In this document: in pieces, positions 1 through 64,000 of the stretch
Numbering within the stretch: position 1 is the first letter of the stretch
Layout of the letters: each line of letters begins with the position of its first letter
IMG/VR virus record: IMGVR_UViG_3300028800_000059
Coordinates: 113,319-177,318 of that record
Reading direction: 5' to 3' (one strand)
Length of the DNA stretch: 64,000 nt
DNA from: a virus
The notes under the pieces: model-generated
The model's database searches: none
What the model saw: only the letters and a program-made list of their open reading frames with translations
What the model was told of the DNA's origin: nothing
Translations under genes and position numbers: made by a program

Positions 1-80
1 GAAGAGATTCAAGAAATGGTTCTTCCGAGTGGAAGAAAAATATGGTCCTTGGGGCGGAATGCCCTGGTAGAGTCGCCCTG

Positions 81-106
81 CGGCTCGGGCATAGAGCCGT
101 GTTTTA
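81..106 (+). terminator. possible intrinsic terminator after a gene truncated at the window edge
   Basis: CGGCTC-GGGCATA-GAGCCG hairpin followed by TGTTTT; an open frame (…KWFFRVEEKYGPWGGMPW*) ends at TAG 68-70. Confidence 0.4.
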
Positions 107-213
107 CTTGGGGAAGAATTGCTGCGGTTTGCGTGTTTTGGGTTTTCCCATTCCCATGACAGTTATGCAAAATCAGCGCGACTCTTCCTCCTTTTTTGTG
201 AGATAATGCCCCT

Positions 214-2502
214 ATGAACAATTCATTCAATCAATCTCAGGACATGCTCGCCAAACTGATGGCGAGTGAAAATTTAATCGTATCCCGTAAGGCTGGGGTC
301 GCAACAGCGTCCTTCACGCCCAAAACTCGGACACTGGTTCTGCCAATGTGGAATCATCTGAGTGAATCGGTCGAGGATGCTTTGATCGGTCACGAAATCG
401 GTCATGCTCTTTATACTCCGGCGACGGAAGATGATTTGGCTCATGCCAAAAGGATCGATCCGAAACAATTGAAAGCGGCTCATTCGTTTGTGAATGTGAC
501 GGAAGATGCTCGTATCGAAAAACTGGTCAAGCGTAAGTATCCAGGGATGCGGCGCATTTTCAATGAGGGTTATGCCGAATTGGAATCGAAAAACTTCTTC
601 GGTACTAAGGAGAAGTTTGTCGAGGACATGCGGCTAATCGACCGCATCAATCTTCACTTCAAATTAGGGGCTTCATACGGTATTCCTTTCTTCAACAAGG
701 AAGAAAAGAAGCTGGTCGATTTGGTCGCGGCTTCTGAAACGTTTGACCAGGCCATCGAGGCAGCCAAGGCCGTCTGGGTCTATATGAACGAACAGAATCA
801 GGAGGAAGAAGAAAATTCTCCTGGTGGCGAAGGTGAGGGCGGTCAGCCCGGCGATGAGGAAAAAGAAAGCGACAAATCTGGTAAGAGCCAGAAGAAATCT
901 TCCTCGCCCGATAAGGACGGGAAAGAGAAAAAAGAAAAGGGATCGGCGCCGTCGGATGGCGAAGGCGAAAACAAAGATGAGGATGGCGAAGGCGAAAGTG
1001 CCGGGGCCGACGGCGACGGCGAGGATGAAAGCGATGATAAATCGTCGGGCGGTCAGGACGATGGCGACGGCGAGGATGAAGGCAAAAACAATAATCCATC
1101 TGGCGATCAAAACGAAAGTGGTGGTAATAAAAAAGGCAAGGGTTCGGCGCCAGCAATGGCCGAGGCCGAGACTGACAAAGCTTCGAAGGAAGCCTTTGAA
1201 AAATTGGTCAATAACAAAGCTACTGACCCCATTTATATCAATCTGCAAAAGAAGGTCGATCTAAAGAATTATGTTCAGCCTTGGGAGAAACTTTACAAGG
1301 CGTTGGATAATTACTGGGTCAAGCTGGATGTGCGCGACCAAGAAGTTAGAAACAATCAATTCAAAAACTTCCGGGCTTCGGCACTCAAAGTAGTGTCGCA
1401 TATGGCCAAGGAATTTGAAGCCAAGAAAGCGGCTCGGTCGTATGCTCGGACTCAAATCTCAAAAACGGGTGTGATTAACACGAATAAGTTGTTTGCCGCG
1501 ACCTACTCCGAAGATATTTTCAAGCGGGTAGCGGTCGTGCCGCATGGCAAGAATCATGCTCTGGTCATGTATGTGGATTGGTCGTCGTCCATGGCAGGCA
1601 ATTTGCAAGAAACCTTGCAGCAATTGATGAACCTGATTTATTTCTGCCGTAAGATCAACATTCATTTCGAGGTCTATGCCTTTCAGGATGGATCAATGAT
1701 CTATCAGAATGGATATAATGGCGAAAACCAGAACGAAGGAATGGCCGCTGGACAAGGATTGACCTTGCTCAATCTGTTTTCCTCGAAAATGAATAATCAA
1801 CAGTTGGATCATATGGCGACCATGATGCTTTATGCTCGGGCCACGGCAAATCAGCCGGGAGAAGATCGGGTAAGTATTGGCATGGGCGGGACGCCTTTAA
1901 TCAAGGCGCTGGCTCTGATGCCGTGTGTTATCGAGGAACTTCAAAAGAGAACTCGGGCGGAAATCGTTCATGGAATTGTCCTGACGGACGGCGATGATAC
2001 CCATGGAATGAATTATTGGTCCAAAGGAAGTTATGGTGGCAAGTTTAGTCAGCGGAGTAACGCCTACATTCTGCGCGATCCAGTGACCCGGCACGAAATT
2101 GATGTGGATAAGGCTGGCGGTCACTTAAAGGCTTTGATCCAGTTAATTCGGAAGCGGTGCAACGTCACCATGACTGGGTTCTTTCTCATGGATAATCCTA
2201 CTGGCTGGTACATCGCCAACAAGGCCGGACTCGATAGGGGCGATCATACCGTGGTCGCAAAAATCAAACATGAAATGAAAGAGGAAGGTGTTTTCGCCGG
2301 GATCAATTCTGGATACGATGAATACTACTTCATTGATGCAACGCGGATGCGGGTTTCGGATACCAATATCATTGACACGATTACGGTCCATGATACCAAG
2401 GCTGCCATGAAGAAAAAGTTCCAAAAGCATTTCGAAAATCTGAAAATCAATCGGCAGATCATGACGCGGTTCATTCATCGGATCGCAAAGCATATGGAGT
2501 AA
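214..2502 (+). CDS. HExxH metallopeptidase-like domain + acidic linker + vWA (CobT-like) protein
   Basis: HEIGH motif and VTEDARIE in the N-domain; long E/D/G/K/S-rich linker; MIDAS-like YVDWSSSM, downstream GGTPL and VLTDG; architecture typical of T4-like phage CobT-like/vWA proteins. Confidence 0.8.
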   Translation: MNNSFNQSQDMLAKLMASENLIVSRKAGVATASFTPKTRTLVLPMWNHLSESVEDALIGHEIGHALYTPATEDDLAHAKRIDPKQLKAAHSFVNVTEDARIEKLVKRKYPGMRRIFNEGYAELESKNFFGTKEKFVEDMRLIDRINLHFKLGASYGIPFFNKEEKKLVDLVAASETFDQAIEAAKAVWVYMNEQNQEEEENSPGGEGEGGQPGDEEKESDKSGKSQKKSSSPDKDGKEKKEKGSAPSDGEGENKDEDGEGESAGADGDGEDESDDKSSGGQDDGDGEDEGKNNNPSGDQNESGGNKKGKGSAPAMAEAETDKASKEAFEKLVNNKATDPIYINLQKKVDLKNYVQPWEKLYKALDNYWVKLDVRDQEVRNNQFKNFRASALKVVSHMAKEFEAKKAARSYARTQISKTGVINTNKLFAATYSEDIFKRVAVVPHGKNHALVMYVDWSSSMAGNLQETLQQLMNLIYFCRKINIHFEVYAFQDGSMIYQNGYNGENQNEGMAAGQGLTLLNLFSSKMNNQQLDHMATMMLYARATANQPGEDRVSIGMGGTPLIKALALMPCVIEELQKRTRAEIVHGIVLTDGDDTHGMNYWSKGSYGGKFSQRSNAYILRDPVTRHEIDVDKAGGHLKALIQLIRKRCNVTMTGFFLMDNPTGWYIANKAGLDRGDHTVVAKIKHEMKEEGVFAGINSGYDEYYFIDATRMRVSDTNIIDTITVHDTKAAMKKKFQKHFENLKINRQIMTRFIHRIAKHME

Positions 2503-2507
2503 AGGAA

Positions 2508-2750
2508 ATGTCAACTGATTACAAATCAAGTCACGGTTTCATGAATGTTAAATGGTCCTCTGTTAAAGAATATGCAGGACTAATGAAACAATTCCAAACG
2601 ATGAAATGTAAAGAAGTTGATTCAATAGAAATTAAACGTCAAGGAGAAGACAGTGTTGAAATTTCCGTCACAAAAAATAATGAAATCCAATATGTTTTGA
2701 TTCAAATGGAAGATGAAAAGCTAACCTTGCGAACTGAGGCATTGCAATAA
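2508..2750 (+). CDS. hypothetical protein
   Basis: 80-aa ORF preceded by GGAG/AAGGA, directly after the vWA gene. Confidence 0.6.
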   Translation: MSTDYKSSHGFMNVKWSSVKEYAGLMKQFQTMKCKEVDSIEIKRQGEDSVEISVTKNNEIQYVLIQMEDEKLTLRTEALQ

Positions 2751-2765
2751 AGGAGTAAAGGAAAA

Positions 2766-2993
2766 ATGGACGAGAATTTTGAAAAGGTAATGGACTTTAT
2801 TTTCAAGCTTCGAGACAAACGCCTAAAGCAAATGAATCAGACAGACAGTAAGTCCACTGAAATGTGGGCCGCCACCAGCGTATGCACGTTGGACGATGTT
2901 TATGGATATATGGTTGCTCTAAAGGCAAAAAACGAAGGACGCGGTGATAGTTGGACCGATCATATTCTAGAGGCGGGGATTCTTCAACAATGA
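2766..2993 (+). CDS. hypothetical protein
   Basis: 75-aa ORF with AAGGAG/AAGGA upstream. Confidence 0.65.
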   Translation: MDENFEKVMDFIFKLRDKRLKQMNQTDSKSTEMWAATSVCTLDDVYGYMVALKAKNEGRGDSWTDHILEAGILQQ

Positions 2994-3097
2994 AACAGTT
3001 TCTAGTTGATTTTATTGTATGGGCCTGGCCCGTCATGCCTCGGCGCTTTCGCCTGTGGGCTTTCCTAAATGATGATATGGACGAATTGAAGGACTAA
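2990..3097 (+). CDS. small hypothetical protein, 35 aa (MKQFLVDFIVWAWPVMPRRFRLWAFLNDDMDELKD), not in the ORF track
   Basis: ATGA start/stop overlap with the upstream gene; its TAA overlaps the convergent methyltransferase stop. Confidence 0.5.
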   Translation: MKQFLVDFIVWAWPVMPRRFRLWAFLNDDMDELKD

Positions 3098-4695
3098 GGT
3101 TTGTAGAACACAAACACTGGCTCATATTTTCGATACAATCCATTCACGCGACAAATATTTTTCGTTGTCGCCTTAATATCCCCATTTTCATCGGTCACTA
3201 ATCTATTCCCTCCCGGCATTTGGCTCATAGCCATTTTCTCCACGCCGCGATATTCCATGCCTAGATCGGTAAGTATATTGATAGAGTCCTGTTCGAGTGG
3301 CAGGCGCTCCCCGGAGAAAACCACATCTGCAATATTCCACAAGAGATATCTATCGTTCCGGAGCCAATGGAATGCCGTCCAGAGTGTAGGTTCCAAAAAG
3401 CCTTTTTTCCAGGCATCATATTGTCCAAATTTTTTATAGGATTGTCCTTCATCTTCTGAATAAGCCTCCTTCGAAAAATATGGTGGGCTAGTGAACACCA
3501 TATCCACTTTCCCTTTCCACTTCTGGAAGTTTTTGTCCTGAGCAATTTCCTCAGACCCTAACTGATAAATTTCATAGGAATTCAGATGGGGAAAAAGTGA
3601 CGAGCCCTTATTAGTTTTATCATTAAAAAAATCAGCCAATTCGTGATATTTCGTCCGGCCGCCCACAGTATCATGATCCCGATTAGGATCAGTACCGATA
3701 TAATGAATGTTCCGATCATCGATAGAAAGAGCGCCAAGAAGACGGCCACCCCAACCAGCAGAAGGGTCATATAAAACCACTGTCTCATTGTTTTTGCAAT
3801 GCTCCGTATATTTTCCATAGAGATATTTAGCCGTTAGTGGAGGGAAGTTAGTCGCATACTGACAATACGACACGCGAAACGCCTTCAGACCAATTGGGAA
3901 AAGTTTTTGGCCGTGTTTGAAGACTCGGATATTGTATGTCTTATGTTTGCTGCCCGCCACATTAGTCAGAGCCTTGGCTGGAATAATATTCTGTAAAACA
4001 AACAAATCAGCCTCATTCAAAAAGAAATTTTTTCGATCTTTGAGTTCCTGATTATATCCTGTGTATGTTGCTGCCTCTTCCTTGGGCGCAATCCAATAGT
4101 CCCATTCTCCATGGGCACGATATTTTTTCTCGAATGTTTGAATCCAATCCTGGGCGTCCCTGGTGCAAGGAAGAAATTCGACACTTTCTTTATCCATAAC
4201 CTTAGCAGGATTTGAATAGGCATAAAAAGAATCTCGCTTAAAATGCCGCGATGCATAGGTTACGAAGGTGTCTAGGAGGATTGGGTCGGCAAAGTAATCA
4301 TAGATAGATCGCCCGGCATCAGGGTCTTTCGTGTAGTTAATACGAGTTTTCATCATGGTTGGAAAGAAACCATTGATTACGCCCGACATTTCAGACTGTG
4401 TGTTGTGAATGATATCGTTGTTGCCAGTCAGTTCATCCTTGACCACGAATTCATTGACTGGATAACCAATCATATGGTTCATAAGATCGATCATGGTTTC
4501 TTCGGACTTGCCTACAACAGGTGGCGTGCCCAACTTGTCCCAGGCATACACGACCACTTCCCGCAGTTCGACACACCACTGGCGAAATTCGTCTTTGGAC
4601 ATCCATAGGACCTGTTCAAAGGTCTTGTTGACCTCGTGATTTAACAGATAGGTATTTTTCTCATAGAAAAATTTATTCGCCATCAAGGGTTCCAT
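3094..4695 (-). CDS. DNA amino-methyltransferase (m4C/m6A type) with a large N-terminal region
   Basis: SAM-binding motif I YDPSAGWGGRLLG and catalytic motif IV FTSPPYF. Confidence 0.85.
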   Translation of the reverse strand: MEPLMANKFFYEKNTYLLNHEVNKTFEQVLWMSKDEFRQWCVELREVVVYAWDKLGTPPVVGKSEETMIDLMNHMIGYPVNEFVVKDELTGNNDIIHNTQSEMSGVINGFFPTMMKTRINYTKDPDAGRSIYDYFADPILLDTFVTYASRHFKRDSFYAYSNPAKVMDKESVEFLPCTRDAQDWIQTFEKKYRAHGEWDYWIAPKEEAATYTGYNQELKDRKNFFLNEADLFVLQNIIPAKALTNVAGSKHKTYNIRVFKHGQKLFPIGLKAFRVSYCQYATNFPPLTAKYLYGKYTEHCKNNETVVLYDPSAGWGGRLLGALSIDDRNIHYIGTDPNRDHDTVGGRTKYHELADFFNDKTNKGSSLFPHLNSYEIYQLGSEEIAQDKNFQKWKGKVDMVFTSPPYFSKEAYSEDEGQSYKKFGQYDAWKKGFLEPTLWTAFHWLRNDRYLLWNIADVVFSGERLPLEQDSINILTDLGMEYRGVEKMAMSQMPGGNRLVTDENGDIKATTKNICRVNGLYRKYEPVFVFYKP

Positions 4696-5077
4696 ATTCT
4701 CTTTCTAATCGTTCTAATGAATCTTGAAGTTTAGCATAGGCCTTTGGTGCTGTCAAATCCATTTTGGAAAGACCTGTACCAACACCATCAGTAGGAATAA
4801 TAACGGTCTGTCCAAGTTTTAAATGTAATTCAATTTGTTTAATGGGAAATATTATTTGATCCCAAAATTTATCAATTTGTGAATCCATAAAAAATGATTC
4901 GACAGTTCTTTCAGGTTTCCATTTGGTTGGAATTCCTATGGCATTTGGCTCGCCGCGCATTTCTTTTGCCTGACCACCCAGACCTCGACGCTGCATATTA
5001 TCTCCAAACACATAAATTGTTTTGGGATTATCCTGTAGATTTTTTCTTGTAATCCATTTTTGATGTTTGATTGGCAT
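4673..5077 (-). CDS. conserved phage protein (FGDN…GxGGQA…NAIGIPTK family, possibly macro-like fold)
   Basis: YVFGDNMQRRGLGGQAKEMRGEPNAIGIPTK motif; fold assignment is from memory only. Confidence 0.6.
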   Translation of the reverse strand: MPIKHQKWITRKNLQDNPKTIYVFGDNMQRRGLGGQAKEMRGEPNAIGIPTKWKPERTVESFFMDSQIDKFWDQIIFPIKQIELHLKLGQTVIIPTDGVGTGLSKMDLTAPKAYAKLQDSLERLEREYGTLDGE

Positions 5078-5851
5078 TTAAGCACCTACATTCCAAAATA
5101 ACGCACCACTTGATGCATACGCCTTTACAAAACTCCAAGCCTTGGCATCATACGTAGGTGCCGAAGGAAACGGAGGAATATCATCGCCTTTCACAGGGCG
5201 ATCAAATTTATATGGCGACACCCAAAGCTTGGCTCGTCCAATCTGTTCCGGTTTCATCTTATGCCCAACCTGCACCACGTTGAAATTTGCGTTAGGCCAG
5301 GCCAATTGCAGACCACGAGAAAGAGTTCCACTTGATCCTACTGTCCAAACCTCTTTGGGTTTGATATCGATTGCCTGCGCGACCTTCACAATGGCTTGTA
5401 GAATAACAGGGTGTTCCAACCCAAGCGGAAGTACCATTCGTCTAGTAGGCTCCACGATGGCATATTCTCTGGCGCGGGCCTGAGTCACATTCAACATACC
5501 ATCAGGAACCCAATGATATTCAGCACCCAAAGCAATTCCTTTTTTCTGATAATCCGTATAATTTTCTGGGTCTCGTTTCGCCATGAAAAGAATAGTTCGT
5601 TTTCCATATTTCGAACAGGCTGCCGGCAAAGATATTTGGGCATATCCTGTTGCTGGACACGACCCAAAGACCCATTTATCAATTTTTGGATAGGCATTAA
5701 TCAGCGCATCAAGGAAACGAATCTTTGATCCGTATCCAAGTTTATCGTCACGCACTACGTTGATATAACGATCATGATCAATCGCAGTGGGTTCCACGTA
5801 AGGTTTAGGATATGGATCGTTCCACTTACTTATGTCGAATTGCATCTTCAA
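5078..5851 (-). CDS. PLP-dependent enzyme, fold type II (ACC deaminase/D-cysteine desulfhydrase/TrpB-like)
   Basis: VVRDD…GSKIR (candidate Schiff-base Lys), glycine loop TVGSSGTLSRG, YDAKAW, terminal LFWNVG; start probably at the ATG at 5845. Confidence 0.8.
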   Translation of the reverse strand: MKMQFDISKWNDPYPKPYVEPTAIDHDRYINVVRDDKLGYGSKIRFLDALINAYPKIDKWVFGSCPATGYAQISLPAACSKYGKRTILFMAKRDPENYTDYQKKGIALGAEYHWVPDGMLNVTQARAREYAIVEPTRRMVLPLGLEHPVILQAIVKVAQAIDIKPKEVWTVGSSGTLSRGLQLAWPNANFNVVQVGHKMKPEQIGRAKLWVSPYKFDRPVKGDDIPPFPSAPTYDAKAWSFVKAYASSGALFWNVGA

Positions 5852-5984
5852 TATCCTCTAGGCGTCGGTGAATTTTTTCAGTTTCCATAAGTAATCTGAC
5901 CAACATATGGGGAGTTCCCATCAAATCCTGTTCGGCCAGTTTATTAAACTGTCTCAGAGTAAGTTTTAATTCTTCACTCGGCAT
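5826..5984 (-). CDS. small hypothetical protein, 52 aa (MPSEELKLTLRQFNKLAEQ…), not in the ORF track
   Basis: open frame filling the gap between the 2OG-oxygenase and PLP genes and overlapping both. Confidence 0.5.
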   Translation of the reverse strand: MPSEELKLTLRQFNKLAEQDLMGTPHMLVRLLMETEKIHRRLEDIEDAIRHK

Positions 5985-7203
5985 TTTCCATCCTTTGTAT
6001 TAATTCAGGAGTCAACACAATGTCCACGACCAAATGAATACGATCCTCGGTTCCATTATTGATAGCGCGATGTGGCTTGCGAATATCCAGATACCAACAT
6101 TCGCCTTCTTTCATATTGACAGTGGTTGCCTTGCCATCAAAATCCCAGGACGTAAATTCAACACCAGGATTCGTCACAAGAGGGAAATGAAAACGCGCAA
6201 GTTTTCCAGGTGTCGCACCAAGATCAGGATCAACTTGATCGGTATGTCTTTCAAGTTCTCCGCCACCAGGCTTTAGTTTCATTAAGCGAATGCGATGCAC
6301 GTTGGTATAATCATCCTGTCCCAAAGATTTGAGAATAGGTTTTACGTGTTCCTCAAAGAAAGGCATGATGTAAGTATTTTGGATGAAGAATTTTTCGTTC
6401 TTATGTTTCTCTTGCCACTTGGCATTCATTTCAATTGGTTTTTCAATGAAATTATAATCATTCTTATATCCACGAAGTGCCAGGGCACTCCAGGACCGTT
6501 CCTTGTTGTAATTGGAATAATGATCGGTGTAACTAATATCGAATCTGCGGCCATCAGGAAGTTGATTGGTAATATGTAATCCAAAATCTTTAATTGCCTT
6601 CCAATTGGCGGCACGAAACAAAACTCGTTTGACTCCAGTTTTTTCTAGTGGACTCAAAACAGGATGTTTACGGGGTTCCCAGGTTCCAGGCAAAGCGTAG
6701 ATAGACGCCGGCATAGAATCTTCGCGGAAATAAATTCCCATGATCGATCCATAGGTGTCTATTTTCCCGCCAATATATTTGTAACCAATGGACAACAACA
6801 TTTCATGTTTGGCTTGATCTTCACGCCAAGAATAAACCCAGGACGTTCCATAGGTAATCATAAACCAATTTTTGAACATTGCATTTGAACAGGCGATGTG
6901 AGAATACACATTGTCGCCAGGCTCTTTATGGCCGATCACAACATCATCATAGGCAACGATATTGCCTTTAACCTTGACTCTTTTGACGCGCCAGATGGGT
7001 GTGTCTATACAACCTGTTTCATTAGAAAGTTTCAAATCCCCTTTTGATAAATCTTCGGCTATGCGATTTTTCTTATATTCAGCAAAGGGATTGCCACAGG
7101 CATACTTGTTATATTCGGCATAATGAGCCTCGATGGATTTTAGATAATCCAGGTCATATCCATGTTGCCATGGTTTAGTTTGTGCTGATAATGGTCCTGT
7201 CAT
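5974..7203 (-). CDS. fusion of a putative GNAT-like N-domain and an Asp/Asn beta-hydroxylase-type 2OG-Fe(II) dioxygenase
   Basis: C-terminal RIRLMKLKPGG…RHTD (HxD)…RFHFPLVTN…GECWYLDIRKPHRAIN…RIHLVVD; N-domain WVYSW…IGYKYIG resembles a GNAT C-terminal motif (weaker call). Confidence 0.75.
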   Translation of the reverse strand: MTGPLSAQTKPWQHGYDLDYLKSIEAHYAEYNKYACGNPFAEYKKNRIAEDLSKGDLKLSNETGCIDTPIWRVKRVKVKGNIVAYDDVVIGHKEPGDNVYSHIACSNAMFKNWFMITYGTSWVYSWREDQAKHEMLLSIGYKYIGGKIDTYGSIMGIYFREDSMPASIYALPGTWEPRKHPVLSPLEKTGVKRVLFRAANWKAIKDFGLHITNQLPDGRRFDISYTDHYSNYNKERSWSALALRGYKNDYNFIEKPIEMNAKWQEKHKNEKFFIQNTYIMPFFEEHVKPILKSLGQDDYTNVHRIRLMKLKPGGGELERHTDQVDPDLGATPGKLARFHFPLVTNPGVEFTSWDFDGKATTVNMKEGECWYLDIRKPHRAINNGTEDRIHLVVDIVLTPELIQRMENAE

Positions 7204-7826
7204 GTCGTCTTTATTGTAAGAGTTGATTTCTTATCGGCGGCTTCTAGTTTTTTCATAGCCTTCACTTTTCGCATGATTTTCTTCATGGTCTTGCGACGTT
7301 TTTCTTGTTTGATTTTCAGACTCAATGCCGGCACTCTTTCGGTAAACAAAATGCCATTGCAATGATCAACCTCATGTTGAATCAAACGAGCCGTCAGGCC
7401 CGAGAAACGTCCTTTCAGCCATACGCCTTTTTCATTCTGCCAAATAGCATCTATCTCTTTGGCGCGTTGCACGTTTAAAAACAACATAGGATAACTCAAA
7501 CATCCCTCACTGTCAAGGAGTTTTTCTTCGCTGGAAACAACAATTTCTGGATTGAAAAATGCCTGGTGCTGTTCATCGGTGCCGACAACAAAAACTTTGA
7601 CAGGAACTCCTACCTGGATTGCCGAAAGACCCAATCCCTTATAGTGTCGCATAGTCTGATAGAGCCGATGCACCAATTCTCCTGGATGCATCTGAGGATT
7701 ATTGAAATTGAAGTCCTCTGGTACAGTTCTCAAAATTGGATTGTTTTCATCGACTAAATTGAAAAGCGTCAGCGTCTTGGTTTGATCCTGTGATCCGGTA
7801 TCTATGCGGAGAAATTCTTCACTCAT
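7200..7826 (-). CDS. def: peptide deformylase
   Basis: motifs GLGLSAIQVG, EGCLS, QHEVDH; start placed at MSEEFL (7826) after AAGGA. Confidence 0.95.
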   Translation of the reverse strand: MSEEFLRIDTGSQDQTKTLTLFNLVDENNPILRTVPEDFNFNNPQMHPGELVHRLYQTMRHYKGLGLSAIQVGVPVKVFVVGTDEQHQAFFNPEIVVSSEEKLLDSEGCLSYPMLFLNVQRAKEIDAIWQNEKGVWLKGRFSGLTARLIQHEVDHCNGILFTERVPALSLKIKQEKRRKTMKKIMRKVKAMKKLEAADKKSTLTIKTT

Positions 7827-7830
7827 TTTT

Positions 7831-7980
7831 TTAAGTTCCTTTAACCCATTCAGAATATGTCGTGGCATTACCTGCTAAAATTTCCTTATCAAATTCTTCT
7901 TGTAAAATTTCGTAGAGCGTTTTTTCCAAATCTAACACTGATTCTGAAATCTCACCCAACCAAAAATAATATGGCCACAT
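7831..7980 (-). CDS. small hypothetical protein, 49 aa (MWPYYFWLGEISES…), not in the ORF track
   Basis: ATG 2 nt after the gp46 stop; open frame ends 4 nt before def. Confidence 0.45.
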   Translation of the reverse strand: MWPYYFWLGEISESVLDLEKTLYEILQEEFDKEILAGNATTYSEWVKGT

Positions 7981-7982
7981 TT

Positions 7983-9707
7983 TTACACCTTTGTCATTTG
8001 AGAAAATTCATTTTTCGTTTCGAATTTAATAGCCGATCTAAATTTATCAAACAGAATATCCGTATGATGACTGATGATGAAAATATTCACTTCTTCACCA
8101 AATTTTTGAATGATTTTCAAAAGCGCATCCGTGCCTTCCGGGTCCAGAGATGAATCAAAAACTTCATCCATAATCAATAGATTCGTTGACACTGAATTTT
8201 TCAATTTGGCAATTGCTCGCCATGTGAACAAAAGAGCCAGATCAATGCGTTGTTTCTGTCCTTCTGAAAAACTTTCGTAAGTAAAATCGTCGCGGTGGCG
8301 ACTCTTGATTTTTTCATTGAAATTTTCATCCAGCGTGAAATTAGCATAGAAATCCATGTCATCCAGATATTTGTTGACCAACTTATTGATCACTGGAATA
8401 TATTGCTTGATGATTTTTGTCTTCGGCCCATCATCCGACAAAAGATCAACCATGGCCTCATGATAGGAACGCTCATATATCATTTCAGTTCTATCAGCAT
8501 CCAAGGCAGTTAAATCCTTGATGGCATCATCTAATTGAGTTTGATAATCCTGGCCAGTGACAGGAGAGGCCCCTTTTAGGACACTGTTTTCATCTTGGAG
8601 TTTTTTGATATATTTTTCAATGGAATTGATTTGTTCATCAATCTTAGCCACTGATTTTTCATATTGAAGAATTTCACTCAAAACCTTGGCAATTTCAGAT
8701 CGGCGTTGTGTAAATTTGCCTAGATCGCTTTTAAGTTTGTCTCGACCTACTTCATATTTGTTCAACTTAATTTTTAAATCTTGGGTTGATTCCATTTTCT
8801 TGATGGGTGGAATTTCCTGTAAACAAGTCGGGCAGTTATCATTGTCTCGATAAAATTTCAATTGTTCTTTGTAAGTTTCAATGTTGTGGTCAAATTTTCC
8901 ACGATACCCTAACATGGCCTCAATTTTGTCGCTGTTTTCTTTTTGATCCAATATCGAATCTTTTAGAATTTTTATGTTATCAAGTTTGATTTGGCGATTA
9001 TCAGCCAGGGCAGCGGCTTCGATATCGTGCTTATCAATTTCTTCCTGGTTCTTATCGATCTTGGATTGATTGGAGATTTTCATATCCGCCAAATGCTGTT
9101 TCAGTAGACGAATTTTTTCATCCAAGAAACTCTTGGCCTTGCTATTATTTTCCAGAAGTTCTTTCAGAGCAATCAACTTCTGTTTGACCAACAAATTCAT
9201 TGGCGCAAAAATTTGAATGTCCAAAATATCTTCAATGATGCCACGGCGTGCGCCAGTCGTCAATCTCATAAATGCCGAGGCGCCTTTGGCCGAACCAAGA
9301 ATGACAATTTGATCGAAAGTCTTCTTCGACATTTTCAAGATAGACTTTTCCAGGTAATCTTGATAATCGCCTATCTTTGCATCTTGTTTGACAAGCACCC
9401 CGTTTTTCCAAATCTCAAAAACAGCAGGCTTCAATCCTCGAATGATTTTGTATTTGTTAGTGCCAATGGAAAATTCCAACTCAACCACTAGTTCTTTTTG
9501 GTTGATCGAATTGATTAGCTGTGGCAGATTGATATTACGGAAAGGCTTCTTCCATAGAGCAAAATCAATGGCGTCTAAAATTTGTGATTTGCCATGCCCA
9601 TTCTTTCCAACAATCAGAGTCGTGGAACTCTTATCCAAAACAATTTCAGTAAATGAATTGCCTGTGTTTAGGAGATTTTTCCACCGTACCACATGAAATT
9701 TTATCAT
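7983..9707 (-). CDS. gp46: recombination endonuclease ATPase subunit (Rad50/SbcC-like)
   Basis: Walker A GKNGHGKS, zinc hook CPTC, signature FSEGQKQRIDLALLF, Walker B LLIMDEVFDSSLD. Confidence 0.97.
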   Translation of the reverse strand: MIKFHVVRWKNLLNTGNSFTEIVLDKSSTTLIVGKNGHGKSQILDAIDFALWKKPFRNINLPQLINSINQKELVVELEFSIGTNKYKIIRGLKPAVFEIWKNGVLVKQDAKIGDYQDYLEKSILKMSKKTFDQIVILGSAKGASAFMRLTTGARRGIIEDILDIQIFAPMNLLVKQKLIALKELLENNSKAKSFLDEKIRLLKQHLADMKISNQSKIDKNQEEIDKHDIEAAALADNRQIKLDNIKILKDSILDQKENSDKIEAMLGYRGKFDHNIETYKEQLKFYRDNDNCPTCLQEIPPIKKMESTQDLKIKLNKYEVGRDKLKSDLGKFTQRRSEIAKVLSEILQYEKSVAKIDEQINSIEKYIKKLQDENSVLKGASPVTGQDYQTQLDDAIKDLTALDADRTEMIYERSYHEAMVDLLSDDGPKTKIIKQYIPVINKLVNKYLDDMDFYANFTLDENFNEKIKSRHRDDFTYESFSEGQKQRIDLALLFTWRAIAKLKNSVSTNLLIMDEVFDSSLDPEGTDALLKIIQKFGEEVNIFIISHHTDILFDKFRSAIKFETKNEFSQMTKV

Positions 9708-10798
9708 TATGCCGACTCCAATGCCAAGGCATCCGAATGAATTTTACGCATCAGAGATTTTAGTTTCTGTGGGTCTAATTCCGTCGGACAAGTTGCGTCA
9801 ATGGTTTCTTCCAATATTGTAACAATGTCTGATGATTTTTCGATCCCTTCTGTGGTGACTGAACCAGATGAATTTGAAGAAGGAGAATTATCAATATATT
9901 TTTCAACGATTGAAACATCGGCAACTCCAGCCTTGTATAGTGAATCTAAAAACACATCAAACCAATCGGGATGTTCCTTTTCGACAACCACAATTTTTAC
10001 GTAACAATTTTTAGTATAAGAAAAATCCAACTTATTCAAATTTTCCAATGTCTCTTTTCTGTCGTCATATACAATTTTGTGGAACATTCGATAGGGATTT
10101 TTGATGAACTGTAAATCCAATGTGTCGGTATCCAATACATGAAAGCCACGTGGATCATTCCAATCAGCCCAAGTAATCTCATAGGGATTTCCTAGATATG
10201 TGACAAGGCCATCCGTGGATCGATGATGAAAATGTCCACTTAGTACCATATCGAATTTATCAAACCATTTTCTTGGAGTAATTCCAGTGTGACAAAAATT
10301 TCCTTTGTCCATTTCGAAACCAGCTATTTCCAAATGTCCCATTACCAATCGCGCATCAGTTTCACGCAATAGCTTTTCAGTTTCTCCAATGTTTGTAGGA
10401 TTAACCCAAGGCAGCAAGATTGTTTTACGCCCATCCAGGTCTATCTCAACCGGGTCTGGATAAATTTTAACATTGGAATATTCAACGAAAATATCCTCAA
10501 TGGCATTAGGCGTATTGAATGTTTTCAAAGGACAGTCATGATTGCCTGGAATGTAGATACAATCCACTTCCATTTGTTTAAGTGGATTGCCAAATCTCTT
10601 GTGAATGGTATCCAAAATCTGGAGATTTATGAATTTGCGATGCTCGACAAAATCACCAAGGCAAGCCATTTGCTTTATGTTGTGATCCTTTAAGTAGGGA
10701 AAAAACACATTCTCATAAAACTTGAAAAAGAATTCATTGAAAATTGGCGAAGCCTGGCGCGCTCCAAAATGAAGATCGGTTATAATTGGAAGAAGCAT
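9707..10798 (-). CDS. gp47: recombination endonuclease nuclease subunit (Mre11/SbcD-like)
   Basis: TDLHFG, GDFV, GNHD, GHLE, SGHFH phosphoesterase motifs; adjacent to gp46. Confidence 0.97.
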   Translation of the reverse strand: MLLPIITDLHFGARQASPIFNEFFFKFYENVFFPYLKDHNIKQMACLGDFVEHRKFINLQILDTIHKRFGNPLKQMEVDCIYIPGNHDCPLKTFNTPNAIEDIFVEYSNVKIYPDPVEIDLDGRKTILLPWVNPTNIGETEKLLRETDARLVMGHLEIAGFEMDKGNFCHTGITPRKWFDKFDMVLSGHFHHRSTDGLVTYLGNPYEITWADWNDPRGFHVLDTDTLDLQFIKNPYRMFHKIVYDDRKETLENLNKLDFSYTKNCYVKIVVVEKEHPDWFDVFLDSLYKAGVADVSIVEKYIDNSPSSNSSGSVTTEGIEKSSDIVTILEETIDATCPTELDPQKLKSLMRKIHSDALALESA

Positions 10799-11181
10799 TA
10801 TTTCGCATCCATGAGATATTTAATACCAGATTTCAATAGCATTACACTATCCTTAAACATACCCAATGCCACATTACAATTATTGCAAAGAAATCCTCGA
10901 ACCTTATTTGTGACGTGATCGTGATCGATGACCAAATCACTATCGGTTTTGCATATGGCACATAGATTATTTTGCCCCGTCAATATTTCTGCATAGGTAT
11001 CAGGCGTCAATCCGTATCTGTATTTGATTTTATTCGTCCAATTTCTTTCCTTGATACAAGAAAAACATTTTCTAGTTTTTATGTCTCGTTTTGTTAATCC
11101 ACAATGACCACATGGGAGTCCATGGTAATATTTGGCGCCGCGGTTCTGCGCTTTTTGTAAATTACTTAATCTCTTTCGCAT
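10798..11181 (-). CDS. endonuclease VII-family HNH nuclease, probably a free-standing homing endonuclease
   Basis: CAIC…IDHDH…VRGFLCNNCN; N-terminal Cys cluster CGHC…CFSC. Confidence 0.8.
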   Translation of the reverse strand: MRKRLSNLQKAQNRGAKYYHGLPCGHCGLTKRDIKTRKCFSCIKERNWTNKIKYRYGLTPDTYAEILTGQNNLCAICKTDSDLVIDHDHVTNKVRGFLCNNCNVALGMFKDSVMLLKSGIKYLMDAK

Positions 11182-11250
11182 TTAACGAGAAGTGCCCTAT
11201 TACACTCAATACACGATATTCCACAAAAAATCATGTGAAATTTCAATGTC

Positions 11251-11496
11251 CTATCGACGGCTTTTTCGTTTTTCTTCTTTTCGTTGCGCTATTCTATATC
11301 CTGATGTAGAAGGTCCCTTATGATCCACTTTATCGTTGAACTCTCTTAGGTACTGATTTTGCGCCTTACCGATTTCATTCATGATATCAGTCAATTGGGA
11401 ATCGTAATTGTCACGCTGTTCAAACGGAATAGATTTGTCACGCAACTTTTCGATTAGATACATAATCTGGGTAGGCAGAAGAATATGCTTAGTCAT
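11251..11496 (-). CDS. hypothetical protein
   Basis: 81-aa ORF with GGAG upstream, between gp55 and gp47. Confidence 0.65.
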   Translation of the reverse strand: MTKHILLPTQIMYLIEKLRDKSIPFEQRDNYDSQLTDIMNEIGKAQNQYLREFNDKVDHKGPSTSGYRIAQRKEEKRKSRR

Positions 11497-11541
11497 TGTT
11501 TTTACTCCTTGTCTTATTATAGCGGACGCAACTAAAAATGT

Positions 11542-12156
11542 CTATCGCTTTTTCTTGTCCTTCTTTTTGGCTGCCTTTAACTTAATCACCGCAGCCTCTA
11601 ATTTTTTGGCCTTGCGTGCCTCTTCGTTTTTCTCATATACCGAAATGAATTCGGATATGTTGTCGTACACTTGTTTTGGTTTCATTCCATAATCTGCTAT
11701 GGTAGAATCATTTTCTAATCCAGATATATCATCCATGACGCCAGAATTGATTGCTGACTTATATTTCACATACATCTGTTTCTTTTCGCGCATGACACGC
11801 CGAATTGCGGCATAGTAAATGATCTGGGTGAAATAGGCAAAAGCATCGCCCTTCTTTGGATTGTAGTTGTGCCAATACATCAGACAATTTTCGACTCCAT
11901 CATGCACCATGTCCTGTTTATATTCAGGTGTATAGTCATAAAAATTAGGAGCCTTCATTAGGCCCCATCCAATCTTGGTCCATACTTGACAAAGATAATT
12001 TGGTATTGGAGGAACAGGCAACTTTTCTCGTTTAGCCTTTCGACATGCCTTCTGATAATCGATCAGAGTTTTTTCTAATACTGCCTTGTCTACATAATCT
12101 TCCTTTTTGCTTTTTCTCGGTGTCTTTGGTTTTTTTGGTGTAAAATTAACTTCCAT
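11542..12156 (-). CDS. gp55: late-transcription sigma factor
   Basis: YVDK…IPNY…PNFYDYT…DMVHDGVENCLMYWHNYNP…AFAYFTQIIYYAAIRRVMREKKQ. Confidence 0.95.
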   Translation of the reverse strand: MEVNFTPKKPKTPRKSKKEDYVDKAVLEKTLIDYQKACRKAKREKLPVPPIPNYLCQVWTKIGWGLMKAPNFYDYTPEYKQDMVHDGVENCLMYWHNYNPKKGDAFAYFTQIIYYAAIRRVMREKKQMYVKYKSAINSGVMDDISGLENDSTIADYGMKPKQVYDNISEFISVYEKNEEARKAKKLEAAVIKLKAAKKKDKKKR

Positions 12157-12165
12157 CTTTTTTGA

Positions 12166-12193
12166 TTGACAACTCCGGGTTTTAGGATATAAT
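12166..12193 (+). promoter_or_regulatory. sigma70-type promoter oriented antisense to the local genes
   Basis: TTGACA (12166-12171), 16-nt spacer, TATAAT (12188-12193). Confidence 0.6.
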
Positions 12194-12237
12194 AAAGGAC
12201 CCCTTTAGACCTCCGTTATATTCCCCTGTAGGGTTTC

Positions 12238-12858
12238 TTAGTTCTTAGGCTTATCTTTGAGAGATTCGAAATGAGCATTGAAGTCTTCAAGAGAAACAAC
12301 ATTATTAGAAGCCTTGATTTCAACAATCTTTCCTTTCTCAGCATGAAGGGCCTTTTCTCTCACAAAATCCTCTTTCAGCTTATTAAATTCCTCTGATGTT
12401 GAATAATAGGCATTAGTCAATTCCTTAGAAGCCTTCTGCCATCCAAGAATGTGTGTTCCGTTGACTGGAAAATATTCACCATCATCAACTAAAACATCAA
12501 ATCTCCACCTAGTCAGAACAGGAACAATCCTGTCATCCGAAGTCATTACATAATTGATCTTCATTGGATTCTTGAACCAATAAAATTCTCCACTCTGTGG
12601 ACAGTCTGTAGGATCAATTTCTGAGGTCTGGTTTGCGAAAATAGACTTTTCTACCTTGCTCACATTACAAATGACATCATCATGTGTAATCAATCTAGTG
12701 AAAAAAAGAGTTTCGTGAACTGGTTCTTGTGGAACTTGTTGTTCTGGTAGCGAAGCAATAACTTCGGTTACCTTCTTATTCAATTCCTCTCGGGTCATGA
12801 AAGGAATCACATTATCATCAACTAAATCGTCTGTTACTGGCAGATTATCATCAAACAT
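12238..12858 (-). CDS. hypothetical protein at the conserved uvsW-gp55 position
   Basis: start moved to MFDDNLP because AAGGAGG precedes it; synteny with T4-like phages. Confidence 0.7.
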   Translation of the reverse strand: MFDDNLPVTDDLVDDNVIPFMTREELNKKVTEVIASLPEQQVPQEPVHETLFFTRLITHDDVICNVSKVEKSIFANQTSEIDPTDCPQSGEFYWFKNPMKINYVMTSDDRIVPVLTRWRFDVLVDDGEYFPVNGTHILGWQKASKELTNAYYSTSEEFNKLKEDFVREKALHAEKGKIVEIKASNNVVSLEDFNAHFESLKDKPKN

Positions 12859-12936
12859 TGTTTCCTCCTTGGGCAAATTGTCTACAAATAGTCGAGCCAT
12901 AATAAAAACACACTCCATCAGGACAGTCACATGGCA

Positions 12937-14526
12937 TCATAAATGGCTCCCCTTTAAATCGACGTTGTAAATTTTGTAAGGAAACTGTTCGCCATCATAT
13001 ATATCCACCCGTTCCAAGAAATGAGAGAGTGTATGATTAGGCGTACCAGGATTTCCTTGTTTATCATTAATTCTTAGATCATCGGTAATATCGTAAATTT
13101 TAAGTGTCTTGTCGTCTCCGAAAAGTCTAAGGCCACGGCCGATGGCCTGTCTCATTCTAATTCGACTTTTAAAGGCTGTGGCGAAAATGATATTGTGTAG
13201 ATTCTTGATGTTGATGCCCGTCGCAAATGTTCCATAGGATGCCAGGACTACACCATTTTCATCCTTTTCAATTTCGCCACGATATTTATTTCTTAGATCG
13301 GTATCAATGTCTCCATCCACATAATACAATGTACGCCAAGGTTCAAGTTTTTCTTTGAACATTTCTTCCAAAATACGTCCCTGTTTCTCCTTCAGATGAA
13401 AAAGAATCAAGGTGTTTTCTTTCATTGACAACCCAAGGTTGACAATGAAATTATTTCGAGCCTGACTGCCTACAAGAAATTTGATTTCTTGATCATATTG
13501 AACTGATTTATGTCCATTCAATCTGGCAATGTCTTTTAGTCCTTTGGCTACTGTCTGTGGATGAACTAGAACAATGCCTTTGATTTTTAGATTGGACAAT
13601 ACTTTTTGATCAATCAGGTCTTTCGTAAATACTTCTTGTATTGCCAGACCATGTAGACCTTCAATAATCCATTTATTAACCTTGTAGTCATCCAGAGTTC
13701 CTGTCATTCCTATACGATATTTTGCATTGATCATATTCGATAAAATGTATATAATGCTTTTTGCTTTGGCACCGTGGGCTTCGTCCGTAATCACATAATC
13801 AAATTGTTCCAACCATTCTTTAGATTGTGCGACGGCTGTTTGCCAGGTAGAAATTACTATATGTGCTTTGGTATTTGGGTCGCGGCCTTCATATAATCTA
13901 AAGGTGTCAGCAGTATAAAGATATGCCTTACCAGAATAATCATTGAAATCTTCATATAGTTGTTCTACTAACGTGGTAGTAGGTACAATAATCAATCCTT
14001 TTTTGCCTTCTTGTTTGTGCCATAACCATGAGACAATCAGATAGGCAATCAAACTCTTTCCACCACCAGTAGGAAATATAATAGTGCGGCGTTTATCACG
14101 AATTGCCTTGGCGAACTCTTTTATTTGATCGTCTCGAACAGTTATTTTTTCGCCTTTGGCTCCACGAATATCTAAAGACTCCACGAATGTCTTGGCCTCG
14201 GCCAATGAAAATTCAGTAGTGAGGTTCGCAGGATTTCTTTTATCATAGGTCACATTGTATCCGCGATCTTTCGCGAACTCTTCAATATGAGGAACAAGTC
14301 CCGCATACAACAAAGAAGTCTTGGCATGTAGAAGTCTGATTTTTCCGTCCCATTGCTTGGCTCTGACGCGAGGATCGAAATGCATTTTAGGAACATCGAA
14401 TGTGAAATGGTCTCTAAGTTCCATGAGAACTCCCATTTCAGCGGCCACATGTATCCAGGCTTCGTTTATTTTTGTGACGTGGATATTGTTATAATCCGTG
14501 CCCATTGGTAAATTTCTGCCAATCAA
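12937..14526 (-). CDS. uvsW: SF2 DNA/RNA helicase UvsW
   Basis: WDGKIRL, PTGGGKS, DEAH, GMTGTL, RQAIGRGLR. Confidence 0.96.
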   Translation of the reverse strand: MIGRNLPMGTDYNNIHVTKINEAWIHVAAEMGVLMELRDHFTFDVPKMHFDPRVRAKQWDGKIRLLHAKTSLLYAGLVPHIEEFAKDRGYNVTYDKRNPANLTTEFSLAEAKTFVESLDIRGAKGEKITVRDDQIKEFAKAIRDKRRTIIFPTGGGKSLIAYLIVSWLWHKQEGKKGLIIVPTTTLVEQLYEDFNDYSGKAYLYTADTFRLYEGRDPNTKAHIVISTWQTAVAQSKEWLEQFDYVITDEAHGAKAKSIIYILSNMINAKYRIGMTGTLDDYKVNKWIIEGLHGLAIQEVFTKDLIDQKVLSNLKIKGIVLVHPQTVAKGLKDIARLNGHKSVQYDQEIKFLVGSQARNNFIVNLGLSMKENTLILFHLKEKQGRILEEMFKEKLEPWRTLYYVDGDIDTDLRNKYRGEIEKDENGVVLASYGTFATGINIKNLHNIIFATAFKSRIRMRQAIGRGLRLFGDDKTLKIYDITDDLRINDKQGNPGTPNHTLSHFLERVDIYDGEQFPYKIYNVDLKGSHL

Positions 14527-14935
14527 TAATGCTTCTTATTCCCCAATGCCTTTGGGAAATTTCCTTTATAATTCGGTCAAGACTATTCACTGCCAGATCA
14601 TGATAATCGCGCCTTATTTCTATTTTGGCGATTTCTTCATCACCATCGATAAAATCTTCGGCTTTCGGATCGGATAATTTCAATTGGAAAGGTTCCCATC
14701 CAAGCGAAGTCAATTCTTCGCGAGACAAAGCGCCTTTGACCCATTTCCATTTGTTGACGCGCAGCCGCTTTAAATCAAAAGCTGCCTTGGATGCGCCTTT
14801 TTTATGGGCAACATAATATTTCAGATATTTTGAATGAAGCTTTCCAGTACGAGTTTCTTCCCGCGCTGGCTCAGTTTCATCCAAAGATGAATCTGTTTCC
14901 CATTCTTCCAGAATGTCTTCTAGTGTTTTTATCAT
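14489..14935 (-). CDS. uvsY: recombination mediator UvsY
   Basis: LHSKYL…GWEPFQLK…IDGDEEI…I…R.W.IRSIIDWQKFTNG; adjacent to uvsW. Confidence 0.92.
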   Translation of the reverse strand: MIKTLEDILEEWETDSSLDETEPAREETRTGKLHSKYLKYYVAHKKGASKAAFDLKRLRVNKWKWVKGALSREELTSLGWEPFQLKLSDPKAEDFIDGDEEIAKIEIRRDYHDLAVNSLDRIIKEISQRHWGIRSIIDWQKFTNGHGL

Positions 14936-15126
14936 GTTTTATAGATATTAACTTTGCCGTCTTTTTCTAATACAACCTGGCATCTAATATCTGGTGGATA
15001 GACCTGAAAAGTATAGACCAGTTCCGTGTCGCCAGGTTCTACCTTTCCTAATCGAACTGCCTCGGACAATAATTCCAATACTTTTTGTATGTGATAGATG
15101 GTATCTTTGTTTTCAATCAGCTTCAT
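14932..15126 (-). CDS. hypothetical protein
   Basis: 64-aa ORF with ATGA overlap to uvsY. Confidence 0.6.
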   Translation of the reverse strand: MKLIENKDTIYHIQKVLELLSEAVRLGKVEPGDTELVYTFQVYPPDIRCQVVLEKDGKVNIYKT

Positions 15127-15135
15127 GATTTTCTC

Positions 15136-15315
15136 TTACTTGGAATTTTTGATTTGATTGTGGAATCTCAAATGAGTCATGGAAGCCTCCAAGGCTTGAT
15201 CCCAGGTATGTCCTGTATCTACATAAACCTGTCCATCGGCAAGATATACAGTAGAATTGAAAATATCTCCTGCCTTTACAACTTCAATGGTATATAATTT
15301 AATAGCATCTGTCAT
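15136..15315 (-). CDS. small hypothetical protein, 59 aa (MTDAIKLYTIEVVKAG…), not in the ORF track
   Basis: GAGGTG SD, directly downstream of a consensus sigma70 promoter. Confidence 0.7.
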   Translation of the reverse strand: MTDAIKLYTIEVVKAGDIFNSTVYLADGQVYVDTGHTWDQALEASMTHLRFHNQIKNSK

Positions 15316-15334
15316 ATTTCACCTCTAGTTGCAT

Positions 15335-15363
15335 ATTATATATTGACAACCAATAATTGTCAA
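15335..15363 (-). promoter_or_regulatory. consensus sigma70 (early-type) promoter for the uvsY-uvsW-gp55 unit
   Basis: TTGACA-17 nt-TATAAT on the minus strand. Confidence 0.85.
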
Positions 15364-15371
15364 GCGGGGAT

Positions 15372-15911
15372 TTAACTTAAAGGCTGTCCCATGCGTTCTA
15401 CTTCCAGGTAGAAATATCGAAATGTTGCGTCGCAAGTGAGCGCGGTTTCACCTGAATCAGTGGTAGTCATGTTGAATTGTGAAAGACTTGTTGGCCAGGC
15501 ATCCGTAAATCTTACTCTTACTCTAGGAGTGTTTTGATTTGAGTTGATTACCAATATCAAATCTGAGTAAAGAGTGTTTTGTTTTTCCAAAAGGAGTCTT
15601 CGTTCTTTGAAGGACGACATATTACCAACAGCCATCATCCAACTTGCTAATTCCCACCAATTCCAAATTTCTTCATCTAAAATGAAAGTAATAGTCAACG
15701 GATCGAGTGTGATTTTATTACCAGCGACCGGCCTATCAACAAAAGGAGTTAGTTGAACGGCTTCATTCAAATTCAATCCTGGCATGAATATGTTTTGGAC
15801 TGTCCAAATCATGTTTGGAAATTTGTCCAAATGAACGTTGAATTTGTTGGCCTGGAGTTGATTTAAGGACTTTGGTAGTTGTGAAAGAGCATTGTCTTTG
15901 GATGAAGTCAT
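15372..15911 (-). CDS. gp3: tail tube terminator / tail completion protein
   Basis: NQLQANKF…Q..FMPGLNL…TPF….AGNKITLDPLTITFILDEE..NW.E…W…SDLIL…F.DAWPTSLS…DATFRY. Confidence 0.88.
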   Translation of the reverse strand: MTSSKDNALSQLPKSLNQLQANKFNVHLDKFPNMIWTVQNIFMPGLNLNEAVQLTPFVDRPVAGNKITLDPLTITFILDEEIWNWWELASWMMAVGNMSSFKERRLLLEKQNTLYSDLILVINSNQNTPRVRVRFTDAWPTSLSQFNMTTTDSGETALTCDATFRYFYLEVERMGQPLS

Positions 15912-15913
15912 GA

Positions 15914-16552
15914 TTATCCCCAGGCACTGAAACCGGCAGGAATTGATCCATTAAATCCTGCGCCGTTCATGTTTATTGTTAAACTATTATTATCACTATC
16001 TCTAGCACCACCTTCGACAAAAAATGTGCTGCCTGACAATGCTGCATAACTAACACCGCCAACGCCGGTTGCTGGATCGGCTGAACCACCTTGATTCCAA
16101 ACAGTAGGTGCGTTGTTATTGCGCCACCAAATTAATTTGGCATCAAGATCGACGGCTACACCACCAAAATCTCCAGTTGAAAATGAAGGACCGACAATAA
16201 TACCTCCACCATTTATAAATGATAATCCATTGTTAGTAGAGCCAAGATGAATACCATATGAATCAGAACTAGCTCCACCACCGGGACATGTGCTTAAAGA
16301 TGCGCTGCCTTTGGCAATACCAACCGCAAGCAATCCAGAATTTGTCCCAACATGACATTCGAAATATTTTTTGCCGGTCGAATTGGATTTTATAGAACGA
16401 ATTGCTGATTCTGTTCCACCCAACCCATCATTAGTAAACGTCAAATTATTGTTTGACAGAATAAGATGGGAGTTTTTATCTGAGGGATTCCAAGTTGAAC
16501 TGGCTACAGCAGCAGCCGCGGCAGCATAAAAAGTAACTGGAAAAACGAACAT
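15914..16552 (-). CDS. SPRY/B30.2-domain putative virion protein
   Basis: WNPSDK…LSNNNLT…IRS…TGKKYFE…VGIA…GVAVDLDAKLIWWR. Confidence 0.75.
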   Translation of the reverse strand: MFVFPVTFYAAAAAAVASSTWNPSDKNSHLILSNNNLTFTNDGLGGTESAIRSIKSNSTGKKYFECHVGTNSGLLAVGIAKGSASLSTCPGGGASSDSYGIHLGSTNNGLSFINGGGIIVGPSFSTGDFGGVAVDLDAKLIWWRNNNAPTVWNQGGSADPATGVGGVSYAALSGSTFFVEGGARDSDNNSLTINMNGAGFNGSIPAGFSAWG

Positions 16553-16555
16553 TTT

Positions 16556-17041
16556 TTAGGCCAAATTAGTCGTGGCAACACCATACATGTTTGTGCCATC
16601 GCAAATCAATGTAATGATATCCTTGGAGTTGTTCGCCGTGGACAGAGTTGGTGGTGTTCCATTCGACCATTTGAATACAGGGTTCCATGTTACGAGCCAA
16701 TTACCTCCATTGGCCTGATTAAGAATCAGAGCATGGGTTCTAAATCTCATTCCAGTAGGAGCATTGACGTTTGCGTTTGCCGTCAAAGTCAAAGTTGCTA
16801 TTTGAATTGTTTCCAAATTCCAAGAAACATTTGCGGCAAAAGTTAGATTGGCTGATGGACCTCCTTGGGAGACCACAAATGGATTGTATCTATTTTCCAT
16901 AACATTGGCAGTATATAATGCCATGTTTGCCGTAGAAATAGAATTGGATGATATATTGACATTGGCTGTTTCCAACAATTCGTTGCCGGTCATTGAAGAA
17001 AGAGCCAGAGTTTGTAACTGAGAGATTTTTGTATTTGCCAT
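16556..17041 (-). CDS. putative virion fibre/adaptor protein
   Basis: MANTKISQL start under a late promoter; C-terminal beta module (…KWSNGTPPTLSTANNSKDIITLICDGTNMYGVAT) shared with 46519..47595. Confidence 0.7.
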   Translation of the reverse strand: MANTKISQLQTLALSSMTGNELLETANVNISSNSISTANMALYTANVMENRYNPFVVSQGGPSANLTFAANVSWNLETIQIATLTLTANANVNAPTGMRFRTHALILNQANGGNWLVTWNPVFKWSNGTPPTLSTANNSKDIITLICDGTNMYGVATTNLA

Positions 17042-17048
17042 GGTCTAG

Positions 17049-17056
17049 TATTTATA
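17049..17056 (-). promoter_or_regulatory. T4-type late promoter
   Basis: TATAAATA 7 nt before the ATG at 17041. Confidence 0.85.
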
Positions 17057-17057
17057 C

Positions 17058-17090
17058 AAAAAAATCTCGGACAAATTTCTCTGTCCGAGA
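17058..17090 (-). terminator. intrinsic terminator
   Basis: 9-bp stem TCTCGGACA/TGTCCGAGA followed by T7. Confidence 0.88.
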
Positions 17091-17100
17091 CTTCTTGTTC

Positions 17101-17398
17101 ATCAAATATGATCGGGGAGTGCTACCCGTCCCACCAATCCTATCTCGGCCTCCCTAACTTAGGGGCCTGATTGTATCAGGCAGACCAAACCTTGACAGGA
17201 TATTCCATGACTCCCTTGTGATTTATTAGACCTCCAAGATCGTCGTCATATACCCGACTAGTAATGGTTTTCTTGCCTACCAAATACATTTCCGTTTTCC
17301 CTTAACGGATCATGGTCGTGTGAAAGGCCGCCATGATTTATTTGGCCTACTTTAAAGGCCGCGTTGTTCCACTACGTTAAAACGCCATCATACTTGAT
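17101..17398 (-). ncRNA. candidate structured non-coding RNA (about 300 nt)
   Basis: 5' ATCAAGTATGAT pairs with 3' ATCATATTTGAT (12 bp with one G-U that works only on this strand); several internal hairpins; ends just before a terminator. Confidence 0.45.
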
Positions 17399-17401
17399 TT
17401 C

Positions 17402-17905
17402 CTATTCCTCTACCTGCCAATCAAATGGAGTGTTTCCTCGTAAATTTTCACGGACTCGCATTAGAACACGGCCAAGATGATTTTCTCCTTCGCCTTGATA
17501 CACGCCCCAATAGCGATCCTTCCAGGTATTGCCTTCGATCAATTCTCGGTCGCCAGTCGCAAGAAGTTTTTCGCCTAAGTCTTTGTGTGATTCAAATTTA
17601 GTCAGAACATATCGTTCCATAACTTCGATTTTAATTTCATCCCAATCTTTTCTTTTGGTCACTTTTTGTCCAAGTTTTTTTGCTTTTCCTGGAGTTGATG
17701 CTTCGAAAACTTTATGTGCTTCAACAATAGAATTGGTTTTGGCTGCCTGATAGGCATGTTCTACTGTTTTGACAAGTCTCCATTTTTCATCAGGATCGTT
17801 ATAGAGCCAAGGATGATTAATTCGAATAGGGCTGAAATAGAAATTGCTTAGAAAAACATTTTCACCATCGAAATGATCAATGGCATCATTTGAAAATAGA
17901 GTCAT
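17402..17905 (-). CDS. NADAR (YbiA-like) hydrolase
   Basis: FLSNFY…TVEHAYQAAK…AKKLG…DWDEIKIEVM…KF…LLATGDRELIEGNTWKDRYWG…GENHLGRVLMRVR. Confidence 0.93.
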   Translation of the reverse strand: MTLFSNDAIDHFDGENVFLSNFYFSPIRINHPWLYNDPDEKWRLVKTVEHAYQAAKTNSIVEAHKVFEASTPGKAKKLGQKVTKRKDWDEIKIEVMERYVLTKFESHKDLGEKLLATGDRELIEGNTWKDRYWGVYQGEGENHLGRVLMRVRENLRGNTPFDWQVEE

Positions 17906-18117
17906 TCAGAATACTCCCACCAAGTATAGCAACCATCATAGGAACTACCGGCTAGAATTCCTTGGCGCTTGATTGTTTTAAACCAACACCATGGTCCTTT
18001 TCTACATGCAATTTCACATGGCCCCGGGAGAATATCATCTGGTGTAGATAATTTTACAGGGCGCCAAGCAAACCATGAATGTTTATCGGTTATGTATTTG
18101 CTCATTTGGTCAATCAT
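17902..18117 (-). CDS. hypothetical protein (WFAWRPV motif)
   Basis: 71-aa ORF with ATGA overlap to NADAR. Confidence 0.65.
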   Translation of the reverse strand: MIDQMSKYITDKHSWFAWRPVKLSTPDDILPGPCEIACRKGPWCWFKTIKRQGILAGSSYDGCYTWWEYSE

Positions 18118-18120
18118 ACA

Positions 18121-18777
18121 CTAGATTGCAGGCAAATCCAAGATATTTTTTTTCTTTTCATTTAATCGTTCACATTTAAATCCTTTGGCTTGTTTTAAAA
18201 TACCATCGGCAACTTTTACCATATTACCTTGACCAATATTATAGAGTTTGCAGAAAGCGGTAAGATTGGTGATTTTTTCTTGTTCGCCTGTTGGGTATGT
18301 GATTAACCATTCTCTTTGATTTGCTTTGCGGGCCTGGGATCGTTGATATTCAGAAGAGGTTCCTCCTTTGCGGACTTCGGAAGCTTTTTCAACTGATTTG
18401 AGCCATTTGATTCTTGTTTCTGGATTAGCTTTAGCCCATCGCTCTTTATTTGAAACGGCTATTTTATCTTTGATTTCTTGTGACATATGATTGGAAACAA
18501 GGGAAGTATTATATCCATCAGGGAGAAGACTATTTTCGGTTCTAATATGAAAAACTTCACGGTCATTGACCTGTTCTAAATTTAGACATTCTTCTAAAAT
18601 TTCAAAAGAAAAATTATCAGGTCCAAATTCTCTAAGTGCTTTGCAGAATGGAGTGTTTTTAAATTGAGCATCTTTAAGATGATTTGATTTTCTAGTATAA
18701 AGATCAGTAGTTTGACCAATGTATTTTTTTCCATTGATTCGATTTTTCCAACAATAAATGTAATATGTCTTTTCCAT
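18121..18777 (-). mobile_element. free-standing GIY-YIG homing endonuclease (Seg-like)
   Basis: YYIYCWKNRINGKKYIGQT…R…H; FEILEEC…E..HI; GYN; C-terminal NUMOD1-like NLTAFCKLYNIGQGNM. Confidence 0.9.
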
Positions 18778-18806
18778 TACACTTCTCCTGATTGATTTAA
18801 GGTATC

Positions 18807-18835
18807 ATTATATCAAATTTGAAATTAAATGTCAA
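18807..18835 (-). promoter_or_regulatory. consensus sigma70 promoter for the GIY-YIG/NADAR cassette
   Basis: TTGACA-17 nt-TATAAT; GGAG SD follows. Confidence 0.85.
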
Positions 18836-18842
18836 GTAGTAT

Positions 18843-18869
18843 AACAAAAAAGGGAATTTTCATTCCCTT
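18843..18869 (-). terminator. intrinsic terminator after gp23
   Basis: AAGGGAAT-GAAA-ATTCCCTT hairpin followed by TTTTGTT. Confidence 0.85.
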
Positions 18870-18900
18870 ATCTGCTAAGTCATTGAAAAGATTGACTTTT

Positions 18901-20244
18901 TTACATGAGATTGCGAACCCTGAAGATTCGGTAGTAGATGTTAGCCTGACCAGCGGTGTTACGATCACCAACTACGCCGTCGCCGTTTGTAGTTGCGAAA
19001 GGATTGGCAACCATGCCGTATCGTGTCTTGAAACCGATACGTGGCTGGAAGGTATCCTGACCAACGGCACGTACCATCTGTAGTGGGACGTATGGACAGT
19101 AGAAGATACCAGCGTCATAAGGAGAAGTTCCCTTGTAACCAACCAGTGCTAGTTCGTCGCCGCTTGAAGAACCACCGAAGTATGGATCGATGTAAACTTT
19201 TACGCGACCACCGTGCATTGTACCAGCGAAGGTGTTGCCAGTGTCGTCAACGGATAGATTTGCATCCAGGTTTGGAGTGTACGTTAGAATTCCAGTCATG
19301 GACATTGCCGATGCTACGTCCGAAGAAACTAGAATAACGTTACCCTTGCCTCGACGTGTTGCTTTTGCAATAGCGTTGGCTTCACGTTCGATCTGGAAAA
19401 TCAGACCCTTGAACTTTTCACCCATCCAACGACCATTTGCGTCGGTGTCAAGGTCGAAAGTACCAGAGGTGGTTGTGCCGTAGGTGCAACCAACAGTTGC
19501 CGTACGATAGATTGTACGAATAACTTCACGATTGATTTCGGCAAGAACTTCTGTGGACAGAATGTTTGCCAATTCAGTTTCAGCGTCAAGACCATGAATA
19601 GCCTTCAAGTCTTGTGCCAATTCCATCGAGTATTCAGCCTTCAATGCTCGGCTACGTGCTGTTACAGTGACCTTGTCGATCTTGAATGCCATTTCAGCAA
19701 ACAGGTTTGCGCCAGTGTCTCCCAATGCTTCGGCAGATGCCGTGGACATTGCGTTACCAGTCGTATAGGCAATTGAGTTTGCAGTATTGATAACTGGGTC
19801 AGTACCAGTGTTGGTTAACTGGACGCCGGCTGTGTTACCTGCCTTGTTGCTGGAGGAGAAAGTCGTATCAGCTTCGTTGAACAACGCTTCTGTTCCACCC
19901 TGAGTTGAATAAGTGGAACGCATTGCGAAGATAAGCCCTGTTGGACCTGTCATTGGCTGAACGCCGCAAACATCATACGCAATCAAATTTGGTAGAGCGC
20001 GACGAACCAATGAAATCAGGATTGGATCGTAGTTGTTGATCGATGCACCAGTTGAGTTCGTTGGTGCCGATTCAGACAACATGTTTGGACGGGAGAAAAT
20101 ATCATTTTCTGTTGCCAAAACCTGGGTCTGGGTTTCCATGCAGAGTGCGGTGACCGCTCTCTTGTATGGGTCCTTGATCTTTGGTAGTGCTGGATGATCC
20201 AGAATTCCGGCCCATTTCTTTTCGATTGCTTCGTTAAGTAACAT
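18901..20244 (-). CDS. gp23: major capsid protein
   Basis: DPILISLVRR, GVQPMTGPTGLIFAMR, RALKAEYSMELAQDLKAIHGLDAETEL, FYCPYVPL, FQPRIGFKTRYG. Confidence 0.99.
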   Translation of the reverse strand: MLLNEAIEKKWAGILDHPALPKIKDPYKRAVTALCMETQTQVLATENDIFSRPNMLSESAPTNSTGASINNYDPILISLVRRALPNLIAYDVCGVQPMTGPTGLIFAMRSTYSTQGGTEALFNEADTTFSSSNKAGNTAGVQLTNTGTDPVINTANSIAYTTGNAMSTASAEALGDTGANLFAEMAFKIDKVTVTARSRALKAEYSMELAQDLKAIHGLDAETELANILSTEVLAEINREVIRTIYRTATVGCTYGTTTSGTFDLDTDANGRWMGEKFKGLIFQIEREANAIAKATRRGKGNVILVSSDVASAMSMTGILTYTPNLDANLSVDDTGNTFAGTMHGGRVKVYIDPYFGGSSSGDELALVGYKGTSPYDAGIFYCPYVPLQMVRAVGQDTFQPRIGFKTRYGMVANPFATTNGDGVVGDRNTAGQANIYYRIFRVRNLM

Positions 20245-20285
20245 TTTTTTTCTCTCCGTGATTTTTGTTTTTGTTGTTACGTTTT

Positions 20286-20293
20286 TATTTATA
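20286..20293 (-). promoter_or_regulatory. late promoter of gp23
   Basis: TATAAATA upstream of gp23; GGAG SD. Confidence 0.88.
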
Positions 20294-20309
20294 ATTCCTG
20301 GAATTTCAA

Positions 20310-21494
20310 TTATTTCTTGAAACGATCTAGGAACGCAAGTGTTGACTGCATTTCTGGGTCAACCTTGTCGTGGTTGGTATTATCTTCGGCAAGCATTTTT
20401 GCATTTTCTGGATCGCCAGCGTCTCTTGCGGCATCATCCAATTCTGCGCTAACGTTTGTCTTGTTGGCTGGGAAATAACTTTCCTTTAGAACTTCAAGCT
20501 TGGTTGCGAATTCTTCGTCGGTTGTGAATTCAGTTCCTTCGGCTAGCTGATAAACTTTTGCTGCCTGTACGTCAGTTAATTCCTTACAAGATTCCTTGAT
20601 GATAAGAACTTTCTTGACTTCGTTAAGTTCTTTCTTGGTATCGATCCCGCGCTGAATTTCTTCATTCAACTTGGTTTCCAATTCGTCAGCCTTGGCTGCC
20701 AATTCTTCGACAACATCAACCTTGTCTTCTGGAATGTCGATGTAGTGTTCGGCAAATAGTTTCTTTAGACCGGCCATGAAATCTTCGGTCAATTCTGTGC
20801 GGATGCCAGCTTCTACGGCGAGTTCATTGTCGGCAACCCACTGTTCGGCAACATAGCCCATATAATCATTGACTTTGTTTTCTAGGTCTTCACGAATAAC
20901 AGCCACAGCATCAGATAGTTCCTGTTGAGTCTGTTTGCGAAGAATTGTATAGGCTTCGGTTACGCGAGCGATAACGGCCGCTTCGAAAATTGTTTCGGCG
21001 CGGGTTTTGAATTCTTCGGATAGATCATCCTGGCCAGCCAATAGAGCATCAACATCTTCCTTGATGGCATCTTTCTTGACAACCTTCTTGATCAATTCCT
21101 TGTCTTCTTCTTCGTCATTGTGACCTTCAGTAATTTCATCGGCTTCGACAACGCGGGACTGCATTCCATGTTCGGAACCAGTATCACCAGACTGAGAATG
21201 TGTGCCGTCTACAAGCGATTCGGCACCTTCTTCGCTGTTTCCGTTACCAAACTGGTTTCCTGGATAAACGTGACGTGGTTCGTTTCCTACTGGAGGAGTT
21301 GCACCTGGAGGAGTTGCTGTTGGTGCACCGTGAGTTGCGGCCTGAGCCTTGTCGGCTGGATGACTTGGTGTTGGGCCACCAATTTCAGCTTCACCGTCCT
21401 GTGACAATTTCTTTGGCTTGTCTTCCTTGCCCTGTGCGGTATGAACAGAAGCGTTTAGAATGTCGGCTGCATCTTCTAGAAGTGTTCTTGCCAT
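20310..21494 (-). CDS. gp22: prohead core scaffold protein
   Basis: LSEEFKTRAETIFEAAV…VNDYMGYVAEQWV…ELAVEAGIRTELTEDFM.GLK.LF.EHYIDIPEDK. Confidence 0.95.
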   Translation of the reverse strand: MARTLLEDAADILNASVHTAQGKEDKPKKLSQDGEAEIGGPTPSHPADKAQAATHGAPTATPPGATPPVGNEPRHVYPGNQFGNGNSEEGAESLVDGTHSQSGDTGSEHGMQSRVVEADEITEGHNDEEEDKELIKKVVKKDAIKEDVDALLAGQDDLSEEFKTRAETIFEAAVIARVTEAYTILRKQTQQELSDAVAVIREDLENKVNDYMGYVAEQWVADNELAVEAGIRTELTEDFMAGLKKLFAEHYIDIPEDKVDVVEELAAKADELETKLNEEIQRGIDTKKELNEVKKVLIIKESCKELTDVQAAKVYQLAEGTEFTTDEEFATKLEVLKESYFPANKTNVSAELDDAARDAGDPENAKMLAEDNTNHDKVDPEMQSTLAFLDRFKK

Positions 21495-21536
21495 GGTAGA
21501 TATTCTCCGTAATTCAAATTGATTGTTTGGTGAAAT

Positions 21537-21544
21537 TATTTATA
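21537..21544 (-). promoter_or_regulatory. late promoter of gp22
   Basis: TATAAATA overlapping the gp21 stop codon. Confidence 0.82.
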
Positions 21545-22199
21545 CTTTTGATAACTTTGAGAAAAACGCATCCATTACTTTAATAGCGCGAGTTTCATAG
21601 TCTTTTTGATTTTTAGACTCGTTCAAATACTTGACGGCCTTGGATTGACTTGCTGGCAACCATTGCTTGTTTTCATAGACCCATTCGGCGCCTTCGTAAA
21701 TGCCATTGACAAAGGCATCCGGGGCGGATGGATCGATTACGATATCGGCTGCTGTCATTAGGCGAAGGTCTGGTTGGACTATCGAGGCACCATTTGATTC
21801 TTTCAGCGAACCAAGAGCCCGGGAAGAAGCTGCAAGTTGGCCACCGTCATTTAGGATTGCGCGAACGATATTACCCTGTGGAGTTGTTCCAATTTTGGCT
21901 TTGCCAATCCAGTTGTCGCCGTCTTCTTTCAAAGAAGTGATACGGTGGGAAATTCTATCTTCATTGATTTTTGGTGTGTCTGGATGCCCTAGTTCGCCGT
22001 AGGCACGATTACGATTTACGTATTGCGTGATATAACGGGCACATTCATTTCGCAACGTTTCTTTTGGATAGATACGGCCATTCTTATTGAGTTTATTGGC
22101 CTGCATGAAAATGCCGTGGATGTAGTAATCCTTGCCTCCTGTTGAAGTGGCTTCGGTTAGGACTTCGAATTCTTGAATATCTTCTTTGATTAATAACAT
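21540..22199 (-). CDS. gp21: prohead protease
   Basis: GIFMQA…NKNGRIYP…AYGELGHP…SHRI…ASSRALGSL…ADIVIDPSAPDAFVNGIYE. Confidence 0.97.
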   Translation of the reverse strand: MLLIKEDIQEFEVLTEATSTGGKDYYIHGIFMQANKLNKNGRIYPKETLRNECARYITQYVNRNRAYGELGHPDTPKINEDRISHRITSLKEDGDNWIGKAKIGTTPQGNIVRAILNDGGQLAASSRALGSLKESNGASIVQPDLRLMTAADIVIDPSAPDAFVNGIYEGAEWVYENKQWLPASQSKAVKYLNESKNQKDYETRAIKVMDAFFSKLSKV

Positions 22200-22210
22200 A
22201 GTGGTATTAT

Positions 22211-22837
22211 TTATTCTTTCGCAGTTGCAGGACCGTGGTGTTTTAGGATTGCATTTTTCAAATCTTCATAGGCACTTGCATGTTGACTAGGTATTTGTGT
22301 TAGACGGAGAGTGCCTGATTTTTTTGATTGCGCCATTTTTTCAACATAATTATGTAAATGTTTATCAACTTCTGGATGAAGTCCATTATAATGTCTAGTA
22401 TCGTCTCCAGGAATCATGACCTTAACTGGTCCTCGTTTCCCAGCAATTGTATAGGAAGGAGTATGCGTTGGATGTGCTTCGATTCCTGCTTGATGAATTC
22501 CTGCACGTCCTGGATTATCGAAAGATCGACCATCGGAAGTCTTGAAACGATTTTCCCATTCGACATTGCGCCGACCTGGACCGGCTTCATTCAAAGAAGA
22601 TTCATTATAGGTTTTGCGTTTTCCTGTGCCTTTGCAAATTTCACATGTAATGGTTTTCTTCGGTCTTGTGTCGGGGCCTCCTCCACCATATGGTAAATGA
22701 ACTTGATATTTTCCTTTACCATTACATTTAGAACATGTCTTGTTTTTTTCATCTTCACCTTTAAGAAATTTATCATGGGCTCGCGCATTATCGCGTCCTG
22801 GAGACATTTCTGTTATATAAGTCTTGAATGATTTCAT
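22211..22837 (-). CDS. putative internal head protein with a capsid-targeting-like N-terminus and a CxxCxGxG zinc finger
   Basis: MKSFKTYITE resembles the T4 IP CTS MKTYQEFIAE; CSKCNGKG…CEICKGTG. Confidence 0.65.
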   Translation of the reverse strand: MKSFKTYITEMSPGRDNARAHDKFLKGEDEKNKTCSKCNGKGKYQVHLPYGGGGPDTRPKKTITCEICKGTGKRKTYNESSLNEAGPGRRNVEWENRFKTSDGRSFDNPGRAGIHQAGIEAHPTHTPSYTIAGKRGPVKVMIPGDDTRHYNGLHPEVDKHLHNYVEKMAQSKKSGTLRLTQIPSQHASAYEDLKNAILKHHGPATAKE

Positions 22838-23337
22838 GCTCGCAGCCCTAGTGCCTTTCTTTTCCGTAGTGACCTTTTCAAGGCCATTCTTGTTCTACTT
22901 CTTTTTGATTTTCTTTTTCGGACGGCCTTTCGAGCGCCCATTTTTCTAGCCCGTCTTTCAGCCGAACTCATTCTAACTAATCGTCCACCGCGTAACGTAT
23001 AACCTTTCACATTCGATAATCTTTTTCGGCGCTGGATTTTTCCACGGCGAATTCGAATTCTAATGATCTTGATCCGTGGAGCCTCTTCTAGATTTTCTTC
23101 TTTTCTCAAGGCTGGTTCACGATAATCTATAGTTTCATCATATTCAGGATCACTCATTCCAAAGGAATCTTCGTCCACAACATATTTCTTTGCCGAGTAG
23201 GCCTTCTTGGCTTCTTCGACCTTTTTGGCACAAATCTTTTTTATCTGTTCTTTAAATTCTTCACCAAGTCGAACGCGATTTCCCGTAATGATATGGTCAA
23301 GAAGTTTTTTATTATTGAGACCCGACACCAGTACCAC
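22834..23337 (-). CDS. gp68: prohead core protein (gp68-like, with a gp67-like N-terminal helix)
   Basis: Arg/Lys-rich IRIRIRRGKIQRRK…GYTLRGGRLVRMS..ERR.RK…ALKRSLRKR; position upstream of gp21. Confidence 0.75.
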   Translation of the reverse strand: MVLVSGLNNKKLLDHIITGNRVRLGEEFKEQIKKICAKKVEEAKKAYSAKKYVVDEDSFGMSDPEYDETIDYREPALRKEENLEEAPRIKIIRIRIRRGKIQRRKRLSNVKGYTLRGGRLVRMSSAERRARKMGARKAVRKRKSKRSRTRMALKRSLRKRKALGLRA

Positions 23338-23884
23338 CCCGAGGTGATCTTACTCCGGCGTTGAATGCCATAGGATCGGCTGTCTGGCCCATGTCATAAT
23401 CTGTTCCAATCCACTGACCAGTCTTTCGGCCTTCAATGATTACTGTATAACCAGTGTTGGCAACCATGCCCAATGTCTGCAATCCAATATCGCCTTTTGT
23501 ATTGGCGGCCGGAAGATTGTTTTTGAATACATCCACATCCGAAGCAGATTCGAACAAGGCGGTACCAAGACCAGCGGCCACGATTGTTGCATTTGCTACG
23601 TTGGTTGGATCAGTCGAGGCCCAGAATATAATTACTTCACCAGCAAGACCGTTTACAGTAATATTAATACGTTTGATTGTTGTCCGATATGTGGACAAGT
23701 AAACACTGTTAGCGTTGCCGGCAGCAATCAAACCATTGGTGTCCAATGCACCCTGTAGATTAGCGACATGAATTTTTGTATTTGATGTTTCCTGCCCGTT
23801 TGCACCATCAAATCGTCCGATAAGTTTGATTACAAATCGACGTGAATTGTCTTCTAATGTTTGAGTTTCGAATATGTTTGCCAT
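23312..23884 (-). CDS. conserved head-cluster virion protein
   Basis: QTLEDNSRRFVIKLIG…G….TKI..ANLQG…GDI…Y.VIIE.RK. Confidence 0.65.
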   Translation of the reverse strand: MANIFETQTLEDNSRRFVIKLIGRFDGANGQETSNTKIHVANLQGALDTNGLIAAGNANSVYLSTYRTTIKRINITVNGLAGEVIIFWASTDPTNVANATIVAAGLGTALFESASDVDVFKNNLPAANTKGDIGLQTLGMVANTGYTVIIEGRKTGQWIGTDYDMGQTADPMAFNAGVRSPRGGTGVGSQ

Positions 23885-23901
23885 GGGTTATCCTCTTCGT
23901 C

Positions 23902-24204
23902 TTATTTAGATTTTAGGCTGGTTATAATTTTGGAAACCCTGGTAGATTCAGGCTTATAGGATTCACTTACCGTAGAAATATCATCGTCTTTACCCGACAC
24001 GTTATATGGTACCGAAATATATTTGTCAATTGCGGTTATGTAATAAAGAGCAATTCGTTTTCCTTGAGGAAATGTCCGAATTGCTGTTCGCCGCATTATA
24101 AGGGTTGGTGGAGGATCGCGGTGTGACGTTGATGGTGTGTTATCATCGTCCTTCTCGTTGGCGCTCTCCACCAATTCTGATTTGAATACTTCAAGGGTTT
24201 TCAT
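23902..24204 (-). CDS. conserved head-cluster protein with a CTS-like N-terminus
   Basis: MKTLEVFKSELVE start; DPPPTLIMRRTAIRTFP.GKRIALYY…KY.SVPY. Confidence 0.65.
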   Translation of the reverse strand: MKTLEVFKSELVESANEKDDDNTPSTSHRDPPPTLIMRRTAIRTFPQGKRIALYYITAIDKYISVPYNVSGKDDDISTVSESYKPESTRVSKIITSLKSK

Positions 24205-25619
24205 TAGGCAATCCTAAATGCTTCCCCGTGTTTTGGATTATCTAATTTGTGTCTTTCGATAGGTGCTGTTGTTGGATGTCTTTTTCTATGACCAAGAATA
24301 GTCGAAGCATCATTCACTTGATCCAAATATTTTGCTTCGGCCTTTGGATCGTGACTTTGTACGGCCTTGGCTGCTTCTCCAGCATCCTTGATGATATAAT
24401 GCAATTCAGCATCAGATTTTTTATGATACGGGTGATGTAGAAGGGGAGTGGAATAACGCGCTTCCTTTAAGGCATGTTTTTTAGCCGACTCTTCATTTGT
24501 AAAGAATCCTAATTTACCTTTTTTGTTTTTGGCCGTCCAAAGAGGCTGGGAATGTGGATGAATCTTTGGTGCTTCTTTATATTCACCAGGCTTTAATTCG
24601 CTCTTGGTTTTGTAATTGATCTTAGAATCTTCGCTGAGTCTATCCGTAGCCTTGGAAATTCCACGGAGTCTCTTTTCGGTTCGGTCATGTTCTTTATTGG
24701 CCAATGTTGGTCTTCCGGCCGTGTGCATCCCGGCCCGCGTTGCGCTCATTTGAATATCAGCCGCAGCACGTTTTACATATGAGCCAAGAGTCTTCTTTGA
24801 AAGCTCGGTTAGAACCGCTTCGCCTAGTTTTACTTTTCCAGACCCGGCACAATTTTTGCAGGTTACATCGCCCATTTCTACTTCGCCTTTTTTATTGCTA
24901 GAAAAGGCATGTGTTTTTCCTGTACCCTGACATGGCCGACAAGTTCCCATAGTTGGCTTTAACATGGACTCAACAACATATTCCTTGAATGATTTTAGAG
25001 CCTTTTGTTTTCCGGTTCCTTCACATGTTTTGCAAAGATAGGCTCTTGGTCCATATATCTTATCGCCTCTTCTACCAGTTCCCTTGCAATCAGGACATTC
25101 TTTTTTATTTTCTTCTTTGCCGCTACTTTCTCCAATGCGATATGGACCAGAATGATGAAAATGATGTGCCCAGGCATTGCCTTCGGTCTTTCGGACCATA
25201 TGTTCTGGAACCTTGGCTGATTCGTAGTCGCCATGATCAATCACAACAAAAGGAGAACCATGTGGATCGCCTTTATCGTGTCGCACAACCAGACCGCTTT
25301 TCATTTTTCCTTTGTGCGGGAAGCTTACTTTGTCGCCAGGGTTGAAAGATTCTCCAAATGCCCGATCACCATCACCATTGTTGGCCTTGATATCGCCCGT
25401 GTTTGTTGCTGGCTGGGCATCATCCATTAGCGATGTTTTCTTTGCATAGCTTTTTGTTGGATCAAGTTTTAGTTGTGGCGCTGGTTTCTCAGGTTCTGGT
25501 GCCGCGGCTGGCTTTGAAGGCAGCGCACGATTGATGATAGCATGAAGCTGGGCGCTACGAATAACACCATCGCTTTCGGACAGAAATTGAGAAAGAGTTT
25601 TAGCCATTAGGAACTCCAA
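24204..25619 (-). CDS. modular putative internal head polyprotein (SH3/KOW-like module, two zinc fingers, helical modules)
   Basis: MAKTLSQFLSE N-terminus; internal LKSFKEYVVE; FNPGDKVSF…G.VV module; CPDCKGTG/CKTCEGTG and CRPCQGTG/CKNCAGSG; ELSKKTLGSYVKRA module; likely start at the ATG at 25607. Confidence 0.65.
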   Translation of the reverse strand: MEFLMAKTLSQFLSESDGVIRSAQLHAIINRALPSKPAAAPEPEKPAPQLKLDPTKSYAKKTSLMDDAQPATNTGDIKANNGDGDRAFGESFNPGDKVSFPHKGKMKSGLVVRHDKGDPHGSPFVVIDHGDYESAKVPEHMVRKTEGNAWAHHFHHSGPYRIGESSGKEENKKECPDCKGTGRRGDKIYGPRAYLCKTCEGTGKQKALKSFKEYVVESMLKPTMGTCRPCQGTGKTHAFSSNKKGEVEMGDVTCKNCAGSGKVKLGEAVLTELSKKTLGSYVKRAAADIQMSATRAGMHTAGRPTLANKEHDRTEKRLRGISKATDRLSEDSKINYKTKSELKPGEYKEAPKIHPHSQPLWTAKNKKGKLGFFTNEESAKKHALKEARYSTPLLHHPYHKKSDAELHYIIKDAGEAAKAVQSHDPKAEAKYLDQVNDASTILGHRKRHPTTAPIERHKLDNPKHGEAFRIA

Positions 25620-26500
25620 TATGCTTCGGATTCTGGACTTGCGTTATAACGTGCCTGGCGTTGATTAAAATCGTTTCTCCATTGTGATTTGTTCATGCCA
25701 GTGCCCTTACAAGATTTACATGATTCTATATCGACACCACTGGTATGAACTTTTCCAGTGCCATGACACGCCCGGCAGCCATATTTTACTTTCTTGTCGG
25801 CTGCTGGTGTATTCTTGGTTGCGGCTACGACATTTTTAGCTGCCTTTGTTGGTTCTGGCTCGCTCCAACTTACCTTAATTGCTTCGCCAAAAATCTTCCC
25901 GGCAACTTCGACGCGCTTTAGGAGTAGATTGTCCTTGACGTGGGCGCCAATTGCTCCCTGGAAGACCTCCGCGATTGCGGATGGGTTTTCCATGATTGCA
26001 AAATCAATAATCTGTGCTGCATTGGATGGGGTTTCGTTGTCTGTCATGTTTGTTTCCTTAATATGATTTCGGCCAAGTTTGCCTGATGCCTTTGATGATC
26101 CATAACCACGTCTTACTACATCACCCATCATTTTATCGTTGTTCAATTCACTGCCTTTTTCTCTGTGACGTAATGCTCGACGTTTCAATGTTTTATTTTG
26201 TCCTTTGGTTTTTTCATCCAAAGCAACTCCTTCAGCCATTTGAGTTGGATATAAATGATGAATGTATTTGCCGTGGATCATGTTCTGATATGGCCGGTGT
26301 CTATCTGGAAGAGAACCTTCCTTGTTCCGGGATCTAATGATTTTCTTGGTGTTGGCGTGTTCTTCTTCGGTTCCAAAATGTTTGGCGAGTAAGGCAATGT
26401 TTTCAGAATGATAGTTTTGATCCTCGTTTTTTTCGTATTCAGATTTGATTTTATCAATGGTGGCACCTTTTCGTGCTTCTTCTAATGTTTCTACAGTCAT
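25607..26500 (-). CDS. modular head protein containing a gp67-like segment and a zinc finger
   Basis: directly downstream of gp20; internal AAQIIDFAI…AEVFQGAIG..VKD.L..KRVEVAGKIF; CRACHGTG…CKSCKGTG. Confidence 0.6.
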   Translation of the reverse strand: MTVETLEEARKGATIDKIKSEYEKNEDQNYHSENIALLAKHFGTEEEHANTKKIIRSRNKEGSLPDRHRPYQNMIHGKYIHHLYPTQMAEGVALDEKTKGQNKTLKRRALRHREKGSELNNDKMMGDVVRRGYGSSKASGKLGRNHIKETNMTDNETPSNAAQIIDFAIMENPSAIAEVFQGAIGAHVKDNLLLKRVEVAGKIFGEAIKVSWSEPEPTKAAKNVVAATKNTPAADKKVKYGCRACHGTGKVHTSGVDIESCKSCKGTGMNKSQWRNDFNQRQARYNASPESEAYWSS

Positions 26501-26502
26501 GT

Positions 26503-28416
26503 TTATTTCCCTGGTTTCTTTGGTGCCGTGGTAACTTTATTTAGATTTCCCTGAGGTTTCTTTACTGGTAGTGATGCGTTTGATTGTTTCGCGGCTCCAC
26601 TATTCGCTCCTACATCGGCCGTCTTATCGTCAAACGGTGTTGGAGCATCGGCTGAACCTCCTACTGGCCGATCCGGAGTTTCTCCTTCTTCTGGAGGCAT
26701 ACCAGTTCCCATGCCACCTGGACCAAATCCAGCCGCCTTTTGTTCCTCCATCAATTCTTTTTCTTCTTCAATTTCTTTGTCAATTTGCTTGATTTCTTCT
26801 TCGTCTTGATGCAGGACGTTCTTACGAATCCATTGCTGTGAGTAATAAACTCCCTTGAATGGTTCGACCAGTGACAACACCGACAACCGATTCATCAGTA
26901 GTTCGGCTTCTTTCAACTCAGTGAAATTGTTGTCCTTTAAGAAGTCATAGTAAATATTTTCGCGAATTTGGCGCCATTCGGAAACTGAGCAAATACCCTT
27001 CAATGAAAGTTGAATTCGCATAGCTTCATCGAACACAGTCGCAAATCTATTTCTCAGACGAGTAATGAATTTGGAGAACTTAACTTCGTCTCGCGTAATT
27101 TCTGTGGTACGACCAAGACCCATACCACCATGTTCCTCGCCTTGTTCGACACGGCTATAAGGAACCGAAAGGGCCTTGTAGAGTTTCTTTTCGAAATACT
27201 TTACATCGGCCAATTCGCCTAGATTTTGTCCAGCCGGCAGAGTAGAAATTTCTGTGCCTTTTGAACCTTCACGGCGAGGCAACCAGAAGTCTTCCAACAT
27301 GGCCATGTATTTACGGTCGTTTCGAATTTCGCCAGTGTTGGCATCATAGACCAGTTTGTTTCTATACTTGGTCATTAGATCGCGAAGATATTGTTCGGCC
27401 TTGACCTTTGGAAGTGAACCAACATCCACATAGAAAATTCGCCGTTCTGGCGCACGAGACAACCGATAAATTACGATGGCGTCTTCGGTCATACGCAACT
27501 GATTAAGCGGCTTGATGGCCTTGTCAAGATAAGATAAAACAATTGCGCGGCGAGAGTCCATCAATCCAGATGCCACCGAAATAATGCTGTCGGTTGCAAT
27601 TCGAAGGCCTAGATTAGAATAGGCACCAATGACGCCGCGCTCGTTATAGACGTAGTATTCATTGACGGCTCGAATGATTTCGGCGCCGCTCTTTGGGTCT
27701 TTTGTTTTTTGGACTTCACGGACCTTACGGATACGTCTTGGATCAATGTAGCGAAGTTCCTTGATGCCAGCCTTTGGATTTGTTTCGTCCAAAATTACGT
27801 GGAAGAAAATTCGTCCATCGACATACCAGCGGCGAAACAGTTCATCGCCCATGTTAGAGAAATTCAAAAGCTTTAGAATAACGTCGAATTGCTCGTTGAT
27901 TTTTGTTTTGATGTTGTCTGGTTGTTCAAGGTTGTCCAACATCATTGTAACAGATTTGCCAGTTTCATCATGGACAATGGCTTCGTTTACAATGTCGTCA
28001 ATACAAGATTCGCATTCTGGCTGCCGCGCCATTTCACGATATTTCGTGATAAGTTTTACTTCGTCACGGACAATACCTTCAAGATCAACGAATGTGCCAT
28101 AGTAGGCACCTGATTGAATAACAACGGCACCGTCGTCATTGGATGGTAGCGCGAATGATTTTGTGTTTCCAGATGCAAGTGTATCCTGAGAAACAACTGT
28201 GTTTCCGCTCATGCCGGCTGGCTGAATTTGAAAGCCGAACATGTTGAAAAGAGATTCGTTTAGTTTTTGAATTTCCAGAGCCCGCTGGACAGGATTAGCA
28301 GTAGAAAGAGCCGGCCGAAACAATTCTGTGAGAGAATCGTTTGGTAGTGAAATGGTTTCTTTTAGACGGCTCTTTGTAGCAGCAGGACTCTTTTTCCGTT
28401 GCGTTGTTTTGGCCAT
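26503..28416 (-). CDS. gp20: portal vertex protein with N- and C-terminal extensions
   Basis: LFRRWYVDGRI, ELRYIDPRRI, YLDKAIKPLNQLRMTEDAIVIYRLSRAPERRIFYVDVG, EDFWLPRREG. Confidence 0.98.
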   Translation of the reverse strand: MAKTTQRKKSPAATKSRLKETISLPNDSLTELFRPALSTANPVQRALEIQKLNESLFNMFGFQIQPAGMSGNTVVSQDTLASGNTKSFALPSNDDGAVVIQSGAYYGTFVDLEGIVRDEVKLITKYREMARQPECESCIDDIVNEAIVHDETGKSVTMMLDNLEQPDNIKTKINEQFDVILKLLNFSNMGDELFRRWYVDGRIFFHVILDETNPKAGIKELRYIDPRRIRKVREVQKTKDPKSGAEIIRAVNEYYVYNERGVIGAYSNLGLRIATDSIISVASGLMDSRRAIVLSYLDKAIKPLNQLRMTEDAIVIYRLSRAPERRIFYVDVGSLPKVKAEQYLRDLMTKYRNKLVYDANTGEIRNDRKYMAMLEDFWLPRREGSKGTEISTLPAGQNLGELADVKYFEKKLYKALSVPYSRVEQGEEHGGMGLGRTTEITRDEVKFSKFITRLRNRFATVFDEAMRIQLSLKGICSVSEWRQIRENIYYDFLKDNNFTELKEAELLMNRLSVLSLVEPFKGVYYSQQWIRKNVLHQDEEEIKQIDKEIEEEKELMEEQKAAGFGPGGMGTGMPPEEGETPDRPVGGSADAPTPFDDKTADVGANSGAAKQSNASLPVKKPQGNLNKVTTAPKKPGK

Positions 28417-28447
28417 GATTTACATTCCCAAGTGAAACGCAAGGTTA

Positions 28448-28996
28448 TTAGAAAATTGTATTAGAGATATCTGTCCAATACTGATATTCCAACGTGACTG
28501 TGAATTCTTCAATTTGATCATTTGATCCCCATGAAACTTCGATTGGACTTACATCATTAGGAAACATACCAATAAACTGATATGTCTTGATTACGTTGCC
28601 CGTCTTTGAATACTGTCGAACAACCGCATCGACGCCGTAGGAAATTGGAGAGGCAGCAGCCGCCAATCTTTCATTTCCTTGCATGGAGTTAATTGCGTTG
28701 AGCCAACTTTCGAATGAATTTCGGATTCCAAAATCTTCGTCATTATAAACTGTAATTGTCCATGGCTGGAATGTTCTGTTGCCAGCAAACTTTAATTCAC
28801 GACCGAAATACATCAAAGGAACAACACCGACCGTTGAACCTGGCAACTGGGCTGAATGAGCCTTGAATTGCAAATCCGTTACGGACGCTCCTGCATTAAT
28901 AGCAAAGGCTGGAAGTGGAAGCAATATGTCGAATAGATTAGCGCGAGCGCCATCTAACTTCATATTGGATCGGAATGCGTTTACGTCGAATGCCAT
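28448..28996 (-). CDS. gp19: tail tube protein
   Basis: DGARANLF…AQLPGSTVG…YFGRELKFAGNRTFQPWTITVYNDEDF…IEEFTVTLEYQYW. Confidence 0.96.
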   Translation of the reverse strand: MAFDVNAFRSNMKLDGARANLFDILLPLPAFAINAGASVTDLQFKAHSAQLPGSTVGVVPLMYFGRELKFAGNRTFQPWTITVYNDEDFGIRNSFESWLNAINSMQGNERLAAAASPISYGVDAVVRQYSKTGNVIKTYQFIGMFPNDVSPIEVSWGSNDQIEEFTVTLEYQYWTDISNTIF

Positions 28997-29019
28997 TTCT
29001 TAGTTTCTCCTAGTTGTTT

Positions 29020-29418
29020 TTACTTACGGTGTGGACCATGATGATGTAGAATTGCTGCCTTCAATAAGTCATGGTGTTTATCGGACATTTGAGCCCAATA
29101 TGTTCTATCCTTTTGGCCGTTAGATGATCCATGATGATATGCTGCGCTCATGGCTCCTTCCAGGTGTCTCAAAACCTCTGGATGAAGTCCTGGTTGTGGA
29201 TTAGTTGGGCCCTCAAATTCAGCAGCCGCTTCGGCTCCGGCATGATGCCGGCGTTCGGCTGCATGTCTCGCTGGTCTTGGAGAAGGATGGTTCTCCCAAG
29301 GAGAAGTTCCATCTACATCTTCTTCTTTAAAAAGTGCCGCGCGAATTTCTTCTGTAGTTTCTTTTGGTTCTACAGTGATTCCTTGAATCAAATAACGCTC
29401 TAATGTGTCTCTTGCCAT
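29020..29418 (-). CDS. His-rich putative internal head protein, partial paralogue of 22211..22837
   Basis: shares GLHPEV.[RK]HL … LK.AIL.HHGP with 22211..22837; has its own late promoter (GATAAATA). Confidence 0.6.
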   Translation of the reverse strand: MARDTLERYLIQGITVEPKETTEEIRAALFKEEDVDGTSPWENHPSPRPARHAAERRHHAGAEAAAEFEGPTNPQPGLHPEVLRHLEGAMSAAYHHGSSNGQKDRTYWAQMSDKHHDLLKAAILHHHGPHRK

Positions 29419-29440
29419 GGTATTATTTATCTCCTAAATC

Positions 29441-31354
29441 TTAGAATGTTCCGACAATTTCAGTGAAGGCAACACCTTGAGGCGAAGCCACGAAGTTCAA
29501 CTGAATACCACGGATGCTTTCGGCAGCCTTGATGTAGATATCACCGATGAAGTTCTTGGACTGGACAACAATTGGAGTGTTGTTTGTGTCGTCACATACA
29601 ACCAAGAAACTATTGATACCACCAAGCCCCTGGACCTGTCGTAGGAATGGATTGACAAGATTCAGGAAGGCATTCTGTGTTGCATGATTGTTGAATTTGA
29701 ATAGTGAGAACTTGGATGCCGAAGCAATCGCCTGTTCAAGAATGATGAACAAGAAACGAATACCAATGGCATTAAAGTCACTGTTTTCAGACAACATCGT
29801 TGTATCACCAAACAACATTGGTCCAAATCCAGGGAATGTAACGGCTGGATTTACACAGGCTGGGAACAACAAATCTCTGTCCACCTGGGATGGGTTCCAA
29901 GAAAGCTTCACAGCATTCTTGATGATACCGCGTTCATAGCCAGCACCTGGAGCCCATGGTGCTGTTGTGATTGCCGACTGAGCCTGGAGGCCAGCCGAGT
30001 CACCACAAAGAGGAATCCAACGATACACGTCATTGTATTTGTCATAGACATATTTCCATGAACTGTCCATGAAGCCATAAGAAGATGATGGCAACTGATT
30101 ACGATAAGCCAGGATTGCCGTATCTTCGTTTCCGGCGTTGTTGACAACATCGGAGAAGTTTGGTGAAATATAGGCCACGCAATCCTTTCGGACTTCGGCA
30201 ATATTTTCGATTAGATATTCGGCTATGTTCAAATCAGCATCGACGCCAATCAAGAAACGAACAGTCACATCATCTGTATTCAAGAAGTATGAATAGGCGG
30301 TTTCTTTATCGCCATCAGTCGAAGTGCCTTCAACACCACCAGATAGGCTTGCGTATTCTGGAACATTGATTTGTGTGAATGTATTTCCAGATGCCGACTG
30401 GCCCCAATTTGTGCCAGCAGAGTTGTTTTGCATCCAATAGGCATATTTTGATTTCTGGAACAGGACGTTTCTGTAGTAATTTGATGTTCCGTCCACATTC
30501 TTGGCATCAGATGCCAGAGATAGATATGGGAATACTTCTAACACTGTATTTGCGGTGCCGGTGAACTGACCACCTTGATCGACCACGATTACGTGAATTT
30601 GATCGTTTGCTCCGTTGACTTGGGAAGCAAAGCGTGAAGTGCCTGGCGCACCAGCAAAATATTTGGACCAAGCCCAACGGCGTTTTGCTGTATTGGCAAC
30701 CAAGGTTGCATTGATAATTGCGGTAGAGTTTACGGTAGCGTTAGAATTAGAACCGTTTGACTGGACTTTAATGACTAATGCTTCACCCAAGGTACCAACC
30801 TGTAGAAGGTCGCCTGGAGTTAGGGTTCCGACAACGTTTCCGCTGAAAGTAACTAGATTGCTTCCGGCTGTAGTATTAGCCGTAAGAGATAATGTATCGC
30901 TGAAGGCATTTGCCGAAGGACAAGATGAAACCAACAGAGAATTTCCAAGAGCGCCAGCATAACGAGCGGCATAATCACCAACCGAAGCACCACCAGCATA
31001 ATAGCTGGCTTCGTATGTGTCACGATTTGCGATATACAAACCAGAACCATCGGCGGTTGCGTTTTTGTAAATGGTATTTCCAGAGCGAACAACCCAAAGG
31101 GAACCTGAATAAGACAGGAACTGTGCGGCCGTCAAGAATGCCAAGTAGGCACTATCATTTGGCTTAAAGAAAGTGTTCACCAAACTTGTTGCTGATGCGT
31201 TTTCGGTATCAACCAAAACTCTCTTGTTGATTGGACCCCAACGGAATTGCCCAGCAATACCAGCGGCAATTGTAGGAACTGCCGGAATGGTTGTTGTTAG
31301 ATTGAATTCGTTGACCTTGACACCTGGCGAAAGGAAAAAAGGAATGTTTGCCAT
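29441..31354 (-). CDS. gp18: contractile tail sheath protein
   Basis: FLSPGVKVNE, GQFRWGP, FLSYSG.LWVVR, YKYVYDKYNDVYRWIPL, NVRRLF-equivalent GIRFLFIILE, IQLNFVA. Confidence 0.97.
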   Translation of the reverse strand: MANIPFFLSPGVKVNEFNLTTTIPAVPTIAAGIAGQFRWGPINKRVLVDTENASATSLVNTFFKPNDSAYLAFLTAAQFLSYSGSLWVVRSGNTIYKNATADGSGLYIANRDTYEASYYAGGASVGDYAARYAGALGNSLLVSSCPSANAFSDTLSLTANTTAGSNLVTFSGNVVGTLTPGDLLQVGTLGEALVIKVQSNGSNSNATVNSTAIINATLVANTAKRRWAWSKYFAGAPGTSRFASQVNGANDQIHVIVVDQGGQFTGTANTVLEVFPYLSLASDAKNVDGTSNYYRNVLFQKSKYAYWMQNNSAGTNWGQSASGNTFTQINVPEYASLSGGVEGTSTDGDKETAYSYFLNTDDVTVRFLIGVDADLNIAEYLIENIAEVRKDCVAYISPNFSDVVNNAGNEDTAILAYRNQLPSSSYGFMDSSWKYVYDKYNDVYRWIPLCGDSAGLQAQSAITTAPWAPGAGYERGIIKNAVKLSWNPSQVDRDLLFPACVNPAVTFPGFGPMLFGDTTMLSENSDFNAIGIRFLFIILEQAIASASKFSLFKFNNHATQNAFLNLVNPFLRQVQGLGGINSFLVVCDDTNNTPIVVQSKNFIGDIYIKAAESIRGIQLNFVASPQGVAFTEIVGTF

Positions 31355-31411
31355 GAGTTATATGCTCTCCTAGTTTTTATTGTTGCTGATTTTATTTAGA
31401 AAAAATAGGAG

Positions 31412-33151
31412 TTACGCTCGCAAGGCCCTATCAAAATCGAGGTCCCAGGAATCACCATCAAATGGGTAATACTGTCTTCGATGTTCCTGATATAATTCTT
31501 CTCTTTCTGTCTGGGCTTCTTCCTTTTCGCGTTCGGCGTCGTCCACTCCATCATCTACAACGAATGGAACAATGTCGTCATCTTCAAGATTGAGATATTC
31601 TTTTTGGAGAATTTCTCGAATATTCATATCCACGGCGTCTTTGAAATATCTCTGAGCCATTAGCCATGAAAAAATTACTAGGCCCATTACAAGATCATCA
31701 TGGTATCCCTGTTCGGCAGCAAACGATTCTTGACTGGCGATGAATGTGGTCATTTCCCCAATTGTCTGTGAATCATAAGTTACCAATTTATCCATTTCGA
31801 TCAAAGTTTTAAGGTTGGCACAACCAATTCTTTTAGTGGCCTTGGATTGTTTTAGACCGGTTTGCATCTTGCCTTTGGATTGATATCCCTGAGAAATTTG
31901 TTGTCCTAATTTTCCCTTTGCAGTAATTTTAATCAGATTTTCATAGGCAATATCAAAATGCAATAGATCACCAACTTGGAGGCCAATTGTCGAAATTTCT
32001 AAAAGCACATAGGCACTATTATATCGATTGGCGAACTCCCAAATGATTGTTGGAAACAACAGCGGCGATATATCATTTCGCCGGAATGTGGCCACTACTT
32101 CATATGGTAGATAAGTAACATCAATCATTTGAATAGTAGAATAGTCTTGACCCTGTCCTTCGGCCACGTCCACACAGGCAACATAGATATGCGGTCGTTG
32201 AACAAGTTTTCCGTCTTCGGTTCGTTTTTCGATGATAGGGTCTTTCCAATATCTGAAGCCGCCTTCTTCTCGAATAGGATTTCTTTCGACCATGTTTCGG
32301 AGTTTGCCGGCACTAATTAATGTATTACTCGATCCCAGGAAGGCCAAATTATGTTCCTGTTCGAACTTAACTGGTCCGAGAGTTTCGATTTGGTCGCGCA
32401 TCCATTTCTCGTCACGACCAGGAACTTCTGTCCAGTGAACGATAATAGGAACGAATCCGTTCTTACCAGCTTCGGCCGACTTCCACATTCGATAGAAGTG
32501 ATTCATGCCTTTTGGAGTAGAAGTGATAAAGATTTTTGTATTTTTACCTTGAGAAAGAGTAGGATAAACCGAAGTAAAGAAATCCTCGGCTAAATTATTT
32601 TGAATGTGAGCAAATTCGTCAAGATATAGAATGTTGATTGTGAAAGATCGTAGTGCGTCAACGGATGTTGCTGCTGAAACAAGTCGGCTACCGTTTTCCA
32701 ACCAGATGCTCATTTTGTTCCATTCTTGAACACCTTGTTGGAGCCACTTTGGAAGACTCATATAACAAAAGGCTGCCCGGTTCATCAATTCTTTGGCTGT
32801 ATCTTGTTTGTTGGCCATGATGGCTACTGTCTTTGTTTTGTGAAACAGAATATACCAAATGAAAAACGCTGCCACGACAGTTGTTTTACCAGATTGCCGA
32901 GCGGCCATGACAATTACTTTTCGGTTCTTGTGCATTCCATCTACAATTTTGCGCTGATATGGACGCAAAATACATGGAACTTTATTACCATCGGCGTCTA
33001 GAACGCTGACGTAAGTTTCAATAAAATAGATTGGGTCTTTTCGACACTTGATCCATTCACGTTTTTGATCGGGAGTGAACGCCATGGTCACTCCCACCTG
33101 TTTCAGAAATGGATTTTTTCTGAAAAAATCTTGCCGTGATAGATCGCCCAT
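31412..33151 (-). CDS. gp17: terminase large subunit
   Basis: ARQSGKTT, LYLDEFAHI, ITSTPKGMNHFY, VDVAEGQGQDYS, HDDLVM. Confidence 0.98.
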   Translation of the reverse strand: MGDLSRQDFFRKNPFLKQVGVTMAFTPDQKREWIKCRKDPIYFIETYVSVLDADGNKVPCILRPYQRKIVDGMHKNRKVIVMAARQSGKTTVVAAFFIWYILFHKTKTVAIMANKQDTAKELMNRAAFCYMSLPKWLQQGVQEWNKMSIWLENGSRLVSAATSVDALRSFTINILYLDEFAHIQNNLAEDFFTSVYPTLSQGKNTKIFITSTPKGMNHFYRMWKSAEAGKNGFVPIIVHWTEVPGRDEKWMRDQIETLGPVKFEQEHNLAFLGSSNTLISAGKLRNMVERNPIREEGGFRYWKDPIIEKRTEDGKLVQRPHIYVACVDVAEGQGQDYSTIQMIDVTYLPYEVVATFRRNDISPLLFPTIIWEFANRYNSAYVLLEISTIGLQVGDLLHFDIAYENLIKITAKGKLGQQISQGYQSKGKMQTGLKQSKATKRIGCANLKTLIEMDKLVTYDSQTIGEMTTFIASQESFAAEQGYHDDLVMGLVIFSWLMAQRYFKDAVDMNIREILQKEYLNLEDDDIVPFVVDDGVDDAEREKEEAQTEREELYQEHRRQYYPFDGDSWDLDFDRALRA

Positions 33152-33651
33152 TATTCTGCCTGTGGAATATTATTTGCCGTAGAAACCAACTCAGACTCTA
33201 CGTCAATAACTCCCAATTCTTCTTCCATTTTATCGAAAAATTGGGCGCTTGTGCCAGTGAATTCAATTTTTTCTACATTGAATTGTGTAATTGTTGCTGG
33301 TACAACTTCATTGTTTGATTTTGGTTCTGATCCTGGAACTGGCATTTGATCCATGAATTCGATTTCACGAATGTTTTTTTGAGTTTGAAGTAATTTTTCG
33401 GCAATTTCTCCAAGATTTTTTAGAAGTCCACTAGCTACTTCAAAAGCCCGTGGATGTTCGCTGTCTTCGGCAATGTCGATGGATTTTTCAAAGGCTGTTT
33501 GACCTAATTCTAATAGGTCGTGCATGGCCTTTCGAGCCTTTTGATAGTCTTCGGCTGTGTCGGCTTCAGAAGTATATTTAATAATTTTTTTGCTAACTTC
33601 TTCAATAGGAATAATATTATTGTTAGCATTTACTGATTCTAATAAAATCAT
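33151..33651 (-). CDS. gp16: terminase small subunit
   Basis: DYQKAR…LLE.G…A..SEHPRAFEVAS.L; start placed at 33651 (TAATG coupling, AAGGA SD). Confidence 0.9.
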   Translation of the reverse strand: MILLESVNANNNIIPIEEVSKKIIKYTSEADTAEDYQKARKAMHDLLELGQTAFEKSIDIAEDSEHPRAFEVASGLLKNLGEIAEKLLQTQKNIREIEFMDQMPVPGSEPKSNNEVVPATITQFNVEKIEFTGTSAQFFDKMEEELGVIDVESELVSTANNIPQAE

Positions 33652-33977
33652 TATATTTTCCTTATTCCTTTGTTCCAAGGAATTTGTCCTTGTTTTGATT
33701 TACTTATTTTCAATCGAGTTTCTATAGATTTTTTTCTTCCTTTCATTTCTTTTTTATCTATTTGTTTAGTCATTCCCAAATATGCAAGTTTATCGCCAAT
33801 TCTACTAAATGAATTCCACATCATATGATGACAGTCAATATGTTCCTGTTCGGTTAAATGAATAATATTAATGGGATGATTAATGCCTCGCCCAGTTTCA
33901 TCTAAGGCTTTTAAAGAACCATATCGACGTTTCCATTCATGTTTAGGAATGATATGGTGTTTTTGATTGTATATCAT
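33651..33977 (-). mobile_element. small HNH homing endonuclease (HHIIPKH family) with a NUMOD3-like tail
   Basis: HHIIPKH…NIIHLTEQEHIDCH; GRKKSIETRLKIS; PWNKG. Confidence 0.75.
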
Positions 33978-33983
33978 AACAAT

Positions 33984-34014
33984 GAAAAAGAAAGAGGATC
34001 GAAATCCTCTTTCT
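33984..34014 (-). terminator. intrinsic terminator
   Basis: AGAAAGAGGAT-TTCG-ATCCTCTTTCT followed by TTTT (UUCG tetraloop). Confidence 0.9.
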
Positions 34015-34024
34015 GTTCGTTATA

Positions 34025-34189
34025 TTAGAACCAGCCTAAAGTAAAGTGTTCAAGCAAGTATAATGCTACAGCTACAATTGCTGCACCGCCAACCCACTTC
34101 AACCAGTTTGTGTTGTGTTCAACCAAGCTTGTTGCTTCATTACTTACAGCATTTCCTACGGAATTAACTGTGTTTGCTACGTTTGCCAT
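34025..34189 (-). CDS. 54-aa single-pass membrane protein, not in the ORF track (MANVANTVNSVGNAVSNEATSLVEHNTNWLKWVGGAAIVAVALYLLEHFTLGWF)
   Basis: AAGGAG SD, CATAAATA late-promoter variant, own terminator, C-terminal hydrophobic helix. Confidence 0.8.
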   Translation of the reverse strand: MANVANTVNSVGNAVSNEATSLVEHNTNWLKWVGGAAIVAVALYLLEHFTLGWF

Positions 34190-34222
34190 GTTTTGTTTCT
34201 CCTTTTCAATAGTTATTTATGA

Positions 34223-35242
34223 TTAAAGTTGAGGGTATTCAGTGATAGTTGTATGGTATCCATAGGAACTATTGGCATTGGCATTGGCTGGATCGGGTGT
34301 TACCACAATTCTACTCATTGGTGTAGGCACTTCTTCGGCAGTAAATACGATATAACCAGATGCATTTGATTCGGCTGACTTGATGACAACATTCGACAAG
34401 AAGTGTCCAGAAGAAACATTTGCCAATCTCAGATGCCCAAGATTGGCGTTCCATTCGGCTACTTCGCCTTGAACATAGGATTCATTTAATGTTCGACCTT
34501 GGTAAACAATTTCGCCTGTTTTAAAAGACCCAGTTCCAGTGTTTGCATAAAATTCCAAATCAACGAATTCATCGAACAATCCATAGGCATTATACATGGT
34601 CGTGGTGACGGTAGTAATTAATGGAGTATTAGCCACAGGTCCATAATAAGTAGCCTTCATTATGAAATTGAGGTCCCATTGGATCATACGAATTGTTTCA
34701 TATGGACCTTCATATTCAATATTTGTATCCATTCCTTGAAGTATCAGAGGAAAATTTTTCTTTCCAGCCTCACCCATTTCTGGCATGACGTTTATTGACA
34801 AGGTGTAATCTTGCCGAAAGAACGGGATGATTTGTTCAATTACTTGATAGGCATCATCGATGTTTCTGGCAAACAAAGATAGAGTGAATGATAAATCCCA
34901 CGGTGCGCCTGTGAACATGGATAGAAGATGATCCGAAGCACCACCAACGTTTGCCATTTTGTTTGTCATTTGCAGGGCGCGTTGTGGGTCATAATTCATT
35001 GATGGTTGATCATATGAAAGCTGTGGAAGGACCACTTCAACCTGACGCGATAGATTTGGGTCCTGTCTCAGCCGGGATAGATATTTTTCTTTAGGTCCGT
35101 AATTGATAGGAACGCGCACACGATAAAACTCATTCGATTTGTCTTTACTGGCTCTAACAATCGAGATATCTTTAAAGATTGAACCAAAGGCAGTAATAGC
35201 CTTTCGCGTTATTTGGTTATAAAATGGTTGATTTCCAAGAAT
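34223..35242 (-). CDS. gp15: tail sheath stabiliser / tail terminator
   Basis: VPINYGPKEKYL…LPQLS…YDPQR…PW…LS…IEQIIPFF; N-terminus extended to ATT-LGNQPFYNQITRKAITAFGSIFKDI, with an in-frame TAA 5 codons upstream. Confidence 0.9.
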   Translation of the reverse strand: MLGNQPFYNQITRKAITAFGSIFKDISIVRASKDKSNEFYRVRVPINYGPKEKYLSRLRQDPNLSRQVEVVLPQLSYDQPSMNYDPQRALQMTNKMANVGGASDHLLSMFTGAPWDLSFTLSLFARNIDDAYQVIEQIIPFFRQDYTLSINVMPEMGEAGKKNFPLILQGMDTNIEYEGPYETIRMIQWDLNFIMKATYYGPVANTPLITTVTTTMYNAYGLFDEFVDLEFYANTGTGSFKTGEIVYQGRTLNESYVQGEVAEWNANLGHLRLANVSSGHFLSNVVIKSAESNASGYIVFTAEEVPTPMSRIVVTPDPANANANSSYGYHTTITEYPQL

Positions 35243-35255
35243 GGGAGTATTCCTT

Positions 35256-35263
35256 TATAAATA
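35256..35263 (+). promoter_or_regulatory. late promoter driving the antisense HNH gene
   Basis: TATAAATA on the plus strand, followed by a hairpin and a GGAGG SD. Confidence 0.75.
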
Positions 35264-35312
35264 AAGCATAGGTCGCGGATTGGCGTCCCACCTATTCTAA
35301 CTTGGAGGAACC

Positions 35313-35909
35313 ATGTCAGCTAACAATCATATTTATCATATCCATCATATCATACCCAAACATCGCTGGAAAGAACTCTATGGTTCTTTGGATGGCATTA
35401 ACGTGCCATGGAACACAATTCGATTAACTATATCCGAACATGCCGAATACCATAAAAAATTATGGAAAGAATTTGGTCGTTGGCAAGATGAATATGCGTG
35501 GAATTACTTATCTGGATTAATTGGTAAAGATTTGGTGTTAAAAGAAATATATAAGCAAAATGGTTTGAAGAGAATTGGTATAAAACAATCAGTAGAAACA
35601 CAAGATAAAAAACGAATTAAATTAAAAGGGATTCCCTTATCAAAGGAAACAAAAAAGAAAATGAGTGAGGCGGCTAAGAAACGTTGTCAAAATCCTTTGG
35701 AAAAGAAAAGATTGCAGAAAATGGCTAATAATTGGCTAGGCAAACATCATAAAACCGAAAGCAAAATAAAAATAAGTCAAGCCAATAAAGGACAAAATTT
35801 AGGTGGTAAATTATCTCAATCAACTAAAGATAAAATTCGTCAAAGCATGATTTTATTTGGTCAGAGAAAAAAAATTAATCGGGCGATCCAAATGGATTCA
35901 CTTCATTAA
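35313..35909 (+). mobile_element. HNH homing endonuclease with NUMOD3-like repeats, antisense between gp14 and gp15
   Basis: HIHHIIPKHRW…NTIRLTISEHAEYH; KGIPLSKETKKKMSE, GKHHKTESKIKIS repeats. Confidence 0.82.
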
Positions 35910-36786
35910 AATTGATTACTTGATTTCCTTCGATTTGCAATTCTTCACCATCCGAAACAGTAAATGTTTCAGTATTGGCAATATCTAATTCATCAAAACT
36001 CGAAAGCAATCTAATTGTATTAGAAACACTACCGGAAACATTGATGCTTTCTTGGAATTCTCCTTTTGGAGGATATACAATAAGAGTATTGGTTGGGGCG
36101 TTCCAGCTTTTAACTTCGGCCGAAGCAAAGGAGGTATTCACGTTTGATCCTCCCTGATAAACAATTTCTCCCGAAATGTAATTACCACTACCTGCTGATA
36201 AATGCAGCGAAATAGCATAAGCCAATTCTTGCCGTACGGCATCGATATCGTCCACGCCTGTCTCCAATACTTCCTGAGAGTAACGAAAGGTTTCCACGGA
36301 TAATTCGTACACGTAGGATTCCTTGAAGGATTTGCCCAAGGTGCCAAAATTATATTCTTCATTGACGAATTTGATTTCGAACAATTTATCGAATACAGGA
36401 ATAAAAATGAGGTCGCCTTCTCTTGGAACTATAGCCAAATTTGTTGGCATTACTTTTTTGAATGTTCGGCGTGATATAATTAGGCTCGTGGAGTCTCGTA
36501 CCTCTAATCCAAATTTTGTGAAGAATTCTGAATCGCCAGTGAATCCATCCACTTTGTTAATATACATCGGCATCAGAAATGATCGCTTGAATTTCTTGAC
36601 TGGGTCTTCCCCAAATAATAAATCTACTTGATCTTGGCTTTCCCGCACAATATAATATACTGGCGCGGCGTGCATAATGATGACTTCTTCCAATAGGTCC
36701 TCGATCAATTCAGTTTCGTTTGATCGCCCAGCTTTAGGATAAAGGTCAAAATATTTGTTGAATAGTGGAGTCGCTTGTTGAGGCAT
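35875..36786 (-). CDS. gp14: neck protein
   Basis: E..LIEDL..E.I…YYIVRE…LFGEDP…MYI..VDGF.G…TKFGLE…PREGDLIFIP…LFEIKFV…NPFG. Confidence 0.94.
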   Translation of the reverse strand: MPQQATPLFNKYFDLYPKAGRSNETELIEDLLEEVIIMHAAPVYYIVRESQDQVDLLFGEDPVKKFKRSFLMPMYINKVDGFTGDSEFFTKFGLEVRDSTSLIISRRTFKKVMPTNLAIVPREGDLIFIPVFDKLFEIKFVNEEYNFGTLGKSFKESYVYELSVETFRYSQEVLETGVDDIDAVRQELAYAISLHLSAGSGNYISGEIVYQGGSNVNTSFASAEVKSWNAPTNTLIVYPPKGEFQESINVSGSVSNTIRLLSSFDELDIANTETFTVSDGEELQIEGNQVINFNEVNPFGSPD

Positions 36787-36789
36787 GTA

Positions 36790-37572
36790 TTACCCAACAA
36801 AAAATTCTGGTGGAAATTGAACTGCGTTTTCTATATGATCTTTGGCGGCCTGTTCTTCCCGTGTAGCCTCATCATAAATCTGTTGTCCGTTCATAGTGAC
36901 ACCACCAATCAAGGCCACGCCTGAGAACTTCTTTAGATTTTGTCCCCATTGTTTTTTGACCAGGGCGGTCGCCAAAGTTTTCAAGGCTCGGTCGTTATAT
37001 ACATCCAAAAAGGTATCCGGTGAAACTATCTGGGTGGCTTCGTATATGATAAACTGGCCTGATAATTGGGCGCCTGTTGCCGAATCGGACCAATCCATAT
37101 CAATGTATAGTCTGTTATTGTGTCTATTATACCGAACTGGTGCTTCTCCATTGAATAACATATCGAGCAAGCGTAAATGTGTCATTGTGGTCCAATAGTT
37201 GACTACCGAAGTTGTGGTAAAATCATATAGATCATTCAATCGAATTTGATAACGAATATCGAACATGTTTAACGTAGAATTTCCATCGGTTGGTGGAAAA
37301 ATTCTTGACACCCCAACTACTGAATCTGGAATTGGTATCCATTTGTTCGCCACGTCCGTATCCGTGAGTTGATATTTGTTATAGACTTTTTCGGTTGCGT
37401 CCACATGATAATCTTGGAACCATTGCATGGCATCATCTACACAATCTTCCAATTGCATATCATCAATATTGATTTTAATGACCGGCGCTCCACACTTTCT
37501 AAGACAATAATCCTTTAGGTCTTGTCTGGATGCAAGCGAGAAATAAAGTCCTGTATTTGCTGAATCTGCCAT
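36790..37572 (-). CDS. gp13: neck protein
   Basis: SRQDLKDYCLRK.GAPVIKINIDD.Q..DCVDDA.Q.F.DYH.D…KKQWGQNL.KF.GV.L.GGVT.NG. Confidence 0.95.
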   Translation of the reverse strand: MADSANTGLYFSLASRQDLKDYCLRKCGAPVIKINIDDMQLEDCVDDAMQWFQDYHVDATEKVYNKYQLTDTDVANKWIPIPDSVVGVSRIFPPTDGNSTLNMFDIRYQIRLNDLYDFTTTSVVNYWTTMTHLRLLDMLFNGEAPVRYNRHNNRLYIDMDWSDSATGAQLSGQFIIYEATQIVSPDTFLDVYNDRALKTLATALVKKQWGQNLKKFSGVALIGGVTMNGQQIYDEATREEQAAKDHIENAVQFPPEFFVG

Positions 37573-37579
37573 GATGTAG

Positions 37580-37587
37580 TATTTATA
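37580..37587 (-). promoter_or_regulatory. late promoter of gp13
   Basis: TATAAATA 7 nt before the ATG. Confidence 0.82.
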
Positions 37588-38827
37588 GTTCCAAATAAAA
37601 TACTAAAGCCTGAGTTATGTTGATTACTGGTACTGGATAGCCAAAATAAAGAACTTCATTGATTAATTTCCAGGCAGAGTTTTTTGATATATTGGTGACT
37701 AGGGCACCTGCCGGTCCTCTATTCGACCCTGCTAGTCCTCGACCATAACTGTATAATCTTGGATCGTTTGTGTAGGGAGTTGCTGGACTATAATCAACTA
37801 TTACCCAAACATCTTCCACAGTAGTTAGATTACCATCAGCGGCCTTTGTTACTCCAGCCTCCAACAAATCAAGATTAGAAGAGGCCGTTGTCCAAATACC
37901 ATCATCGAAATAAGCATCGGATGTGGTGGCTGTAATTGCTGTATTGGTTGTTGTTCCATTAATACGCCGTAAGATAGATGGGTTGCCAGAAGTAGCCCTT
38001 TTTATTATTACGGCAGTTTTACAGGCATTAATGGTATCTATATTACGGATAACTTCGGTGCCGTGACCGGTTTGAATAATAGAAAACGGATTAATGACCA
38101 TACTCTGCGAAGAACCGCTTGTAGAACTAGTGCAATTAGAAGTAGCAACAAATGGAGTGTCTGACCAAAGAGTATAGGCTGTTGTGCCTGTTGATTTAGT
38201 CCAGGCATCATAGGTTGGAGTTCCTATTCGGCCTTGTCGAGCTAATATTTTACCTGATGCGACAAATGTTGTTGTACCGGTATCAATACGAACATCGTCA
38301 TAATATAGATTAGAATTTGAAACTACGAAATTGGCAGCGCGCCATTGATCTGTGGGGGAACCAGTAACATCGTTTGAATGTGTAGTGTTGACAATGTTTA
38401 CACCATCAAGATAAAATTGAACTACGCCGCCTGCTGCCAAATCAAATACATAGTTAATTGTATACCATTGATTAGGATTTAATATGTTACTAGGAATTTG
38501 CGTGGACATACCAATAGTTCCACCAGCATCAGATATATTTAAGACGCCAGTGGTTCTGAGAACTGCTTGAAGTCGAGAACTGCCTGACGTAGGAGCCTCT
38601 GAAAAGAAAGCCACGTCATTAGTAGGTAAGGCATCAAAGAAAAATCGAATTCGTGTTGATGATTGTGTAGCAGCAAGTCCCTTTACAAAGGTTGTGCGGC
38701 CTTGATTTGACGCGATTTTAAGAGCATAATTACCACTAGATACTATGGTACTTTGAATAGTTCCAGTAAGTGTATTTACTTCGCTGCCATCACCGGTTTC
38801 GAATCCACAAATATATGCTACAGCCAT
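37583..38827 (-). CDS. putative virion protein with a LamG/concanavalin-like domain
   Basis: GFETGD…NQWYTINY…VQFYLDG…LYYDDVRI; T/S/N-rich composition. Confidence 0.65.
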   Translation of the reverse strand: MAVAYICGFETGDGSEVNTLTGTIQSTIVSSGNYALKIASNQGRTTFVKGLAATQSSTRIRFFFDALPTNDVAFFSEAPTSGSSRLQAVLRTTGVLNISDAGGTIGMSTQIPSNILNPNQWYTINYVFDLAAGGVVQFYLDGVNIVNTTHSNDVTGSPTDQWRAANFVVSNSNLYYDDVRIDTGTTTFVASGKILARQGRIGTPTYDAWTKSTGTTAYTLWSDTPFVATSNCTSSTSGSSQSMVINPFSIIQTGHGTEVIRNIDTINACKTAVIIKRATSGNPSILRRINGTTTNTAITATTSDAYFDDGIWTTASSNLDLLEAGVTKAADGNLTTVEDVWVIVDYSPATPYTNDPRLYSYGRGLAGSNRGPAGALVTNISKNSAWKLINEVLYFGYPVPVINITQALVFYLEL

Positions 38828-39097
38828 TTACTGTTGCCACCAATTAGGATCAAGAGGTGAATTGCTAATACAAATAAATCCCTGTAATGGAACAACTGAA
38901 ATTAAATGTATTCCAACATACTCTGCACCCTGTAGTTTGGTCTGAATAAAAGTTGTGGCCACATTTTCTAATTGCGCTGGTGTCATTAGTTTCTGCGCTG
39001 GCGTTAAATCATTGCTTGTAATTGTATGACTCGCGCCGTTGGTTGTCACAACAGTAAATCCATCAGTTAAAGAAATTATAGAACGAACAAGAGGCAT
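38828..39097 (-). CDS. hypothetical protein
   Basis: 89-aa ORF tightly packed in the fibre cluster. Confidence 0.6.
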   Translation of the reverse strand: MPLVRSIISLTDGFTVVTTNGASHTITSNDLTPAQKLMTPAQLENVATTFIQTKLQGAEYVGIHLISVVPLQGFICISNSPLDPNWWQQ

Positions 39098-39098
39098 A

Positions 39099-39905
39099 TT
39101 ACAAACTACTCACTTCAATTTGAAGGTTTGGCACTCCGCTGCCTGTACCATCGGCAGCTACAGTCATAAAGAGTGCTGAATTGGCATAAACTATAGGAAG
39201 TCCAGTTTTATCCAGTCCATGAACATCCGCCTCATGGTTAAATCTACAACGGCCTTGCCAGAGAGGTCGGAGGATCAGAACATTGAAAGTTCCTTGTGTT
39301 GCTACTGTTGATTGAATTGATTGTATAGATGATACTCCGTTATCTCCAGCTTGTAGTGGCATCCTAAACATTCGGCCAAGAGTGGGGGCAATTCCTGTTG
39401 CAATCACGCCAGTCTGTTGGCCGGCTACGCCTAGATCATTAGTATAACCAATATTACAGGATTGCAAACCAGTAAAGGCAGTTACGGTTTCTAACCAGAT
39501 TTGATTTCCTCGGCCAAAAGTATTAGGCGCGCTATAATCTGGCATTCGGCCTTCAAATGAAGGAGGACTAGTAATTGTATTGGATGTGGCGGCGTTGTAG
39601 GCCCCGGCCTTCCAAAGCATATCATAAAGATAAATTCTTCCAGAAACAGAAGAATTAAAATCTACAAGAGAAATATATCCAGTGGCTCTTGCACCAAATG
39701 GATCAATAGCTGGTGTTCCTGCTGTAGTATCATCAGGTACTACTCCAGCACTAGTATTCGACCCGGCTAAAGTACCAGGACCAGTACCAGCAAGATCAAT
39801 TAATGAAAATTGGATGCTCGCAACGGTAGTTCTTGCACCAGACTTAAAAAAATTGATTGATTGTTTTTGGGCATTAATATAATCACCAGTAGAAGTAATA
39901 GTCAT
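39099..39905 (-). CDS. putative virion structural protein, paralogue A
   Basis: colinear with 39918..40730 (YLYDM.WK.G.Y, GNQIWLETVTAFTGLQ, RMFRMPL.AGDNGVS, LRPLWQGR). Confidence 0.7.
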   Translation of the reverse strand: MTITSTGDYINAQKQSINFFKSGARTTVASIQFSLIDLAGTGPGTLAGSNTSAGVVPDDTTAGTPAIDPFGARATGYISLVDFNSSVSGRIYLYDMLWKAGAYNAATSNTITSPPSFEGRMPDYSAPNTFGRGNQIWLETVTAFTGLQSCNIGYTNDLGVAGQQTGVIATGIAPTLGRMFRMPLQAGDNGVSSIQSIQSTVATQGTFNVLILRPLWQGRCRFNHEADVHGLDKTGLPIVYANSALFMTVAADGTGSGVPNLQIEVSSL

Positions 39906-39917
39906 ATAGAAAGTCCT

Positions 39918-40730
39918 TTATTTATTTGCAAATTCTATTTGTAATTCTGGCACGCCACTGGAAGTCGAATCGGTTGATGTTGTGACAAATAATGCAGAAT
40001 TAGCATATACAATTGGAAGTCCGGTCTTATCAATGCCATGACAATCCCCACCATTAACAACAATAATTCTTCCTTGCCACAATGGCCGTAGAACCAAGAC
40101 ATTAAAGGTTCCTATTGTAGAAACATAACTTCTAACTGCTGTAATGTTAGAAACTCCGTTATCTCCAGCGGCCAATGGCATCCTAAACATACGATTAATA
40201 CCAGGTGCTACGCCTGTTGCTACGTTTCCTGTAAACTGTCCAGCCGTTCCTTGAGCATTAGTATAACTGATGTTGGCAGTTTGCAAACCAGTAAAGGCTG
40301 TAACAGTTTCTAACCAGATTTGATTTCCCATACCATATGCTAATGGGGTCGAAGGATTAAAATCTGGCATTCGGCCTGAATACGATGGTGGATTAACTGT
40401 TACAACAGAGTTGAAATTATAAGGTCCACCTTTCCAGACCATATCATAAAGATAAAGTCGGCCGGCTACTGTGGAAGCAAAATCAACCGTAGAAAGATAT
40501 CCAGTTGATCCTGTATTGAAAGAGTAAATATTTGGAGTACCTGCCGTATTCGCATCAGGAATTACACCAATCGAGGTATTGGAACCACCAAGCACGCCGC
40601 TACCCGGGCTACCCAAAAGATTGAATAAAGAAAATTGAATGCCGGCTACAGTTGTTATGCTATTGCTTTTAAAATAAGTAAGAACTTGTTTTGTGGATGC
40701 AATATAATCGTCAAGAGAGGCAATCGTCAT
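39918..40730 (-). CDS. putative virion structural protein, paralogue B
   Basis: tandem paralogue of 39099..39905. Confidence 0.7.
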   Translation of the reverse strand: MTIASLDDYIASTKQVLTYFKSNSITTVAGIQFSLFNLLGSPGSGVLGGSNTSIGVIPDANTAGTPNIYSFNTGSTGYLSTVDFASTVAGRLYLYDMVWKGGPYNFNSVVTVNPPSYSGRMPDFNPSTPLAYGMGNQIWLETVTAFTGLQTANISYTNAQGTAGQFTGNVATGVAPGINRMFRMPLAAGDNGVSNITAVRSYVSTIGTFNVLVLRPLWQGRIIVVNGGDCHGIDKTGLPIVYANSALFVTTSTDSTSSGVPELQIEFANK

Positions 40731-40742
40731 TTCGTTTTCCTT

Positions 40743-41333
40743 TTATACTAATAATAAGTTTAGAGTAATATTTAATTGGGTTGGAGATAATAATACTGAA
40801 GAAAGATTCACAGCAATAGAATTACCAGTGGCAATAGTATTGGCGCCAGTAGCAATATTAATAGTTGGGGTTGAACTAACAGCAATGGCACTTAGATTTG
40901 ATACGGCCGCGCCATTAATCCAAATATTTGCAGAGCAGGTTCCATTTGCTGTGAAACAATTTGCTGAAACAATTTGGGCATTCTTCGGTGCCGCTCCCAT
41001 AAAATAATATAATCCACCTACAGGATTTAATAAACACATATGAAGTGCCGCGGGTATTCCTATCACGTTTGTTGCATTGACCACGTTTACATAAACATTG
41101 CCGCTTCCATCGCGTTCAACGCCGGTGCTTGCACTATTGGCAACCGAAAAAGTGGCGTTGCCAGCAGCCGAAGAATTGGCTGTGAGTACCCACATGATGG
41201 TATTTGAATCGTCTTTGAAATATAATTTACCGTCATGTTGATTCATGGCGATCTGACCATTGGCTACTTGGCCAAGGGTTGGACCGCGTCCAGCAGTAAT
41301 TGTTCGTAAATCTTGAATTACAGTATTAGCCAT
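40743..41333 (-). CDS. tail-fibre-associated protein
   Basis: N-terminal PTLGQVANGQIAMNQHDGKLYFKD, similar to T4-like fibre attachment segments. Confidence 0.6.
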   Translation of the reverse strand: MANTVIQDLRTITAGRGPTLGQVANGQIAMNQHDGKLYFKDDSNTIMWVLTANSSAAGNATFSVANSASTGVERDGSGNVYVNVVNATNVIGIPAALHMCLLNPVGGLYYFMGAAPKNAQIVSANCFTANGTCSANIWINGAAVSNLSAIAVSSTPTINIATGANTIATGNSIAVNLSSVLLSPTQLNITLNLLLV

Positions 41334-41340
41334 TTTTCAC

Positions 41341-42099
41341 TTAATCGAATTTTTCTGCTAATACTGGATTTGGTATTTTTTCAGATTTAGCAAACAATCC
41401 TTTTTTCTTTTTCGTTGGCAAAGAGGCCTTTAATGCTTCTTGCACAGTAATATAATCTGCCGCGGCCTTAATTAGTTGCTGATCTTTTGCTTGAATATCT
41501 AGTGTCAATATTTCATTTTTATTTTGTGCATCAATAAGATTGGATTGAAGAATTTTAACCTGTGCTTCCAAATTAATGATATTGTCGGCACTGTCTTGAC
41601 GTTCTTTATTATTTCTTCGAATTTCATTTTCAAGTTCGGTGATCTTGTTTCCAAATTGAGTTTCTAAGGTTGTTTTTTCCTGATTATTCCGACGGATTTC
41701 ATTTTCAAGTTCGGTGATCTTGTTTCCATTTTGAGTTTCTATATGCGAAATTCTTTCTTCGTGTTGTCTTTTTAATTTTCCAAGATCATGTTTATAATTA
41801 TCGCTGGCATTTGTTTTATTTTTTTCTGTGGTTTGCTGAAATTCTTCTATTTTTTGCACAGCCGATTTCAAGGCATTATTCAAACCATCATTTTGTGTTT
41901 TGAAATGAAGAATTGTTTTTTCAAATACTTTTTGGTTGACTTCTTGAATAAGAAGTTCATGTGTCAATCCAGTAATTCTATTTTTTAAGGACTCGACATA
42001 TGTATTCAAATAATCTCTTTGAATATCATTTGTATTAATGGTAGTAATAGGTTGATCTTCGGCTGACGTAGTAGCGGGTGCAAAATCGTCGTCACTCAT
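41341..42099 (-). CDS. coiled-coil protein with an internal tandem repeat
   Basis: heptad-like E/K/Q/L composition; GNKITELENEIRRNN occurs twice; late promoter TATAAATA at 42143-42150. Confidence 0.7.
   Translation of the reverse strand: MSDDDFAPATTSAEDQPITTINTNDIQRDYLNTYVESLKNRITGLTHELLIQEVNQKVFEKTILHFKTQNDGLNNALKSAVQKIEEFQQTTEKNKTNASDNYKHDLGKLKRQHEERISHIETQNGNKITELENEIRRNNQEKTTLETQFGNKITELENEIRRNNKERQDSADNIINLEAQVKILQSNLIDAQNKNEILTLDIQAKDQQLIKAAADYITVQEALKASLPTKKKKGLFAKSEKIPNPVLAEKFD
41621..41728. repeat. 33-bp perfect direct repeat with a 75-nt period
   Basis: ATTTCATTTTCAAGTTCGGTGATCTTGTTTCCA at 41621-41653 and 41696-41728. Confidence 0.9.
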
Positions 42100-42159
42100 T
42101 GTTCAAATATCCTTCTTTATAATCTAGAGTTTAATAATGTAATATTTATATCGGATTTA

Positions 42160-43947
42160 TTAGAACGTCCCACAATCAACCATGCCGAAGGCTGGATTTC
42201 CATTAACGTCTATTTGGAATAATGTTCCTTGTGCACCAAGTTGGGCTTCAACAAAGGCGGCTGTTGTGCTACCCAATAGAATTGTGTTAGAACCAAATGT
42301 CTGTTTACCAGTACCGCCTTGACCAACACCAAGTCCCGAATCAAATATCACGTTACCAGTGGCGCGTAGTGTGCCTGATACATGTAATGTGGAGGTTGGA
42401 GCGATGATGTTGATACCGACGTTACCAGCAGGATCAATACGGACACGTTCTAGCGCGACGTTGGCTGCCAATGCACTTGTTAAGAAGCGAATATAAGTGC
42501 CCTTGTTTACATCGGTGAATGCCTGAGCCGCAGCAAATTCAATGGCTGCCAGAGTGTTTGCATCATATGTAGTTGTACCAAATCCAAATCCTCGAATAGA
42601 CAAAAGTTTATCGTCGGTTGCGAGAGCCAGAGGAATTGCAATATTACCGTCGGCACGTCTTGCGCTAATTACTGGTGCGCCAGCAAACCCATCAATTAAC
42701 ATGCCAGCCTGTGAACCATTTTGTCCAATGATATGGACGTTAGTGTTGGTTGAAGTAAGAGGACCTGTACCAGTGTTTGGTACGGCAACAGAATTTGTGT
42801 TGGCATCAACAGTAAATAGTGCATCCATTAAGTTGGTGCCTACACCAACTCGTCCACCTATGTTATCGACAACTAGAAGCGATGCCGTTCCTAAGCTGAC
42901 GTTAGATAGAGATTGGAATATACCATTAGATAGGAATGTTCCTTTGGTGTTTGCAATTTCAGTGGAGATGCCGCGAGTAGTAAATGTAATTTCCCCACCT
43001 TGCGAACGGAAGAATCCTACGTTTGCTTCGTTAGTAAAGGTGAAAGATGGTGCCGCTAAGTTTCCGTCGGCAACAAACAATCTACCCCATTGAGAATCGC
43101 CATCGGTGCCTGCCCATACGCCAGCAGCATTACCGGCATCCGGAAGAAACTTAAATCTATGTGTGGTATTGGACCAACCAAAGAAACCTGTGTTTTGTGT
43201 GTTGGCTTGTTGACCACCAAAGCCACCGTTGTACCACATGAAGGCAATACCGCGATCAAATCCATCGTTAGTTGCCAAATTAGCACTTGGACCAGCACCC
43301 AATGTAAGAATTGGGTCCTCAACAGTAACAGTGTTTGCATTAACTGTTATGAAGGCTCCAGCAACAGTCAAATTACCATTAAGAGTTATGTCCGACGTGA
43401 ATGTTTTTGCTCCGCCAATTGTTTGCACGCCTGTTGTTCTAACAACGGTTGAGTCAACGTTAAGAGTGCCGCCATTGGCAGTGCTGAGCCCGTCACCCAC
43501 GTTAATAGAAATAGTGGCTGCCGAGCCTAATCCAATAGCCGCAAGATTGGTGCTAAGGCCAGTGCCTGTATTAATTTGAATTGTAGAATTTTGAAGTTTG
43601 GCGTTGGTTACGGAACCATCAGACAGAGTGATTGTTCCTGTTACGTTACCAAAAATAACATTGAAGCTGGCCGAACCATTTGCGTCACGTCTGACGATTC
43701 TTCCAGCAGTCGCCGCATCAGTGGCATTATCTAATTGTAAAGTATAGAAACGGCCGCCGACATTGATGGCAGAGTTGCCAGCCGAGGCACCAGAGACACC
43801 AAATTGCGGTCCTAAGAAAAGAACATCTGAGCCGGTGCCGTGGGCATTCGAACCATAAGAATAGGCTAATTCAGCGACGTTTAATGTATTGGCGCCTGGA
43901 ACGCCTGTGGTATTAGAACGACGGATGGATACAACAGTATTAGACAT
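42160..43947 (-). CDS. tail fibre-like protein
   Basis: IRRSNTTGVP…L..AELAYSYG N-terminus; TVNANTVTVEDPILTLG; GNVGIN..APTSTLHVSG repeats; DCGTF end. Confidence 0.75.
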   Translation of the reverse strand: MSNTVVSIRRSNTTGVPGANTLNVAELAYSYGSNAHGTGSDVLFLGPQFGVSGASAGNSAINVGGRFYTLQLDNATDAATAGRIVRRDANGSASFNVIFGNVTGTITLSDGSVTNAKLQNSTIQINTGTGLSTNLAAIGLGSAATISINVGDGLSTANGGTLNVDSTVVRTTGVQTIGGAKTFTSDITLNGNLTVAGAFITVNANTVTVEDPILTLGAGPSANLATNDGFDRGIAFMWYNGGFGGQQANTQNTGFFGWSNTTHRFKFLPDAGNAAGVWAGTDGDSQWGRLFVADGNLAAPSFTFTNEANVGFFRSQGGEITFTTRGISTEIANTKGTFLSNGIFQSLSNVSLGTASLLVVDNIGGRVGVGTNLMDALFTVDANTNSVAVPNTGTGPLTSTNTNVHIIGQNGSQAGMLIDGFAGAPVISARRADGNIAIPLALATDDKLLSIRGFGFGTTTYDANTLAAIEFAAAQAFTDVNKGTYIRFLTSALAANVALERVRIDPAGNVGINIIAPTSTLHVSGTLRATGNVIFDSGLGVGQGGTGKQTFGSNTILLGSTTAAFVEAQLGAQGTLFQIDVNGNPAFGMVDCGTF

Positions 43948-43967
43948 TTTTTATTATTCCTTTTTTT

Positions 43968-44012
43968 TTAGAAGGTTCCGCCGTTTATTGATTGTTCGGC
44001 TGTGTATTTAGC
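43968..44012 (-). pseudogene. orphaned duplicate of the last 14 codons + stop of the 44425..44667 gene
   Basis: reads AKYTAEQSINGGTF* versus AKYTAEDMINGGTF* at 44425-44469. Confidence 0.85.
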
Positions 44013-44019
44013 CTAAATA
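44005..44019. promoter_or_regulatory. back-to-back divergent late-promoter variants
   Basis: perfect inverted repeat TATTTAG-C-CTAAATA; CTAAATA is the variant found before several late genes here. Confidence 0.55.
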
Positions 44020-44027
44020 AATCCTCA

Positions 44028-44444
44028 ATGTCTGTATTTCATATTCACCATATCATACCCAAACATCGTTGGAAAGAATTACATGGTTCTCTTGAAGGCA
44101 TAAATGTACCATGGAACATTATTAGACTTACTGTTCCTGAACACGCCGAATATCATAGAAGATTATGGGAGGAATGGGGTAGATGGCAGGATGAACTAGC
44201 ATGGAAAACTCTTACTGGACAAATTACAAACGCTGAGTCTATTAAAGAGGCACAGAGACGAGGCCAATTAGGAAAACCTAAATCAGAAGAGACTAAAAAA
44301 AGAATGAGTATAGCTTTAACAAATCCATCCGAAGAAACTCGTAGCAAAATGAGAGACGCTAAAAGAAATTATGTGCCGTGGAATAAAGGGAAAAAAACAA
44401 ATTTAATTCCTTGGAATAAAGGAATTAAAACGTCCCTCCGTTAA
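44028..44444 (+). mobile_element. HNH homing endonuclease (paralogue of 35313..35909), antisense insertion
   Basis: HIHHIIPKHRW…NIIRLTVPEHAEYH; GKPKSEETKKRMS; PWNKG twice; start placed at the ATG at 44028. Confidence 0.82.
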
Positions 44445-44667
44445 TCATGTCTTCTGCCGTATACTTTGCTGTGTTGGCATCGTAAATTATAGGCGACCCA
44501 TCTTCTACGGCCGACACATCAACATCTGTCAAGTCAGAAAATTTTGTGGCTCCAGCACCAGAACTGCTGCCACCTCCAGGAAATGAAACTCCAACTGTAG
44601 GAGCCGATCCTGATTGAACAGTGGCATTTGTAAGGCCCTTGGTTATTACGGTGACTTTGATTCCCAT
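44425..44667 (-). CDS. small virion-associated protein
   Basis: FSDLTDVDVSAVEDGSPIIYD…INGGTF end; CTAAATA late promoter 8 nt upstream. Confidence 0.7.
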   Translation of the reverse strand: MGIKVTVITKGLTNATVQSGSAPTVGVSFPGGGSSSGAGATKFSDLTDVDVSAVEDGSPIIYDANTAKYTAEDMINGGTF

Positions 44668-44678
44668 GATAAGGGTAT

Positions 44679-45017
44679 TTAGACTGTCACTTGGCCGTCG
44701 TTGGTAATAATACCTTCAATCACTCGGGTTTTAATATTGGCCGGTGAATTTAATTTCACATCGAAATAATATCGTCCTGGTTTAATATTTGCGGAATTAG
44801 CTGACGTGAGCGCCATCTGTAAATTTCCATTTGGAGCATCACTAAAGGAACATTGAAAATAGAAACTGGCATTGGCCTGGGCAATAGATGCTTTGGCGGC
44901 TGAATTGGCTGTGTAACCAACCAAATTCATAGGATTGCCTGTAGCATCATCTGTTAGAACAATGCTTGCATTAAAATCTGTTCCTTGATCTAATAGGAGT
45001 TCTACCCAACCTGCCAT
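44679..45017 (-). CDS. conserved virion structural protein (DQGTDF family)
   Basis: ELLLDQGTDF…NL.GYT…IKPGRYYFDV…TRVIEGII. Confidence 0.75.
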   Translation of the reverse strand: MAGWVELLLDQGTDFNASIVLTDDATGNPMNLVGYTANSAAKASIAQANASFYFQCSFSDAPNGNLQMALTSANSANIKPGRYYFDVKLNSPANIKTRVIEGIITNDGQVTV

Positions 45018-45027
45018 AATATATTAT

Positions 45028-46515
45028 TTAGACAACTGATAGTGTGATTGGAGAAAAATCATCCAGTAATTGATCATATGCAAAAATACCAGATTGATTG
45101 TGAACATGTCTTTGATATAATCGTAGGGTTCTAGCACCGGAAGCAATATTGCCAGCAAGAGATTGTTGTGTCCATGATCCTGATGTAGAATTAGCATCGG
45201 CGGCCCGAAGAAGACCTGTAGAAACATTTCCTAAATCACTTCCATTTTGATCCAGAAAATGAATAGTTACGGCTATTTGATCGACCGAGGAGCCAATTGG
45301 ATCGCCGGTTCCGACCTGCCAATAAGTAACATTGCATTTTGCGTGACCAGTATCTATGGCATTAAACCAATCAGGAGGTAATGTTATATCTTGATATGCC
45401 TCACTCAATCCTGTAAACAATTCTCCAATAAACGTCAATGCACCATTATGTGGTGTTGTTGGATGTCCAACAGGAAATACTATTGGCCCGCCGTGAACAT
45501 TAGGAATAGTTTGAACCCAATTATTAGCAATGCCGGCCGTTTGAAATCCTTGATCTGTGAATTCGGCACTAGGATTCAATATAGTCACATTTGTATTGCT
45601 AGAAGGAAGTGGTGGAAAGAATTGGGCTGGAGGCAATCCACTCCATCTAGGAGCTATTTGAGTATATATTTCATCCAATTCATTCTTAGTTAATGCCTGT
45701 CCAGACCATAAAATTATTCCAGCCAATCGTCCTCCCGTCACAAGGGATTCATTCTGGCCGCCCTGATTCATTATTTGTAGAGTATAAGCAGCATTTCCAG
45801 CGGACGGATTTGTCATGCTTGCATTGAATGTATTATTTCCTGTTGTATTGTCATAGCTACCATCAAGATAGAAAAATCCTGTATTGCTGGTTGAATCATA
45901 ACTTAGGCCTATTACATGCCAAGAATTAGTCGAAATGGTATTAGATGCTTGGACACTTAAAACGGTTGATCCTCCATTTGTAATAGTAATTTTTTGAGGA
46001 CTTGGAGGATTAGCATAAGGCAGTTCCCATTTGAATCCTGTGCCTAAAGAAGTAGGGGCATTGCCGCCGCAATTTCCTATAATAGAACCACCGCTTGAAC
46101 CAAAAACAGGGGAAGAAGGAAACCAGACCACGGCCAATAATGTAAATTTTGCATTGAGTTGATGAATATCCTGCAATTCGGCAGGAGCGGCCGCTGCCAA
46201 TTGAAATTGAGCCTGTCCCTGTCCACCACCGCCTCGCGTCAACCAAAACTCGTTTGATGTTACATGCCCTGCCGCCCCGGAAAAAGCAGGATCGCCAGGA
46301 TTTTCAACAGAAGAAGTTGATCCTAAGAAAAAATTTACATTAGAGCTAGAAACGTCTTTCCATAATTGTCCAGAACCGTTCCATGATGCAATATCTCCAG
46401 CATCTAATACAAACACTGTATTGGAATTTAAGTAGGCACGTTGAACGGCTTCGCTCAGTTTCGTGTTTTCAAATTTTGTTCCTTGGGAAAATCCAATACT
46501 CAAAAATGAAGGCAT
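45028..46515 (-). CDS. putative receptor-binding protein (LamG-like plus carbohydrate-binding-like domains)
   Basis: LDAGDIASWNGSGQLWKD; NSWHVIGLSYD…FYLDG; C-domain NPSAE…SWTQQSLAGNI.SGARTLRL…DD. Confidence 0.65.
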   Translation of the reverse strand: MPSFLSIGFSQGTKFENTKLSEAVQRAYLNSNTVFVLDAGDIASWNGSGQLWKDVSSSNVNFFLGSTSSVENPGDPAFSGAAGHVTSNEFWLTRGGGGQGQAQFQLAAAAPAELQDIHQLNAKFTLLAVVWFPSSPVFGSSGGSIIGNCGGNAPTSLGTGFKWELPYANPPSPQKITITNGGSTVLSVQASNTISTNSWHVIGLSYDSTSNTGFFYLDGSYDNTTGNNTFNASMTNPSAGNAAYTLQIMNQGGQNESLVTGGRLAGIILWSGQALTKNELDEIYTQIAPRWSGLPPAQFFPPLPSSNTNVTILNPSAEFTDQGFQTAGIANNWVQTIPNVHGGPIVFPVGHPTTPHNGALTFIGELFTGLSEAYQDITLPPDWFNAIDTGHAKCNVTYWQVGTGDPIGSSVDQIAVTIHFLDQNGSDLGNVSTGLLRAADANSTSGSWTQQSLAGNIASGARTLRLYQRHVHNQSGIFAYDQLLDDFSPITLSVV

Positions 46516-46518
46516 TGA

Positions 46519-47595
46519 TTATCTTGGATATCCTAGTGTTGCAACGCCATACATATACGTGCCATCAGAAAGGAAGGTCAAAATAGTTGAAGTATTGGCC
46601 GTCTGAGAAATTTGTGGCGCTACGTTTCCTGGCCATATATATTGGGTGCCGAATGTCAAAATTCGAGAACCAACAGAATCTTGTTTTACTCGTAATGAGT
46701 AGGTGGCTCCTGATTGTATACCAGTGGCATTTGATAGTTGACGATTGCCTGAAATTTTTACGTTTGCTGATGGTCCAGATGATACGTTCCAGGTTATTAG
46801 TGCCTGGTCCGTCAATCCATATTCAGCAATGATTTGTCCACCGGCATTGGCGGCGGTATAGGCAGCGTTAGCCTGATTGTATGCTTGAACAATAGTTTGA
46901 TTTACTGTGTTGACTGAATTTGGAGTTGCAGCATTAGAAATTGAAGTAGAAGAAATAGAATCTTGCAATAAGATAATACCTCTTGTAGATAAAGAAGCCA
47001 CATTAACATTTAATGTTACGCCAGCGCCCAATAGAATATTTACTGCACCACCAGTTAATGCAGAGTTTGCCGCAGTATTTACAGAAATAGAGTCGGCACT
47101 AAGGAATGCAATTGGAAGAGTGCCTGTTGCAATGGACGCGGCATTCAATCCTGTTAAATGTGATCCATCAGCATATAAGCTACCAGCCGTCAAATCAACA
47201 TTAGCACCAGAAGTAACAATTAAAGATACTACATTCAAAGTCAGGGTGTTGGCGATTAATGTAGGAACGTGTATATTACCGCTTACGGCAATTGTAGGAA
47301 CTGCAATGTTTCCACCAACGACCAATTGCGTACCAACATTTACAGCATTTTGAAAAGTGGCTAGCTGTCCATAAAGATTTAATGTCTCGCCGTTTGTTTT
47401 AAGAAGTCTGATGGTTCCTGTGAATTCAAAATCAGAAATAACATTCAATCCAACAACACCAGGATTGGTCAAGGTGATATTAGCTTGACTTAGTAGATTG
47501 CCTTCTGTCAATTCATTGCAGACGACAATAGTTTGGTTTGTTCGGGTTAACCAACTAAAAAATGTATCTAACAAGGAGACATTGGCAATAGCCAT
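46519..47595 (-). CDS. fibre/adaptor protein
   Basis: DTF..W..RTN N-terminus typical of T4-like fibres; GDGSHLTGLNA-type segment; C-terminal module shared with 16556..17041. Confidence 0.7.
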   Translation of the reverse strand: MAIANVSLLDTFFSWLTRTNQTIVVCNELTEGNLLSQANITLTNPGVVGLNVISDFEFTGTIRLLKTNGETLNLYGQLATFQNAVNVGTQLVVGGNIAVPTIAVSGNIHVPTLIANTLTLNVVSLIVTSGANVDLTAGSLYADGSHLTGLNAASIATGTLPIAFLSADSISVNTAANSALTGGAVNILLGAGVTLNVNVASLSTRGIILLQDSISSTSISNAATPNSVNTVNQTIVQAYNQANAAYTAANAGGQIIAEYGLTDQALITWNVSSGPSANVKISGNRQLSNATGIQSGATYSLRVKQDSVGSRILTFGTQYIWPGNVAPQISQTANTSTILTFLSDGTYMYGVATLGYPR

Positions 47596-47714
47596 TATTT
47601 AAATCCTTTTCTTTTTACCCAGGCTGCCTTTTTTCTTTTAGGCCAATGACTATCAAATCCAATATATCCTTTGGTAGGATTGGATTTAAGATATGCGTGA
47701 TATATGGTAAACAT
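47595..47714 (-). pseudogene. GIY-YIG endonuclease remnant, 39 aa
   Basis: MFTIYHAYLKSNPTKGYIGFDSHWPKRKKAAWVKRKGFK*: IY…YIG motif and Arg, then an immediate basic C-terminus; TAATG-coupled to the next gene. Confidence 0.65.
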
Positions 47715-47727
47715 GATGTATTATTTA

Positions 47728-47970
47728 TTACCCTACCAAAAGTTGATTTATATCAAAATGATGTTTGGCGTTTTTTAGACCATCAACAACCTCACGCAAT
47801 TCATTAAGTTCACGGCGAAGCGAAGTAATTTCTTCACTATCAGTTTTTAGTTTAGCAAATAGCTTTTGCCGTTGCATATAAGAATCTCTTTCTTTTGTAT
47901 CAGTAAGAACGATGCCTTTGGAATGCATGTCTCGTTGTAATGGTCTGTCTTTGATTTGAACTCGCCGCAT
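47728..47970 (-). CDS. conserved small protein downstream of the large virion protein
   Basis: RDMHSKGIVLTD…Y…; coiled-coil C-terminus. Confidence 0.7.
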   Translation of the reverse strand: MRRVQIKDRPLQRDMHSKGIVLTDTKERDSYMQRQKLFAKLKTDSEEITSLRRELNELREVVDGLKNAKHHFDINQLLVG

Positions 47971-47982
47971 TTTTTTCCCTTT

Positions 47983-50900
47983 TTAACTTGATGCTGGTAA
48001 CGCAATTGCTCGCATATCCATAACCAACGGAATTAATGTAGTAGAAGCTGCATTCATTACAATTTTTATTTGATATGTATTGAATGAAGTAAAGATGGCC
48101 CCGCCGTATTGATAAGAAATTGAATTTCCATTATTAGAGGCATTATATTGATATTCAATGAAATCGTTTGGTGCCGAAGAAAATGAGGTTGCCAAAGTAG
48201 ATTGGGTCATTCGTGTCCATGGCTTGTTATCAAGCGTGTCTGGATCATCCTTGGATAGAATTTTATAGTAGACTTCAATATCCGTGCCTACTGGTTTGTA
48301 AGCATCCAAATATACACGAATATCACCAGCATTAAATCCTGATGCCAATGTAACAGCGCGAGTAATATATCGAGCCTTGGAGTTTCCTCCTCGTTGCGCG
48401 GCTTCGCTTGCCAATACGAATGTTGCGTTGGATGTTGCACCACCGCCCGTTACTGTACCATTTGCCTGTCCCACATAACTATCGCCGGCCACATTGATAG
48501 CAATCGTGACTACGTTACTGTTGGCAATGGCTGCTACATAGGCATTGGCACCTGAGCCGTTACCGCCTGTGATTGCAACCGATAGATTAGAAATGTTGGT
48601 GACGTTTAGACCTGGGAATGTAATTGTTATATCACTATTAGAAAATCCACCATTGTTGATTATGTTTTCAATAGCCAGTAGATTTGTTCTGGTCGTGTCG
48701 ATGACAGGAGAAACAAATGATGACACAGATGACATGCTTGCCTGTAGACGATACGATCCATCAACACTGCCTAGAATAGTTCGTCGGCCAGATGCATCCG
48801 AGAATGGATAGTTCTGATTAATGTTGAATGAGGTCCATGAACCTTCCAATGTCGAACCTACGGTTGATTTAAATGCCCAGTCAATTTCTGTTGAATTGAA
48901 ATTTAGAACCTGTGCCGAAGCAAAGGCTAAATCCATTGGAACATTGGCAGCAGGAGCAGCATTTAGGAATGTTGGTATTCCTACTACGCCAGTATTGAAA
49001 TCGCAACGATTAAGAACAAACATTAAATCTTCAAGCTGGAATGGTGTCCACGTAGAAGAATTTTGACTCTTGAATAGAGAACCAATATATGGCTGTGAAC
49101 TAATTTCACGATCCGTGCCAATAATGTTTTCTCCCAATTCACCAACCCAACAATTATAATCAGCCGAGTTTGTGCCACAAACGATTGCATATTGTCCAGG
49201 CTGTAGATAAACAGGAGATTCAAAGGTGAACCGTGTGGCAGTTGCTGAATTCAAAGTATTAGGTAGAACAGTTTTCCCATCTGCCACCTTGACGCTTGCA
49301 GGATACAAAGTGACCATTGAGAATGGAAGAATTGTGTCGGTATCAGGATATCCATTTAATGTTGGACAAATATAGACATAAACAGGTAAGGACGAATCTT
49401 TAGTTGCAAAGAATAGATCAATCGAGGAAAGGAATACGCCTTCTGGATAGATTGTAGAATCAACAAAGAAAGTTTCTGCCAATGGATCATTTCGTCCACC
49501 ACTACCACCATTGCCGCCTGCACCGCCGCTGTTTCCTCCGCCGTGACCTGGTCCGTTTGGTGAAGCTGACCCATTTGTACGTGGAATAATAGTGTTAGCT
49601 TGAGGTGTTGGATTATTCACAACTGGTGGTTGTGTTGAAACTTTTTGTGGTTCTTCGGTGTCTAATAGGCCTTCGGCATAATATGTTGCCGAGGCTACGC
49701 AAGATGCGGTCGATGGATCATCCGTAGAATTATCAATCACAGTAAATATTCTTGATCCTGTATGGAATCGAGCGGCAGTAGTTGAAGGAATAACGAAGGT
49801 TCCGCTTACTGCTCCACTATCTCCACTCTTGGCCTGACCAATAGAATAACGAGTTGTTGAATTTGGTGTTGTGGTCCAGCTACCAGATATTGTAGCGACT
49901 TTTGTTACAGAGTTATAGGCAGTGATCGATGCTTGTGTACCAATACCAGCGCCAGCGACAACATATATTGTATTCCCAACATAATCTAAATTGCTTGTAT
50001 TTGCATTAGCCCATGTTGCCAATGAGATAGTATTAGAAGTTCCAGATTGTGCCGTACCGCTCCAATGAGAAATTGATGCAACAACGCCTGATATAGAACC
50101 ATCGGTCCATGTTTGACCTACAACTATGTTTCCCTTGACATTAGCAACATAAGAAGCGTTATCTTGAACAACAAGGACGGTTGCTGAATTTGATCCAGAA
50201 CTAATTTTTTCTTCATGCGCATCATCAAATAATGCGGTGGCAGCGAAAGTAATTTTGTTAGTTCGCTGACAATAATTCTGTACGGCCACTCCATCGAAGA
50301 AGAAATATACAGGAATTGTTGGTCTTAGGTGTCTTGCAACAAAGAATACATCGCGAGAGCGAATATATGGAATTACAGATACATCAACAGTCAGATTACC
50401 GACTGTCTGTGTAATAGTTTGTGGAGCCTGTGTGGCTGTAATGGCCGAACCTGATGATGGCTTATCTGTAACAGATGGTGTTGTGCGATTAATAGAATTG
50501 TTATTGAATCCAGTCGATCCAGAGGAGGCCTGTTGTTGTGCAAGTTTCTGTTGATTCTTATCGATACCATTCCAACCAGCCTGCCAATAGTTCCAACGAG
50601 TACCAAAAGGATTACGTGAGTCGTTATTGCTTGTTCCGCCTGATTGTCCTACTGCAACCCAGGCATCATTCTGGCCCGTAGTATTTGTGACGACAGTTGG
50701 CGCGACGTTAGTTTCGACCCAAACATCAGTGGTTGGATTCAAATTCAATACAGCAACGAAATTTGCGAAAGTGTATGGATTTGCATTTTCAATATGACTT
50801 GCCAAATTCTGTGAGATAAATGGCACTTGATTATAAGGCAGAGTTAATAGGTCACCTGTTTGAGTAACGGATGCTGAATTGGCCGTATCATAATACATTA

Positions 50901-53900
50901 AATCTGAAACAGTATTAAATGAACACTGGAGAGTTGTAGCTTCAAAATCAATAGCACATTTATAGTCTAGATTTTGTACGTCACCAATAGAATGCCCATT
51001 GAAATCATCAACAATGAAACCATACTTAGTTCTTTCAAGTCCATTTGAATCAGTAATTGATTGATTATATGTGGCTGCCTCTAAGAGACTCAATGCTGTA
51101 TAATATTCAAGATTTGAAATTCTCTGTTCAAGAGTTCCAATATCTCTCATGGTGTATCGTTTGTTTTCGATGAAGGTGACGGCAACGTTTGCAGGACTAA
51201 ATGTATAGGCAGGTAGATTTAATTGATACAGAGTCATTGCACCCTTTAGATCATTGGGCGGCAATGGAGCCTGTCCAGAAATTCCTTCTAATACAAGGAA
51301 ATTCAAATCTTTTGTCAATACTAATTTATCGACACGAGCCAAATAATAAGAATAATTCAATCCAAAATTAGTATCTGGAATTGGAAAGCGAACCCCTTGC
51401 AATGTAAAACTTGGGGATGTATTCACGGCATCCTGCCGGCGTGGTCTAAAATCAATACAATCACGCAACTGATATACATCTCCTGATGTTGGAGAAGTGT
51501 AGGCAGGAATTGCAGCATATCCATTTGATGTGGATGCATTTGGATATGAATCGACAGAGAAATATCCTAGACCATCCGAGGTTCCAGACCCATGTGAATA
51601 GTAATTGAATACAACAACGATTGGACCCTGTGGAGCCGCCACACCAGATTTTAATGTGAGGTGACCGTGATCATAATAACCATCGCGTTGACCTGTATCC
51701 AAAATATAATTATTAGTGATTTCTGTTGCAGACCCAGGCAATGACGCGCCAGACCCAATCGAATTAGTACCAAAATCGAATACATTCAATAGTGCCGTAA
51801 CGTCTGAAATATAGAGCCAATCATTTCCACCTGGGATTTTATTTGGATTGGTGAAATGAACCTGTCCATAATTCAAATGGACGTTTGCAAATCCTGTAGA
51901 AACGTTTCCAAATGTAGCATTTGGTGAGGTGCTTGGTGTGGCCGTGGTCAATCCTGCAACCAATGTTTTAAGTTTTGGATTTTCTTCCTGGCCTGTATTA
52001 ATATTGACTGTTGCTAGAATATCGGCTGTATAAGTATCACCGGGTAGATTTGTTGTGAATGTTACTGTGTTGCCTGATGATACGTTGACAGAACGACCCA
52101 ATGCCGAAACATATGACAATACTTGACCATTTGAAATATTGGCTGAACCTGAGTTATTCTTGACAACGACGATATAATCAGTTAATACTTGTGTATCAGG
52201 AAGAATTCCATTTCCATTAAATGCTTCACCGGTAGCTGCTGTAATAGTTCCAACGCCAGCATTAAATGTTCGTGCGCCAAATAATTTACGATATGAATAT
52301 TGTTGTGAAGAAATCGAAGCTGCAACAATAGGACTCTGTGGGAATGTGAATAATAGAGTATCAAAGGCAGTTTCAAATATTTGTGTGTTACCGGCTGCTG
52401 TTAATGTATCTTTGGCTTCTGTTGCAATATTAGCACGTTGACTTAAAGTTGTTGGAGTGCCGACTACAGCAATAACCATTGACTCAGTTTGTTTAAAGTT
52501 AAACTGTAGTTGATATGCCGAAGTGGCGTCAGGAGTTGTGCTCCAATTATTTGCAAGATTAGCGACCGCAGTTCCTCCATTATATCCCACAATATATTTC
52601 GATTGTCCAGCACCAGTACCTGATGCGATTGTGACTGTGGCACCAAAATAAGCATTAACCTGATTTGAAACTAGGTTAGCTTGAAGTGTGATAGTATTAA
52701 CTGTGGCGGATTGTGTGTTGCCATTAATTGAAATGAAACGTGTATCATCAATATAGGCACGATAATTATAGGTGTTGCCCTGTTGTGTATTGGATGAATC
52801 AGAATAGACCAAAGAACGTATTCTAGCCGTACCAATTTTCGTTGTATTATATGTACCAGAATTTGTCAGGTTGATTTGTGCATCAGGAACACAATGAAGA
52901 TCAATAAAGGAAGTATTAGTGATATCAAAAAGGCCCGATAGAGGACCGATGATCGTATAATTTCCATAGTCCATAGCCAAATCAAAATTATTGACAGTGG
53001 TTGTATCCTGGGCACGTCGCACTGGTACATTTGTTGGTGCTATCGTTTGAAATTCATATCCTAATACATAAGCCTTGCCTGGATCGAGTGTGGCAGAAAT
53101 TTGTGCTGTATTTCCACCTACATCATCTTGAACGCGCAATTTGAACGGACGAACTGTCCATGATCCAGATTGATCAAAGGTTCGCCGCGCCATTGTATCG
53201 CCTAATTCAGAATAAGTAGGATACAATACTTCCTGAGTGATTACGCCATTGGCTACACGCAACAATTCAATGAAGGAAGAATCATCAGTTGAATCTAATG
53301 TACGAGTTGCCAACACAAGATCAATTTTGTATCGGGCAGCACCAGGCGCCTGGGCATTTGAGGTCTGCAATGCAGGGTCAAGCAAGGATGTATCTTGTGC
53401 TTCGGTAATGATAGTTTCTTCGAATTGTAGACCAATACGCAATGAAGGCGTTGTGCTAAAAGGATCAAGAATTACAGTCTGGGTTGGTGTTTTAACAAAG
53501 AAGCCGTTAATGTAAAACACGCCGGCTTGAATAGATGCAAGAGTACCAGCATTATTTGAATTTGAAGATGCTAAATTAGCATATACGTTTTGTCCTGGTA
53601 TTTGAATAGTATCATTAGAGCCGAATTCATTACCAGTCAAGTATTTAATAGCCAATACAGGAGTGGCGCCATTGGCTGCCGTTGTAGTAGATAGAACCAC
53701 GGCCCGAACAGTATTAGCTCCAAAGATATCCGTGATTTGAGAACCATTGAATGCTGAGGCAGATACATCCGTATTGGCATATTGTGTAGCCAAATTAATG
53801 AATGTGGCTCCATAATAAGAAATCTGCCCGCCTGTTACAAGCGATCCGTTTTTATAAACAGAATCACCAAAACGCTGAATTTGCTTTTGCCCTATTGTTT

Positions 53901-54039
53901 GATCTTGTGTTAATTCACGGCCTTGGACGGCATGACCAGGACGATACAGAATTCTATAGAATCCTTTATCTTCGCTATAGTCATCATAGAAAGGGGAAAC
54001 AGTTGTTGCAATAGGAACTATTGTATCGTTTGCGGCCAT
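47983..54039 (-). CDS. very large virion/baseplate structural protein (DUF4815/VrlC-like)
   Basis: SPFYDDY.EDKGFYRILYRPGHAVQGRELTQ, APGAARYKI, RYTMRDIG.LE.RI.NLEYYT.LSLLE, DPLAETF, GSLFKSQNSSTWTP.Q.EDL.F. Confidence 0.88.
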   Translation of the reverse strand: MAANDTIVPIATTVSPFYDDYSEDKGFYRILYRPGHAVQGRELTQDQTIGQKQIQRFGDSVYKNGSLVTGGQISYYGATFINLATQYANTDVSASAFNGSQITDIFGANTVRAVVLSTTTAANGATPVLAIKYLTGNEFGSNDTIQIPGQNVYANLASSNSNNAGTLASIQAGVFYINGFFVKTPTQTVILDPFSTTPSLRIGLQFEETIITEAQDTSLLDPALQTSNAQAPGAARYKIDLVLATRTLDSTDDSSFIELLRVANGVITQEVLYPTYSELGDTMARRTFDQSGSWTVRPFKLRVQDDVGGNTAQISATLDPGKAYVLGYEFQTIAPTNVPVRRAQDTTTVNNFDLAMDYGNYTIIGPLSGLFDITNTSFIDLHCVPDAQINLTNSGTYNTTKIGTARIRSLVYSDSSNTQQGNTYNYRAYIDDTRFISINGNTQSATVNTITLQANLVSNQVNAYFGATVTIASGTGAGQSKYIVGYNGGTAVANLANNWSTTPDATSAYQLQFNFKQTESMVIAVVGTPTTLSQRANIATEAKDTLTAAGNTQIFETAFDTLLFTFPQSPIVAASISSQQYSYRKLFGARTFNAGVGTITAATGEAFNGNGILPDTQVLTDYIVVVKNNSGSANISNGQVLSYVSALGRSVNVSSGNTVTFTTNLPGDTYTADILATVNINTGQEENPKLKTLVAGLTTATPSTSPNATFGNVSTGFANVHLNYGQVHFTNPNKIPGGNDWLYISDVTALLNVFDFGTNSIGSGASLPGSATEITNNYILDTGQRDGYYDHGHLTLKSGVAAPQGPIVVVFNYYSHGSGTSDGLGYFSVDSYPNASTSNGYAAIPAYTSPTSGDVYQLRDCIDFRPRRQDAVNTSPSFTLQGVRFPIPDTNFGLNYSYYLARVDKLVLTKDLNFLVLEGISGQAPLPPNDLKGAMTLYQLNLPAYTFSPANVAVTFIENKRYTMRDIGTLEQRISNLEYYTALSLLEAATYNQSITDSNGLERTKYGFIVDDFNGHSIGDVQNLDYKCAIDFEATTLQCSFNTVSDLMYYDTANSASVTQTGDLLTLPYNQVPFISQNLASHIENANPYTFANFVAVLNLNPTTDVWVETNVAPTVVTNTTGQNDAWVAVGQSGGTSNNDSRNPFGTRWNYWQAGWNGIDKNQQKLAQQQASSGSTGFNNNSINRTTPSVTDKPSSGSAITATQAPQTITQTVGNLTVDVSVIPYIRSRDVFFVARHLRPTIPVYFFFDGVAVQNYCQRTNKITFAATALFDDAHEEKISSGSNSATVLVVQDNASYVANVKGNIVVGQTWTDGSISGVVASISHWSGTAQSGTSNTISLATWANANTSNLDYVGNTIYVVAGAGIGTQASITAYNSVTKVATISGSWTTTPNSTTRYSIGQAKSGDSGAVSGTFVIPSTTAARFHTGSRIFTVIDNSTDDPSTASCVASATYYAEGLLDTEEPQKVSTQPPVVNNPTPQANTIIPRTNGSASPNGPGHGGGNSGGAGGNGGSGGRNDPLAETFFVDSTIYPEGVFLSSIDLFFATKDSSLPVYVYICPTLNGYPDTDTILPFSMVTLYPASVKVADGKTVLPNTLNSATATRFTFESPVYLQPGQYAIVCGTNSADYNCWVGELGENIIGTDREISSQPYIGSLFKSQNSSTWTPFQLEDLMFVLNRCDFNTGVVGIPTFLNAAPAANVPMDLAFASAQVLNFNSTEIDWAFKSTVGSTLEGSWTSFNINQNYPFSDASGRRTILGSVDGSYRLQASMSSVSSFVSPVIDTTRTNLLAIENIINNGGFSNSDITITFPGLNVTNISNLSVAITGGNGSGANAYVAAIANSNVVTIAINVAGDSYVGQANGTVTGGGATSNATFVLASEAAQRGGNSKARYITRAVTLASGFNAGDIRVYLDAYKPVGTDIEVYYKILSKDDPDTLDNKPWTRMTQSTLATSFSSAPNDFIEYQYNASNNGNSISYQYGGAIFTSFNTYQIKIVMNAASTTLIPLVMDMRAIALPASS

Positions 54040-54043
54040 GTTT

Positions 54044-54051
54044 TATTTATA
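54044..54051 (-). promoter_or_regulatory. late promoter
   Basis: TATAAATA 4 nt before the ATG at 54039. Confidence 0.75.
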
Positions 54052-54061
54052 CCTGATAATA

Positions 54062-55396
54062 TTAGAAATTAACAACTATTTGAAAGGCATCAGTTTGATT
54101 TTCGTTTCGTTGAACCGCCACAATGTTTGCCAAATACAATAAATCTCCTGTATATGGCTCTAAATCAGGTTGTTTTACATTCGTCACGAAATATGCTGCA
54201 CCAGAATTGATGCCTAACAACAAGGATGAATCAGGAACACCAGAAATGTTTGTTACACGTAGGATATTATCGGCAGGCTTCCATTCTAATACGTCAGCCG
54301 AGAATGTTGCGCCTGCAAGACTTGATCCTTGAAATACTACTTCATCCAAGGAATAGTTCACTCCTGATCCAGCAAGTGTCAAATCCATAGTCTGTGAAAA
54401 CACAAGATTGGCTGATACTGTATTTGTAGATGAAATAAATGGATCACGAATTATAGCGATTTGTCTATATTCATTAGCCACAGAAATAACATTGGCTTCT
54501 GACCCATCAATCAACATATCAATCATTACCGCCGCAGCGCCTAATTCTTTAGAAGGGTTTGCACCATGTCCTCCCTTTGGTGGCACTACTACTTCAAATG
54601 ATGCTCCGCTGCCTGGAACTCCTGATCTATCCGTCAACGAAACATTGGCTCTGGTATATAATGCACCAGGTGTTGATATTGTAGAATTGGCGATGCTATT
54701 TGATGTATTTACTTGAACCAAGATAGTTGCTCCAGCACCATCGCCTGTAATGATGGCCGAAATGTTGGCCACATTCGTAAAGCCTGTTCCTCCATTTAAT
54801 ACCTTAATGACGTTAAGTCCGCCATCAATTGCATTTTGTTGGACGTTCCATTGTAATGATCCATCATCCAATCCCAAGGTTCGCACTGGTATCCAATTGT
54901 TTGTTAAAAATCTTTGTTGATCGTTTGATGATAGCTGATACATGAATTTCCACATGTATCCATCAGTAGTGATTTGCACATTATTGTTGGAAGTAGAATT
55001 AGGCATTACAGTCGAATTGGCACTGCCATTATTGAAAAGACATTTGTATACATTAAAATCTGTAGTCAATACATAGAATTTTGTATTGGCAGTATCATAT
55101 AGATTATTGGCGGCTTGATCATATGGTGTGTATACTGTATTGGCAGTCCAATCTATTCGTGGAATGACAAGACTCATGTCCGATAATACGACCTGTTTAC
55201 CACCATACATATTGTTCCACACATCAAATTCTTGATTTACTGTTGTTTGTGGAACATCAGGGGAGTTTTCATTGCTCCATGGTTCTTCGCGTCCTAATGT
55301 CACATAAAAAATAGTATTGGCGTCAGCCAACGCTACTGATTTCATGAACAGTTGGGCGTTATTAAGTGAAAGAGCCTGTGTATGAATTGATCCCAT
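54062..55396 (-). CDS. gp8: baseplate wedge protein
   Basis: PRIDWT.NTVY..YD…FYV…FNVYKCLFN…DGYMWKFMY…PKGGHG.N…ELG…GDLLY..N…R…Q. Confidence 0.9.
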   Translation of the reverse strand: MGSIHTQALSLNNAQLFMKSVALADANTIFYVTLGREEPWSNENSPDVPQTTVNQEFDVWNNMYGGKQVVLSDMSLVIPRIDWTANTVYTPYDQAANNLYDTANTKFYVLTTDFNVYKCLFNNGSANSTVMPNSTSNNNVQITTDGYMWKFMYQLSSNDQQRFLTNNWIPVRTLGLDDGSLQWNVQQNAIDGGLNVIKVLNGGTGFTNVANISAIITGDGAGATILVQVNTSNSIANSTISTPGALYTRANVSLTDRSGVPGSGASFEVVVPPKGGHGANPSKELGAAAVMIDMLIDGSEANVISVANEYRQIAIIRDPFISSTNTVSANLVFSQTMDLTLAGSGVNYSLDEVVFQGSSLAGATFSADVLEWKPADNILRVTNISGVPDSSLLLGINSGAAYFVTNVKQPDLEPYTGDLLYLANIVAVQRNENQTDAFQIVVNF

Positions 55397-55412
55397 TGTA
55401 ATTTCCTTTTAT

Positions 55413-57383
55413 TTATTCAACAGTTCGAACAGAACCGGCTTCTGTCACACGGATAATATTATCTTCGGTAATTATACTATTTAATACAGTTGTTTCTTTA
55501 TCTAACACAACATTAGTTCGCACATCAATATTGTCTTGAAATCTATATTGTCCCCACATCTTTAAGCCAGCAGGATGTAATAGATTCTTCACGATTTTTG
55601 TGTAACTATCAAATGACTCTTGGGCGCGAATGACATAAGAATATGTTTGGTAATAATCAAAGTTTTCTAAGAACTTTGCGCTCGAAAGAAATCCAGATTG
55701 ATCCAAGAATCTACCTGGATATGTAAACACACCAGCAGACACACTTGCATTAGCCAATGCTGTTCCATCGCCTGATGCTTTCAAATTAATATGTGGAGGA
55801 TCATTGGGAAGAAATCCTTGCCCGGCCTTATCAATACGAATAGTCAAAATAGTTCCTACTGAATCAGTATTGGCAGTAAATTTGGCACCATCACCCAAGA
55901 TAGCATCTACAACAATTTTTCCGCCAGTGCCAGAGACGCTATTAATGGTAATTGTAGGTAAATGATTTTGATCCCAGCCAATACCTCCTACTGGAAATCC
56001 TGATACAGGTATCCAATATACTGAAACTATTCCACCTGCTCCATCAACAGCCGTAACATTCGCCGCAGCACCTGTGCCATAGCCACCAAATACATTATGA
56101 AATACAAGTTTATCTCCTACCAAATAATTGGCGCCATTGGATGCAATTGTCATTTTACCTAGAATACCAATGCCATGAACAATTGTGTTTGAAATGACGC
56201 TAATACTAGGAATGCCTGAGAATCCACTGCCGCCATCATTAAGTTTAGTTTTTAGAACTGGACCTGTTGGTCCATAAGTAAATGTTGTGAAGGCATTAGC
56301 CAATACAGTATTTGCATTGGCATTGGATGGCATTGCAGGAAATCCATATGATGCTGAATTTAAAACTACATTGGCATAAGGGAGAATAATATCTACGGAA
56401 ATTTGATATGTATTAGGATGATAGAAATTATTTGCGCTTACTGTTTGAATATAACCGTTGGCGCCTGAGCCACCACCACCTACAAACAACAATTCATCAT
56501 TGGCAAGAAATCCAGCACCATCATCTGTAGGAATAATATCCAATAGGCCACCGGATGATACAGCGGCAACCGAAGCAATGGCTCCTCCTCCAGTATTACT
56601 TTCAATGCCTACAATATCTCCTACTTTGTAATTATGTCCTCCATATATCAAATGAATAGACGAAAGAATACCAGAGAGAATTTGGGCAGTAAAGACATGC
56701 GGAACATTTGTTATCACATCTGTATAGGCAACAGTTATTGTTTCTCCATTTTCAAAATTGCCATTTATCTGAGAAAGAAATATTTCATTGACTTTGGCGC
56801 CGCCTTCATAATCAATTATAACATTTTCAACAGCAGCAGTAGCCAATGAAGTGTTGCCAGTAATTACGAAACCAACTAATTTATTAAGAGCAATAAGTGA
56901 ATCATCAACAACACCATCAATTACAACGTTATTGATACGTAATGATTTTTGAATGAACCATTTGCCATCTGATACTTTTAATATATCACTGGCTGGATAA
57001 TAGAAATCAATTTCTTCACCAAATAGAATTCGAAACAATAATCTATAAGATTTTTCAGTGCCACGCGCTCTATAAAATTGTTGAACGTGTTTTAAGAGTT
57101 TTGTTTTATCTGCCTGAATATTTGTAGGAATTAAGGCTAGAAATTCTTTATAGAAATGCTGTGAAAAGGCATCAATAGTTTTGTCCACATCCAAATAATC
57201 GAGCATGTTTTTGGCTCGTTCAATTGGTTGTCCTTTATCTATTACTGGTTCATATTGTTCCAAGAATTCATAGTATGCTTCAAGAAAAGCGACAAACGTA
57301 GGATTATCGTCCCTCACAAATTGAGGAACTTGTTTTGATACCAGGGACGAGATTTTTTGAAAGGTTCCGTTAGGAGTGGTCAT
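55413..57383 (-). CDS. gp7: baseplate wedge initiator (gp7-like)
   Basis: ISSLV..QVP.FVRDD.P.FV.FLEAYY..LE; FY..RGTEKSY.LLFRILF; YYQTYSYVI…VK.LLHPAG. Confidence 0.78.
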   Translation of the reverse strand: MTTPNGTFQKISSLVSKQVPQFVRDDNPTFVAFLEAYYEFLEQYEPVIDKGQPIERAKNMLDYLDVDKTIDAFSQHFYKEFLALIPTNIQADKTKLLKHVQQFYRARGTEKSYRLLFRILFGEEIDFYYPASDILKVSDGKWFIQKSLRINNVVIDGVVDDSLIALNKLVGFVITGNTSLATAAVENVIIDYEGGAKVNEIFLSQINGNFENGETITVAYTDVITNVPHVFTAQILSGILSSIHLIYGGHNYKVGDIVGIESNTGGGAIASVAAVSSGGLLDIIPTDDGAGFLANDELLFVGGGGSGANGYIQTVSANNFYHPNTYQISVDIILPYANVVLNSASYGFPAMPSNANANTVLANAFTTFTYGPTGPVLKTKLNDGGSGFSGIPSISVISNTIVHGIGILGKMTIASNGANYLVGDKLVFHNVFGGYGTGAAANVTAVDGAGGIVSVYWIPVSGFPVGGIGWDQNHLPTITINSVSGTGGKIVVDAILGDGAKFTANTDSVGTILTIRIDKAGQGFLPNDPPHINLKASGDGTALANASVSAGVFTYPGRFLDQSGFLSSAKFLENFDYYQTYSYVIRAQESFDSYTKIVKNLLHPAGLKMWGQYRFQDNIDVRTNVVLDKETTVLNSIITEDNIIRVTEAGSVRTVE

Positions 57384-57385
57384 TA

Positions 57386-59458
57386 TTAACTTATTTCAGC
57401 CTGCATATTTACAACAATTGAAGTTGGATCATTAGCATCCAATGTCATAATTCTATTCTGATTAGGACCAATAACAGTTACATCAGGTTTGAAGTTGATT
57501 GTCATTACTCCATCAGGATATGATTCATTCTTCGTAATAGAAATAGGATCGAAGTTTGTCAATGTCACAATACCATTCAAATAATCAACAGTTCCAGCAT
57601 TAGAGTTGATGATGATTTTTTCTCCGGCATTAGAGAAATAGAATGTCTCTAATGTTCCATGTTGCGAGGATAGAATGGCTGTTGCCTGGGCACCAAATCC
57701 ATTTCCGTCCTGACTGATTAAATTGACTTCGCAAATAGTGTAATTGATGCCTGGTGTATCTTGAACAATACTTGAAACTCGGCCATTAACAATAATGGCA
57801 TGACCTGTTGCTCCTGTGCCATCACCAATATACACAACCAATGGAGGTTTAGTATAATTCTGTCCAGGATTTACTACGTCTGTGCTATCAACGCCTGTGA
57901 ATGATTGATTGACTTCATCGATTTGAGCCGTGCGTGTAATTCCCTGTGAGTCTGATATTTGAAATGAAGGGAATGAAAACATCTTATCGGACAATTCTCC
58001 ATGTCTTAATGGCACGCCAAAAGTCAATGCATAATTTTGTGCTACATTCAATGTAGGTTGAAATCTCTTTTGAATGAATACAGACATATTATCTGAAAGA
58101 ATTGATTGTTCTGTTTTGTCAACCTGAGTCTGTAATATTGATTGTCTAAATGTTGATTTGAACATGTTCAAATTTTTAGTGACATAATTTTGAATTGTTG
58201 TCCGTACAAGCGAGGCCAATTGTGTTTGTGAGTTATTAGTCAAATCAGGATTGTAATAGACTGTTGTATTAAACAAGAAATACAAATAATCAGGATCAAT
58301 AATTATTGGGGTGACTGTGACTACTGATTTGTTTGCCACAATATCACTAATGATATTGGCCTTTTCTACGGTTGTGATAGCATATCCATCCTTTGGTTGA
58401 ATAGATATGAAAACTGTTCCAAAGATAGGAGGATCATTTTCTTCTCCACCCCATACATTTATGCTTTGGGCAAATGGATATTTCTTTGTTAATAGTTCAT
58501 TATAATCATCCGTGGTGACGGCACGATTTTGTGTAGTAAATGCCAATGGGGCTCTGAATCTCACCTGTTCAATATCTTCTACTTCAGCACCACCAACCGC
58601 AGGTGAAATAGGTTGAACCGTCACATTTGCAAATGTTCCAATAGGTGTCATTGCCGTGAATGAATTGGCTTGATTGGCTGGATCGCCTGCCGTGGACAAA
58701 TAAGTCAAGTTTACGATGTTCCCATTATCAAGCGCCTTACCAATAAAATCATCACCAAAATAGATATTGTATAATCCTTGGGCATCCGCATCGATCCAAT
58801 AAGACTGTGAATTGCCTGTGATTTGTGTGATATCATCTGCCAATGTAAATATTCGAAGGGATGAATTAGAAATGCTCTGTTGTATGGAAACAACTAATGT
58901 TGTGGTGTCCACATTGGCATTAGGTATTTGAAATGTTTGAGAAGGATTTGTAGAATCAACAACAAATTGTGATGACAATGGAATGCCCTGTGTTAATGCT
59001 GTATTTGCAAACACAAAACTTCCATTGGCTATTGTAGTGGCCAATGTTTCAGTAGTGCAGAATTGATAATTGATTCCTTGAATTGCCTGTGATTGAAAAG
59101 GAGTAAATGCCGGCATAGTCAATGATGTTTGAGTATTGCCAAGTGGAGGCGTAACAATAATATTTGCAAAGGCCACGGCACCCTTTCTGGATGATGCTGT
59201 GTATCCTAATGCCTTGGCTCTTGATAATACGGATGCGCGTAATTGTGCTGAGTCCAAAAATGCTTCGGATGCCACAAAGTTCATATAAACCGCTTGATAG
59301 TGTGTGTTTAAAGCTAGAAGATTGATTAAAACATCCAATCCAGCACCCTGGAAATTATAATCCTTAAATATAGTCTGGTTTTGTAAATAGGTTATCAGGT
59401 TTGTTTTGATGCTATCAAAATCTAGTTCTGTAACTCTAAATGCTGTATTGGCTGTCAT
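57386..59458 (-). CDS. gp6: baseplate wedge protein
   Basis: ELDFDSIKTNL..YL..Q..F.DYNF.G.GL..LI..LA.NTHY; FLDSAQLR; QNRAVT..DY; VWGGEEN.PP.FG.VFISI. Confidence 0.94.
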   Translation of the reverse strand: MTANTAFRVTELDFDSIKTNLITYLQNQTIFKDYNFQGAGLDVLINLLALNTHYQAVYMNFVASEAFLDSAQLRASVLSRAKALGYTASSRKGAVAFANIIVTPPLGNTQTSLTMPAFTPFQSQAIQGINYQFCTTETLATTIANGSFVFANTALTQGIPLSSQFVVDSTNPSQTFQIPNANVDTTTLVVSIQQSISNSSLRIFTLADDITQITGNSQSYWIDADAQGLYNIYFGDDFIGKALDNGNIVNLTYLSTAGDPANQANSFTAMTPIGTFANVTVQPISPAVGGAEVEDIEQVRFRAPLAFTTQNRAVTTDDYNELLTKKYPFAQSINVWGGEENDPPIFGTVFISIQPKDGYAITTVEKANIISDIVANKSVVTVTPIIIDPDYLYFLFNTTVYYNPDLTNNSQTQLASLVRTTIQNYVTKNLNMFKSTFRQSILQTQVDKTEQSILSDNMSVFIQKRFQPTLNVAQNYALTFGVPLRHGELSDKMFSFPSFQISDSQGITRTAQIDEVNQSFTGVDSTDVVNPGQNYTKPPLVVYIGDGTGATGHAIIVNGRVSSIVQDTPGINYTICEVNLISQDGNGFGAQATAILSSQHGTLETFYFSNAGEKIIINSNAGTVDYLNGIVTLTNFDPISITKNESYPDGVMTINFKPDVTVIGPNQNRIMTLDANDPTSIVVNMQAEIS

Positions 59459-59463
59459 TTATT

Positions 59464-59865
59464 TTACCTTGGGCGTTTTAATAGGAATGTGGCGGTAACC
59501 GGTAGAGCCTGATTAACAATAAAGAAATTGATCACTACTGTAAATGCCTTGTCTCCAGGACTCCATGTCACAGTGACTGTTAGTGTGGCAGGATCAACTC
59601 TTGGTTCAAAGTTCTTTATTACATCACTAATTGATCGTTGTAAAAAAGCTGCGGTCAAAGGTGTAGCAGGTTCAAATAATTGTTTCATTACTGATGAACC
59701 AATCTCAGGATGAAATGGACTCTCATAATGATTAGTTTGTACCAAATTCATTACGGCACGAATGATTGCCTGTGTATCCGTCAATGGCTTAATATCGCCT
59801 GTTACAGGCAAGGCAATGAAGTTTAAATCCAAATCAGAATAGCTAGGTGCAATGTTTTGTGGCAT
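59464..59865 (-). CDS. gp25: baseplate wedge / sheath polymerisation initiator
   Basis: YSDLDLNF…GDI…D..AI.RAV.NLV.TN.YE.PF.P.IGS…LFE…I.NFEPRV. Confidence 0.93.
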   Translation of the reverse strand: MPQNIAPSYSDLDLNFIALPVTGDIKPLTDTQAIIRAVMNLVQTNHYESPFHPEIGSSVMKQLFEPATPLTAAFLQRSISDVIKNFEPRVDPATLTVTVTWSPGDKAFTVVINFFIVNQALPVTATFLLKRPR

Positions 59866-59886
59866 GATTTATTATTTAGGGTAATT

Positions 59887-60177
59887 TTATGGTCCGGCAA
59901 ATACATCTGGGCTGCCAGCAGCCACGGACGTGCATCCACTTATTGCATCACCTATTCTTCCAGCACCACGACTATTTACAAATACTGTTGTTGATCCCGT
60001 CTCAATAGGTGCAGCATGGGTCGGACAAGGATCACCTGGTAATAGATGTGGCACATTATCATCGCCTTGTCTTGACCATGGTATACTATTTACTGAAACA
60101 TTCGGTGATCCTTCGGCTCGTACCATTGAACTGCAATGCGGAACGTCCGAATCACCAATTCTAGTTGCTGCTGGCAT
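59887..60177 (-). CDS. PAAR spike-tip protein (gp5.4-like)
   Basis: MPAATRIGD…GSPNVSVN…RQGD…H…GS.TVFVN.RGAGRIGD…GSPDVFAG. Confidence 0.92.
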   Translation of the reverse strand: MPAATRIGDSDVPHCSSMVRAEGSPNVSVNSIPWSRQGDDNVPHLLPGDPCPTHAAPIETGSTTVFVNSRGAGRIGDAISGCTSVAAGSPDVFAGP

Positions 60178-60367
60178 TTTGTTCCTTTTCCAGCAATTCA
60201 TGTAATTTACGATTCAATGTTTCAATGAATAGATGATCCTTGTTACTGTGTGGTGGAGGAGGATAATCAGGACAGAATGTAATGAGTCTATCAAATTGTT
60301 CTGGGATTTCTTCCACCTTATCGAAGCTATGAATTTTATTGCCTATTCTTACCTGAAATATTGCCAT
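60161..60367 (-). CDS. conserved small protein between gp5 and PAAR
   Basis: IPEQFDRLITF.PD.PPPPH…H motif. Confidence 0.65.
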   Translation of the reverse strand: MAIFQVRIGNKIHSFDKVEEIPEQFDRLITFCPDYPPPPHSNKDHLFIETLNRKLHELLEKEQNASSN

Positions 60368-60376
60368 GATTGGTCC

Positions 60377-61405
60377 TTATGGATTTAGATCGATTGGATT
60401 ACCCTTGACAGTCAAGTGACCATCAATTGTTGTTGTTTGATCGCCATTTACTTGTTCGGTCACATTACCTTCAACGGTGCGTTTGAAATTGCCTTTGATT
60501 GTTTCGGTCTTGTTTCCATCCACTAATAGAGTAAGGTCTTTTTGTACGTAAATATTCGCATCGCCTTGAACAGTAATATTCACCTTACCCATAATATACA
60601 CATCTTTGTCGCTCATGATGATTTCATAATCATTCTTTACGACTTTAGTTATTCGTGTGCCATCTTTTTGTATTTCTTCAAAGGTGCCTGATCGATGTGA
60701 TTTGGATAATCTTTCGGCTCCTGGTGTATCATCCATTTCAACTATGTGACCGCTTTCTGTTTCGGTCACGATATTGAATGGATACACGGCAGCATATCCA
60801 GGTGCAGGTTCGGCCCATGTTCCGCTATCGGCAGTAGGCACAGATTTAACCTGATTGTCTTTGCGTGTTTGAACAAATGTTTTGTCTATTGATTCATTGC
60901 GTGCCAATCGTGGCGTCATTGGTTCATTAAGTGTGGATGGATAACGTGGTGCGCTTCCTTGTTCATTAACAACAACGCCTGACCCATCTGTTTTATATGT
61001 GACGGATGCTGGTACTCGTGGACTTGCTTTCAATTCGGCTGCCGTGCGTTGATCTGAGAAACCTATGGCTGTTGGTGGTGTTGTTTCAGGTATACCGAAA
61101 TAAATGCCGGCGATTACAGGATATTGTGAATGTTCTCCATCCATGAAATATCCCCATACCCATTGTCCTTCCTTAGGTGGGACAACAGGTCCATGAGTAC
61201 CATTCACTGGATGGGATGCCAGTGCCCATTGCAAGTCTTTTGTGGGTATCATTTGCAAGTTGGAGGTGTGGATTGCCTGTATTCGAACTTGAACACGCCC
61301 AAGAAAGAGAGGGTCCTTGCGATTCTCAACTACACCTATCCACCAATAGAATCCTGAGAACCCGGCAAAGTTTTGTTCGGAATGTGGATCGTTAGGTTGT
61401 GCCAT
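60377..61405 (-). CDS. gp5: baseplate hub / tail spike without a lysozyme domain
   Basis: WWIGVVENRKDP..LGRVQVRI (OB fold); YPFN.V.ETESGH..E.DDTPGAER…HRSGTFEEI; beta-helix repeats. Confidence 0.92.
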   Translation of the reverse strand: MAQPNDPHSEQNFAGFSGFYWWIGVVENRKDPLFLGRVQVRIQAIHTSNLQMIPTKDLQWALASHPVNGTHGPVVPPKEGQWVWGYFMDGEHSQYPVIAGIYFGIPETTPPTAIGFSDQRTAAELKASPRVPASVTYKTDGSGVVVNEQGSAPRYPSTLNEPMTPRLARNESIDKTFVQTRKDNQVKSVPTADSGTWAEPAPGYAAVYPFNIVTETESGHIVEMDDTPGAERLSKSHRSGTFEEIQKDGTRITKVVKNDYEIIMSDKDVYIMGKVNITVQGDANIYVQKDLTLLVDGNKTETIKGNFKRTVEGNVTEQVNGDQTTTIDGHLTVKGNPIDLNP

Positions 61406-62832
61406 TACATATTCACCAAGTTTTTCACTTTGGCATTGCCTGATGCTGCCGGTATGCCTGTCTTTGTTGTGTCCTTTGTGATATCAAGGATTGTCTCATA
61501 TTTATACTGGTCTATTTTATGACGAACACCAGTGATTAGATAACGTCCTGAATAATATGTGTCCAATATTCTATCACTGGATGTTTCGGCTTCAATTGAT
61601 GGTAGATTGAATTCAATAATTTCTCCAACCTTACGCGCCACATCACCAGGCACTGTAATGATTAGATGCAACCCATTAAGCGAGGCCATTTGACTTTTAC
61701 GTGCCGGCAACCATTTCTCGATATCATCCGGATATATGTCCTTTTGATGGCTCTTGATATAGGCTGATTCAGTTGTTTGGCCCAGCCGTGTAGGCATGAA
61801 GTGAACAAGACTCATTGGTGTTTCATTTGCCGCATCACCCAGTCTATTTTGAATCTTGGCCATCCATGATGTTGATTGCTTGGGTTCCACATGTTTCCAA
61901 TCATTGTATTTGGAGTCATAGTCAAAATTGTTTGTGGTGAATGTTTGGCGTATTGGATCAAACGTCTTTAGATTGGATGCATACATGCCGGATACTATAT
62001 TTTTGAACACATCAAAGTTTTGATCTATTCTAAATTCTTTCACGGCCACGAAATCAACCGGCAGGTCACTAATACGATAGTCCGAAAGACTTTGCACATT
62101 CTTGATTGAGAAATTATAGGTCTGTGCAACAGAGCCTACATCAAATAGACCTTCAACCGTCTTGAAGTGAAATCCATCCCTGTTTTCAAAGGACACATAG
62201 GAGGCACCTGTGTATTTGTGACTCTGGGCTCGCCGTGCCAACCAATTGAGTGTTTGAAATGGGCGAATATATGGAACTACATAATCCTTGGTTCCAGTGG
62301 TTGTTTCAATATTGCTCACATCAAATCTTGTCCCACTGACCTTTAGATAGTTCTGATAGATATCCGTAACAATGTCCGATATGAGTTTGCCCTTGTAACT
62401 CTTGGAGACCAAATACTGATGATTGAGTATTTTCTCCTCCGAACAGAAATGAACCAAATAGGATTCGTTTTTGTCCTGGACCAGGCCACGCTTTGATATC
62501 TTGTGAATACGAAATACACGTTGAATAGGATTGGAGTATGGTTGAGGTTTATCAAAGGTCACAACCAAATATTCAAAGCCGGTGAGTGGCAGATGCATGA
62601 TATGAGAAAGCGAATCATTCAGGACCACGTCGCCTGTCACTACATCACCGACCATTGTTTCATAGATGTTTAGTTCCTCCAGAATAAACCGAATATCCGT
62701 GGTCAATCCTGTTGATGACACGATGACTGCCGATTGCAGGAAATAGTCCTGGGCAAACAACATGCCCTTGGGTTGTTGTGCCGGTAAAGAGAACCCACCG
62801 GCGCTTGTGCCACTACCTGATAGAGCAACCAT
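61405..62832 (-). CDS. baseplate hub protein (gp27-like)
   Basis: position between gp53 and gp5; ELNIYE…G…LPLTGFEY…SEEKI..H…VSKSY.G; Y.SFENRDGFHFK; SGRYLITGVRH. Confidence 0.75.
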   Translation of the reverse strand: MVALSGSGTSAGGFSLPAQQPKGMLFAQDYFLQSAVIVSSTGLTTDIRFILEELNIYETMVGDVVTGDVVLNDSLSHIMHLPLTGFEYLVVTFDKPQPYSNPIQRVFRIHKISKRGLVQDKNESYLVHFCSEEKILNHQYLVSKSYKGKLISDIVTDIYQNYLKVSGTRFDVSNIETTTGTKDYVVPYIRPFQTLNWLARRAQSHKYTGASYVSFENRDGFHFKTVEGLFDVGSVAQTYNFSIKNVQSLSDYRISDLPVDFVAVKEFRIDQNFDVFKNIVSGMYASNLKTFDPIRQTFTTNNFDYDSKYNDWKHVEPKQSTSWMAKIQNRLGDAANETPMSLVHFMPTRLGQTTESAYIKSHQKDIYPDDIEKWLPARKSQMASLNGLHLIITVPGDVARKVGEIIEFNLPSIEAETSSDRILDTYYSGRYLITGVRHKIDQYKYETILDITKDTTKTGIPAASGNAKVKNLVNM

Positions 62833-62840
62833 TTATTCTA

Positions 62841-63482
62841 TTATCTCTTTGGTTGAATAGCCATGAGTGCCACGAATTCCTGTTGAATGCGTGAAATCAA
62901 CTCTGGCCGGATGATCTTGATCTGGCGCTTGGCTTCGTTTAGTTCAAATTCATGCTCATAGTTGGTCACGGCATCTGTTGTTATCTCCATATGAACCGTA
63001 GTGCCATCGACCAGATTAAATGTTTCGACTGTATCCACGGGTGTGTTGGCATAGGTACCGGCATCCAATACAAAGGTCTGATTTGTGACTGTGCCAGTGG
63101 TACTATCCGTGGTTGAAATAGTTTCGGTGTAATGATGTATACCACTCTCGGCATTGGCCAGACTATCATACTTATTAGAGACAAACTTGATGAATGTGCC
63201 ATAGTCCATAGGCCAGTCATAGTTAGGATCGATCATGTCATTGGCCGCCAATATAACCCAGTGTTTCTCTGGGTCGCCATATATCTTGGAGGCTACAATC
63301 TCGGGTGTATCCGAATCCTTTACTGGATACAAATAAAAGTCCAAAGTATTATTCTTGATTGCCTTGAGTAGCGCAATACGTGCCGTTATGTTTGTCAGTA
63401 CCTCATAATCAGGGATTTGATCCTTGCCGCGCTCGCTTGTATCAACCAGTACCTTTGGGAAGAAATTGAAATAGGATGGCAT
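62841..63482 (-). CDS. gp53: baseplate wedge protein
   Basis: YFNFFP…Y.VKDSDTPEIVA.KIYGD…HWVIL.AN…DP.YDWP…NEAKRQIKII; start placed at MPSYF. Confidence 0.92.
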   Translation of the reverse strand: MPSYFNFFPKVLVDTSERGKDQIPDYEVLTNITARIALLKAIKNNTLDFYLYPVKDSDTPEIVASKIYGDPEKHWVILAANDMIDPNYDWPMDYGTFIKFVSNKYDSLANAESGIHHYTETISTTDSTTGTVTNQTFVLDAGTYANTPVDTVETFNLVDGTTVHMEITTDAVTNYEHEFELNEAKRQIKIIRPELISRIQQEFVALMAIQPKR

Positions 63483-63487
63483 TTTCT

Positions 63488-63970
63488 TTATTGCTCCGTC
63501 GGTAACAAACCAGAATAGTATTTCTTTGCATTGGCATTGGATGCCTTGATGTTCGAACTCCAATGTTGAATGGCCGTGAAAGCCGCAGCATCCCGCTTGT
63601 GTGCCTTATAGCGTGGATCATGTAATCCTGTTGCAACCACAGGATGTTTAGGATCGAATTGGCCATGGGTTACATCCAATATTTTATCGTCATGTTCGAC
63701 CCAGCAATGACAATCAAAAGGATCAAATGGAACTGCGCCGGCATCACCATATTTGGAATAACTACCAAGAACAAAATGAGAGTCCTTGCCTTGATTGACT
63801 AGATGATTATGGAGTGCCCAACTTGCCGCACCACATGTCCCAATGCATTCGGTCTTATTACCTGGTCCACCATTATACAGTCTATTATAATGATCCACCG
63901 CCTTGCCTCTAAAGTGTTCAAGGACCTTAGAAGATAAAGCCTCTTTCAAAGATGTTAGGAAGGATCGCAT
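63488..63970 (-). CDS. transglutaminase/papain-like Cys-His-Asp protein with a CTS-like N-terminus
   Basis: GTCGAAS, HCWVE, ILDVT…QF; MRSFLTSLKE start; CTAAATA at 63977-63983. Confidence 0.65.
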   Translation of the reverse strand: MRSFLTSLKEALSSKVLEHFRGKAVDHYNRLYNGGPGNKTECIGTCGAASWALHNHLVNQGKDSHFVLGSYSKYGDAGAVPFDPFDCHCWVEHDDKILDVTHGQFDPKHPVVATGLHDPRYKAHKRDAAAFTAIQHWSSNIKASNANAKKYYSGLLPTEQ

Positions 63971-64000
63971 GTCCATTATTTAGTCCTTATTTCCAATAGA

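Follow-up and report, generated by a model that had tools for sequence, protein, structure and literature searches.

The closest described relatives of the locus presented here belong to thymidine hypermodification, in which gp52 of Pseudomonas phage M6 and gp226 of Salmonella phage ViI use PLP to decarboxylate amino-acid:thymine conjugates in DNA (Lee et al., NAR 2021; PMC8989533). Purified M6 gp52 decarboxylates C-alpha-glycinyl-thymidine in DNA, and its K36 is the aldimine lysine (PMC8989533). 5-hmdU is the starting point for the substrate of these enzymes, whose synthesis depends on a DNA kinase together with an amino-acid:DNA transferase (AADT). Tailoring in this pathway is combinatorial, as exemplified by the PaMx11 gp48 acetyltransferase and the M6 gp53 radical SAM enzyme (PMC8989533). 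Another phage solution is the Mom protein of phage Mu, a GNAT-fold enzyme moving glycine from Gly-tRNA onto N6-adenine in DNA (PMC13219725). The locus considered here lies in a window of 64,000 nucleotides, the whole stretch of DNA analysed, from an uncultured T4-like phage with a 177-kb genome that is ~98% complete. It is proposed, with middling confidence, that an SPPY methyltransferase (MTase), a gp52-like PLP enzyme, and a fusion of a GNAT-fold domain with a 2OG oxygenase (HYD) form a coupled module for an undescribed DNA base modification. The SAM-aminocarboxypropyl version of this reading is considered unlikely.

All features described below are encoded on the minus strand. The recombination nuclease genes gp47 (9707..10798; Metallophos match) and gp46 (7983..9707; SMC_N/AAA_23 matches) are a syntenic anchor upstream of the module, kept upstream of the MTase gene in related loci, and they are followed by def, encoding peptide deformylase (7200..7868; Pep_deformylase 1.7e-36), which lies upstream of HYD. 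The preliminary description reported five overlapping or abutting genes downstream of gp47-gp46-def, and all these ORFs are indeed present: HYD (5974..7203, 409 aa), with a 4-nt overlap between its ATG and the def stop; orf52, a 52-aa ORF (5826..5984) overlapping the end of HYD by 11 nt; the PLP enzyme gene (5078..5851, 257 aa from a TTG start, or 255 aa from an alternative ATG at 5845), which overlaps orf52; the gene of a DUF7831 protein (4673..5077, 134 aa; Pfam DUF7831 5.9e-43), abutting the PLP gene with zero gap; and the MTase gene (3094..4695, 533 aa, or 529 aa from an alternative ATG at 4683), which shares 11-23 nt with the DUF7831 gene according to the start codon used. The MTase, PLP, and HYD genes are within a DNA replication/recombination block. 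Promoter and terminator scans of the locus gave no excess over shuffled expectation, so support for the label “operon” comes from gene overlap alone. The analogy drawn earlier with the T4 glucosyltransferase gene is loose: a-gt does adjoin gene 47, but its place is the interval from gene 55 to gene 47, on the opposite side of the 46/47 pair.

Profile comparisons identify the 257-aa protein as a fold-type-II PLP enzyme homologous to the M6 gp52 decarboxylase. It matches phrog_7093 at 1.6e-31, the same PHROG that M6 gp52 matches at 2.2e-159, and full-length alignment of the two by hhalign gives a probability of 97.6% (E 3.9e-12, 227 columns). Both share the C-terminal signature PFP..YD.KAW..FWN(V/I)G, although their identity is only ~22-25%. 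The predicted PLP Schiff-base lysine, Lys43 (5723..5725, in GSK at 5723-5731, checked by translation), is invariant in the PLP-enzyme alignments A1, A5, and A6 and is aligned by hhalign to K36 of M6 gp52. The glycine-rich loop SSGT (5324..5335, checked by translation), with S173 and G175 invariant and S174 nearly so, is predicted to be the PLP-phosphate site, by analogy with fold-type-II enzymes in general. The PLP profile matched 1623 representative clusters, and in phage L005 the gene is located among dNMP-metabolism genes. The match to Pfam PALP (0.006) is under the cut-off; that this phage’s own PLP and MTase Pfam scores both fall under the curated cut-offs speaks against the coupled reading. 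A deaminating or eliminating step had been suggested earlier for the pathway; decarboxylation is likelier, judging from the characterised relative.

HYD (Pfam Asp_Arg_Hydrox 5.6e-13) has at least 498 full-length homologues, and its AF2 model reaches a pLDDT of 87. Residues 17-165 (6709..7155) form the GNAT-fold domain, for which VIA-align gave matches to 2pc1 (Z 11.2, rmsd 3.5, 141 aligned), 2fia (Z 10.1), and 3f5b (Z 9.3). The term “GNAT-like” is thus appropriate for the fold and does not hold beyond that level. The conserved acetyl-CoA loop motif Q/RxxGxG/A was looked for in this domain and is absent, which leaves the acylation proposed in the preliminary description unsupported, and comparison with Mu Mom revealed no sequence likeness (hhalign probability 1.9%). 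Lack of both the loop and Mom likeness also counts against coupling. What the domain has in common with Mom is a GNAT fold lacking classical acetyltransferase behaviour and a phage DNA-modification setting; it differs in having a 2OG oxygenase as its fusion partner, and many MTase and PLP pairs occur without any GNAT-fold domain. The 2OG-Fe(II) oxygenase domain (residues 184-400, 6004..6654) contains H320-x-D322, H378, and R388; the HTD motif is at 6238-6246 in the translation, and H320, D322, H378, R388, and H390 are invariant in the alignment. Its best structural matches (VIA-align, Z 14-15) are the nucleoside-antibiotic hydroxylase 7v4p (Z 15.2), L-proline cis-4-hydroxylase 4p7x (Z 15.0), and AspH (5apa, 8re5; Z 14.2), whereas AlkB and TET reach only ~Z 10. 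In these comparisons, the domain most resembles hydroxylases of amino acids and peptides rather than AlkB or TET, which fits an amino-acid-like side chain as the target. The DSBH fold, HxD...H, and the basic 2OG-binding residue are common to HYD and these hydroxylases; however, identity is 13-19%, and HYD carries the N-terminal GNAT-fold domain and is found in a virus, in association with MTase and PLP proteins.

The MTase, a SAM-dependent enzyme with an amino-methyltransferase fold, has more than 2200 full-length homologues with 45-65% identity, most with precomputed PF01555; its Pfam N6_N4_Mtase score (1.2e-4) is under the cut-off in this phage and over it in most homologues. The catalytic domain (residues 283-533, 3097..3849) has the gamma-like order of motif I then motif IV. 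SAM-binding motif I, DPSAGWGGR (3742..3768), and catalytic motif IV, SPPY in FTSPPYF (3478..3489), were checked by translation; D310, P311, S312, G314, G317, and R318 are invariant in the family alignment, and SPPY is invariant in 28/28 family members. With N4-cytosine/N6-adenine DNA amino-MTases (N6_N4_Mtase, Eco57I-type; (S/D/N)PPY class), whose Pfam cut-off is exceeded by family members, the phage enzyme has in common the class I Rossmann fold, DPSxGWGGR as motif I, and SPPY as motif IV. It departs from them in its motif order, which is not that of the beta-class Pfam model, in an extra conserved N-terminal domain of 280 residues, and in the repeated fusion of this family to a PLP enzyme or its interruption by one. 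The N-terminal domain (residues 1-282, 3850..4695), with many near-invariant columns, gave no informative match in fold or atlas searches and no match in fusion proteins or cultured phages; it is strongly conserved and specific to the T4-like family. AF2 modelled the MTase with a pLDDT of 83. In VIA-align, the catalytic domain matched aTrm11 5e72 (Z 15.8; rmsd 3.1 over 181 aligned residues) as well as TrmN 3tma (Z 15.2), while generic class I MTases reached Z 13-14. That the nearest solved folds are the tRNA m2G MTases Trm11, TrmN, and Trm14, by a small margin, is another observation against coupling.

The distribution of these genes was surveyed in related loci, 60 for MTase partners and 80 for orf52 and DUF7831. 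In 60/60 sampled gp46-containing loci the MTase is downstream of gp47-gp46, and it is the conserved anchor and syntenic core gene of the module. No partner was found beside it in 28 loci, PLP alone in 12, HYD alone in 4, and both in 16. At least 10 state changes for the PLP gene and at least 8 for HYD were counted on the MTase tree; an obligate unit is therefore not upheld, and PLP and HYD are better seen as facultative tailoring genes beside an MTase that is always present. Their co-variation by phylogenetic pairing (2-4 pairs the same way, 0 opposite) is not significant (p 0.25-0.5). The peptide deformylase gene is facultative cargo of the gp46-MTase gap, found in only some related loci. Neither orf52, which has no family match, nor DUF7831 occurs in any of the 80 loci, so the proposed five-gene pathway shrinks to a recurrent set limited to three: the SPPY MTase, the PLP enzyme, and the GNAT-fold and 2OG fusion. 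DUF7831, a common phage domain elsewhere fused to DUF4326 or YAcAr/SLOG, is local cargo and, like orf52, stands outside the module; orf52 is unsupported as a member and possibly no gene at all. Mix-and-match optional genes around a constant entry step, as well as pathway-enzyme fusions in metagenomes, are common to this system and thymidine hypermodification. The difference is that tailoring here would fall to a GNAT-fold and 2OG fusion, missing from PMC8989533, and that the entry enzyme is another one. The ~98% complete genome gave zero matches to Thymidylat_synt, ThyX, ADDT, HMUDK, TGT, Tet_JBP, C5-MTase, and AdoMet_dc, and contains no AADT. The DNA kinase and AADT of M6 and ViI are thus missing, as is any thymidylate-synthase-family enzyme, and the partner is an amino-MTase-fold enzyme instead. 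The earlier expectation of a chemistry unlike the thymidine pathways holds genome-wide: every known entry enzyme for the gp52 pathway or other hypermodifications is absent, and hence the PLP enzyme is not fed by any known route.

The genes could be chance neighbours, with the gp46-MTase gap being a hypervariable cargo site where def, HYD, PLP, DUF7831, and orf52 are unrelated. The gap varies from 17 nt to 5.2 kb, def, HYD, and PLP occur in it in all possible combinations, genes are often gained and lost, and DUF7831 and orf52 are at this site only in this phage. Nevertheless, this explanation is very improbable, because the same three domain families have been fused independently and in a different order. 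Triple fusions of MTase, GNAT/2OG, and PLP are P0365 (1081 aa; one uninterrupted ORF in L092) and P0375 (1138 aa), both containing the whole HYD, as does the HYD and PLP fusion P0364; MTase and PLP are fused in P0366, P0371, P0376, and P0418. The catalytic domain (profile positions 273-524) recurs in the MTase-PLP and triple fusions, with motif I as DPCAGWGGR in P0365, P0366, P0371, P0375, and P0376. Domain order in fusions is MTase-HYD-PLP, compared with the gene order HYD-PLP-MTase here, and in at least 6 clusters and in Erythrobacter phage R6L gp1 the PLP domain sits inside the MTase, after motif I and before (S/C)PPY. One fusion of the same domain families lies next to serine recombinases on a contig of bacterial origin. 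An MTase gene followed by a PLP gene is also seen repeatedly in unrelated settings, in Microcystis phage Mae-JY30 and on contigs of Giesbergeria, Acidovorax, Leptolyngbyaceae, and Actinomycetota, which chance does not explain.

Plain methylation, in which the 533-aa protein is an ordinary m4C/m6A DNA MTase protecting phage DNA and PLP and HYD are off-DNA helpers, is rather unlikely, yet has more in its favour. The helpers would act on the amino-acid end of SAM/SAH (for instance, clearing the inhibitory product or changing the cofactor) or on free amino acids. No column of the MTase alignment distinguishes enzymes with partners from those without, and both groups have identical motifs I and IV, which are canonical for amino-MTases; one MTase activity is therefore probably common to all, possibly plain methylation, as the many loci with MTase alone would suggest. 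A PLP domain nested between these motifs would adjoin the methionine moiety of SAM, and SAM/SAH, side-chain-tethered amino acids on a nucleoside, resemble the gp52 substrate. However, the sole characterised PLP-family member acts on polymeric DNA (PMC8989533), literature searches found no precedent for such a helper, and the GNAT/2OG hydroxylase-like partner in the same fusions would be left unexplained. An RNA (tRNA/rRNA) or protein target, where the module might for example furnish one of the many phage tRNAs with a side chain that is acp-like or hydroxylated, seems quite improbable. It would agree with the tRNA m2G enzymes being the best MTase-domain folds (Z 15.8-14.4), with a weak Methyltransf_15 (cap guanine-N2) match in one fusion, and with the resemblance of the 2OG domain to protein and amino-acid hydroxylases. 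On the other hand, the lead over generic class I MTases amounts to just ~1-2 Z units, family members match the DNA-methylase families N6_N4_Mtase and Eco57I (weakly Alw26I-type and CcrM), the known substrate of the PLP homologue is DNA, and the genes are in a DNA recombination block, with the L005 context pointing the same way.

DNA hypermodification is the best available reading, given that the PLP enzyme is homologous to a decarboxylase proven to act on DNA and that the three domains are fused elsewhere; the catalytic motifs are intact in all three proteins. In the coupled module, the SPPY MTase-fold protein would be the entry enzyme, with an exocyclic amine (N4-C or N6-A type) as its target; it may supply, or work beside, a substrate bearing a free alpha-amino acid. 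The PLP enzyme would strip the carboxylate in the manner of M6 gp52, so that a cationic amine is left. The 2OG domain would hydroxylate the side chain, and the GNAT-fold domain may bind or acylate it. Since MTase, PLP, and HYD are fused into single proteins elsewhere, they probably build an undescribed, larger-than-methyl DNA decoration jointly, and the module most likely installs and tailors this group on a base of the phage’s own DNA after replication.

The window spans bases 113,319-177,318 of the virus record. This record (177,318 bp, 41.6% GC, about 98% complete according to CheckV) belongs to a T4-like phage, in which the minus strand leads into the region of interest in the order gp55-like factor, HNH endonuclease, gp47, gp46 and peptide deformylase. 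The five minus-strand ORFs listed in the preliminary description were all found, each overlapping or abutting its neighbour: HYD (5974-7203), a 409-aa fusion of a GNAT fold with a 2OG-Fe(II) oxygenase; orf52 (5826-5984), of 52 aa; a PLP-type protein (5078-5851); a DUF7831 protein (4673-5077); and a 533-aa enzyme of the SPPY amino-methyltransferase fold (3094-4695), referred to below as MTase. Promoter and terminator scans of the region gave results no better than shuffled sequence, so the term operon relies on gene overlap only. The region had no megablast match among GenBank phages, no cultured T4-like phage gave full-length homologues of HYD, PLP or MTase in tblastn, and none of the five proteins matched an NCBIfam family. 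The DUF7831 and orf52 genes lie outside the module, since neither occurs in any of the 80 related loci; the DUF7831 domain is common among phages and is joined elsewhere to different partners, and its profile gave nothing meaningful against PDB sequences. The proposed DNA-hypermodification module is thus retained for three genes (MTase, PLP, HYD), which are linked by fusions, and not for five.

The surroundings of these genes show some further features. A plus-strand island occupies window positions 1-2993 of an otherwise minus-strand genome, with ORFs at 214-2502, 2508-2750 and 2766-2993 (+). It encodes a 762-aa protein with an acidic low-complexity middle, assigned to phrog_459 “peptidase” (2.4e-182), and companions of 80 aa and 75 aa. 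In more than 30 related loci a homologue of the 762-aa protein lies 3′ of MTase on the same strand, whereas here the two are convergent; the cassette therefore seems to have been inverted in this phage. The gene for the HNH-type endonuclease (127 aa, 10798-11181, minus strand) is located between the gp55-like gene (11542-12156) and gp47; T4 carries a-gt and the homing endonuclease mobB at roughly this position.

To our knowledge, the only enzymes that trim amino acids hanging on DNA are gp52 of Pseudomonas phage M6 and gp226 of Salmonella phage ViI. Purified gp52 is a PLP enzyme that decarboxylates Cα-glycinyl-thymidine within DNA, and gp226 carries out the same decarboxylation on O-serinyl-thymidine (Lee et al., PMC8989533). 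The 257-aa PLP enzyme of the window matches phrog_7093 (1.6e-31, profile positions 18-279 of 279), the family to which gp52 also belongs (2.2e-159), and the profile of its family aligns with gp52 over the full length (hhalign 97.6%, E 3.9e-12, 227 columns). The Schiff-base lysine of gp52, K36, is aligned with K43, which is invariant in sets of 25, 40 and 10 sequences, and a C-terminal signature, PFP..YD.KAW..FWN, is common to the family and gp52. The Pfam PALP score of the enzyme itself is 16.4 bits, below the cut-off of 35, but relatives exceed it (40.6 bits for R6L, 46.3 for Mae-JY30 and 46.2 for the P0465 cluster), and a PALP match at E ≤ 0.001 is present in 25 of 35 PLP-family fusions. Against PDB sequences the profile gave marginal results, the best (E 0.0054) being a Rossmann segment of an O-methyltransferase, followed by cysteine synthases at E 0.4-0.9. 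Owing to the homology with gp52 and the activity of gp52, the protein is, as judged by alignment, a relative of the on-DNA amino-acid decarboxylases and not a generic ACC-deaminase-like metabolic enzyme. A DNA-linked amino acid is the default assumption for its substrate because of the same homology, and decarboxylation of that group is the default prediction; deamination or elimination, as suggested at first, is less likely.

A genome scan with a 10-sequence PLP alignment gave 16 loci, the 40-sequence one being too heterogeneous for this use. The same family also occurs in another setting: in two IMG/VR contigs (L005 and L004, about 56 kb; positions 6923-11800) a 311-aa member directly precedes genes for a MazG-like PRA-PH protein, a kinase-like protein, a thymidylate-synthase-like protein and a dCMP deaminase. 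No MTase of the window type is found nearby, and the neighbours in L005 bear no likeness to the window MTase or HYD. This looks like a hypermodification cluster based on the nucleotide pool, with unassigned neighbours of 380, 334 and 286 aa.

The thymidine pathways of M6, ViI and PaMx11 use a dUMP hydroxymethylase that provides 5-hmdU, a 5-hmdU DNA kinase and an amino-acid:DNA transferase (aGPT-Pplase2/ADDT), none of which was matched here. All amino-acid-type DNA hypermodifications known to us begin from 5-hydroxymethyl-pyrimidines of the nucleotide pool. The thymidylate-synthase family (PF00303) and ThyX (PF02511) gave no match in the 98%-complete genome, while the controls matched in 10 and 5 reference genomes, respectively. 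The genome likewise lacks matches to ADDT and HMUDK (PF18723, PF18724), the ADDT search being weak if taken alone as its control matched none of the reference genomes, and to Tet_JBP, whose control also matched none; for this reason, the ADDT and Tet_JBP absences are the weakest. TGT/DpdA, C5-MTase and AdoMet decarboxylase were not matched in the genome either. In tblastn with the M6 pathway proteins the PLP gene was the sole finding: gp51 gave nothing and gp54 just short chance-level matches (E ≥ 0.04). The whole-genome check for a dUMP hydroxymethylase, an amino-acid:DNA transferase and Dpd genes thus extends the earlier remark, made for the window, that an hmU kinase and an amino-acid:DNA transferase are missing. 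Judging by gene content, the PLP enzyme is fed by none of the known routes. The sole further DNA-modification gene found in the genome, outside the window (C1:77790-78812, minus strand; locus L009), encodes a canonical N6_N4 DNA methyltransferase (114 bits, full profile), so that the phage has an ordinary amino-MTase besides the 533-aa enzyme.

The MTase belongs to a very large family (over 2200 full-length homologues; 584 matches in IMG/VR), and motif I DPSAGWGGR and motif IV FTSPPYF are invariant among its aligned members. In its AF2 model (pLDDT 83) the catalytic domain adopts a class I MTase fold. The score against Pfam N6_N4_Mtase, 22.6 bits, falls below the cut-off of 26.7, but most homologues have a precomputed PF01555 match, and the fusion clusters P0365 and P0371 reach 26.8 and 28.1 bits. 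Residues 1-282 are strongly conserved; they match no solved fold, and the ESM Atlas returned just unnamed viral clusters, below 0.9. Methyl transfer to DNA is no more than a candidate activity.

In HYD (AF2 model, pLDDT 87) a GNAT fold spans residues 17-165 (2pc1, Z 11.2, rmsd 3.5, 141 aligned; 2fia, Z 10.1). This domain shows no 80%-conserved column in residues 98-120, where the acetyl-CoA pyrophosphate loop Q/RxxGxG/A after strand 4 was looked for, HYD has no Pfam acetyltransferase match, and the hhalign probability with Mu Mom is 1.9%. The acyl-transfer step of the preliminary description consequently finds no support, the GNAT-fold domain being without the conserved acetyl-CoA loop. Residues 184-400 are a 2OG oxygenase of the DSBH fold with invariant H320-x-D322, H378 and R388 (Asp_Arg_Hydrox, 49.5 bits, cut-off 22.6). 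Among solved structures, a nucleoside-antibiotic hydroxylase, proline hydroxylases and AspH resemble it most (Z 14-15); the scores against AlkB and NgTET1 are lower (Z 9.8-10.2) than those against amino-acid hydroxylases. In five loci (L018, L022, L025, L027 and L003, 943-1449) the gap between gp46 and MTase holds a stand-alone 2OG oxygenase of about 150-170 aa in place of the GNAT-fused form, 30-34% identical to the C-terminal domain of HYD.

The linkage of the three genes is best seen in fusions. When 1.8 billion representative proteins were searched by profile, 1623 proved to be related to the PLP enzyme, many as part of a fusion, and among 35 long PLP-family proteins N6_N4_Mtase was present in 15, YunG in 9 and Asp_Arg_Hydrox in 3. 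When architectures were assigned with profiles of the window’s own MTase and HYD families, the clusters P0365 (1081 aa) and P0375 (1138 aa) combined MTase, GNAT/2OG and PLP parts, P0364 combined HYD, YunG and PLP, and P0366, P0371, P0376 and P0418 combined MTase and PLP. The MTase parts of P0365, P0366, P0371, P0375 and P0376 carry a motif I of the window type, DPCAGWGGR, and TSPPY. In gp1 of Erythrobacter phage R6L and at least six representative clusters the PLP domain is nested between MTase motif I and the (S/T)CPPY motif IV. Pfam did not bear out an N-terminal ParB domain in R6L gp1 (best E 0.52, ddrB-ParB), which hence was not counted in favour of a DNA target. MTase-then-PLP gene pairs are found in Microcystis phage Mae-JY30 and in Giesbergeria, Acidovorax, Leptolyngbyaceae and Actinomycetota contigs. 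Read-through of the arrangement seen here does not account for the fusions, because their domain order differs from the gene order of this phage.

P0365 is a single uninterrupted ORF on an 18-kb bacterial metagenome contig (L092), adjoining serine recombinases and a PemK toxin. In this contig (5859-12483) unannotated genes of 224, 397, 140 and 264 aa surround the triple fusion, with two serine recombinases and the PemK gene nearby, beside glmS; the stretch looks like an integrated element and might pair modification with a restriction or defence function. YunG (PF24585), whose nine occurrences include P0363, P0364, P0391 and P0438, separates the GNAT/2OG part of P0364 from its PLP part and may be a further component of the module.

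Related loci were gathered with the MTase alignment as query, as a single-protein query returned none; 80 were sampled, and 60 hold both gp46 and MTase. MTase is always 3′ of gp47-gp46 in the sampled loci. Between gp46 and MTase, both HYD and PLP are present in 16 of the 60 loci, PLP only in 12, HYD only in 4 and neither in 28, including two with MTase within 20 nt of gp46; 31 of 59 MTases lack a PLP gene. The expected co-occurrence was thus seen in part: the raw association of HYD with PLP is strong (odds ratio 9.3, p 3e-4), but the MTase tree calls for at least 10 changes of state in PLP and at least 8 in HYD, and among phylogenetically independent pairs 2-4 co-changes were in the same direction and 0 in the opposite, which is not significant. 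With neither partner gene in 28 of the 60 loci, an obligate multi-step pathway gives way to a modular one. At no alignment column can MTases with partner genes be told from those without, and in the pair L058/L053, with and without PLP, the MTases differ at just 31 residues. From these comparisons it follows that the MTase almost certainly performs the same chemistry everywhere, HYD and PLP being optional.

How the three proteins may work together can be considered in several ways. It is about an even call that they form a coupled DNA modification, in which the MTase-fold enzyme would make the entry step on an exocyclic amine, the PLP enzyme would decarboxylate a free α-amino-acid moiety, and HYD would hydroxylate the side chain and perhaps bind or cap it. 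Such a scheme mirrors the combinatorial tailoring of thymidine hypermodification. Within it, a specific but unlikely version has the MTase transferring, instead of methyl, the 3-amino-3-carboxypropyl end of SAM to the exocyclic base amine, after which PLP and then HYD would act on the group: the gp52-like enzyme would decarboxylate it on DNA to a cationic aminopropyl, the GNAT-fold/2OG protein would hydroxylate or cap the chain, and MTase-only phages would carry an aminocarboxypropyl base. Such a transfer would provide the PLP enzyme with the type of substrate it requires and would account for the existence of MTase-only phages.

The main alternative, possible though doubtful, is plain methylation, in which the PLP and HYD proteins would act on the cofactor or on metabolites; the unchanged MTase core speaks for it. 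Among solved folds the MTase is nearest to the tRNA m2G enzymes aTrm11 (Z 15.8, rmsd 3.1, 181 aligned), TrmN and Trm14, which exceed generic MTases by just 1-2 Z units; an RNA or protein target is considered quite improbable. Complex prediction for the PLP enzyme and the catalytic domain of the MTase scored 0.00, which is evidence neither way. The fusions make chance adjacency unlikely, and that the genes are mere chance neighbours is the most improbable of these explanations.

Coupled modification by the three proteins would be phage DNA hypermodification of a known kind with a new gene combination, its chemistry being a prediction. The literature search, made in a partial library and so not proving absence, covered DUF7831, aminocarboxypropyl or aminopropyl modification of phage DNA, and MTase-PLP fusions, and gave no description of the module. 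What is found is a relative of on-DNA decarboxylases wired to an MTase-fold enzyme and a GNAT/2OG fusion, without the known entry enzymes, in very abundant uncultured aquatic T4-like phages, siphoviruses and bacterial contigs, one of them beside serine recombinases. Were the MTase a plain methylase, the fusions would still indicate a new coupling of a PLP enzyme with a SAM-dependent enzyme. If the three act together on DNA, they would represent a new biosynthetic logic for modified bases, with consequences for restriction and CRISPR evasion, for how environmental viral DNA is sequenced and for enzymatic tools to attach amines to DNA. Should the aminocarboxypropyl reading be true, a SAM-fed, kinase-free route to amino-acid-type hypermodification would exist across thousands of aquatic T4-like phages.

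Follow-up and report, generated by a model that had tools for sequence, protein, structure and literature searches.

In an uncultured T4-like phage of 177 kb, the interval between the genes for the portal (gp20) and the prohead protease (gp21) looks, on balance and judging by its sequence, like an expanded prohead-core cargo locus. Because its proteins combine a leader tag with shuffled modules and joints that bear the protease motif, the phage probably packs, cuts and delivers changeable small proteins. In the window (the whole stretch of 64,000 nucleotides analysed), the interval measures 4.3 kb, whereas 55 related contigs have a median of 1.2 kb, and it holds six genes: a gp67-like fusion (ORF A), three leader-tagged genes (ORFs B, C and F), an untagged, beta-rich gene (ORF D) and a gp68-like gene (ORF E). 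An earlier note on this DNA had described the region as an array of capsid-targeted polyproteins built by cassette shuffling. Every feature that it placed was found at its coordinates on the minus strand. Its array survives as six genes but not as a uniform set, as three of the six lack a leader, and the parts of its wider reading that stand, at the level of predicted proteins, are the T4-type leaders, the shuffling and the joints at module borders, to which comparison adds the placement in the prohead-core slot.

The interval is flanked by a T4-like portal, an S77 protease, a gp22-type scaffold and the MCP; its own genes and segments, like gp20, gp21 and the scaffold gene, all lie on the minus strand. 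The upstream boundary is the gp20 portal gene (26503 to 28416; PF07230 Portal_T4 2e-173, phrog_213). At the other end stands gp21 (21540 to 22199; PF03420 9e-33), the proposed cutting enzyme, which is 37% identical to T4 gp21 and keeps the GELxHP and SSRxLGSL motifs (His, Ser), with the scaffold gene beyond it (20310 to 21494; PF25623 1e-64). The interval genes are tightly packed in this head-gene string, with overlapping stop and start codons. A TATAAATA late promoter lies directly upstream of the scaffold gene (21537 to 21544), and the same element precedes gp23 and a leader gene at genome positions 64292 to 65206; none was found inside the gp20-gp21 interval.

Three of the interval proteins begin with T4-like leaders, and all three, as first pointed out in the earlier note, were confirmed: MAKTLSQFLSE in ORF B (ATG at 25607), MKTLEVFKSE in ORF C (24204) and MKSFKTYITE in ORF F (22837). 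The N-terminus of T4 ipII and ipIII, checked against the reference, is MKTYQEFIAE. In ORF B the leader spans residues 1 to 11 (25575 to 25607), ends in LSE and is predicted by AF2 to be helical at residues 2-11, while in ORF C the canonical site is LVE, three residues past MKTLEVFKSE. ORF B also contains the second copy that had been claimed, LKSFKEYVVE, at residues 204-213 (24969 to 24998), which has 12 bases, AAATCATTCAAG, in common with the start of ORF F. Since its Leu is encoded by CTA, this is not a start codon, and the copy marks the fused start of a former gene. The zinc-ribbon region around it has a paralogue in the N-terminal part of ORF F, and the copy is the only internal leader motif in the whole proteome. 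Outside the interval, the genome has four more genes with a leader besides ORFs B, C and F; of the 273 called genes, 6 have the motif within their first 7 residues, where shuffles predict 0.04. A strict DNA pattern for the leader gave three matches in T4, three in the L066 record and none in reversed controls, and among the 55 contigs, chosen by gp21 similarity alone, 25 of 125 interval ORFs carry the leader vs 3 of 480 outside (odds ratio ~40, p=2e-15). A strict leader-like N-terminus is also present on T4 gp61.1, which belongs to the DNA-primase (gene 61) region and is not known to be packaged, and a relaxed motif matches a 148-aa ORF at 14489 to 14935 that we take, by position only, to be UvsY.

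ORF A (25607 to 26500; 297 aa) has no leader; its modules at the N-terminus are followed by a gp67-like helix and, at the C-terminal end, by a zinc ribbon. Its residues 20-89 recur in two relatives (L037 and L039), and behind its IKE joint (residues 147-149) stands a vestigial Met (residue 152), which suggests a gene fusion. For the candidate gp67-like segment, residues 160-216 (25853 to 26023), hhalign with a profile built from 11 gp67 homologues, T4 gp67 among them, gave a probability of 65% (E 6e-5, 57 columns), and BLASTP against a gp67-like ORF of L156 gave 5e-5; the segment's position after gene 20 fits gp67, but it is internal to a 297-aa protein. The zinc ribbon, residues 237-277 (25670 to 25792), resembles the DnaJ CxxCxGxG type and matches PF00684 at 1e-4, below the curated cut-off, as well as several PHROG zinc-ribbon families. 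Four such motif pairs are present, one in ORF A, two in ORF B and one in ORF F, with PF00684 scores of 18-28 bits, under the 32.7-bit Pfam gathering threshold.

ORF B (24204 to 25607) is a leader-tagged chain of about seven modules, 467 aa long from the ATG at 25607 or 471 aa from an alternative TTG start at 25619, four codons upstream. Behind the leader comes a small module at residues 87-142 (25182 to 25349), called SH3-like in the earlier note. An IGE at residues 158-160 then precedes zinc ribbon 1 (residues 170-200, 25008 to 25100; PF00684 2.8e-6 over two stretches, below the cut-off). The internal leader separates this from zinc ribbon 2 (residues 222-258, 24834 to 24944), which has an LGE behind it at 261-263. 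There follow an LSKxTLxSY helical-hairpin module that comes after LTE and ends in LSE (residues 269-326, 24630 to 24803), a small basic module ending in LKE (residues 327-382, 24462 to 24629) and the YIIKDA helical hairpin, the most widely shared cassette (residues 383-446, 24270 to 24461). AF2 models the YIIKDA module at a pLDDT of 95-98 and the LSK module, whose alignment borders fall at 259-270 and 325-330, as helices at 263-295 and 300-336 (pLDDT ~80); its confidence is low over the putative SH3/KOW-like module and the N-terminal half of the protein.

ORF C (23902 to 24204; 100 aa) consists of a leader, the LVE and a module that is also found inside 456- and 671-aa interval proteins of relatives. 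ORF D (23312 to 23884; 190 aa), which is beta-rich, has neither leader nor joints and is 32% identical to an interval ORF of L021, lies within the range but is outside the cargo system. The gp68-like ORF E (22834 to 23337; 167 aa, from an uncertain GTG start) opens with a gp67-like helix, turns acidic in its middle, has its LEE joint at residues 83-85 and closes with a +35 basic tail. This basic C-terminal domain and the place near gene 21 are as in the gp68 family. It matches phrog_3503 at 3e-4, as does T4 gp68 at 2e-3, and the tail of L091_342 with 53% identity (E 5e-30); direct BLASTP of ORF E against T4 gp68 was not significant. ORF F (22211 to 22837; 208 aa) runs from its leader (22808 to 22837) through a zinc ribbon (about 22619 to 22735) and an LNE joint at residues 82-84 into an orphan 124-aa His-rich domain, and no near-length homologue of it was found. 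Pfam and PHROG searches returned no internal-protein family for the interval proteins and no recognised conflict domain (ART, MPTase, ParB-like or others) in ORFs A-F, and no assigned function was obtained for any module. A separate 650-aa protein encoded in the same genome has ART and zeta-kinase domains.

The shuffling of modules across phages, as had been proposed, is borne out by their recurrence in other orders and as stand-alone genes. The YIIKDA module is present in 897 representative proteins of 73 to 1445 aa at E<=1e-3 and in 80 viral loci, and there are stand-alone viral clusters too. In other phage proteins the residue 87-142 module lies C-terminal to YIIKDA, the reverse of the order in ORF B. 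Among relatives, a protein of L035 holds a gp67-like segment and modules spaced by a repeated, near-identical NESLEE linker, and the chains of L019 and L091 have gp68-like tails at their end.

The locus is, at the same time, the gp67/gp68 slot, and ORFs A and E carry gp67-like and gp68-like segments, as expected if the interval encoded disposable scaffold or core accessory proteins that build or size the prohead, are chopped and leave before the DNA enters, with no delivery to the host. In T4, gp67, gp68 and gp22 have such a part in building or sizing the prohead. T4 gp67 and gp68, which share this slot between genes 20 and 21, are both cut several times by gp21 and degraded to peptides thought to leave the head (PMC9958956), and multiple cuts are thought to help clearance in giant phages (PMC5694885). 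ORF A has a putative gp67-like helix and ORF E a gp68-like basic tail, but these segments, like those of relatives, are fused to extra conserved modules such as zinc ribbons and hairpins, whereas the T4 proteins lack cargo of this kind and are believed to lose their fragments from the head. Several findings speak against disposal. The modules are strongly conserved, at 55-80% identity across phages whose MCPs are ~55-64% identical, and they stand alone as genes in complete genomes without the S77 protease and a T4-like core. The slot of L091 and L021 holds an ADP-ribosyltransferase (PF03496), which in L091 begins with MKKYEEFIAE. The predicted fragments have a pI of 7-12, mostly >9, as in retained T4 internal proteins, with the acidic middle of ORF E (pI 4.8) as the exception; most leaders and linker pieces are acidic or close to neutral. 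Finally, most relatives make do with an interval of ~1.2 kb, which means that assembly does not depend on the additional 3 kb. Disposal as the main fate of these proteins is therefore rather unlikely.

All the tripeptides listed in the earlier note as module borders (FGE, IGE, VVE, LGE, LTE, LSE, LKE, LNE, LEE, LDE and IKE) are present, although as (L/I)xE sites FGE and VVE are non-canonical. The expected enrichment at borders holds: with the borders of ORF B defined by homology, from 321 alignments, 4 of its 5 internal [LI]xE sites lie <=5 residues from one (p about 0.002-0.01). Raw [LI]xE density in the interval is only ~1.4x that of other genes; the joint signal is the placement of the sites, not their number. 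An [LI]xE stands <=15 residues upstream of the YIIKDA module at 20 of 40 junctions, against a background of 0.13 (p=1e-8). In a database protein, the LKE of a leader is followed directly by a module. Ala follows the cut position at 21% of interval sites vs 8% in other genes. Directly before the LSK helix, [LIVM]xE is found in all 21 non-redundant copies elsewhere.

The chains and their joints also track the protease. In records that encode S77, the best-conserved module is preceded by an (L/I)xE site in 10 of 14 and lies in reading frames of 70-921 aa, 13 of the 14 inside chains of 224-921 aa. In six S77-negative records, each at least 88% complete, it is a lone reading frame of 60-168 aa, with the site in 0 of 6. 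These counts support a link between the S77 protease and the chain-plus-joint form.

Joints and protease bear in turn on whether the products might be polyvalent proteins, packaged and delivered intact, as has been suggested for many polyvalent proteins of phages, with at most the N-terminal leader removed. Virion-associated proteins with several domains are common, and some are packaged unprocessed, among them the N4 virion RNA polymerase (PMC5512222). In ORF B, moreover, AF2 puts LSE326 and LKE382 at helix ends and not in obviously flexible linkers, and the LxE that always precedes the LSK helix might just belong to that module. Like the polyvalent proteins of phages and conjugative elements described by Iyer et al. 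2017 (PMC5512222), whose domains are exchanged among elements and which are predicted to be carried along with the DNA, the chains here join at least two unrelated small domains in one polypeptide beside virion genes. Those proteins are, however, defined by known conflict domains and often have their own MPTase-type peptidase, whereas the window's chains have no recognised enzymatic conflict domain, and for them we propose that the head protease acts in trans at a fixed joint motif and that a T4-type leader does the loading. Intact delivery also sits poorly with the tie between the chain-plus-site form and S77, the near-identical NESLEE linkers between unrelated modules of L035, the enrichment of Ala behind the cut position, which known T4 cuts show too, and fossil leaders exactly at joints, and we judge it distinctly improbable. 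That the leaders reflect ordinary start-region composition and the xE sites ordinary Lys/Glu-rich helices or linkers, as the frequency of MK starts, the modest rise in [LI]xE density and the matches on the 148-aa ORF and T4 gp61.1 might suggest, is a reading already disfavoured and very improbable indeed, given six leaders against the 0.04 from shuffles, the ~40-fold interval enrichment in independent contigs, the empty reversed-pattern controls and a border coincidence and S77 association that speak against chance.

The cargo-locus reading places these genes closest to the internal proteins of T4. T4 IPs are unrelated to one another except for the tag. Since that tag is all they share, it is expected that no mature-part similarity of the interval proteins to IPI, IPII or IPIII was detected with Pfam or PHROG. 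In T4, the capsid-targeting sequence carries foreign proteins into heads, and gp21 trims the IPs and Alt while degrading gp22, gp67 and gp68 (PMC9958956, PMC3012670, PMC5694885). As with IPII, IPIII and Alt, an N-terminal peptide of ~10 residues follows the same pattern and ends in (L/I)xE, a gp21-type protease and a gp22-type scaffold are both encoded, and the mature parts are variable, unrelated and mostly basic, with relatives tagging an ADP-ribosyltransferase similarly. Unlike the T4 genes, which occupy a separate IP locus, those here lie in the gp20-gp21 slot and encode multi-module chains with internal candidate cut sites, where T4 IPs are single units with one cut. In the giant phages phiKZ, 201phi2-1 and SPN3US, too, a gp21-related protease cleaves many head proteins, inner-head and ejection proteins among them, at an x-x-E motif and frequently at more than one place, and propeptides conserved at the N-terminus serve as targeting signals (PMC5694885), but the giant-phage motif is (S/A/G)xE, the propeptides exceed 100 residues and the cargo consists of large proteins, not of chains of 50-150-residue cassettes. 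The system here would be a variant of the T4 internal-protein system.

We propose that the interval genes would be expressed late, together with the head genes, and that their products would enter the scaffold core, as it assembles, through either of two address elements, a T4-type capsid-targeting leader of 10-13 residues (ORFs B, C and F and the four genes elsewhere) or a core segment that resembles gp67 or gp68, as in ORFs A and E. After closure of the shell, the gp21-type S77 protease would take off the leaders and cleave some, if not all, of the internal (L/I)xE joints, frequently ahead of an Ala, freeing small basic modules (zinc ribbons, helical hairpins and the small putative module). 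These could remain with the DNA, like T4 internal proteins, and then enter the host alongside it. The chains may evolve by fusion of leader-plus-module cassettes, leaving fossil starts at ORF B residue 204 and ORF A residue 152, and by swapping cassettes with a small-module pool common to many phages. On the evidence of these gene products as predicted, packaging of the cargo proteins is very likely and removal of their leaders likely; cutting at internal joints is fairly probable, and delivery with a host-directed role is a tentative prediction.

More broadly, T4-like phages outside the T-even group may conceivably use an undescribed grammar for loading cargo, composed of an address element (the short T4-type leader or a gp67-like helix), a standard (L/I)xE-Ala joint that the S77 head protease would read and a shared pool of small mobile modules. 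If so, a simple gene fusion would suffice to add any module to the injected contents of the head, the chained form would be limited to phages with an S77 protease, and the released modules would act within the infection's first seconds, on the host itself or on its defences.

The window, the final 64 kb of one virus record 177,318 bp long, carries on the minus strand a T4-like head module comprising the gp20 portal (26503-28416), the gp21 S77 protease (21540-22199), a gp22-type scaffold (20310-21494) and the MCP (18901-20244). The MCP shares 59-64% identity with those of the pelagiphages Mosig and HTVC008M, Stenotrophomonas phage DLP_6, Melnitz and cyanomyoviruses, and only 34% with T4 gp23, while gp21 retains the GELxHP and SSRxLGSL motifs at 37% identity to its T4 counterpart. 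Six closely spaced genes with overlapping stop and start codons separate portal from protease. This interval measures 4.3 kb. In 55 viral contigs chosen solely for similarity to the window gp21, its counterpart has a median length of 1.24 kb and reaches 4.5 kb at most. A megablast search with the window interval found no match in 50,697 GenBank phage records.

All six interval genes lie on the minus strand. ORF A (297 aa) lacks a leader, the N-terminal T4-type capsid-targeting sequence of about ten residues, and contains a gp67-like segment and a zinc ribbon. ORF B (467 aa from the ATG at 25607) consists of a leader and a chain of about seven modules, and ORF C (100 aa) of a leader and one module. 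ORF D (190 aa, 23312-23884) is beta-rich, with neither leader nor joints, that is, the (L/I)xE tripeptides that are candidate gp21 cut sites between modules. ORF E (167 aa, 22834-23337) is gp68-like, and ORF F (208 aa) combines a leader, a zinc ribbon and an orphan domain. No homologues of comparable length were found for ORF A or ORF F.

Profile comparison by hhalign aligns ORF A residues 160-216 with gp67 homologues, T4 gp67 among them (probability 65%, E 6e-5), and the segment is also similar to a gp67-like ORF of a relative. About 150 residues are fused upstream of this segment via an IKE joint, which is followed by a fossil Met. The C-terminus of ORF E is a basic tail (+35) that matches phrog_3503, as does T4 gp68, and is 53% identical to the tail of a 342-aa protein from a related locus (L091); a direct BLASTP comparison of ORF E with T4 gp68 was not significant. 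Since ORF A is gp67-like and ORF E gp68-like, the interval appears to be the gp67/gp68 prohead-core slot, much enlarged. According to older reviews, cyanomyoviruses are without gp67 and gp68 (PMC1079782, PMC2984593); the remote gp67-like and gp68-like segments detected in that slot here would revise this picture for marine T4-like phages. ORF E lacks an ATG, and the GTG codons that could start it lie at most 26 nt inside the end of ORF D. At its N-terminus, 40 residues resemble a gp67-like helix, so the gp67-like and gp68-like proteins of the clade may share an N-terminal element. Most related loci have beta-rich ORFs in the position of ORF D, just before gp21 or gp68. The sole BLAST link of ORF D is to one such locus, L021 (32% identity), with none to the same-position beta-rich ORFs of cyanophage-like loci. 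Because tblastn did not find gp24, the second gp23 paralogue, in the genome, a vertex or decoration role for ORF D is conceivable.

The three leaders described in the earlier note are all present in the window, and the T4 peptide with which they were compared stands at the start of both ipII and ipIII. Defined as K-[ST]-[LFYW]-x-x-[FY]-x(2,3)-E within the first seven residues, the leader motif occurs on 6 of 273 called genes, compared with 0.04 expected from shuffled sequences, and is not due to chance. A second copy reported inside ORF B was located at residues 204-213, with the 12 shared nucleotides confirmed, and is the only internal occurrence in the proteome; this copy begins with a CTA codon, for which reason we rejected it as an internal start. 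Across the 55 gp21-selected contigs, 30 intervals contain a leader-bearing gene, typically beginning MKTFxELRxQLDE, and among non-redundant ORFs the leader marks 25 of the 125 in intervals and 3 of the 480 elsewhere (odds ratio ~40, p=2e-15). Stenotrophomonas phage DLP_6 and Methylophilales phage Melnitz likewise have leader-bearing interval genes. The pattern is not perfectly specific, since T4 gp61.1, a 54-aa hypothetical protein encoded in the DNA-primase (gene 61) region (NC_000866, 18966-19130), begins with MKTFKEFIKE and so carries its strict form.

Four further leader genes lie outside the window, two at genome positions 64045-65206 and one each at 73288-73701 and 1269-1478; one of the four encodes a module protein of 137 aa, which aligns to the middle part of a 740-residue PHROG profile. 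The pair at 64045-65206 adjoins a lysozyme-like gene and lies downstream of a TATAAATA late promoter. The ORF at 1269-1478, a seventh leader copy, is short, lies in a region dense in overlapping ORFs and may be truncated. In one compared locus (L066), two leader genes sit between gp21 and gp22 rather than in the portal-protease interval.

Every border tripeptide listed in the earlier note exists in the sequences, and its proposal that such sites fall at module borders is supported for [LI]xE sites. As raw [LI]xE density is a weak statistic, and at 1.3 versus 0.9 per 100 aa in other genes an unremarkable one, we turned to tests of site position. ORF B alignment borders, derived from 321 domain matches, cluster at residues 85-90, 139-144, 259-270, 325-330, 373-390 and 439-450. 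Its internal [LI]xE sites are at 160, 263, 268, 326 and 382, four of the five being within 5 residues of a border (binomial estimate, p 0.002-0.01). For the YIIKDA hairpin (ORF B residues 383-446), 20 of 40 non-redundant junctions have an [LI]xE at most 15 residues upstream, compared with a background of 0.13. A [LIVM]xE tripeptide directly precedes the LSK helix, another module of ORF B (residues 269-326), in 21 of 21 copies, where the LxE may be part of the module itself. Upstream of the sites in interval proteins, residues are hydrophilic or acidic, and Ala follows the site in 21% of cases, compared with 8% in other genes; known T4 cuts also precede Ala. The candidate maturation site of the MCP is LSE followed by SAPTN, and relatives keep (S/G)E-AAPTN.

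The most widely shared cassette, the YIIKDA helical hairpin that forms the last module of ORF B (AF2 pLDDT 95-98), matched 897 cluster representatives at E<=1e-3, at any position in proteins of 73-1445 aa, and also stands alone in viral proteins of 66-70 aa in a protein atlas. A small module (ORF B residues 87-142) accompanies the hairpin in these proteins, in reversed order, the LSK helix is present in up to seven copies in a single protein, and the ORF C module is found within 456- and 671-aa interval proteins of relatives. Judged by these sequence matches, module shuffling is real. No match to the YIIKDA module was obtained by tblastn against the 50,697 GenBank phage records, and a scan of viral contigs found no relative of ORF B as a whole; by these searches the modules are known only from metagenomes. 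Sequence searches of Pfam, PHROG and PDB assigned no function to any module. AF2 on a cleaned ORF B alignment, confident only for residues 263-336 and 371-443, places two of the sites at helix ends.

In records encoding an S77 protease, the reading frame that holds the hairpin spans 70-921 aa. For 13 of these 14 records the hairpin is part of a chain of 224-921 aa, and 10 of the 14 have a site ahead of it; a further two carry Met at P3 (MNE in L009 and, as the final residues of the leader, MSE in L066). In S77-negative records at least 88% complete, it occupies a reading frame of 60-168 aa, with a site in 0 of 6. The samples behind this association (10/14 versus 0/6) are small and partly redundant. 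One complete 100-kb phage without S77 (L059, 9920-10931) has a stand-alone hairpin gene, whose neighbours are an ADP-ribosylglycohydrolase-like gene and a head-maturation protease of another family; given the latter, the association with head genes may extend past T4-like phages.

Relatives join these elements in other ways. An L035 protein begins with a gp67-like N-terminus and continues with four modules split by near-identical NESLEE linkers, and in L019 and L091 the chains terminate in a gp68-like tail that follows LTE or LDE plus Ala. In L091 and L021 an ADP-ribosyltransferase opens the interval (PF03496, 1e-17 and 4e-16), the former with the N-terminus MKKYEEFIAE; both parallel T4 Alt, a packaged and injected enzyme. 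Elsewhere in our virus genome (70660-72612, minus strand), a zeta-toxin-type P-loop kinase (PF06414) and an ADP-ribosyltransferase (PF03496) are fused in one protein of 650 aa. Its gene has a TATAAATA late promoter 98 nt upstream and its N-terminus contains ILQE, which make it a candidate Alt-like packaged enzyme. A 140-aa interval ORF in L035 (11664-12086, plus strand) has the look, from an HSWG...D motif seen by eye, of a small zinc D-Ala-D-Ala or L-Ala-D-Glu peptidase; a cell-wall hydrolase amid prohead-core genes would be odd. In the related contigs L066 (2472-7426) and L147 (7025-8911), genes for fibre- or collagen-like proteins with Gly-x-x repeats (up to 746 aa) are inserted between portal and protease.

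The tagged, jointed modular proteins of the interval are a real feature, and the proposed mechanism of packaging, cutting and delivery is plausible. Cleavage at [LI]xE would yield fragments of about 53-149 residues with a pI mostly above 9 (range 7-12), like the basic T4 internal proteins; an exception is the acidic middle of ORF E (pI 4.8), and most of the predicted leaders and short linker pieces are acidic or close to neutral. The proposed system would work like the T4 IP/Alt system, in which capsid-targeting sequences mediate loading and gp21 trims (PMC3012670, PMC9958956); fragments of T4 gp67 and gp68 are thought to be expelled (PMC9958956). The proposed cutting also has a parallel in giant-phage ejection proteins, which are processed at multiple sites (PMC5694885), and the chain architecture is similar to that of polyvalent proteins (PMC5512222). 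Unlike all three, the window combines short T4-type tags, standard joints predicted to be cut in trans and strings of very small cassettes in the gp67/gp68 slot, a combination of which we found no description in the literature.

The arrangement hints at multi-protein packing in engineered T4-type capsids, and the modules are tractable candidate first-strike factors that can be screened against bacterial defence systems. If the proposed mechanism is right, these DNA phages would load a fast-changing set of small proteins into the head via protease-cut polyproteins, and the T4 capsid-targeting tag with gp21 processing would be an ancient, general loading system reaching far past the T-even phages.

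Follow-up and report, generated by a model that had tools for sequence, protein, structure and literature searches.

The window, a 64,000-nucleotide stretch of viral DNA, covers the structural region of a T4-like phage, with genes for a large terminase, a gp14-like head-closure protein, a gp15-like sheath stabiliser and a 112-aa fibre-assembly-like protein. Between the latter and a tail-fibre gene, a small gene encoding an 80-aa protein is interrupted close to its 3' end by an HNH gene, beyond which a second version of the same gene end is found. The features of this region, in the direction of transcription of the small gene, are the following:

44679..45017, minus strand: fibre-assembly-like gene, 112 aa, the conserved upstream neighbour (PHROG 3304/1084; synteny)
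44470..44667, minus strand: body of the small gene, codons 1-66 of the 80-aa reading frame (ORF list; PHROG 13853)
44425..44469, minus strand: functional 3' end, AKYTAEDMINGGTF + TAA, in frame with the body
44028..44444, plus strand: HNH/NUMOD3 gene, 138 aa, free-standing and convergent with the interrupted gene
44013..44019, plus strand: CTAAATA before the HNH gene, 8 nt 5' of the HNH ATG
43968..44012, minus strand: orphan 3' end, AKYTAEQSINGGTF + TAA, untranslatable and probably the native end
44005..44011, minus strand: CTAAATA within the orphan (codons GCT AAA TAC), 57 nt 5' of the fibre ATG
43948..43967, minus strand: 20-nt A-rich spacer with AAGGAA, before the fibre start
42160..43947, minus strand: tail-fibre gene, 595 aa, with the C-terminus CGTF (BppL_N; PHROG 697; synteny)

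The initial annotation had described the HNH gene as an element that carries a replacement for the end of the gene it interrupts, and both gene ends read exactly as it had claimed. The 80-aa gene (44425..44667, minus strand) closes with GCA AAG TAT ACG GCA GAA GAC ATG ATT AAC GGA GGG ACG TTT TAA, and the orphan (43968..44012, minus strand) consists of GCT AAA TAC ACA GCC GAA CAA TCA ATA AAC GGC GGA ACC TTC TAA. The orphan has no start codon, and the similarity between the two copies indeed stops at an in-frame TAG directly upstream of it, which is provided by the complement of the CTAAATA at 44013..44019. The HNH gene starts with an ATG at 44028, and its stop codon (44442..44444, plus strand) was correctly placed inside the functional copy on the opposite strand, giving an overlap of 20 nt with the functional gene end. 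On the other side, the fibre ATG (43947) follows 20 nt past the orphan stop.

The product of the inserted gene matches NUMOD3 (E 7.6e-8, 32.6 bits versus a cut-off of 20.4), and the tblastn matches of the gene are cyanophage and T4-like genes annotated 'homing endonuclease'. Its HH...N...H...H pattern is made up of residues H7, H8, N30, H39 and H43, all of which are invariant in a 10-sequence alignment. The protein has no match to a Pfam HNH model, reaches PHROG 12434 at only E 5.5e-4 and found no match in a sequence search of the PDB. At the level of structure, colicin and pyocin HNH DNases lead the Foldseek matches of residues 1-52, albeit weakly (E 0.45-9), and the highest score obtained via a wide fold search, again a weak one, was that of the GVE2 HNH endonuclease (Z 3.7, rmsd 2.0 over 45 residues). 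The GC content of the gene (0.365) lies below that of its flanks (0.42-0.47). With 138 aa, as compared to 172-198 aa in its relatives, the protein is 35-60 residues shorter and lacks their C-terminal module, so that it may be decayed, weakened or inactive.

The genome contains two HNH paralogues as well as a further relative at genome positions 10091-10243 that matches the NUMOD3 region only. One of the paralogues (35313..35909, plus strand; 198 aa, 56% identity) is situated between the gp14-like gene (34226..35242, minus strand) and the gp15-like gene. It is likewise convergent with its neighbour, overlapping the 3' end of the gp14-like gene by 35 nt, and no orphan of the neighbour's end was found there. 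Since it starts 70 nt upstream of the proposed ATT start of the gp15-like gene, its insertion may have displaced the normal start. The second, an HNH/NUMOD3 paralogue of 108 aa (33651..33977, minus strand), ends in IPWNKGIRKI like the 138-aa protein and overlaps the start of a 175-aa gene at 33151..33678.

Two ends of one gene and their relatives

At the protein level, the functional end and the orphan agree in 12 of 14 residues, and at the DNA level in 30 of 45 bases. Of the 12 codons for shared residues, ten differ, always in the third base alone, a count on which we agree with the initial annotation. In total, 15 of the 42 coding positions differ, with 2, 1 and 12 differences at codon positions 1, 2 and 3, respectively, and the longest run common to both ends measures 5 nt. 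In a six-frame translation of the whole 177,318-bp genome, the terminal 14-mer is matched at 8 or more of 14 residues only at these two gene ends, the next best match being 7/14. When the genome was scanned for duplicated peptides (at least 10 of 12 residues, copies within 2 kb), the only other matches were tandem repeats within genes and one pair of paralogues of 819 nt; the scan thus yielded no second orphan end in this phage, and the two gene ends have the lowest DNA identity among all of its matches. The 819-nt pair consists of tandem paralogous genes (window 39159..40337) with a DNA identity of 67-86%, and a 75-nt tandem repeat lies inside a 252-aa coiled-coil gene downstream of the fibre gene (41599..41743).

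This pattern of differences is not that of random change. Simulations that scattered 15 substitutions at random over the 42 nt left at most 10/14 residues intact, and 12 of 14 was not attained once in 200,000 trials. Both gene ends show purifying selection: in view of these trials and of the spread of the differences over the codon positions, the two copies diverged while being translated, in separate lineages, and one of them must have arrived laterally. The initial annotation went further and called the replacement "synonymously recoded", which overstates the case. Ten differing codons among 12 compare with 6.8 expected at synonymous saturation (P=0.043), and seven of the ten fall on other signals, three of them on the CTAAATA of the orphan and four on the overlap with the HNH tail. 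Given this marginal excess and the coincidence with other signals, selected recoding is not needed, and a diverged donor allele would explain the codon pattern without it. Codon usage and GC3 were considered as a test of origin and rejected, because copies of 14 codons are too short to be assigned to a source.

The 80-aa protein belongs to a small family (PHROG 13853). Its relatives P0002, P0003, L011, L015 and L016 share the pattern MG/AxKVTV...LTDVD...YD..T.KY...NGGTF, followed directly by the stop codon; all members of the family end in NGGTF or a close variant thereof, and the functional end keeps NGGTF. In eight HEG-less loci from several lineages, the gene order is 112-aa gene, small gene and fibre gene (the syntenic 112-aa homologue being present in both L015 and L016), with the fibre ATG located 0-62 nt past the small-gene stop and an endonuclease in none, so that the presence of the HNH gene at this site is sporadic. 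The orphan, at 20 nt from the fibre ATG, lies where the native ends lie in these loci and thus occupies the native end's place. The relatives of the small protein have amino acid identities of 33-43%, too low to distinguish between the two versions of the gene end, and they match the orphan in position. Closer ones did not come to light: blastn and tblastn searches against 50,697 phage records returned nothing for the region or the 80-aa protein, a scan of viral contigs with the single 80-aa protein gave no match, a search of 5.8 billion proteins retrieved only two relatives (40-43% identity), and a metagenome scan found distant relatives.

Beyond the small gene family, a similar terminal motif recurs in the fibre module of this phage, with NGGTF at the end of the 80-aa protein, CGTF at that of the fibre (42160..43947) and VGTF at that of a 638-aa ORF (29441..31357). 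The fibres of relatives (L001, L012, L015, L016) end in GGTF, AGTF or GGTY. Judged by these sequences, the GTF-type ends of fibre-module proteins look like a common terminal tag. In the zero-gap loci among L011, L012, L015 and L016, the ribosome-binding site of the fibre gene, a GGAGG at 9-10 nt from its ATG, is contained in the N-G-G codons AAC GGA GGA; the window has its 20-nt spacer with AAGGAA instead.

A search for peptide duplications, which the initial annotation had suggested for the flanks of HNH genes, brought up one more case. Among 59 loci with relatives of the HNH gene whose flanks were screened for orphan gene ends, L071 is the only one with the same architecture as the window. 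Another candidate, L053, was rejected, as it consists of two tandem GIY-YIG genes, and a scan of the T4 genome found no orphan ends flanking endonuclease genes. The element in L071 (2474..3604, equal to L089) is a GIY-YIG/NUMOD3/NUMOD1 gene according to Pfam and is independent of the HNH element. It shares 8 nt with the 3' end of a gene for a 395-aa NAD-binding oxidase-like protein, and the orphan, corresponding to the last 36 codons, is found 1020 nt downstream, before a fibre gene. Compared with the translated end, 33-34 of its 36 residues are the same and 17 of 108 coding bases differ; the observed residue identity was reached in none of 100,000 random trials, and there are only 9 synonymous differences in the 36 codons.

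L071 has two HEG-less relatives, L090 and L091. L091 possesses a single contiguous end that is identical to the L071 orphan at 107 of 111 positions, with 98.3% identity over the next 300 nt, whereas the translated copy of L071 agrees with it at only 98/111. The initial annotation had predicted an empty-site relative with one contiguous end of the orphan type, and L091 is such a relative, for a second and unrelated element. Between 640 and 131 nt before the stop, the body of the L071 gene is of the L091 type, and informative sites place a switch of allele at 130 nt, which is 20-35 nt upstream of the orphan boundary and marks a short conversion tract. The end of L090, in turn, is identical to the translated copy of L071 at 103/111 positions. 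As L090 is HEG-less yet nearer to the translated copy, alleles of this kind circulate without an endonuclease, too. For an experimental test of the model outlined below, L071 offers the best starting point.

A model of one-sided invasion and its alternatives

We consider it probable that the locus arose by a one-sided, break-induced invasion in which a free-standing homing endonuclease brought along the gene end of its donor, with the orphan representing the native end. In the donor phage, the HNH gene would have been located just downstream of a diverged allele of the small gene, in convergent orientation and with overlapping 3' ends, an arrangement that a donor could carry intact and that is also seen at the paralogue next to the gp14-like gene. 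The HNH enzyme would then break an HNH-less allele near codon 66/67, 14 codons before the stop. Repair would invade on the side of the gene body and copy from the donor both the gene end (14 codons plus stop) and the HNH gene together with its own late promoter. The other side, formed by the hypervariable fibre gene, would offer no homology, leading to illegitimate joining to the broken end. As an outcome, the body would be translated with the donor end, followed by the HNH gene, and the recipient's last 14 codons would be left as an untranslated orphan beside the fibre gene. The former target would thereby be split, with the remaining half differing at 15 of 42 positions. Immunity of the resident allele to the HNH enzyme is plausible.

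Several features of the window bear on this model. The point at which the HNH promoter meets AKYT falls within coding sequence and must therefore be an illegitimate join; break repair of this one-sided, illegitimate kind has been documented for homing in T4, in a review on T4 mobile elements (PMC2988022). The low GC content of the HNH gene and its having relatives elsewhere in the genome, as T4-like homing endonucleases do, fit the model as well. Since the two gene ends have no run of more than 5 nt in common, recombination between them cannot excise the HNH gene. Counting against the model are the saturated synonymous divergence of the donor allele, which would render homologous invasion inefficient, the distance of the available relatives, the shortened and perhaps inactive HNH protein with its weak fold matches, and the end of L090, which is close to the translated copy of L071 in a locus free of an endonuclease. 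The make-up of the locus, the signature of selection and the usual empty arrangement in relatives are shown, as is the scenario as a whole in L071. For the window, we infer which copy was imported, where cleavage takes place, that the enzyme is active and any role of the orphan promoter; the assignment of the imported copy is based on the position of the orphan, the nature of the two junctions (one necessarily illegitimate, the other a natural convergent overlap) and the analogy with L071. What we retain of the intron-free insertion strategy put forward in the initial annotation is the substitute 3' end and the stranded native end, on the strength of the eight HEG-less loci, the selection on both ends, the lack of a match to any intron model and the second case in L071; its recoding component goes too far.

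The same architecture could also have been produced from the other side, if the functional end and the HNH gene were native and a new fibre gene had been imported in a host-range exchange, together with the last 14 codons of the donor's small gene, and joined illegitimately beside the HNH promoter. An A-X-A' arrangement is symmetric, hence the sequence alone cannot tell which copy arrived. Moreover, fibre genes are often exchanged, the small gene always adjoins the fibre gene, and a break induced by the HNH enzyme could stimulate such an exchange. We nevertheless regard this scenario as unlikely, because in L071 the fibre start goes with the orphan and the gene body in a single, L091-like lineage, the translated end and the endonuclease gene being the only foreign parts.

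Even less probable, in our view, is a duplication of the 45-bp end in situ, followed by selected synonymous recoding of the translated copy against cleavage or repeat excision. The number of differing codons, marginally above the expectation at saturation, and the short longest common run would fit such a process. However, an untranslated orphan should decay at all codon positions, whereas the differences are concentrated at the third, and seven of the ten differing codons lie on the promoter motif or in the overlapping HNH tail. L071 speaks against it as well, given its few synonymous differences and the match of its orphan to an empty-site relative. Finally, a self-splicing intron with the orphan as its second exon, or a chance or paralogous occurrence of the GGTF motif, is hardly credible: although HNH genes are common in phage group I introns and several fibre-module proteins here end in GTF, Rfam returned no family match for either strand of 43500..45000 at E <=1, the HNH ORF runs antisense to the gene in which it sits, a full-length protein with the family terminus is obtained without any splicing, and the 12/14 match is unique in the genome.

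The CTAAATA motif at the junction

CTAAATA has been published as the late-promoter consensus of Aeh1, a T4-like phage (PMC1524935). The genome contains 30 copies, 25 of them on the coding-rich minus strand. Of 212 crude genes, 13 (6.1%) have the motif within the 60 nt upstream of them, as opposed to 0.2% of intragenic controls, corresponding to a 30-fold enrichment. In the window, nine of the ten copies are followed by a called gene start at a distance of 0-57 nt, and the remaining one (3824) lies 7 nt before an ATG. By these measures, CTAAATA does behave as a late-promoter motif would in this genome. The geometry seen at the HNH gene, CTAAATA-N7-8-ATG, is also found at four window genes (starts 44667 and 45017; motifs 59873 and 3824). 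Six of the ten copies in the window (44676, 45025, 59873, 63977, 3824, 44013) are only 0-8 nt away from the ATG, and such close copies often contain the TAA stop of the upstream gene. With a start-site spacing as in T4, the late mRNAs of these genes would be almost leaderless.

At the insertion, re-reading of the motif positions bears out what had been described: the orphan keeps a CTAAATA, the functional copy is without one (GCA AAG TAT instead), and the motifs of the orphan and the HNH gene stand back to back, forming a palindrome, TATTTAG-C-CTAAATA, with the junction base 44012 in its middle. Going by the codon usage of the genome, no more than about 3% of AKY encodings contain CTAAATA, and that of the orphan uses the rare TAC. 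In the HEG-less loci L015 and L016, CTAAATA was not found in the small-gene end, so that promoter rescue for the fibre gene by the CTAAATA of the orphan is possible. It is also conceivable, if quite doubtful, that the orphan is maintained as an operator, with a split homing site and divergent late promoters that would serve self-repression of the HNH gene and gating of the fibre gene. If so, an essential host-range gene would be tied to a selfish element, and the element would be hard to lose.

Comparison with known systems

The prevailing view confines phage homing endonucleases to intergenic sites, to introns and inteins, and to genes that remain functional when split. A spare gene end would represent a fourth route by which endonucleases can enter essential coding sequence. 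Such a route would move short foreign gene segments between distantly related phages and leave a datable scar. As the orphan boundary predicts the cleavage site, the target, immunity and co-conversion are directly testable with a small enzyme. Both cases, the window and L071, adjoin tail-fibre genes and lack homology on one side, which suggests when the route is used and would link selfish nucleases to the shuffling of host-range modules.

The free-standing seg and mob homing endonucleases of T4, known for intronless homing and marker exclusion, resemble the HNH element in that a small HNH/NUMOD3 gene sits between conserved genes, has several paralogues and carries a late-type promoter. Promoters for downstream genes that are embedded in or located beside a mobile element are also mentioned in the review on the T4 elements (PMC2988022). 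In contrast to the window, the elements covered there lie between genes or split them, as does mobE in Aeh1 nrdA or mobA in gene 60, with no spare end (PMC2988022). Duplicated gene ends are not described in this review, and the string 'duplicat' is absent (PMC2988022). Within the open-access literature searched, we found no description of a spare-gene-end layout in a phage. A further parallel is the mimicry between operator and homing site in I-TevI, inasmuch as what is left of the presumed homing site in the window lies directly next to the late promoter of the endonuclease gene itself. Unlike in I-TevI, this remnant would be a physical leftover of the target, and autorepression is speculative.

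The closest likeness is found in fungal mitochondria, where, as the initial annotation had pointed out, the replacement of C-termini by endonuclease elements has been described (PMC3630166; PMC6279837). The mORF 'gene hybrids' comprise atp6 of Allomyces macrogynus and atp6, atp9, cox2 and nad3 of Glomus (PMC3630166), and C-terminal duplications of cob and atp6 are known from Endoconidiophora (PMC6279837). The element in the window differs from them in residing in a T4-like phage rather than an organelle and in encoding an HNH rather than a LAGLIDADG or GIY-YIG enzyme. Moreover, its gene lies on the opposite strand, convergent with and overlapping the gene end, whereas a mORF is in phase with its host gene. 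Also distinct are the late-promoter-like motif that the HNH gene has of its own and the orphan, which measures only 14 codons and contains a promoter-like motif for the next gene. Shared by both systems is the order of an inserted foreign C-terminus, an endonuclease ORF and the native C-terminus downstream, together with an inserted end that has diverged in its DNA (64-81% identity there, 67% here) while its protein sequence is conserved. In the fungal hybrids, the native end matches that of ORF-less relatives and the inserted end is the diverged one (PMC3630166; PMC6279837), a correspondence that we find here for L071 only, whose orphan closely matches the end of its HEG-less relative L091.
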